A program made the position numbers and the translations under genes. The notes beneath the pieces are model-generated. The model was given only the letters and a program-made list of their open reading frames with translations. It ran no database searches and was not told where the DNA came from. A stretch of 28,002 bases of DNA from Archangium sp. (GTDB lineage: Bacteria; Myxococcota; Myxococcia; Myxococcales; Myxococcaceae). The stretch spans positions 1 to 28,002 of the forward strand of contig JANLPS010000236.1 in assembly GCA_031367385.1 (NCBI GenBank), given 5' to 3'. Of the stretch, positions 1 to 28,002 are shown in pieces. Position 1 is the stretch's first letter, and each line of letters begins with the position of its first letter.

Positions 1-1550
1 GTGTAGCTGAGCAGCAAGGTCGGTTTACCCGGCTTGAGCGGAGCCTGCGCGCTCAGCGTCGGGCTGAAGGCGATGAACAGGTTGCCCACCGCGTCTGAGA
101 CGGCGCCATAGGGGTGCGGGTGGTTGCAGGCTGCCAGCAAGGGGTCTTGCAGCGGCTGCGAGGTCACCATCTTGCCGACTGCGTTGATCACCACCAGAAA
201 ATACGAGCGGCATTGGCTGTTGAGCGTGCCGGAGCTGACGCTGTTCGGGTACGCCTCGAAGATGGCTGCGAGGCGATCGCTTGCCTGCACCACGAGTCTG
301 GCCAAGAAAATCTGGCTGGTCGCCTCGACGAAGTCGGGCCGGGCCCCATGAATGTCGAAAGACCAGAGCGATGCGCCGGTCGCCAGGTCGAGCGCGGTGA
401 CTCGGCCATTGGGCTGCGCGGGGTAATCGGCGCAGACGAGCCGCGAGTTCCACAAGATGCAGCGACGCGAGGGCCCGTTGGGCGCATCGATCGAGCTGGG
501 CGTATTGGCTCGCAGCCGCGCGGGGGTCTGAAAGAAACCCGACAGCGTCATCGCCCCTGCAGGCTCGATCACGAAGTCGTGCAGCTGTTTGGCCTCGACA
601 CCCGAATCGGGCACCTGGGTCGCGAGGGTGTCGTACGACCACGAATCGGTGAGCGCGGTCTGCGGCGTGCTTCGAACACAGACGTCATTCACGCAGCGGC
701 CTTCTCCCTGGCAGGGCGAGGCCTCGGCACACAGGTACCCTTCGGGAGGGTTGCGAACCACGCAGGCTCCGGTCACGCAGACCTGCGCGGCCTTGCACGT
801 CTGCATCGAACCGCAGGTGGTGCCGTCATCGGCCGGCGCCATGCCGCAGCCCAGCAAGGGGTTGCACACGCCAACCAGGCACTCGCCGTCGCCCGGGCAG
901 GGAGGCCTGGGGAGAAACTCGCAGCCCGTCGCCGCGTTGCAGACGTCAACGGTGCACGCGTTGCCGTCATCACACGAGCGTTCTTGCCCGATGCAGCGCC
1001 CTCTCAGACACTGGCTGTTCAGCACGCAGGCGCTCTTCGGGTCACACGATGACCCATCAAGGCGCTCGGCTTCGACGCATTGGCCCAGCTTCACATCGAA
1101 GGTCGAGGTCACGCACGGGCCACTGGGCGTGCAGGTCGGCACGGCCACGCCATTGCCAGTCAGCGTGATCGCAGCGCTCATCTGCTTGACGGTGATGACT
1201 TGCGAGACCCTGCCAGTCACCTTGGGCGTGAAGCGAACGGTCACCACCGTCTCGCTCGACGGCAGTGTCGTCGGGAGCTCAGCCTCGAATGGCCCCGCCA
1301 TGCCCAGCCAGCTCACCTCGAGCGTCACGCGGCCGTCGTTGATCACACTGAACGACTTCTCGTAGGTCTCACCGGTGACGTAGACGTTTCCAAAGTCGAC
1401 CACTTGAGGCGAGAAGCGCAGCGAGTCGGCGATGGGTACCGGCGTCAGGTCTTGGTTTCGACACCCCGAAGCCGTGCCCATCACCACCGCCATGACGAAC
1501 CCAACAGCCACCGATGTGAGTCGGGTCGTCACGGCCGGCGATACTCTCAC
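1..1550 (-). CDS. Cys-rich secreted lipoprotein (Ig-like domain plus Cys-rich repeats); runs off the left edge
   Basis: Manual translation from GTG 1550 (or GTG 1532): MRVSPAVTTRLTSVAVGFVMAVVMGTASG-C-RNQD (lipobox-like), then FSPQVVDFGNVYV (Ig-like start) and repeats such as CDDGNACTVDVCNAATGC and CQGEGRCVNDVC. Absent from the ORF track, consistent with its stop lying outside the window; the + strand ORFs 114..1052 and 589..1365 are its antisense shadows. Confidence 0.8.
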   Translation of the reverse strand, partial: MRVSPAVTTRLTSVAVGFVMAVVMGTASGCRNQDLTPVPIADSLRFSPQVVDFGNVYVTGETYEKSFSVINDGRVTLEVSWLGMAGPFEAELPTTLPSSETVVTVRFTPKVTGRVSQVITVKQMSAAITLTGNGVAVPTCTPSGPCVTSTFDVKLGQCVEAERLDGSSCDPKSACVLNSQCLRGRCIGQERSCDDGNACTVDVCNAATGCEFLPRPPCPGDGECLVGVCNPLLGCGMAPADDGTTCGSMQTCKAAQVCVTGACVVRNPPEGYLCAEASPCQGEGRCVNDVCVRSTPQTALTDSWSYDTLATQVPDSGVEAKQLHDFVIEPAGAMTLSGFFQTPARLRANTPSSIDAPNGPSRRCILWNSRLVCADYPAQPNGRVTALDLATGASLWSFDIHGARPDFVEATSQIFLARLVVQASDRLAAIFEAYPNSVSSGTLNSQCRSYFLVVINAVGKMVTSQPLQDPLLAACNHPHPYGAVSDAVGNLFIAFSPTLSAQAPLKPGKPTLLLSY

Positions 1551-1589
1551 TTCACCTTGAGCGGGCCCAGTCGACGATGACGACTGATG

Positions 1590-1810
1590 TAAGAGAGTAG
1601 ATCTAAGAAGCAGTAGTGGTAGTGGGCGAAAACCTGTGGAGAACACGAATTACCGAACAACTTCAGTTATTTAACAATCCACCGGCTGTGGAAGAAACAC
1701 TGAGTTTTCCGCAAGTACCCACATGTCATGAAAGAGGCGACCGGTTTCACACACCCAAACCGCGAATTCGGGTGGTCGATCCACAACCGGCGCACAGCGT
1801 TGTCGACACC
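1590..1810. other. putative chromosomal replication origin (oriC): DnaA-trios plus DnaA-box cluster
   Basis: Low-GC intergenic gap. AGATCT 1599-1604, trinucleotide run AAG AAG CAG TAG TGG TAG 1605-1622, short GC cluster, then DnaA-box-like 9-mers: TGTGGAGAA 1635-1643 (1 mismatch), CAATCCACC 1675-1683, TGTGGAAGA 1687-1695, TTTTCCGCA 1705-1713, GTACCCACA 1715-1723, TTTCACACA 1745-1753, CGATCCACA 1777-1785. Confidence 0.7.
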
Positions 1811-1842
1811 GCGCTGAAGGCTATTGTCGGGGCCCAAAGCTC

Positions 1843-3576
1843 ATGCCTGCCAGCGTTCGCGGTGAAAAGATTGGCCGGTACGAGCTGCTCGCTCAACTGA
1901 CCGCAGGGGGCATGTCGCAGCTGTTTTTGGGAGCGACCACCGAGCCAAGCGGCGTGCGGCACCTGGTGGTGATCAAGCGCATCGTGCCCGATTCGGCAGG
2001 TGACGAAAATTTCATCTCGATGTTTCTCGACGAGGCCCGAATCACCGCGAGCTTCTTGCACTCGAGCATCGCGCAAGTGCTCGACTTGGGTAAAAACGAC
2101 GGGGGCCTCTACGTCGCGATGGAGCTGATCAGCGGCGCAAACTTGAACGACGTCTTCGATGCCTGCGCGGCCCAGCAAGAGGTCTTGCCGCTGGGGTTTT
2201 CAGCCTCGGTGGTGCACGACTGCGCGCTGGCCCTGCATTACGCCCACACCTTTCGCACGCCTTCTGGAGACGACGGCTCGGTCATTCACCGCGACGTGGC
2301 GCAGAAGAACATCATGGTGACCTACGACGGCGAGGTGAAGCTGCTCGACTTCGGCATCGCCAAGGCCCGCAACGCGCTCTCGCGAACCAAGGCAGGTACG
2401 GTCAAGGGTACCGCCGGGTACATGTCTCCCGAGCAGGTGCGGGGTGAGCCGCTCGATGGGCGCAGCGACGTGTTCTCTCTGGGCATCGTGCTGTGGGAGA
2501 TGATCACCGGCCGGCGCTTGTTCTCAGCCGGCACCGAGGCCGACGAGATGCGGCTGATTCTCAAAGGGCCGATCATGGTGCCCCACGAATTCGCGGAGTG
2601 GATACCGCGCTCGCTCTCTGAAGTGGCGATGAAGGCGCTCGCACGAGATCGCACCGAACGGTACGCGTCAGCCCGCGAGCTCGCCCGGGCGCTCGAGATT
2701 CAGTGCAGCGACGTGCTCTACGACACCGAGCAGCGCGACAGCTTCATGCACAAGCTCTTCGCCGAGCGGGTCGCCGCGATGCAGACGCTGTTCGAGGCCG
2801 CGAAGACGCCTGATCAGCCGCACCTGCTCGATGCCGCGTTGCTTGGGCTCGAGCTTCACTCGATGGCGATTTCACCGTCGGCTCCCCGGCCGGAGCGCGC
2901 AGCGCCCACCACGCCCTCTGCCAAAGCGTCGGGCCCCCGGCGAAAGAAGAGAGACGACGACACCTCGCGCGTCGACGAGCTGATGTTGCTCAAGGCCATT
3001 GAGGCTGACCGGTTGGCGCAGACCCGAAAGCCGCTCCGCAGTCACACCATGCCGTTCGTGCTCGCGGTGGTGGCCCTGCTGTGTGTGGGGCTCGCGGCGA
3101 AGATCTTCGTCGTTGACCGAAGAGCGACCCGCAGCGGGCTGCAGCGCTACCCTGGAGACCCGGTCGAAGAAGAAAGCGCTCCCGAGCCGCTGGTGGAGCC
3201 CGACCGGGCGGTGCCAGGCGTGGTCTTGCCGATGAGCGCGGTGACCCCGAAGGCGGAGCCCGTCGGCAACCAGGTGGTGGTGCTGCCGGCCCCGATGCTG
3301 CGCGTCGAGAAACCGGTCGAGCGTCAGCGGGGCGGGCAAGGTGACGTGACGCTGGCCATCTTCCCCGAGGCGAGCGTGTTTCGGGGCAGTGAGCGGCTCG
3401 GCAGTGGCAACTTGATCAGCTTCGCGTTGCCTGCGGGTACCCATCAGCTCACCGTGGTGGGAGCCGATGGGGTTCAACACTCGCTGCCGTTGCTCGTCGC
3501 GGCCGGTAAGAACAAGCCGCAACGATACCGGCTCGAAGACCTGCCAGCCAAAGCGCCGGCGGCTTCGACGCGCTGA
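1843..3576 (+). CDS. Hanks-type Ser/Thr protein kinase with transmembrane helix and C-terminal extracytoplasmic (PEGA-like) domain
   Basis: GGMSQLF, VVIKRI, IHRDVAQKN, LLDFGIAK, GTAGYMSPEQ, SDVFSLG motifs; TM segment PFVLAVVALLCVGLAAKIFVV. Confidence 0.95.
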   Translation: MPASVRGEKIGRYELLAQLTAGGMSQLFLGATTEPSGVRHLVVIKRIVPDSAGDENFISMFLDEARITASFLHSSIAQVLDLGKNDGGLYVAMELISGANLNDVFDACAAQQEVLPLGFSASVVHDCALALHYAHTFRTPSGDDGSVIHRDVAQKNIMVTYDGEVKLLDFGIAKARNALSRTKAGTVKGTAGYMSPEQVRGEPLDGRSDVFSLGIVLWEMITGRRLFSAGTEADEMRLILKGPIMVPHEFAEWIPRSLSEVAMKALARDRTERYASARELARALEIQCSDVLYDTEQRDSFMHKLFAERVAAMQTLFEAAKTPDQPHLLDAALLGLELHSMAISPSAPRPERAAPTTPSAKASGPRRKKRDDDTSRVDELMLLKAIEADRLAQTRKPLRSHTMPFVLAVVALLCVGLAAKIFVVDRRATRSGLQRYPGDPVEEESAPEPLVEPDRAVPGVVLPMSAVTPKAEPVGNQVVVLPAPMLRVEKPVERQRGGQGDVTLAIFPEASVFRGSERLGSGNLISFALPAGTHQLTVVGADGVQHSLPLLVAAGKNKPQRYRLEDLPAKAPAASTR

Positions 3577-4089
3577 CTACTTCTTGAGCGCTTCTTCGAC
3601 GTACTTCACGCCGTTCGAGCTGATCGCGGTGCCAGCCTTCGAGCGGGTGGCGTAGCCCTTGTGCTCACGGAGCGCCTTGGCGGCGTTCGGCGCGGCGAAC
3701 TTGATGCCGTGCTTGGCCCAGAACTTCGAGGTCACGCCCGAGCTGATCTCGCCCTTGGCATTGCGGCCCAGGTAGAGGGGGATCAACGCGCGCAGAAGCT
3801 GATCTTTCTTCTTGCCGAGCTTCACCACGGTGGCCTTCTTCGGGTGGGCCTCGAGCGCATCGGTCAATGCACCGAGCACGTCATCGCCCATCTTGGTGGC
3901 GGCTTTCTTCACCGACTTCACGGCCTTTTCAGCGCGCTTGACCGGCGTCGACGCCGCCGCGGTCTTCTTGCCGGGCTTGGGCTCGATGCCGAGCGCCTGC
4001 TTGAAGTCGTGAAACTTTTTCTCGATGAAATCTTCGAGACCGTGAACTTCGAAAAACCCCTTGTGCACTTTGCTGGCTTTGAACGCCAT
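3577..4089 (-). CDS. basic Lys/Ala-rich hypothetical protein, possible winged-helix-like C-terminus (170 aa)
   Basis: ATG at 4089 (MAFKASKVHKG) with GGGAG upstream; strong GC3 codon bias; KKTAAASTPVKRAEKAVKSVKKAATK linker. Confidence 0.8.
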   Translation of the reverse strand: MAFKASKVHKGFFEVHGLEDFIEKKFHDFKQALGIEPKPGKKTAAASTPVKRAEKAVKSVKKAATKMGDDVLGALTDALEAHPKKATVVKLGKKKDQLLRALIPLYLGRNAKGEISSGVTSKFWAKHGIKFAAPNAAKALREHKGYATRSKAGTAISSNGVKYVEEALKK

Positions 4090-4196
4090 GTGTCGTGTCT
4101 CCCTGCCTGCGAAAAAGAGACCCTTTCCTATCTGCAAAACGGCGTTTGAGGCCGAAAAATCGGCTCGGCATGCACTTGTGCGCGTACGGTGCGCCG

Positions 4197-5546
4197 GTGT
4201 TCACCTTGATCCTGATCGCGTTGACCGCTGCTCCCCGTGCGTTGCCCGAGGCTGAAGTCGTCACTTTCGTGCCCCGTCTTGATCGCACGGCCGACTCCGT
4301 GCCCTTTTTCAAAGCGGCTGGAACCCGGGTTTCGATGCTGCGGCCCGAGTCGTGGCGAGATCTGACCCACCCGCTCGTGCAGTTCGACCCGACCAGCGCG
4401 GAGTCGATCAAAGCCTCCGGAATCGATCAGACCGGCAGTTTGACCCTCTCGCAGCGCGGTGAGCTCGACGTGTCATGCGTCACGCTGAGCGACGTGAAGG
4501 CCTATGAAACGGCCTGCGAGCCCAGGCTCAAAAGCCACGGAGACCTGACCCGCATTACCATCGCCGGCGCCACCGTGGTCTCGACCAAAGATCAGCTCGG
4601 CCGGGTGCTCCTGGCCTACGCGCTCAAGGGCAAGATCAGCTGCGCGGCGACCAATCATGGGCTGAGCCTCGAGAAGGTGTTGCCTGAGTTGGCGAAGCTG
4701 GTCTCGGCGAGCAAGACGCCGACCGAGCCGGGGTTCAAAGCCGCCGCCGAGCTGCCCGGCGTGATGAGCGTGATTCGCCCCAGCGGTGCACAATCGGGCG
4801 CGGTGAGCCTGACCACCAACGGGCTGTCGGCAACGCTCGACGCGCAGACCACCGGAGCCGCGAGCTCGCTGACGGCCAAGCCCGGCCTGTCCGTGTTCGC
4901 ACAGTCGAAGCCGGCCGGCCTCGCGGTGCTGCGGCTGCGCTTGACCACGGCGCACCTGGGCGAAGCGATGAGCTCCTTCTTGCGGCGCGTACCCGGGGGC
5001 ACGGCGATGCAGCAGCAAGCAGAGGCCCTCGGCCCCTTGATGACCGGCAACGTGTTGGTGTTCATCGATCGCGCCGAAGTGACTGGCAGCCTGGGCACCG
5101 ATCAAGCCCGGTTTCGCGCGCTGAAGATGGCGATTCTGATCGAGACGACCGATGGAGAAGCGGCGAAGACCGCGCTGAGCACCGCCCCCGTAAACGCCCG
5201 CAAAGACGCGCCGCGCTTCGGAGTGACCGGCGCTTTGGCCACCTTCAGCAACGACGAAACGGCCTTGAGCACCGCGCTCGCATCGGTTGCCGCGGCGCCC
5301 TCGAAGCAAGGCCACGCGCTCGAAGCGATCATCAACCCCACGATGGTGGCCCGGGGCCTGGCGCAAGTGCCCTTGCTCGACGCCATTCAAAACCCGGCGT
5401 TGGCGGGGCTGTTGGCCGCGGGTACTGAGCTGGGGCCGCTGCTCCTCGCCTCGGAGACCCTCACCGGGTGGGCCGACCCTACGAATGTCGCGGGGATACA
5501 TCGCGCCCAGCTGACGTGGCCGCTGCGGGCCGACCGGTTTCATTGA
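4197..5546 (+). CDS. exported hypothetical protein
   Basis: Long ORF (4095..5546 in track); likely start GTG 4197 giving the signal-like N-terminus MFTLILIALTAAP. Confidence 0.75.
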   Translation: MFTLILIALTAAPRALPEAEVVTFVPRLDRTADSVPFFKAAGTRVSMLRPESWRDLTHPLVQFDPTSAESIKASGIDQTGSLTLSQRGELDVSCVTLSDVKAYETACEPRLKSHGDLTRITIAGATVVSTKDQLGRVLLAYALKGKISCAATNHGLSLEKVLPELAKLVSASKTPTEPGFKAAAELPGVMSVIRPSGAQSGAVSLTTNGLSATLDAQTTGAASSLTAKPGLSVFAQSKPAGLAVLRLRLTTAHLGEAMSSFLRRVPGGTAMQQQAEALGPLMTGNVLVFIDRAEVTGSLGTDQARFRALKMAILIETTDGEAAKTALSTAPVNARKDAPRFGVTGALATFSNDETALSTALASVAAAPSKQGHALEAIINPTMVARGLAQVPLLDAIQNPALAGLLAAGTELGPLLLASETLTGWADPTNVAGIHRAQLTWPLRADRFH

Positions 5547-5576
5547 CCTGCGAACCTGCTGTATGACCTGCAGCGC

Positions 5577-6623
5577 GTGACTGGTGAAACCGAGCTTCCT
5601 TCAGAGACACAGACGCTGATCGACTGGTCGTGGCGCGATTCGTTGCGCTCGGCGGCTCGAGAAGTGACGACCTTTCTCCCCGCGTGGATGTACCTGGTCT
5701 ACGGCTGCCTGCTGCTCAACGCCGAGCTCACCAACGTCGACCCGCCACGGTACGACCTGGTGCCGACCGTCGTCTTCCCCCTCGCGGTGTTCATCTTGTT
5801 CTCGGCCGCGCGCGCGTTCGGCGCCAACGACCTCGAGAACGCAGATCGCCTGCGCGTCTTTCTCACCAGCATCGCCCCCGCCCTGTTGCTGCCCGCGCTC
5901 AACCTGGCGCACCACAGCCCCTCGCCGCTGACCCGCGATGGCCTGCTGTTGGTCTACGAGTACTCGAACTTCGTCTGGGCCGCGCTGCTGATCTGGCACG
6001 CCTGGCGGCACGACAAGAGCCACCTGGTGCTCTTCTTCGGCATCGGCCTGCTCTACGGCATGTTCCTCGAGAACGGCGGCATCGTGCTGGGCTTCTTTCA
6101 CGAGACCAACCTCACGCGCACGCAGGTGCGGCCCTTCGTGGCGCCGGTCGCGACGATGGTGGGGTGGTCGGTCGTGCTCTACATGGCGACCTTCGTGGTG
6201 TGGAAGCTGCGAACCTGGCTCCCGGTGCTCAAGCGCTCGACGCTCGCCTCGGCGCTGTTGGTAGGCGTGCTGGCCACCATGCTCGACCTGCAAATCGACC
6301 CCATCGCGACGGCGACCGGGTGCTGGGTGTGGCACGAGTCGTTGCCAGGGTGGTTCTACGGCGTGCCTCTGGTGAACTTCGTCGCCTGGCTCTGCGCGCT
6401 CACCCCCTTCGCGTACGTGATGCTTCGCGTTCAAGAGCGTGCCGGGTTGGCCGATGGAGCGCGGTGGCCCAAGCCCGTGCTGCGCACCCTGCTCACGTGG
6501 GTGCCGGGCGCGCTGGTGCTGGCGCTGGTGGTGTTCTTGTCGGCGACCGTGCTGCTCGAAGGCGCGGGCGGCCCGAGTTGGAGCCTGATCAGCGGCTTCA
6601 TCGTCAAGACGTGCGGGCTGTGA
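5577..6623 (+). CDS. polytopic membrane protein with a CruF/DUF422 (carotenoid biosynthesis protein)-like domain
   Basis: Many TM helices; motifs FLENGGI, DLQIDPIA..GCWVW, FYGVPLVNFVAW typical of the DUF422/CruF family. Confidence 0.7.
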   Translation: MTGETELPSETQTLIDWSWRDSLRSAAREVTTFLPAWMYLVYGCLLLNAELTNVDPPRYDLVPTVVFPLAVFILFSAARAFGANDLENADRLRVFLTSIAPALLLPALNLAHHSPSPLTRDGLLLVYEYSNFVWAALLIWHAWRHDKSHLVLFFGIGLLYGMFLENGGIVLGFFHETNLTRTQVRPFVAPVATMVGWSVVLYMATFVVWKLRTWLPVLKRSTLASALLVGVLATMLDLQIDPIATATGCWVWHESLPGWFYGVPLVNFVAWLCALTPFAYVMLRVQERAGLADGARWPKPVLRTLLTWVPGALVLALVVFLSATVLLEGAGGPSWSLISGFIVKTCGL

Positions 6624-7432
6624 CGTTCGCGGTCTTCGCGCTGGCTGCCCTCGCGGCCGCTCCACAGTGGTTGGGCCCCAAGCCGCCGGCTGAGGTGAAG
6701 CGGGTGGTGACGGTCGCTCCGTCGCTCACCGAGACCGTCGTCGCGCTGGGCGCCACCGAGAGCCTGGTCGGCGTGAGCCGCTTCGACGAACAGGCTGAGG
6801 TCGCGGCTTTGCCCCGGGTGGGAGGCTTCAATGACCCCGGCGTCGAGACCATCGTCGCGCTCAAGCCCGACCTGGTGGTGGTGCAGATGAGCCCCGGCAA
6901 TCAAAAGCCCATCGAGCAGCTGGCTGCCCTGGGCGTGCCGATTCTGGCGCTGCCGCTGACCTCGGTCGACGACGTGTTGATGGCGATGACCGAGCTGGGC
7001 CGGGTGCTGCACCGTGAAGATGCGGCGACCGCGCTGGTCGCGAAGTTCGAAGCCGTGCGGGCCCGCGTTCGGGCAGCGGCGAAGGCGCGGCAGAAGAGCC
7101 CGAGTGTGTTGCTGGTGTACGGCTTCTCGCCGCTGGTCGTCGCCGGCCCCGGCAGCTTCGCGCATGAACTACTGGTCGATTGCGGTGCGCGCAACGCCGC
7201 CGAAAAAGCGCCTACCGCGTACCCCACGTACCCCCTCGAGCGGGCGGTGAAGCTCACCCCCGACATCATCATCGACGCCGCTGACACCGCGACCGGCCGC
7301 GACGAGGTGAAGAAGCTGGGGCCGCTCCAAAGAGCACGCTGGGTGACGTTGACCTCGAAGGCGCTGCTGCACCCTGGGCCTGCGCTGGTGAGCGGCCTCG
7401 ATGGGTTGTGCACCCTGCTTTTCCCCCACTGA
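6620..7432 (+). CDS. BtuF-like helical-backbone periplasmic binding protein (cobalamin/siderophore/heme ABC substrate-binding)
   Basis: GTG at 6620 overlaps the upstream TGA; signal-like N-terminus; RVVTVAPSLTETVVALGA..LVGVS, PRVGGFNDPGVETIVALKPDLV, LLHPGP motifs. Confidence 0.85.
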   Translation: MTFAVFALAALAAAPQWLGPKPPAEVKRVVTVAPSLTETVVALGATESLVGVSRFDEQAEVAALPRVGGFNDPGVETIVALKPDLVVVQMSPGNQKPIEQLAALGVPILALPLTSVDDVLMAMTELGRVLHREDAATALVAKFEAVRARVRAAAKARQKSPSVLLVYGFSPLVVAGPGSFAHELLVDCGARNAAEKAPTAYPTYPLERAVKLTPDIIIDAADTATGRDEVKKLGPLQRARWVTLTSKALLHPGPALVSGLDGLCTLLFPH

Positions 7433-7433
7433 C

Positions 7434-7449
7434 GCACAGGGGCCTGTGC
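7434..7449 (+). terminator. GC-rich hairpin just after the BtuF-like gene (possible terminator)
   Basis: GCACAGG-GG-CCTGTGC inverted repeat directly after the stop; no clear U-tract. Confidence 0.3.
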
Positions 7450-7549
7450 CCTCACTTGATGATGACCGAACCCCACAGCCTGGTGCAGCCCTAGTCCAGT
7501 GGCATGAAAATGGCTGAGCAGATCCAGGCAGATCAGGCTCAGTCGCGCG

Positions 7550-7565
7550 CGGCACGGGCCGTGCT
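7550..7565 (+). promoter_or_regulatory. putative sigma54 (-24/-12) promoter
   Basis: CGGCACGGGCCGTGCT with GG-N10-GC spacing, ending about 12 nt before ATG 7578 (would give a leaderless or near-leaderless mRNA). Confidence 0.5.
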
Positions 7566-7577
7566 CAGTGTTTCGGC

Positions 7578-7994
7578 ATGCGTACCGCTCTTCTCGTGAC
7601 CGCCCTGTTTTCGCTGCCCGCCCTGGCGACCGGTGAGCGCGTCCTGCTCACTCCAGTGAACAGTCCCCTCTCCGAGACGCTCTGCGTGTCGATGAACTGC
7701 GTCACCGACGGCGCACACGACGTGACCATCGCCGCGAAAGAGGTGAAAGGTGCGATGCAGTTCACCGTGATGTCGGCGTCGGGCCAGGTGAAGTTGACGA
7801 CCAGCGCTTCACTCACCGAGGCGGGCACGGTGTCTTCGACTGACCTGGTGCGAGCGACCTCGCTCATCGTGAAGGCGATTGAGGGGCCCGTGACTCCAGT
7901 GGCCGATGCCTCGAGCGCCAAGCCCGCCTCGAAGCCAGCCAAGTCTGCGAAAGCCGTTAAACGGCCCAGCGGTAAGCTGCTGGCGAAGCGCTAA
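7578..7994 (+). CDS. small secreted hypothetical protein with Lys-rich tail
   Basis: Signal peptide MRTALLVTALFSLPALA; CVSMNC motif; basic C-terminus. Confidence 0.8.
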   Translation: MRTALLVTALFSLPALATGERVLLTPVNSPLSETLCVSMNCVTDGAHDVTIAAKEVKGAMQFTVMSASGQVKLTTSASLTEAGTVSSTDLVRATSLIVKAIEGPVTPVADASSAKPASKPAKSAKAVKRPSGKLLAKR

Positions 7995-8088
7995 ACCATT
8001 GAATTGTGGTGGGGGTTTCTCACAATCTTAGAAATTCGAGGGGGCCCCCCTTCCGCTTGGGGTACACAATTCGTGTATACGCGGCGGC

Positions 8089-8598
8089 ATGGTTGAGGAC
8101 ATCCGGCTCGATTCGAAGCTTTCCGACCTTGCGCGCGACTTGAAATCACGGCCGATGCTGCCCGGGTTTCAGGCCACCGACGCCTTCACGATGCGTGGCC
8201 TCGACGAGTCAGGCAAGCCCGGCATGTTCGCGGCGGTGCTGCTCGCGCCTGCGCCGGTACCCGAGCTCGAGACGCTGACCACGATTCGCCAATTGTTGAC
8301 CCAGAAGCTCAAGCAGCTCGACACCACCATCCCCGCGTGGCCGATCGTGGTGCAGGGCGCTCCGGAGATGATCAACGCCGAGACGGTGGTACCCGGTGGG
8401 CGCGAGCACTTCGAAGACTTGAAGCGCGCGCTCGAAGTGCGACGCATGCGCGCCCGCCCGAGCTACACCGAGCTGCCGGCCGCGTCGGTGCCTGCGGTGG
8501 TGATGTCGCCGGTGAAAAAGAGCCCGGCGCGCAAGGCAGTGCCGGTGAAGAAGGCGGCACTGCGTCGCCCTGCAGCGCGCCGCTCGGTCGGGCGCTGA
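8089..8598 (+). CDS. hypothetical protein with basic C-terminal tail
   Basis: 169-aa ORF with host-like codon usage; tail KKSPARKAVPVKKAALRRPAARR. Confidence 0.7.
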   Translation: MVEDIRLDSKLSDLARDLKSRPMLPGFQATDAFTMRGLDESGKPGMFAAVLLAPAPVPELETLTTIRQLLTQKLKQLDTTIPAWPIVVQGAPEMINAETVVPGGREHFEDLKRALEVRRMRARPSYTELPAASVPAVVMSPVKKSPARKAVPVKKAALRRPAARRSVGR

Positions 8599-8608
8599 AG
8601 CGCTTCGT

Positions 8609-9121
8609 TTAGGAGTCGACCAGCTCACCGCCGAGCGACTCGATAATCTCATCGGTGAAGGCGACGATCAGCGGCCAGGCCGCGCGGTTGTCGGCTTCGG
8701 TCGAGTCGACGATGACGGCGAAGTCTCGCGTGAAGTCGACGTCGAATGAGCAGGTGTAGCGGTTCGGTGGCTCGGCGCGAAACAGCTCGGCCTTCTCGGC
8801 TTTGAGCCGCTTCGAGACGAGCCCGGTATCGGTGGTCGAGACGATGACTGCGCCCATTTCTTCGGCGGTGTCCCAGTCGACGGCTCCCTCGAGCGGGTCG
8901 AGCTCTTGAGCGACCTCTTCGGGGTCATCGTAAATGTCTGAGTACTCGGTCGCCAGGTACGCCGCCTCCTCGACAGGAAATTGAACCCAGAGGTTGATGC
9001 GGCCGTCGGTTTGGGCGAGGCACCAAAAGCGGAGGTCGTGCCGGTCGGCGGCCAGCTTGACCGCGAGAAAGAGCTCTTCGGCGCTGCGCTTGGGCATGTT
9101 CCAGGCTTGTTCAAACGACAT
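8609..9121 (-). CDS. acidic hypothetical protein (170 aa)
   Basis: ATG at 9121 (MSFEQAWNM) overlapping the 3' end of bioD; Asp/Glu-rich. Confidence 0.7.
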   Translation of the reverse strand: MSFEQAWNMPKRSAEELFLAVKLAADRHDLRFWCLAQTDGRINLWVQFPVEEAAYLATEYSDIYDDPEEVAQELDPLEGAVDWDTAEEMGAVIVSTTDTGLVSKRLKAEKAELFRAEPPNRYTCSFDVDFTRDFAVIVDSTEADNRAAWPLIVAFTDEIIESLGGELVDS

Positions 9122-9794
9122 CGACGGCGACCTCTCCCAGCGGCTGAAGCATCGTGCGGAGCATCGCATCTCGGCGAGCTCTGCTTTTCACAAATCGCGT
9201 CGGGCCAAGAATGTTCAAGCGGGGAAAACGCCTGCGCAGCTCGTCGCGATTGGTCTGGGCCGACGGCTCGCTCGCTGGTGTCGTCGCGTTGAGCACCACC
9301 GCGGCGATCTTGATTCGACGGGCCCGCAGCGCTTCGACGCTGAGCGAGGTGTGGTTGATGGTGCCCAGGCCGGCGCGCGCCACCAGCAGCACCGGGGCGC
9401 GGAGGGCGCTGATCAGGTCGATGACGTCATGTCGTGAATCGAGGGGTACGTAGAGGCCTCCTGCGCCTTCGACCACGCCCCACTCTGAGCTGAAGGCCCG
9501 ATAGGCGCGCAAGGTGCTTCGCCAGTGGGTCGGGCGGCCCTCGAGCCCGGCGGCGATGCCCGGCGCCAGGGGCTGTTTGAAGCGAAAGAGGCTGATGGTG
9601 TCGAGCGGTTGGTGTGTGCCCGCCGCAGCTTGAAGCCGAAGCGCATCGGCGGGCGCGTCGAGGTTGGTCACGCCGCTCTCGTACGGCTTGAACGCGAAGG
9701 GCAAGTGCCCGCGCGCCGCCAGCACCCCGAGCAACGCCGCCGCGACCTCGGTCTTGCCGACGTTGGTGTCTGTGCCTGTGACGAAGAAGCGCAC
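9111..9794 (-). CDS. bioD: dethiobiotin synthase
   Basis: FFVTGTDTNVGKT P-loop, FKPYESG, VVEGAGG, GLGTINHT motifs; GTG start at 9794. Confidence 0.95.
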   Translation of the reverse strand: MRFFVTGTDTNVGKTEVAAALLGVLAARGHLPFAFKPYESGVTNLDAPADALRLQAAAGTHQPLDTISLFRFKQPLAPGIAAGLEGRPTHWRSTLRAYRAFSSEWGVVEGAGGLYVPLDSRHDVIDLISALRAPVLLVARAGLGTINHTSLSVEALRARRIKIAAVVLNATTPASEPSAQTNRDELRRRFPRLNILGPTRFVKSRARRDAMLRTMLQPLGEVAVDVV

Positions 9795-9875
9795 GAGAAG
9801 GGTTGTACAGGGCGGCGCTGAAAAGGTGCCACACACTTTTTCAACGAGCTCGGCAGTTCTCCCTCGAAGAATTCG

Positions 9876-10511
9876 CTACGTCGAGGCGTAGGTCATCACC
9901 AGATAAAGCACCGCGCCGACGGTCGACGAGGGGTTTCGGTAGGCGTGCGGCTGGTCGGCGTGAAAGGTCAGCGAATCGCCGGTACCGAGCTCGACGCGCT
10001 CTCTATTGACCTCGATTTCAGCGGTGCCCGCGGCCACCACCAGGTTCTCCATCGTGCCCACCGCGTGTGCCTGGGCGACTTCAACGCCTGACGGCGCGAG
10101 GGTGAGCTCGTAGAACTCGGTGCCCCGCGACTGATCGAACGGAAACAGGGCGCGTGACGCGAAGAGGCCACCTTCAGACGCCACCGTTCGTGCATCGGCC
10201 CGTCGCACGACCGACGCGCCTCTCGTACCAGACGCACTGATCAGCGCCGAGAAAGGCACCTCGAGTGCCGTCGCGATCTTCCACAGCACGGTGACCGTCG
10301 GCACGCTCTGCGCGAGCTCGATTTGCCCCAACATCGCGCGACTGACTCCGCAGGTATTGGCGAGCCGCTCGAGTGAAAGCCCGCGCGTGACTCGAAGCCG
10401 TTTCAGGTTCTTCGCGACGACGGCCGTGAGCCCCTCGCCGCCTTTGACCTCTTCGTACTGCCAGCGCTGACCGCTCCGCTGTTTCGTCGAGCTCTCACGA
10501 ACGGAGCGCAC
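9876..10511 (-). CDS. XRE-family HTH plus cupin transcriptional regulator (SutR/PuuR-like)
   Basis: NLKRLRVTRGLSLERLA..GVSRAMLGQIE..SVPTVTVLWKIATAL HTH; cupin ending GDSLTFHADQPHAYRN. Confidence 0.92.
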   Translation of the reverse strand: MRSVRESSTKQRSGQRWQYEEVKGGEGLTAVVAKNLKRLRVTRGLSLERLANTCGVSRAMLGQIELAQSVPTVTVLWKIATALEVPFSALISASGTRGASVVRRADARTVASEGGLFASRALFPFDQSRGTEFYELTLAPSGVEVAQAHAVGTMENLVVAAGTAEIEVNRERVELGTGDSLTFHADQPHAYRNPSSTVGAVLYLVMTYAST

Positions 10512-10514
10512 GCT

Positions 10515-10658
10515 TTACCGAACGACCTGAGCGGGCCACATCCACACCCAGACCCAGTTCGCGGGGTACGGAGAAGCCATCATCGAAGCCGGCGCGCGCT
10601 TCTGCTCCAACCGCTTTTGCCGAAACTCTTCGAAGTCGATGACCTGTGCCGCGCTCAT
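10515..10658 (-). CDS. 47-aa small protein with a Trp-rich C-terminus
   Basis: Strong SD GAGGAG before ATG 10658; MSAAQVIDFEEFRQKRLEQKRAPASMMASPYPANWVWVWMWPAQVVR; stop 3 nt before the XRE-cupin GTG. Confidence 0.7.
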   Translation of the reverse strand: MSAAQVIDFEEFRQKRLEQKRAPASMMASPYPANWVWVWMWPAQVVR

Positions 10659-10683
10659 GATGTGCTCCTCTTTCACCGGTAGA

Positions 10684-10738
10684 AAACAATCCGTTCTAAC
10701 GGAAATCAAACAATCCGCTATGACGGATGGTCTGTCAA
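10684..10738 (-). promoter_or_regulatory. sigma70-type promoter with two palindromic operators (likely XRE-cupin autoregulation)
   Basis: Minus-strand TTGACA at 10738-10733; palindromes TCCGTTCTAACGGA 10690-10703 and TCCGCTATGACGGA 10714-10727, each preceded by AAACAA, 24-bp period. Confidence 0.7.
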
Positions 10739-10771
10739 GGCAGCGCAGGAGACATCTTCAACCAATTGAAA

Positions 10772-12457
10772 TTAGAAGATTTTTATGAGGGTCGCGTGAA
10801 CGCCAGTGTTGAAGCGACCGGTCGAGATGACCCCGAAGCTGAGCGCCAGATCCATCTGAAACATGCCCTCGATCAGCGCGTGAAAGCTCGGGCCAAAGGC
10901 GGCGCCGTATCGAATGCGCTGGGTACCGGTGTCGCGGTTTTGCTCGCCGTAGACCGCGGTGTCGAGAAAGACGCCGATTTTGTAGAGGTCACGGGTCAGC
11001 GAGAACCGAAACTCGCCCCTGATGCCGGCGGCCGCGCGAACGAAGATGTCGCCGAAGACCGCCCGCAGGTGGTCGCCCAGCGGTTCTTCGAAGGGAAACA
11101 GCACGTCGCCGGTCAGCCACGTGCCGCGCCCGCGAATCCACACGTCGTGCCAGCCGATGGGAAACACCTTTTGATACAGCCCGTGCAGCTCGAAGAAGGT
11201 CGGCTGATCAGGGCGCCGCAGGTTCGCGTAGAGACGCCCATCGATTGACGCGGAGTGGCGGCGGTCCCACCGGCCTTCACCGCTCTCGAAGGTTGCTTCG
11301 AAGCGGGTCTCGATGAACGTTCGAAGCCGCGCGCCCGCGTCGATGGCGATGGTGGGCTCGGTGCCGGGAGGCGAGCGCGCTCCGAAGACCAAAAAGTGCT
11401 GCACCCCGAAGCCGGTGTAAAACGCGAGCCACTCAGCGAGCGGCAGCGACAGGTTGAGCGACACCTCATTGGTCGTCGAGTAGTAATTCTCGAGGTTCAA
11501 ATCGCGGCGTTGGCGGGCATTGCCCTGCCCGGTCAGCAGCACGAACGGCCGAAACGTGCCGGTCGAGTCGAGCGCGGGAGTGAACCACTCGACCTCGGCG
11601 AACACCCGCGAGGGAAACACGTACAAGCGGTTGGCTTCGATGTCGTTGCGCAGGCCAAGGCCAGCCATCAGCCCCGCGCGCCACCGGTCGTCGCCCCAGA
11701 GCGCCGATTTGCCCTGGTAGTTCACCCCGAGCTCGAAGCCATCGAAGTACGACGAACGAACGTCGATGCCGGGGCCGGTGCTCCAGTCTTGCTCGGTGAA
11801 AAACAGGTGCAGCTCGTAGGGCTGCTGCGGGCGCACCAGCTGCTCACCCGAAATGGTACCGAGCATGCTCAGGTCAGTCAGCTGAGGGCCCAGGTGCCGC
11901 ACGGTTTGAGACCGAATCAGCTCCCACTTGGGCATCTCGATGTTGAACGACTTCGAGAGCTCGGTGAGCTGCCGTTCGATCGCGGGTTGATTGAACGTGT
12001 CGCGCGGCAAATCGAGTGCCAGCCGCAGCCGCACCATGGGGAACGTGAGCCGGCCGCGAAAGACGATCTTCTCGAGGCGCCCCTCGTCGATGGTCACGTA
12101 GAGGGTGTTGCCGATCGGCACAGCGACGACCGCCGCCAACAAGTACCCAGAGCGCTTCAAGAAATCAGTGAACTGCTTCTCGACGGCCCCCGCGGTGGTC
12201 GCGTCTGGTTTCGCGTTCTGGGGCAGGTCGAGCACCGCGAGGTACACGTCGGTGGTGAGCACGCTGTTGCCCGTGATGGTCATCTCGAACGGCAGTTTTC
12301 GCGGCTTGAGCGCATCGTCTTCTTCGGGCAGCAGAATCAACGGCAGCTCGACCCCGGCGTCGTCAGGGTGCTCACTGCTGCTCTGAGGCTGACCAACGCC
12401 CGACGGCTGTGCGAGCACGGCCCCGGCCAGCATGAGCGACCAAAACGTCACGGCCAC
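10772..12457 (-). CDS. Omp85-superfamily-like outer-membrane protein (POTRA-like domains plus beta-barrel)
   Basis: Signal peptide; ITGNSVL..GYLLA.V..LYVTIDEGRLEKIVFRG POTRA-like segment; amphipathic beta-strands; C-terminal Phe (VHATLIKIF). Confidence 0.7.
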   Translation of the reverse strand: MAVTFWSLMLAGAVLAQPSGVGQPQSSSEHPDDAGVELPLILLPEEDDALKPRKLPFEMTITGNSVLTTDVYLAVLDLPQNAKPDATTAGAVEKQFTDFLKRSGYLLAAVVAVPIGNTLYVTIDEGRLEKIVFRGRLTFPMVRLRLALDLPRDTFNQPAIERQLTELSKSFNIEMPKWELIRSQTVRHLGPQLTDLSMLGTISGEQLVRPQQPYELHLFFTEQDWSTGPGIDVRSSYFDGFELGVNYQGKSALWGDDRWRAGLMAGLGLRNDIEANRLYVFPSRVFAEVEWFTPALDSTGTFRPFVLLTGQGNARQRRDLNLENYYSTTNEVSLNLSLPLAEWLAFYTGFGVQHFLVFGARSPPGTEPTIAIDAGARLRTFIETRFEATFESGEGRWDRRHSASIDGRLYANLRRPDQPTFFELHGLYQKVFPIGWHDVWIRGRGTWLTGDVLFPFEEPLGDHLRAVFGDIFVRAAAGIRGEFRFSLTRDLYKIGVFLDTAVYGEQNRDTGTQRIRYGAAFGPSFHALIEGMFQMDLALSFGVISTGRFNTGVHATLIKIF

Positions 12458-12500
12458 ACGCTATGCGAAGTCAGAGCAGCCAGCCGGTTTCTATCGGCCT

Positions 12501-13379
12501 TCACCGCGTCAAATACTGCCCGAAAAAAGCGAGCGCATGGCTCACCACGGGAGCGAACGCTGCGCCCTCGGCATAAACCTCGTGGTGCTTGAGCCCCGGC
12601 AAGGGCACCAAGCGCTTCGGCTCGCGCGCCTTGGCGTACAGGCTGGTTACCTCCCCCCTCGAAATCAGCGCGTCGTCGGAGGGGAAGACGAACATCGACG
12701 CGGCGCTGGTCGACGCGAAGGCCTCGGGCTTGAACGAGAAGAGGTCTTCGAGTGATTCGAAGGTGATCTCGAGCCGCCAACGAGGGTGCTTGGGCGCCTC
12801 TTCGATGAGCAGCGCGCAGGTCTCGGGGTCTGACGATAGAATTCGCGGCACGGCGACGTAGGTCACCTTGCCGGTGGTGATGAACTCCTTTTTGGCCGCG
12901 TGCACTTTGGCGCGAAACCCCGCGAAGTCGGGGAAGTTGGCCCAGACCCGCTCGAGGTCTCCCGGCCCTGCGACGGCGACCAAGGCCTTCACCCGGGAGT
13001 CGAGCCCGGCCACGGCGGTCGCGACGCTGGCGCCGAGGCTGATGCCGAAGAGGCCGATGCGGCTCGCGTCGAGCTCGGGTACCGACTCGAGAAAGGTGCA
13101 CGCGTTGCGAACGTCTTGCACTTGCGCTTCGGGCACCAGCCGGCACCTCGGCTCGCCGCCACTCTCACCGAAGTACCGATAATCGATGTTCAAGGTCGCG
13201 AAGCCCGCGTCATTGAACGCGGCTGCGTGCTTCGAGAGCCACACTTCTTTGGTCAGGCTGAAGCCCTGGCAGCAGACAATCACGGGCCAGCGGCCGTTGG
13301 GCCCAGGCTTCTGAGGCACTCGCAGCGTGCCCACCATCGGAGTGCCCTCTGAGAAAAACTCGGCGCGTCGTTCGTTCAC
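12501..13379 (-). CDS. alpha/beta hydrolase (COG1073-like)
   Basis: DYRYFGESGGEPR, RIGLFGISLG nucleophile elbow, C-terminal His (LKHHEVY); probable GTG start at 13379. Confidence 0.9.
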   Translation of the reverse strand: MNERRAEFFSEGTPMVGTLRVPQKPGPNGRWPVIVCCQGFSLTKEVWLSKHAAAFNDAGFATLNIDYRYFGESGGEPRCRLVPEAQVQDVRNACTFLESVPELDASRIGLFGISLGASVATAVAGLDSRVKALVAVAGPGDLERVWANFPDFAGFRAKVHAAKKEFITTGKVTYVAVPRILSSDPETCALLIEEAPKHPRWRLEITFESLEDLFSFKPEAFASTSAASMFVFPSDDALISRGEVTSLYAKAREPKRLVPLPGLKHHEVYAEGAAFAPVVSHALAFFGQYLTR

Positions 13380-13460
13380 GCGCCGCACCGTACCTCGAAA
13401 ACAAAACAGCGAGCCAAAGTGAACACCTTCGTTCACTTTGGCTCGCCTTGACTCAAACGC

Positions 13461-13811
13461 TCAATGCTTCGGCGCTGTACGGCCCTGCGCCTCGGCGTTG
13501 ATGCGGCTCGTCTTGATCGTCGTCGGCCCGCTCACCGCCAGGTTCGGCTTGAGCTTGTCGAACTTCTTCTTGCCGAAGCCCTTCACTTTGACGAGCTCCT
13601 CGGCTCGAGCGAACGGAGTCTTCGCCCGAAAATCGACGATGCGCTTGGCCGCCTTTTCTCCCACTCCGGGCAGCTGATCGAGCTGCTGCGCCGACGCGGT
13701 GTTGAGGTTGACCACCCCACTGACCTGGGTCTTCGAGACCCGCTTCGCCGCCAACGCTTCGCCCGAGACTGCCAGGCTCGCCGCCAGCGCCACCATCATG
13801 AAAGTTCGCAT
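13461..13811 (-). CDS. comEA: ComEA-family helix-hairpin-helix DNA-binding protein
   Basis: Signal peptide, then VNLNTASAQQLDQLPGVGEKAAKRIVDFR..FARAEELVKVKGFGKKKFDKLK; ATG at 13811 with GGAGG SD. Confidence 0.92.
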   Translation of the reverse strand: MRTFMMVALAASLAVSGEALAAKRVSKTQVSGVVNLNTASAQQLDQLPGVGEKAAKRIVDFRAKTPFARAEELVKVKGFGKKKFDKLKPNLAVSGPTTIKTSRINAEAQGRTAPKH

Positions 13812-13813
13812 TG

Positions 13814-14038
13814 TCAGTGCGCCTCCATCGCGGTGACTTCGGTGGTGCTGCCTGCGACGTCGCGGCGCTCTGCTTGCTCGCGAACATGCAACTTGCCGTC
13901 GAGTGGCAACACATCGAGGTACACGTTCATCGACCCATCTCGATTGACGAACGCCATACCGGCCTTGACCCAAATATCGGTCTTGTCCTTGCCTTCTTTG
14001 ATCGAAAACACCTGCAACCGCTTCCCAATATCCAACAC
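13814..14038 (-). CDS. small beta-rich hypothetical protein (74 aa)
   Basis: WVKAGMAFVNRDGSMNVYLDVLPLDGKLHVRE motif; stop 2 nt before the comEA ATG. Confidence 0.8.
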   Translation of the reverse strand: MLDIGKRLQVFSIKEGKDKTDIWVKAGMAFVNRDGSMNVYLDVLPLDGKLHVREQAERRDVAGSTTEVTAMEAH

Positions 14039-14091
14039 GCCACACCATCCCTTTTCAGCGCTGACGACATGTCAGCACGAGGCGGCGACTG

Positions 14092-14107
14092 AGCAGCGGC
14101 CGTGCCA
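14092..14107 (-). promoter_or_regulatory. putative sigma54 promoter for the small-gene/comEA operon
   Basis: Minus strand TGGCACGGCCGCTGCT, close to the TGGCACG-N4-TTGCW consensus. Confidence 0.7.
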
Positions 14108-14138
14108 ACGCCCTGCCCTGGGCGAGCCACCACGAGGA

Positions 14139-14154
14139 GTCTCCCGCGGGAGAC
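14139..14154. repeat. perfect 16-bp palindrome (terminator hairpin or protein-binding site)
   Basis: GTCTCCCGCGGGAGAC, between the end of the lpxL-like gene and the sigma54 promoter. Confidence 0.5.
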
Positions 14155-14202
14155 CTGACGCAGACACTCCACTTCGGCCTCTCGTGCGGTGAGAGCCGCT
14201 GA

Positions 14203-15096
14203 TCAAACGTCGGGCTGCGAGCGCCAGCGTCGATGCATCCACACCCACTGCTCGGGGTGACTGCGAATCGCCTGCTCGAGGCCAGCGGTCAGACGCGCGG
14301 TGAGCGATTCAGCCGTGTCGCCGGGCTCGAGGGCGACCTCGTGCATGCGCAGCTGATGCTTGCCCGCTGCGTCGCGCTGACAGAACCCGAGCATCACCGC
14401 GGCCCCAGTGCGGAGCGCGAGGTCAGCGGCCGCTCTCGGCGTCTTCGCCGGCTGCCCGAAGAACGGCACCCACACCGACTGAACGGTGGTGTCTTGGTCG
14501 ATCAACATGCCCAAAATCTCGCCCTGCTTGAGGGCCCGCAGCATCGACTTCGCCGCGCCTTCACGGCCGCGCCAAATCGCCTTCAACTTCGCCGAAGCGC
14601 GAAAGGCATCGACCCACCGGGTCAATCGCGGGTCGCTGGTCTCCTTGGCGATGGTCTGACAGGGGTACCCGGCGAGCGCGACCCTTCGAGCGAGCAGCTC
14701 CCAGTTGCCGATGTGGCCGCTGATGAACAGCACGCCTTTTTTCTTCGCCAAGGCCGCTTCGAGCGCGGCTCTGTCGGGCTGCGGCCACTCGATGAAGGCC
14801 TCGACGTCTCGGTCGATTTGGCGCACGCAGACCAGCTCGAGCATGCTGCGGCCGAGGTGTTGAAATGACGCGCGGGCGATGCGCCGGCGTTCGGCCTTCG
14901 TCGCGCCAGGGTAGGCAATCGACAGTGAATTCAGTGCCTTTCGTCGCTCGGGCCAGGCCAGCGCGTAGGCGACCAGGCCCAGGCCAGAGCCCAACGCCGA
15001 GGCCCATCGCACCGGCAACAGCCCAAGCCCTGCGGCCGCGAGCCGAATCGCGAGGTACCTCACAAACCGCTTGAGTCGCTTCGGCCACGGGGTCAC
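14203..15096 (-). CDS. lpxL: lipid A biosynthesis lauroyl/myristoyl acyltransferase (LpxL/HtrB family)
   Basis: GVLFISGHIGNWEL, GMLIDQD, VPFFGQPAKT, PEQWVWMHRRWR motifs. Confidence 0.88.
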   Translation of the reverse strand: MTPWPKRLKRFVRYLAIRLAAAGLGLLPVRWASALGSGLGLVAYALAWPERRKALNSLSIAYPGATKAERRRIARASFQHLGRSMLELVCVRQIDRDVEAFIEWPQPDRAALEAALAKKKGVLFISGHIGNWELLARRVALAGYPCQTIAKETSDPRLTRWVDAFRASAKLKAIWRGREGAAKSMLRALKQGEILGMLIDQDTTVQSVWVPFFGQPAKTPRAAADLALRTGAAVMLGFCQRDAAGKHQLRMHEVALEPGDTAESLTARLTAGLEQAIRSHPEQWVWMHRRWRSQPDV

Positions 15097-15106
15097 GTCA
15101 GAAAGC

Positions 15107-15472
15107 TCACGTGAAGAGCCACGCCCAGCCGATGAACACCAGCTGGAGCGGCAGTCGGGCCCACAACGTCCACGCCGGTACGCGCTTGCGACCCAGCGGC
15201 AGCGTGTTGACTGCCATGTTCACGTTGGCGGGGAAGACGGCGATGAACAGCGCGATCAGCCCCCAGGCCGCCAGGTGTTGAGTCGTTGGTACCAGCAACC
15301 CGATGGCCCCCAACACTTCGAACACGCCGCTGATCAGTACCAGCAGCCGATGCGCCGGCAACCAGGAGGGGATCATCGCCTCGTACACGTTGCTCGAGGT
15401 GAAATGAAGCACGCCCGACAGGCCCACGGCGATGGCCAAGAGCCACTTCAACGAGACGAGGAGCATGCGCAC
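15107..15472 (-). CDS. DoxX-like membrane protein
   Basis: GVLHF..MIPSWLP..LISGVFEVLGAIGLL..AVFPANVNMA..RLPLQ. Confidence 0.85.
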   Translation of the reverse strand: MRMLLVSLKWLLAIAVGLSGVLHFTSSNVYEAMIPSWLPAHRLLVLISGVFEVLGAIGLLVPTTQHLAAWGLIALFIAVFPANVNMAVNTLPLGRKRVPAWTLWARLPLQLVFIGWAWLFT

Positions 15473-15564
15473 AAACTCCTACGTGTGGCGGGGGGCGAAA
15501 GCAATTCTATGAAGAATCGTTGCCGGGGGGCGCGGGTGCAGGGGCGCCGTTATGGTGGCGGCCC

Positions 15565-16782
15565 ATGTCAAACCCGTCTGACGATGCCCCCGAAGCCTCC
15601 GTGGCCGAGCCCGCGAGGTTCGGCGAGGTGCCGATTCTGTTGTTCGTACGCGGTCTCGCCCTGGTCACCGTGCTGATGAGCCTGATTGTCGGCTTTCACG
15701 TCTATCTCGGCTTTCGGCTGATTCGAGACGCGCAGGTACCCGAGCCGTTCGCCACCGTCGCCTGGGCCACGCTCTGGGTCGCCTTCGCCAGCATCTTCGG
15801 TGGCTTCATCGGCGGGCGGCTGTTGCCCAAGCGCTTTGCCGGCATCTTGCAGTGGGTCGGCTTCGGGTGGATGGGCGCATTCGGTTTGCTGCTCGTCGGC
15901 ACGGCCGCCAGCGATGTGGTGCTCTGGGTCGCTTCGAAACTCACCGCGGTCGACGCCTCGTGGTTGAGCTGGCGGGCGATTGCCGTCGTGGCCCTGACCG
16001 CCCCTGCGCTGGCCTACGGCTTCTGGGTCGCCCGGCGCCCGGAGATCAAGCGGGTCACCATTGACATCCCCGGCCTTGGGGCAGGTCTCGACGGCACTCG
16101 CATCGTTCAAATCTCCGACGTGCACATCGGCGAAACACTGGGCAAAGACTTCGCGCAGCTGGTGGCCGACACCGTCAATTCGCTCAAGCCTGACCTGGTC
16201 GCAGTCACCGGAGACATGATTGACGGCTCAGTCGCTCGGCTCAGAGATCAAGTGGCTCCGCTGGGCACGATGAAGGCCAAGCACGGCGTCTTCTTCGTCA
16301 CCGGCAACCACGAGTACTACAGCGGCGGCGCCGCCTGGGAGGCCGAAGCCCGAAACCTCGGTATGACCGTCTTGCACAACGAGCATCGGGTCATCGAGAA
16401 CGCCGGGGCCACGCTGATCATCGGCGGAGTGACCGACCTCGAGGGGGCCCGTTTCTCAGAGAGCCACACCCCTCGCGTCGATCTCGCTTTTGTTGGCTCA
16501 CCAACTGGAGCGCCGCGCGTCTTGCTCGCCCACCAACCCCGCTTCTCAAAGGCTGCCGCGGCCCAGAAGGTCTCGCTGATGCTCAGCGGGCACACCCATG
16601 GCGGGCAGATTTTCCCCTTCATGTTTCTGGTCAAGCTGCAGCAGCCGGTCATCGGCGGGTTCGCCCTGCTCTCGGGAGTGCCCACCTACACCAGCAATGG
16701 CACTGGCTACTGGGGGCCTCCGTTTCGCATCGGGCCCCGCGGAGAGGTGACTGAGATCACCCTTCGCGCCGTACCAGGCTGA
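15565..16782 (+). CDS. membrane-anchored metallophosphoesterase (YkuE/YaeI-like)
   Basis: Four N-terminal TM helices; SDVH, TGDMIDG, GNHEYY, LAHQP, SGHTHGGQ motifs. Confidence 0.93.
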   Translation: MSNPSDDAPEASVAEPARFGEVPILLFVRGLALVTVLMSLIVGFHVYLGFRLIRDAQVPEPFATVAWATLWVAFASIFGGFIGGRLLPKRFAGILQWVGFGWMGAFGLLLVGTAASDVVLWVASKLTAVDASWLSWRAIAVVALTAPALAYGFWVARRPEIKRVTIDIPGLGAGLDGTRIVQISDVHIGETLGKDFAQLVADTVNSLKPDLVAVTGDMIDGSVARLRDQVAPLGTMKAKHGVFFVTGNHEYYSGGAAWEAEARNLGMTVLHNEHRVIENAGATLIIGGVTDLEGARFSESHTPRVDLAFVGSPTGAPRVLLAHQPRFSKAAAAQKVSLMLSGHTHGGQIFPFMFLVKLQQPVIGGFALLSGVPTYTSNGTGYWGPPFRIGPRGEVTEITLRAVPG

Positions 16783-17568
16783 TCAACCGCCCGCGTTTTG
16801 CGGGTCAGCCGGCGCGACCGGAGCAGCGGGGTTCGTCACCGCAGCTTCAACGCCGCTCGTCATTCTCTCGATCACCGTGGGCTTCTTGGCCAGCTCGAGC
16901 AGCTGGGCGACCACCTCTGGGTCGGCGCCATTTTTCGAAAGCGCGGCCAGAATCGGCGCGTAGCGGGTCACCATCTCAGCCCCGTCGACTGCCTGAGCTG
17001 CGCGATACGCATGGTTGAGCCCTGCGAGGGCCCGACCACCGGCTCCGAGGGTGCTGGCGTCGATGGCTGCGCCCAGGAGGCCCTTGAAGAACGACCACAG
17101 CCGTTGCCCACCGGTCATCGGTTGCCCAGCCGCGTCGCGGCCGCCAAATGCGTCGCCGAGGTCGCTGCCGGCCTTCATGAAGGGGATCAGGTTTTTGAGA
17201 AACTCGCCCTTGTTCTCATTGATCAGCGTCGCCAGCGCCTTGAGCGTCGCGGGGCTGGTGGGCCCGGTCGAGTTGGCCAAGAAGATCAGGTTCTGAATCT
17301 GAGCGAACTTCTCGGGCCCGAGCTCTTTTCGCAGGGCGACGGCGTCTGCGACAGGCAGCTCGCGTCTTTGAGTGGGGGGCAATGCCCCCGTGTCGACGGC
17401 GGGAGCTCGGTACTCATCGCGGTGATACTGCGCCCGCACTTCAGAATCTGGAGGCGGCTGCGCAACGGGCTCAGCGGTCACCACAGAAGGCGTGGCGGGT
17501 GTCTCGGCGGTCTCGGCGACGATCTTCGGTGCAATGCTGGGCGACCCAGCGGCAGCAGAAACGGGCAT
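16783..17568 (-). CDS. hypothetical protein with a pre-toxin TG-like segment
   Basis: Pro/Ala-rich N-terminus; NLIPFMKAGSDLGDAFGGRDAAGQPMTGGQRLW segment; ATG at 17568. Confidence 0.7.
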   Translation of the reverse strand: MPVSAAAGSPSIAPKIVAETAETPATPSVVTAEPVAQPPPDSEVRAQYHRDEYRAPAVDTGALPPTQRRELPVADAVALRKELGPEKFAQIQNLIFLANSTGPTSPATLKALATLINENKGEFLKNLIPFMKAGSDLGDAFGGRDAAGQPMTGGQRLWSFFKGLLGAAIDASTLGAGGRALAGLNHAYRAAQAVDGAEMVTRYAPILAALSKNGADPEVVAQLLELAKKPTVIERMTSGVEAAVTNPAAPVAPADPQNAGG

Positions 17569-17616
17569 GGCTGGGCGACTCTTGGGGCTTCGGCCGGCGA
17601 ACGTCAAATCGCCTGC

Positions 17617-19389
17617 TCACGCCTCGAAATACCCGGCGGTTGCGTCGAGATAGCTGCGCTCGTTCGACTCGCAACGGGCCGCGATGGCGTCGAGGCGAGA
17701 CAGCTCGGTCACCTGCCAATACGACGACGCAGCCCGAAGCCCCTTGGCGAAGTCATCATTTCGCCCGTGCACCGCCACGGTCATCTTGAGCCACATCCAC
17801 CCGACTACCAGGGTCGAGCCATAGTCCAAGTAGTCAGAAGAATGGCTGAGCATGCCCTCGACGTCACCGCCGGCTCCGCGCGCGCCCAGCGAGGCGGTCA
17901 GCGAGAGAAACCGCTCGAGGCCGGCGCGAAGGGGGTCGCTCTGCAGCCCCACGGCGGCCGCCGCGTCGAGATCGCGTGACATCTCTTCATGCAGCACGCC
18001 CAGCGCGGCACCGTTGCCCGCGATGGCCTTTCGCCCGAGCAGATCAAGGCTCTGAATCGTTGTGGTGCCCTCGTGAATCGAGTTGAGCTTCTGCTCGCGG
18101 AGCCACGCCTCGGGCGGGTACTCGGTCGAATACCCGTAGCCGCCGTGTATCTGCAGGGCCAATGCGTTGGCCTCGAACCCCTTCTCAGCGGGAAACGACT
18201 TCGCCATCGGCGTGAGCAGGTCGAGCACCCACTTCGAGCGCTCTCGCGTGGTCGGGTCGACCGCGTGCTCGGAGAGATCAGCATAGCGAGCCGTCATCGC
18301 GAGCAAGCACAGCGCGCCTTCGACGATCGCTTTCTGTCGCAGCAGCATGCGCCGAACATCGGCGTGGTTGATCAACGTCACTGGCGGCTGGGTCGCGTCC
18401 GCATTTCCAACTGGGCGGCCCTGGCGTCGCTCCTGCGCCCACGCGACCGACTCGAGATAGGCCACCGACGCGGTGGCCGCGCCATTCACGCCGACCATGA
18501 TTCGCGCTTCGTTCATCATCTGAAACATGCAGCGCAGGCCTTGATTGGGAGCGCCCACCAAGTACCCGTGACAATCGGCTTCGTCTCCGAACGCCAGGGC
18601 CACGCTGGGCAGGCCGCGCCAGCCAATTTTATGAATGACTCCGCTGACTTGCACGTCGTTCGAGACCAAGGCGCCGCCCTCGAGGCGCAGCTTCGGTACC
18701 GCGAAGAGGGAGATGCCCTTGGTGCCCGCAGGAGCCCCTTCGATGCGAGCCAAGACCAGGTGCACGATGTTTTCGGTGAAGCTTTGATCTCCGCCTGAGA
18801 TGAAGATCTTCGCGCCGCTGATCAGGTGGTGCCTCTGCGCCGTCGGAGTCGCCTTCGACGTCACGTCAGCCAGGCTCGAGCCGGCTTGAGGCTCGGTCAG
18901 CGCCATGGTGCCCGACCACTGCCCCGAGTGCATCTTCGGCAAGAACATCGCCCGCACTGCGTCGCTGCCGAAGGTCTCGATCAGGTGCGCAGCGCCAGCG
19001 GTCAGGCCTGCGAACCCGTAGGCCGAGAGGTTCGCCGCCATCAGATACGCGCTCGAGAGCGTGGCCACGGTCAGGGGCAACTGCTGACCTCCGACCGCGG
19101 CGGGTCTCGTCGCAGAGAGCACGCCCAGCTCGATCAGCTGTTGCCATGCGCCCTGCATCAGCGGGTGCGTCTTCACCGCGCCGTTCACGAAGGTTGGAGG
19201 CTCGCTGTCCATCGGGCGCCAAGTTGCGAAGAGGCTCTCTCTCGCCACTCGGCGGTTGGCGTCGAGCCACGGCCCAATCGTCGCCCGGCCATGATCAGCA
19301 AACGCCGGCAGCTCGCACAGCTTTTCGACTTGAGCGACCTCGTAGAGCACGAAGTCGACGAATCGATCAGAGAGCAGCGGGTTGGTCAC
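17617..19389 (-). CDS. acyl-CoA dehydrogenase (long, about 590-aa type)
   Basis: [67 protein letters not shown] at 19389 overlapping the upstream TGA. Confidence 0.95.
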
Positions 19390-20651
19390 AGCGCGCCCGC
19401 GCGGCGATAGGCGGTCAGCAGGTTGGTGCTCTGATTGATAAGCCAGAAGGCGTCGGGCAGAGGCCCGGCGAGCCAATCAGTCGACGGCACCGGCTTGGGG
19501 AAAGCATCGATGCGAAAATCGGGCGCGTGAATCGTCAAGTACGACGTCGTGGTTTCGAAGTACGGCACCCCGACCGTCGACCGTGGCACGCCGGTGAAGA
19601 GATAGGCGAGTGAAGCGGCCGTCGGCAGCCCATTTGCGAAGCCGTAGCGCACGGTGCGTTCGGCCTCTCTGGCCCAGAAGCCGGCGCCGTCGGCAACCAC
19701 CTGGCTGCCAGCGACCGGCGTGCACGCTGACGTCGGAGGCTTGGTGCCAAGGCCGACCTGACACACCGAATTCTTGTTGAAAATGCCCGTGACGCCGTAC
19801 TGATCATTGCCGAGCGAGACCGCGCTCCCCGAGCTGATGCCACCCACCTCCGAAAAGGGAGTGCTCTCGCGGGTGATGACACCACCGGCGGCTAGGTAGC
19901 GATCGACGCTGGTCGCGCCGAAGAGAAGCAAGCCAGTCGCGGTGGGGACTGCGTTCGTGGAGTGCAGCTGCTCAGAGCCCACGACCAGGGTCTCTCGGAG
20001 CTCGAACGCCCCACTGCCGATGTCTTCGTAGCGAGTCACCGCTTCGCCACCCCAGACCCACAGCGAGGGCTGGGCATAGGCCACGGTCGGCGCGTTGGTG
20101 ATGGTGAACGTCTGGTTTTCAGTGGGGCGAACCACGGAGACCACCGAGCCGACCTGACAGAGCACCAGCGTGTCGGTGATGACCGTCGGGTCGCAGCCAG
20201 CCGGCATGAGCACATTGCTCAGAAATGGCTGATCACCGGTGTGGTCTTCGGCGACGCTCAGGTCACGGTGCGCGGCGCCGATCGAAGGCTCGAAGCGCGC
20301 GGTCAGGTAGTAGCTGCCTGGCACCTGTGGTGTGAAGGTGACGCTGGTGGTGTACCCGGTGCTGTCATCGGTGCCTGGCGCAGTCGCGGAGTGCTCGACC
20401 ATTCGGTTCGCCGAGTCGAATACCTCGGTGACCACAGACTTCGCGATGGGGTTGCCACTCGGGCAGGCGAAGGGCGGAGGCAAGGTCAACGTCACGGTTG
20501 CCTGCTTGTGATTGAGCAAGACAATCGGCACCACGGCGTCGCTGATCACCGTGCGCACGGTGCACGAATTGACGAAGATGTTGTCATTGCAGCCGAGCAC
20601 CCCGGCAACCGAGAGCAACAGGGTGAGCTGCATCGAGCGAAGAGCGTTCAT
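19386..20651 (-). CDS. lipoprotein, beta-rich hypothetical
   Basis: Lipobox LLLSVAGVLG-C; Thr/Ser/Val-rich beta-type composition. Confidence 0.8.
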   Translation of the reverse strand: MNALRSMQLTLLLSVAGVLGCNDNIFVNSCTVRTVISDAVVPIVLLNHKQATVTLTLPPPFACPSGNPIAKSVVTEVFDSANRMVEHSATAPGTDDSTGYTTSVTFTPQVPGSYYLTARFEPSIGAAHRDLSVAEDHTGDQPFLSNVLMPAGCDPTVITDTLVLCQVGSVVSVVRPTENQTFTITNAPTVAYAQPSLWVWGGEAVTRYEDIGSGAFELRETLVVGSEQLHSTNAVPTATGLLLFGATSVDRYLAAGGVITRESTPFSEVGGISSGSAVSLGNDQYGVTGIFNKNSVCQVGLGTKPPTSACTPVAGSQVVADGAGFWAREAERTVRYGFANGLPTAASLAYLFTGVPRSTVGVPYFETTTSYLTIHAPDFRIDAFPKPVPSTDWLAGPLPDAFWLINQSTNLLTAYRRAGAL

Positions 20652-20727
20652 GGGCGTGGCACGGCAGTGAAGGCTGAAAGGTATGGCTTGCGGCCCACGA
20701 TACCCGGGCCGGGCCGGCAGATGGGGT

Positions 20728-22077
20728 TCAGTCGTTGCCCTTGATGCAGGCGACAGGTGTCAGGCGTTTGTGCACGCGCGCGAGCCCGGCCAGCTCGACT
20801 GATTCGAGAACGTCGTCGAGGTTTTTGTAGCAGGGGCCTGACTCATCGAGCGGGGTGTTGCGGGTGTTGAGCAGCACGCCGAGCCTGGCCATGCGGAGGT
20901 CGGTGTCTTTCTGATTGAGGGCGCGCTTCGCCTGGGTGCGTGAGAGCTGCCGGCCCGCGCCGTGATTGACGGAGTAGAGCGACTCGCTCGCGCCTTGATC
21001 TGCGAAGAGAATGGCCGAGCCCGTCTCCATCGACCCGGGGATCAGAATGGGGTGGCCGGTGTGCTCCCAGGAGGTGCCCTTGAGCGCCGGGTGATCAGAA
21101 GGAAACGCCCTGGTCGCGCCTTTGCGGGCGATGAACTTGCCGTTTTCGCGCTGAATCAGGTTGTGGCTGATCTCGTAGTACACATGCGCCTCGCCGCCGA
21201 AGACCAGCTCGAGGGCCTCGCCCACCGCGTCGGCGATCAGCAGTCGATTGGCGATGGCGAAGTTGGCCGCCATGTTGTGCAGGTTCCAATAGTCGTGACC
21301 GATGGTCGAATCGGCGTCGAACCAGACGTGGTCTTCGCGGTTGCGGGCCAGCGCGAGCAGCTCGGCGCCCTGCACGAAGAATTGCTTCGCGATGTTCCAC
21401 CCGAAGCCACGGCTGCCGGTGTGCAGCATCACCCAGACCTTGTCGTCCTGGTCGACCTGCATCTCGCAGAAGTGGTTGCCTCCGCCGAGCGAGCCGAGCT
21501 GCGAGCGTTTGCTCCATGCGCGCTCGGGCACGTCGACGCAATCGTCATCGACCGGCAGGCTGGCGCGCTCAGCGACGTCGTTCGAGCGACCCAGCGCCTT
21601 GGCTCCGTGCCGCAGCACCTCGGGTACCAACTTGGCGCTGATCTTCTTCGAAGCCGACCCGCCGCCGATGCCGACGCCAATGCCGATGCGATTGATCACC
21701 TCATTGATCCACCGGCGGCGTTTCTCGGGGTCGGCCACGTCTTCACGGGTCAGCGTGGTGGCGAGCTGCACCATGCCGCAGCCGATGTCGTAACCGGCCG
21801 CGGTCGGCAGCAGCGTGCCCTCGGTTTCGATCGCGGTGCCAATCGGCACGCCGTAGCCAACGTGGCAATCAGGGGTGAGCACGACCCTGGTCGCGCCGGG
21901 AAAGGTGGTGGCGTTGACCACCTGGTCGAAGACGGCTTCTTCGACGCCAGAGCCGCCATCGGCCCCGAAGAGCAGCCGGTCGCTCAGAAACAGGTGGGCC
22001 TCGCAGCGCATGGCCTTGCGCTTGGGCAGCACCCAGTGACCCTCTGCCGCCTTTTCCAACGTTTGTTTCCAGCTCAT
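20728..22077 (-). CDS. rtcB: RNA 3'-phosphate/5'-OH ligase RtcB
   Basis: PDCHVGYGVPIG, GYDIGCG, GSLGGGNHF, HTGSRG, SHN, RKGA, PGSM, SVNHGAGR; ATG at 22077. Confidence 0.95.
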   Translation of the reverse strand: MSWKQTLEKAAEGHWVLPKRKAMRCEAHLFLSDRLLFGADGGSGVEEAVFDQVVNATTFPGATRVVLTPDCHVGYGVPIGTAIETEGTLLPTAAGYDIGCGMVQLATTLTREDVADPEKRRRWINEVINRIGIGVGIGGGSASKKISAKLVPEVLRHGAKALGRSNDVAERASLPVDDDCVDVPERAWSKRSQLGSLGGGNHFCEMQVDQDDKVWVMLHTGSRGFGWNIAKQFFVQGAELLALARNREDHVWFDADSTIGHDYWNLHNMAANFAIANRLLIADAVGEALELVFGGEAHVYYEISHNLIQRENGKFIARKGATRAFPSDHPALKGTSWEHTGHPILIPGSMETGSAILFADQGASESLYSVNHGAGRQLSRTQAKRALNQKDTDLRMARLGVLLNTRNTPLDESGPCYKNLDDVLESVELAGLARVHKRLTPVACIKGND

Positions 22078-22155
22078 GGCGCGCTCCGGGCCCTCTTGAC
22101 GAGCAAAAACGCCTGCTCTGACGGAGTGTATCGATGCGGCGCACACCGAAGGCGT

Positions 22156-22186
22156 TTGACAAGTCGAGGCCGCATGCGCTTTGAAT
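22156..22186 (+). promoter_or_regulatory. putative sigma70-type promoter of the trp operon
   Basis: Perfect TTGACA 22156-22161 and TTGAAT 22181-22186 (19-nt spacer, longer than optimal), 8 nt before ATG 22195, which has no SD; suggests a leaderless mRNA. Confidence 0.5.
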
Positions 22187-22194
22187 GCGCGACC

Positions 22195-22263
22195 ATGACA
22201 ACGCACTCCACCTCATCGACCTCGGCTGCACATCGGGCGGTGGTGGGTCTTTGGCAAAGCTGA
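22195..22263 (+). CDS. trp leader ORF (22 aa, MTTHSTSSTSAAHRAVVGLWQS); probable 0-frame part of a frameshifted trpE
   Basis: ATG 22195 to TGA 22261-22263; single Trp codon in the context GGT CTT TGG C. Confidence 0.6.
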   Translation: MTTHSTSSTSAAHRAVVGLWQS

Positions 22264-22291
22264 TCAGCTGAACCACGCGTACCCAATTCGG

Positions 22292-23668
22292 TTGGTGTTG
22301 CCGGCTGACACCGAGACGCCGGTCTCGGCGTTCTTGAAGCTCTCGGCGGGCTCGAAGCAGGCGTTTCTGCTCGAGTCGGTCGAGCATGGCGAACGGGTCG
22401 GCCGGTGGTCGTTCATTGGCGTTCACCCCCGCGCGGTGCACCGCTTCACCGTTGGTGCTTCTCCTTCGCCGTTCGACTTTCTGCAGTCGATGGTCGCCGA
22501 GCACCGGGGCACGCGCCCGCCCGGGTTTCCACCCCTCTGCGGGGGCGCTGTCGGTTTTCTCACCTACGACTGCGTGCAACGGCTCGAGCCTCGGGTGCAG
22601 CTGGCGAAGAAAGACGAGCTCGGGTTTCCCGAAGCGGTGTTCTTCGACGTCGATACGCTGGTCGCGTTCGACAACGCGCGGCGCGAAATGCAGCTGATCG
22701 CCCAAGTGCGGCCGAGCGATGGCCTGCCGCTGCCCCGGCTGATTCGCGAGGCCGAGGGGCGTCTCAGGGGGCTCCAACGCCTGCTGCTCCAGCCGTTCAA
22801 GCCGTTGATTTCGCGAACCTATTCGCTGCCAGTGCTCAAGCCACGGTCGACCAAGCCGGCGTTTCTGAAGGCGGTCGCCCAGGCGAAAGAATACGTTGCG
22901 GCAGGTGACTGCCAGCAGGTCGTGGTCTCGCAGCGGTTCGACGCAGAGACGGCGATACCGTCGGTGGCGTTGTACCGAGCGCTGCGTCGGGTCAACCCCT
23001 CGCCGTTCATGTTTTACCTGCGCGATGGCCAGCGAGAGCTGATCGGCGGGTCTCCCGAGCGGCTGGTGAAGGTCGAGGGTGACGTGGTGTCGGTGCGACC
23101 GATTGCCGGTACCCGTCGGCGGGGTGCGACGCCAGAAGACGATGCCCGGCTCGAGGCCGAGCTGATCAATGACGAGAAAGAAAACGCCGAGCACGTGATG
23201 CTGGTCGACCTGGGGCGCAACGACGTGGGCCGGGTCGCGCGCATCGGGTCGGTCAAGGTCGACGCGCTTCGAATCGTCGAGCGCTATTCACACGTGTTGC
23301 ACATGGTCTCGCAAGTGAGCGGGCGCCTGGCCGACGGCAAGACCAGCATCGACGCGTTGCGAGCCGCCTTCCCCGCGGGGACGCTGTCAGGGGCGCCAAA
23401 GGTGCGGGCGATGCAGATTATCGATGCGCTCGAGCCCTGCCGCCGTGGGCCTTACGGAGGCGCGGTCGGGTACGTCGATTCGAGCGGTGACCTGGACCTC
23501 GCGATCACCATTCGAACCTTCATGCGAAATGGTCGCCGACTGTCGGTTCAAGCCGGAGCAGGTATCGTTCACGACTCCGTGCCCGAGGCCGAGTTTCAAG
23601 AGACGTTGACCAAGGCGCGTGCTCTCTTCAACGCCGTGCATCTGGCGGCGAAGGGGGTGCTGCCATGA
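22292..23668 (+). CDS. trpE: anthranilate synthase component I (true N-terminus probably upstream; frame open from 22199)
   Basis: [75 protein letters not shown]. The first in-frame near-canonical start, TTG 22292, has no SD. Confidence 0.95.
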
Positions 23669-24237
23669 TCGTGATCATCGACAACTACGACTCGTTCACC
23701 TTCAACCTGGTGCAGGAGATTGGGGTGCTGGGAGCGAGCTTTCGAGTGTTTCGAAACGACGCTGTGACGGTCGACGAGGTGTTGGCGATGAAGCCCGATG
23801 GCCTCTTGATCAGCCCGGGCCCGTGCTCGCCCAACGAGGCCGGCATCTCGGTCGAGCTGATCAAACGCGCGGCCGGCAAGGTGCCGGTGCTCGGCGTGTG
23901 CCTGGGGCACCAGGCCATCGGCGCGGCCTTCGGAGGCCGGGTGATTCGCAACGCTCGCATCGTTCACGGCAAGGCCTCGCCGGTACGGCATCGGGGCGCT
24001 GGCGTCTTTCGCGATCTCCCTTCACCGTTTCGCGCGGGCCGGTACCACTCGCTGGTCGTTGAAAAGGCGACCTTGCCCAAGGCGCTGCGAGTCACCGCGT
24101 GGACGGATGAGGGCGAGATTATGGGGCTGCGGCACTCGAAGTTCGACGTCGAGGGCGTGCAGTTTCACCCGGAGTCGATTCTCACTGAGCACGGGCGCAC
24201 CTTGCTGGGCAACTGGCTCGAGCGGAGCGTGCGATGA
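23665..24237 (+). CDS. trpG: anthranilate synthase component II (glutamine amidotransferase)
   Basis: [42 protein letters not shown] overlap with trpE. Confidence 0.95.
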
Positions 24238-24623
24238 TCGCGTCGGTGCGTAAGGCGCTGCGAGTCGTCAATTCATGCCGAGCGCGAGCCCGTGCTACTG
24301 CGTCAGCGGCGCGAGCCGAGCAAGCAATCACGAACACGCTCTTCGCGATGGAGCATGTGCGCGCGTCGATCAACAGAGGCGAGCGGAGTGCGACGTTGAA
24401 GACCGCGCGCACGGCGCTGCGAGTCGTCAACTCCTGCCGAGCGCGAGCTGCTGCGTCAGTGGCTCGAGCCGAGCACACAATGACGACCACGCTCGAAGCG
24501 ACGCAGCATGGGCGCGCGTTGACCGACGGCGGCCAGCGAAGCGCTCTGATCATGAATGCGACGGTGCAGACGCTGCGTGGGCGCGCGTCGCCGACCAACC
24601 GCGGGCAGAGGCGCTCACGATGA
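24234..24623 (+). CDS. repeat-derived Arg/Ala-rich ORF (129 aa) inside the trp operon
   Basis: ATGA overlaps with both the trpG stop and the trpD start; internal duplication [16 protein letters not shown]; no recognisable family. Confidence 0.45.
24254..24560 (+). repeat. diverged tandem duplication, period about 159 bp
   Basis: GGCGCTGCGAGTCGTCAA(T/C)TC(A/C)TGCCGAGCGCGAGC at 24254 and 24413; similarity continues through GCGTCAG..GAGCCGAGCA..CACGCTC..AGCATG.GCGCGCGT. Confidence 0.85.
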
Positions 24624-26371
24624 TCAGCGCGATGCTCACGCGGGCGATTGCGGGGCACCGTCTGTCGCGAGACGAAATGGCCGAAGCGGTGACGCAGATG
24701 CTCGAGGGCCGCGCGACCGCCGTGCAAGTCGGGGCCCTGCTGGCAGTGCTCGCCTCGCGCGGTGAGACCGTCGATGAGCTGATCGGAGCGGTCACTGCAG
24801 TGCGTGCTCAAGCCCAGATGATCTCGGTGAAGCGGCCCATCTTCGTCGACACCTGCGGCACGGGCGGCGATGGCGCGGGCACCTTCAACATCTCGACCGC
24901 CTCCGCCATCGTCACCGCCGCCTGCGGAGTGACGGTCGCGAAGCACGGCAATCGCTCGGTCTCGTCGAGGTGCGGCTCGGCCGACGTGTTGGCAGCGCTC
25001 GGAGCGAACATCGAGCTCTCCGCGCCGCAGGTCGAAGCGTGTATTGCCGCGACACGACTGGGGTTCTTGTTCGCTCCAGCGCACCACCCGGCGTTTCGTC
25101 ACGTGGCCGCTGTGCGTCGGGAGCTCGGCGTGCGAACGCTCTTCAACCTGGTCGGGCCCCTCTCGAACCCAGCGGGAGCCAAGCGCCAGGTCATCGGCGT
25201 GTTCGACCCCAAGTGGGTGCCCCTGGTCGCGCAAGCCCTCGCCGCGCTGGGCGTCGAGCATGCCCTGGTCGTTCACGGCGCAGGCCTCGACGAGCTCTCA
25301 ATCAGCGGCGAGACGCTGGTTGAAGAGGTGCGGGGCACCGAGCGAACGGCGTATCGAGTCACGCCCGAGACAGTCGGCCTCGCACGGTCGCCGGTAGAGG
25401 CCCTCAAGGGCGGCTCAGCCGAAGAGAACGCAGCGATCATTCGGTCGGTGTTGTCGGGGGAGCTCGGAGCACGGCGCGACGTCGTGGTGTTCAATTCGGC
25501 CGCGGCGCTCCTGGTGGCCGGAAGAGTCGCGACGCTGAAGGAAGGGGTGACCCTCGCGGGCGAGGCCATTGATCTCGGCGCGGCGGAGCGGGTGCTCGAC
25601 CAATTCGTGCGCTTCACGAACAATGCGTTCACCACGCTCGACACGATCGTCTGCTCAGCCGAGCCCGAGGCGCTGATCAGCGAGACGCGGCGCTCGACCC
25701 GTTCGTTGTACGGCGCGTTGAGCCCAATCGGCGCGTCGCTCAAGGTGATCGCCGAGGTCAAACGCGCTTCTCCTTCAGCCGGAGCGATCGCCGACATCGC
25801 TGACCCTGTTTCATTGGCAGCCCGATACTCAGCCGCGGGTGCCGCGGGTGTCTCGGTGCTGACCGAGAAGAATCATTTCAAAGGCTCCCTGGCCGATCTG
25901 CTCGCCGTGTCGGCCGCGCCCCAAATGGCTCCGACGCTGCGAAAAGACTTCGTCACCCACCCTGCCCAGATCATCAATGCCCGTCGCAGCGGAGCCAGCG
26001 CAGTGCTGCTGATCGCCGCTGTGCTCGGCTCGAAGCTCAAGCACTTCATCTCGCTGTGCGAGAGCCACGAGATCGAGGCGCTGGTCGAAGTGCACGACGC
26101 CGAAGAGCTTGATCAGGCCCTCGCGGGCGGTGCGCACATCATCGGCATCAACCACCGAGATCTCCGGTCGTTCGAGATTGATCTGGGCTTATCAGCGCGG
26201 CTGATCCCCCGCATTCCCTCGTCGGTTCGGGTGGTGTGCGAGAGCGGCGTGAAGTCGCTCGACGATGCGAAGAAGCTTCGCGAGGGCGGTGCCTCGAACC
26301 TGCTGATTGGCGAATTTCTGGTGCGCAGCCCAGAGCCGGGCGCACTCATTCGCGCGCTGGGTGCTCTGTGA
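24620..26371 (+). CDS. trpD: fused anthranilate phosphoribosyltransferase / indole-3-glycerol-phosphate synthase (TrpD-TrpC, 583 aa)
   Basis: TrpD motifs DTCGTGGDG, FNIST, KHGNRSVSS, RTLFNLVGPL, GLDE, continuing without a stop into TrpC motifs IAEVKRASPS, VSVLTE, LRKDF, LVEVH, IGINHRDL, ESG. Confidence 0.93.
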   Translation: MISAMLTRAIAGHRLSRDEMAEAVTQMLEGRATAVQVGALLAVLASRGETVDELIGAVTAVRAQAQMISVKRPIFVDTCGTGGDGAGTFNISTASAIVTAACGVTVAKHGNRSVSSRCGSADVLAALGANIELSAPQVEACIAATRLGFLFAPAHHPAFRHVAAVRRELGVRTLFNLVGPLSNPAGAKRQVIGVFDPKWVPLVAQALAALGVEHALVVHGAGLDELSISGETLVEEVRGTERTAYRVTPETVGLARSPVEALKGGSAEENAAIIRSVLSGELGARRDVVVFNSAAALLVAGRVATLKEGVTLAGEAIDLGAAERVLDQFVRFTNNAFTTLDTIVCSAEPEALISETRRSTRSLYGALSPIGASLKVIAEVKRASPSAGAIADIADPVSLAARYSAAGAAGVSVLTEKNHFKGSLADLLAVSAAPQMAPTLRKDFVTHPAQIINARRSGASAVLLIAAVLGSKLKHFISLCESHEIEALVEVHDAEELDQALAGGAHIIGINHRDLRSFEIDLGLSARLIPRIPSSVRVVCESGVKSLDDAKKLREGGASNLLIGEFLVRSPEPGALIRALGAL

Positions 26372-26967
26372 TTCGCGTGAAGATCTGCGGTATCACTCGG
26401 CAAATCGATGCGACGCGGGCCTGCGATCTGGGTGCCGATGCCATCGGGCTCAACTTTTGGCCCAAGTCGAAGCGCTGCGTGACCGTGAGTGGCGCACGTA
26501 AAATCGTTCGAGCCGCCTCCCCGCTGGTCTGGGTGGTTGGGCTCTTCGTCAATGCGTCTCGCGACGAGATCAACGAGACGATCTCGAGGGTCGGCCTCAA
26601 CGCGATTCAGCTGCACGGTGACGAATCGGTGCGCGACACCACGGGGTACCCGGTGCCTGTCTTCAAAGCGGTGCACGTGAAAGACAAAGTGCCGACGATT
26701 CGGTTCAAGACGCCGCTCGTGCTCGACGCACAGCAACCCGGCTTCGGTGGCGGTGGTGTGGCATTCGACTGGTCTCTGGCTCGACAAATCGCCCGCGAGC
26801 ACGAGGTGCTGTTGGCCGGAGGCTTGACGAGCGACAACGTGGCGGCGGCCATCAACGCGGTGCGCCCGCTCGGCGTCGACGTGGCCAGCGGAGTGGAATC
26901 ATCTCCGGGAATCAAAGATCTGAAGCTGATGCGGCGATTCATCGAGGCCGCGAGGAGCACGACATGA
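26368..26967 (+). CDS. trpF: phosphoribosylanthranilate isomerase
   Basis: GTG at 26368 (GTGA overlap); [39 protein letters not shown]. Confidence 0.95.
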
Positions 26968-28002
26968 CAACCGGTCGCTTCGGCGCCTACGGCGGGCGGT
27001 ACGTGCCCGAGACCCTGGTTCCCGCGCTCGATGAGCTCGAAGCCGCGTGGAATGCCCGTGGAGCCGCATTTCAGGCCGAGCTCGACGAGCTGCTCGCGCG
27101 GTTCGCGGGTCGCCCGACGCCCATCACCCGAGCGAGAAATCTGCCGGGCACTGAGCGGGTACAGATTCTGCTCAAACGTGAAGACCTGCTTCACACCGGC
27201 GCGCACAAACTCAACAATGCGTTGGGTCAGGTGCTGCTCGCGAAGCGCATGGGCAAGCAGCGAATCATCGCCGAAACCGGAGCAGGCCAACACGGCGTCG
27301 CGACGGCCACGGCCTGTGCGTTGCTCGGCCTGCCCTGCGAGATCTTCATGGGCGCGGTCGACGTCGAGCGGCAGCAGCCGAACGTGCTCCGCATGCGCCT
27401 GCTGGGGGCGAAGGTGATACCGGTTGAGAACGGCGCGAAGACGCTCAAAGACGCGCTCAACGAGGCGCTCCGCGACTGGGTGACGAATGTTCGAAACACC
27501 CATTACGTGTTGGGGAGCGCCGCCGGGCCGCACCCTTTTCCCACCATCGTTCGCACGTTGCAGTCGGTCATCGGCACCGAGGCGCGTGCGCAGTGTCTCG
27601 CGCTGACCGGCCGGCTGCCTGACGCGGCCATCGCCTGCGTCGGAGGAGGCTCGAACGCCATCGGCCTCTTCTCGGCCTTCATCGAAGATCCCTCGAAGCT
27701 GGTCGCGGTCGAGGCTGCGGGGCATGGGCTTGAATCAGGTCAGCACGGCGCGTCGTTGCTCAAGGGCGTGCCCGGGGTGCTCCACGGCGCGCGGAGCTAC
27801 GTGCTGCAGAATGAAGATGGGCAGATCACCGACGCGCATTCGATCAGCGCTGGGCTCGATTACCCGGGCGTGGGCCCCGAGCTGTCGGCGCTCAAAGACA
27901 GCGGGAGACTCACGCTGATGTCAGCGACCGATGATCAGGCGTTGGCGGCGCTGCTTCAGCTCGCTCGGCGCGAGGGCGTCATTTGCGCGCTCGAATCGGC
28001 GC
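26964..28002 (+). CDS. trpB: tryptophan synthase beta chain (runs off the right edge)
   Basis: ATG at 26964 (ATGA overlap); manual translation [65 protein letters not shown]. Confidence 0.96.

Follow-up and report, generated by a model that had tools for sequence, protein, structure and literature searches.

How can a trpE gene be translated when it has no normal start and its frame lies exactly +1 to that of a short leader ORF containing a single Trp codon? This question was raised by the 28,002-nucleotide stretch of Archangium sp. DNA considered here (the window). In an initial annotation of the window, it had been proposed that ribosomes reach trpE by slipping at a CUU-UGG site resembling that of prfB. 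We examined the arrangement of the locus, its conservation in relatives, and the other ways in which TrpE could be produced.

Arrangement of the leader ORF and trpE

The leader ORF, MTTHSTSSTSAAHRAVVGLWQS followed by a stop codon, occupies positions 22195 to 22263 of the forward strand (frame 0). Its 3' part reads GTG GTG GGT CTT TGG CAA AGC TGA, and the Trp codon is located two codons 5' of the TGA stop (22261-22263). The trpE frame is +1 to that of the leader and is open from 22199 to 23668. A TGA at 22196-22198, within the ATGA of the leader start, closes the trpE frame, and hence a start located further upstream in this frame would be unable to reach trpE. The SD-like sequence GGTGGTG is present at 22239-22245, with the invariant core of this element (GGTG, 22242-22245) ending 3 nt 5' of the CTT. 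In the predicted slip site (22249-22252), the P-site CTT (22249-22251) would be exchanged for TTT (22250-22252) in the +1 frame. The TGG at 22252-22254, which is the A-site codon and the predicted sensor, is followed by an invariant C (22255), making GGC the first A-site codon of the +1 frame. The positions given in the initial annotation for the leader ATG, GGTGGTG, CTT, TTT, TGG, and stop were each correct on re-reading.

Profile searches and structure alignment identified the product of the +1 frame (22250-23668, forward strand) as TrpE, component I of anthranilate synthase, encoded without a normal start. The match to TIGR00564 had an E value of 2e-150 and a score of 501.7 bits, which is slightly below the cut-off of 517.7, while the matches to PF04715 and PF00425 were above their cut-offs. 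The predicted slip product has 490 residues (19 plus 471), the length that had been proposed. The first ATG, GTG, or TTG in the trpE frame is the TTG at 22292-22294; this codon lacks an SD (anti-SD duplex, +0.5 kcal/mol), as the annotation had stated, and initiation there would remove some of the conserved strand that precedes ADTETP. The residues preceding this TTG had been described as TrpE-like. Consistent with that description, the residues PIRLVLPAD begin 5' of the TTG and aligned with the N-terminal stretch of the solved TrpE chains 7bvd_A and 5cwa_A, and alignment of the +1-frame product to solved TrpE began at residue 11-12.

One explanation for such an arrangement is an assembly error, a pseudogene, or a frame restored by transcriptional slippage. 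The genome containing the window (G000) is 98% complete and is distributed over 562 contigs, and a fragmented assembly of this type leaves some room for error. The initial annotation had called for a check for an indel; no inserted or missing base was detected across the site in contigs, rather than raw reads, from four runs of two studies, two of which may themselves be the source of the DNA of the window. Against an artifact, the same layout was present in 98 other genomes and in the named isolate genomes of Anaeromyxobacter oryzae Red232 (L189), A. terrae SG22 (L215), A. soli SG29 (L225), and A. sp. PSR-1 (L250), the operon was intact, and the T run at the slip site was only 3 nt long in the window. 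Assembly error or a pseudogene is thus already contradicted, and this explanation as a whole, slippage included, is scarcely credible.

The start of trpG (23665-24237) overlaps the trpE stop (ATGA). A trpD-trpC fusion in one ORF (24620-26371), trpF (about 26368-26967), and trpB (from 26964, with the window ending at 28002) are also on the forward strand. Between trpG and trpD is a 129-codon ORF (24234-24623) that overlaps its neighbors by ATGA at both ends, has no Pfam match, and consists of two diverged copies that are 76 to 78% identical over 144 to 173 nt. No other match to this ORF was detected in the genome, and it was absent from all seven relatives checked, including G001. A gene for an RtcB-family RNA ligase (20728-22078, matches below the NCBIfam cut-offs) is located on the reverse strand and is divergent from trpE; the promoters of the two genes would share about 115 nt.

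Conservation of the cassette in relatives

Of the 363 genomes searched in the order, 246 had a match, and 107 matches above 490 bits formed a distinct group. The 107 loci analysed comprised 106 of that group (G271 was left out) and G373, obtained from a phylum search; G087 was left out, as its contig begins within the gene. NTTTGG was detected 5' of the TrpE core with trpE at +1 in 99 of these 107 loci, compared with 1 and 0 loci for the other two offsets, indicating that the layout is not due to chance. The SD-like element, CTT-TGG, stop, and +1 relation, the conservation of which had been predicted, were kept in these 99 loci. The cassette was present in 85/85 loci of one family (f7) and in 14/21 loci of another (f1), and in 20 of 27 genera. 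The derivation of 85 of the 99 loci from a single family means that these counts overstate independence; the same positions were invariant when one representative for each of the 20 genera was examined. Among the closest metagenome loci, 28/31 also had the cassette; the lineages of these loci may overlap with the genome set.

Comparison of the 99 cassette loci gave the consensus GG[T/A/G]G-NNN-(C/G)TT-TGG-C with trpE at +1. A G was found at -7, -6, and -4 in every locus (GGTG, n = 97; GGAG, n = 1; GGGG, n = 1), with the invariant G at -7 being carried by nine different codons. The slip codon was CTT in 98 loci and GTT in one; CTT accounted for 0.9% of the Leu codons in the same TrpE genes and for no more than 3% in each of 16 conserved Leu columns. 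The A-site codon was TGG in all 99 loci and was always followed by C, while across 26 conserved Gly columns the frequency of the commonest codon was at most 0.90. The E-site codon was TTT in 53/99 loci, with TTT representing 3.5% of Phe codons. The distance from the slip site to the DxETP core had ten different values, ranging from 49 to 109 nt, all of which preserved the frame. Stops were present between the slip site and the core in the leader frame of 99/99 loci, in the third frame of 71/99, and in the trpE frame of none. Conservation at the level of nucleotides points to a frameshift signal, and the element is real and strongly conserved.

The eight loci without a cassette had an ATG, GTG, or TTG start 25 to 37 codons before the core, and five of these starts had an SD of -5.8 or better. 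G373, a member of the clade from outside the order, lacked the cassette. On a FastTree tree of 56 sequences, in which deep support was weak, the cassette-less loci were scattered among the holders. Two loci that were sisters on this tree differed in their arrangements: L117 (G278) had a cassette and a GTG located 1 nt after the leader stop, while L113 (G277) retained the GTG and lacked the cassette. This pair illustrates a possible route of cassette loss.

CTTTGG was found in 0/10 more distant TrpEs (two further sequences, which had no anchor motif, were dropped), and the pattern was found in 0/12 of a further distant TrpE set and in 0/26 of the assessable distant metagenome loci (of 49, 23 were dropped for want of an anchor). 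A pattern scan of GTDB, in which CTTTGGC was required, identified at least 120 stretches. Among the matches listed, those outside Myxococcales-type TrpE occurred in all three frames and, as assessed by eye, without the GGTG and leader start. Two matches in Halieaceae were rejected, as each represented the end of an upstream gene ahead of a normal ATG.

Starts of the leader ORF

An ATG in the leader frame was present within 21 codons upstream in 93/99 loci, compared with 1 and 1 for the other frames, and the remaining six loci used GTG. Leader starts were found 3 to 19 codons 5' of the CTT, always in frame 0; in f1, the leader often had 18 to 20 codons ahead of the CTT. In f7, a typical leader was MTVFLWR(R) and a stop. 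In this family, the gene directly upstream was panD, which shared the frame of trpE; in 79/85 loci (for example, L005), the panD stop and the leader start overlapped as ATGA or GTGA. Readthrough of the panD stop was rejected as an explanation for f7, as this layout is absent from the f1 loci and the CTT would be unexplained. In four loci (L085, L102, L304, and L318), the usual leader ATG had become ACG or AAG and an in-frame ATG was present a few codons upstream, indicating turnover of the start with the frame being kept; GGTG-NNN-CTTTGGC was retained in each.

The leader ATG of the window had no SD (anti-SD duplex, -0.9). A TTGACA at 22156-22161, 39 nt 5' of this ATG, is a likely -35 element, with a spacing that is conserved in f1, where 10/14 cassette loci had a TTGAC located 36 to 40 nt 5' of the leader ATG. 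No full promoter was called around this TTGACA in a consensus promoter scan. The spacing of TTGAC suggests that the trp mRNA is nearly leaderless in f1 and in the window.

Evidence for and against an independent start of trpE

The leader could instead encode a separate peptide, with trpE starting by reinitiation or coupling at a weak non-AUG codon after the leader stop and with the Trp codon acting by stalling. One such codon is present in the window, a CTG at 22268-22270 that has no SD (-1.9), and a position of about -28 is a frequent start in relatives without the cassette. In f7, the codon at -28 from the core aspartate was CTG, GTG, or TTG in 71/85 loci (n = 41, 25, and 5, respectively), which exceeds the codon use of the genes (in the same contexts, CTG was 33 to 57% and GTG was 57 to 58%). 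This codon is at the place where several cassette-less relatives start and frequently followed the leader stop by 1 nt, and reinitiation may therefore contribute to translation of trpE. The -28 codon could represent basal or alternative initiation.

Other observations were difficult to reconcile with a separate start. A trpE-frame ATG was absent after the slip site in 99/99 loci, and the f7 -28 codon had no SD, with a median duplex of -1.5 versus -7.9 for the leader start. No NTG was detected before the PD motif in 13/85 f7 loci. ATG, GTG, and TTG were absent at eight or more codons before the DxETP aspartate in 55/99 loci, including the window, and CTG was absent as well in 7/99. Only 2/99 loci had an ATG, GTG, or TTG upstream within the open trpE frame, and none of CTG, ATG, GTG, or TTG was found at a place comparable to CTG 22268 in G001, G003, G190, G197, or G272. 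A separate start would also leave the CTT, the invariant C, and the frame-preserving indels unexplained. Furthermore, stalling on UGG would presumably leave the start covered by the ribosome, thereby lowering TrpE production when Trp is low. Independent initiation as the main route to TrpE is hence improbable. ATG was lacking throughout, but the view that trpE has no start of its own requires qualification for f7, in which 71/85 loci have an SD-less CTG, GTG, or TTG at the ancestral start. A TTG start within CTTTGG, in the third frame, was also considered and rejected: the resulting ORF was shorter than 20 codons in 68/99 loci and varied in length, and the leader would be unexplained.

Comparison with the prfB frameshift site

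The prfB site consists of an SD-like element, 3 nt, CUU-U, the A-site codon, and a C, as described in the available text of PMC12421855, PMC5009743, and PMC3711429. The prfB gene of G000 (C225, about 7721, reverse strand; L372) has the canonical GGGGG-TCT-CTT-TGA-C. The trpE cassette resembles prfB in having a short frame-0 ORF, an SD-like element 3 nt before the CUU, potential re-pairing from CUU to UUU, a main ORF at +1, and a C immediately following the A-site codon (99/99 trpE loci). It differs in that the A-site contains the sense codon UGG, for which the competitor would be Trp-tRNA rather than RF2, the leader stop is located 1 to 12 codons further on, and the product is a biosynthetic enzyme. 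In addition, the element is GGTG instead of AGGGGG, and some leaders have only 3 to 4 codons ahead of the CUU. The trpE cassette is not a prfB cassette, because UGG is not a stop and TrpE is not RF2, but by analogy the two likely work in similar ways. A scan of G000 for an SD-like element, NNN, and [CG]TT-T before a long +1 ORF without a start detected the trpE site and one other, unconvincing match only.

The anti-SD sequence GATCACCTCCTT was found in 5/5 relatives searched, while neither the 16S 3' end nor a tRNA-Leu(GAG) gene was found in the assembly of the window. Within the anti-SD, the best partner of GGTG is the CACC part. In this register, the core equivalent to GGAGG is located 2 nt more 5' than it is in prfB, and the best anti-SD duplex in G000 is located further 5' again. 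The claim of an SD-like element 3 nt before the CTT was borne out with regard to the sequence, GG[T/A/G]G being invariant at -7 to -4, but the register of anti-SD pairing was unlike that of the G000 prfB, so that an SD-like role for this element is inferred.

Attenuation and other controls of trp operons

In trpL attenuation, a short leader with Trp codons before trpE senses charged tRNA-Trp through ribosome pausing. The trpE cassette is like trpL in placing a short leader with a Trp codon ahead of trpE. It is unlike trpL in that there is one Trp codon, rather than tandem codons, that no terminator was found, and that trpE appears to have no separate start. Stalling at the Trp codon could nevertheless act on an RNA structure, either a terminator or a hairpin sequestering an SD, and a W-x-W was present in 3/99 leaders. 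As proposed in the initial annotation, which had seen no attenuator with a hairpin and U-tract, there was no terminator-like site in 21900-22500, and a run of five T residues within 130 nt was found in only 2/99 loci. The 60 nt past the slip site folded less strongly than coding windows (median, -15.1 versus -23.0), there was no Rfam match, and the locus provides neither an intergenic space nor a normal start that could be exposed. These results make attenuation by RNA structure very unlikely. Searches of G000 (98% complete) for TrpR, TRAP, and the T-box (PF01371, PF02081, and RF00230) did not find these regulators, and the controls were detected. A frameshift at E. coli pheL is described as incidental in the available part of PMC5009743; unlike the pheL frameshift, the shift at the trpE cassette appears to be required.

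Proposed mechanism

The combination of a conserved slip site, an invariant Trp codon, and a trpE frame at +1 makes it probable that TrpE is produced by a prfB-like +1 frameshift at CUU-UGG and that its synthesis depends on a shortage of Trp-tRNA; the layout is visible in the sequences, and both the slip and the Trp control are inferred from it. Weighing against this proposal are the f7 -28 codon, the register of GGTG pairing, the failure to find tRNA-Leu(GAG) and the 16S 3' end in the assembly, and the scarcity of covarying alternatives at the slip codon (one GTT). Given UGG in the A-site, the proportion of ribosomes that enter trpE would, on the simplest reading, be set by the supply of Trp-tRNA. 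Ribosomes would begin at the ATG at 22195, on a nearly leaderless mRNA in the case of the window, and in f7 the leader start would be coupled to the panD stop. Once CUU is occupied by peptidyl-tRNA-Leu and the A-site contains UGG, delivery of Trp-tRNA would compete with re-pairing on UUU, as extrapolated from prfB and hungry-codon work, and the re-paired UUU state would be captured by Gly-tRNA at GGC. Ample Trp would lead to termination 1 to 12 codons later, and a Trp shortage would lead to synthesis of the leader-TrpE protein, with 490 residues here. Expression of trpG and the later genes, which are joined by stop-start overlaps, would then follow via coupling or polarity.

Hungry-codon frameshifting has reportedly been examined in E. 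coli with reporters that include derivatives of the RF2 site (Gallant; Curran and Yarus; Sipley and Goldman 1993), and UGG itself is said to have been tried at this site. The proposed trpE shift is like that of the hungry-codon reporters described in the accessible text of PMC5009743, PMC2377451, and PMC2941156, in which a limited aminoacyl-tRNA slows the A-site and raises +1 slippage, but the shifts in those reporters were engineered or accidental. A slippery P-site and slow decoding at the A-site, where the aminoacyl-tRNA is in short supply, jointly promote +1 shifting (available text of PMC2377451 and PMC2941156). Weak E-site pairs also favor +1 slips, according to the part of PMC2377451 that was accessible, and the presence of TTT in the E-site of 53/99 loci accords with this effect.

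The slip could be genuine and yet serve as a fixed throttle or respond to a cue other than Trp, such as tRNA modification, polyamines, or growth rate. Polyamines, for example, increase RF2 frameshifting (PMC5009743, accessible portion). Such a cue would not account for the A-site TGG, which is the codon for the end product of the pathway, in 99/99 loci, and the searches of G000 revealed no other Trp regulator. Moreover, starvation for an amino acid raises frameshifting at the affected codon, as stated in the available text of PMC2941156. Regulation of the slip by a cue other than Trp, or a lack of regulation, is consequently unlikely, and control by Trp-tRNA is the preferred reading.

Relation to previous work and implications

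No description of a frameshift-gated trpE was found in the literature searched, which has most subscription papers outside its scope. The accessible part of PMC5009743 does not mention trpE. Similarly, trp, tryptophan, and anthranilate are not mentioned in the available text of PMC3711429; two of its supplement files had no match, and file 1 may list relevant clusters. PMC5009743, a review from 2016, states in its available text that no hungry-codon frameshift was known to yield a protein with a starvation-specific function. The trpE cassette is probably a natural amino-acid sensor of this type, a hungry-codon frameshift in which TrpE requires a +1 slip at CUU-UGG that is switched on by a shortage of charged tRNA-Trp. 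If true, this would represent natural and functional hungry-codon frameshifting and would answer the point left open by the accessible text of that review (PMC5009743).

The existence of cultured carriers (Anaeromyxobacter oryzae, A. terrae, A. soli, and sp. PSR-1) makes direct testing feasible, and the cassette, at about 25 nt, is compact enough to fit a reporter. If the proposed mechanism is correct, automated calls of the TrpE start would be wrong in these bacteria. Furthermore, the cassette, which has been kept across two families of the Myxococcales, would provide a new form of feedback by an amino acid on a textbook operon, apart from the repressor, the attenuator, TRAP, and the T-box.
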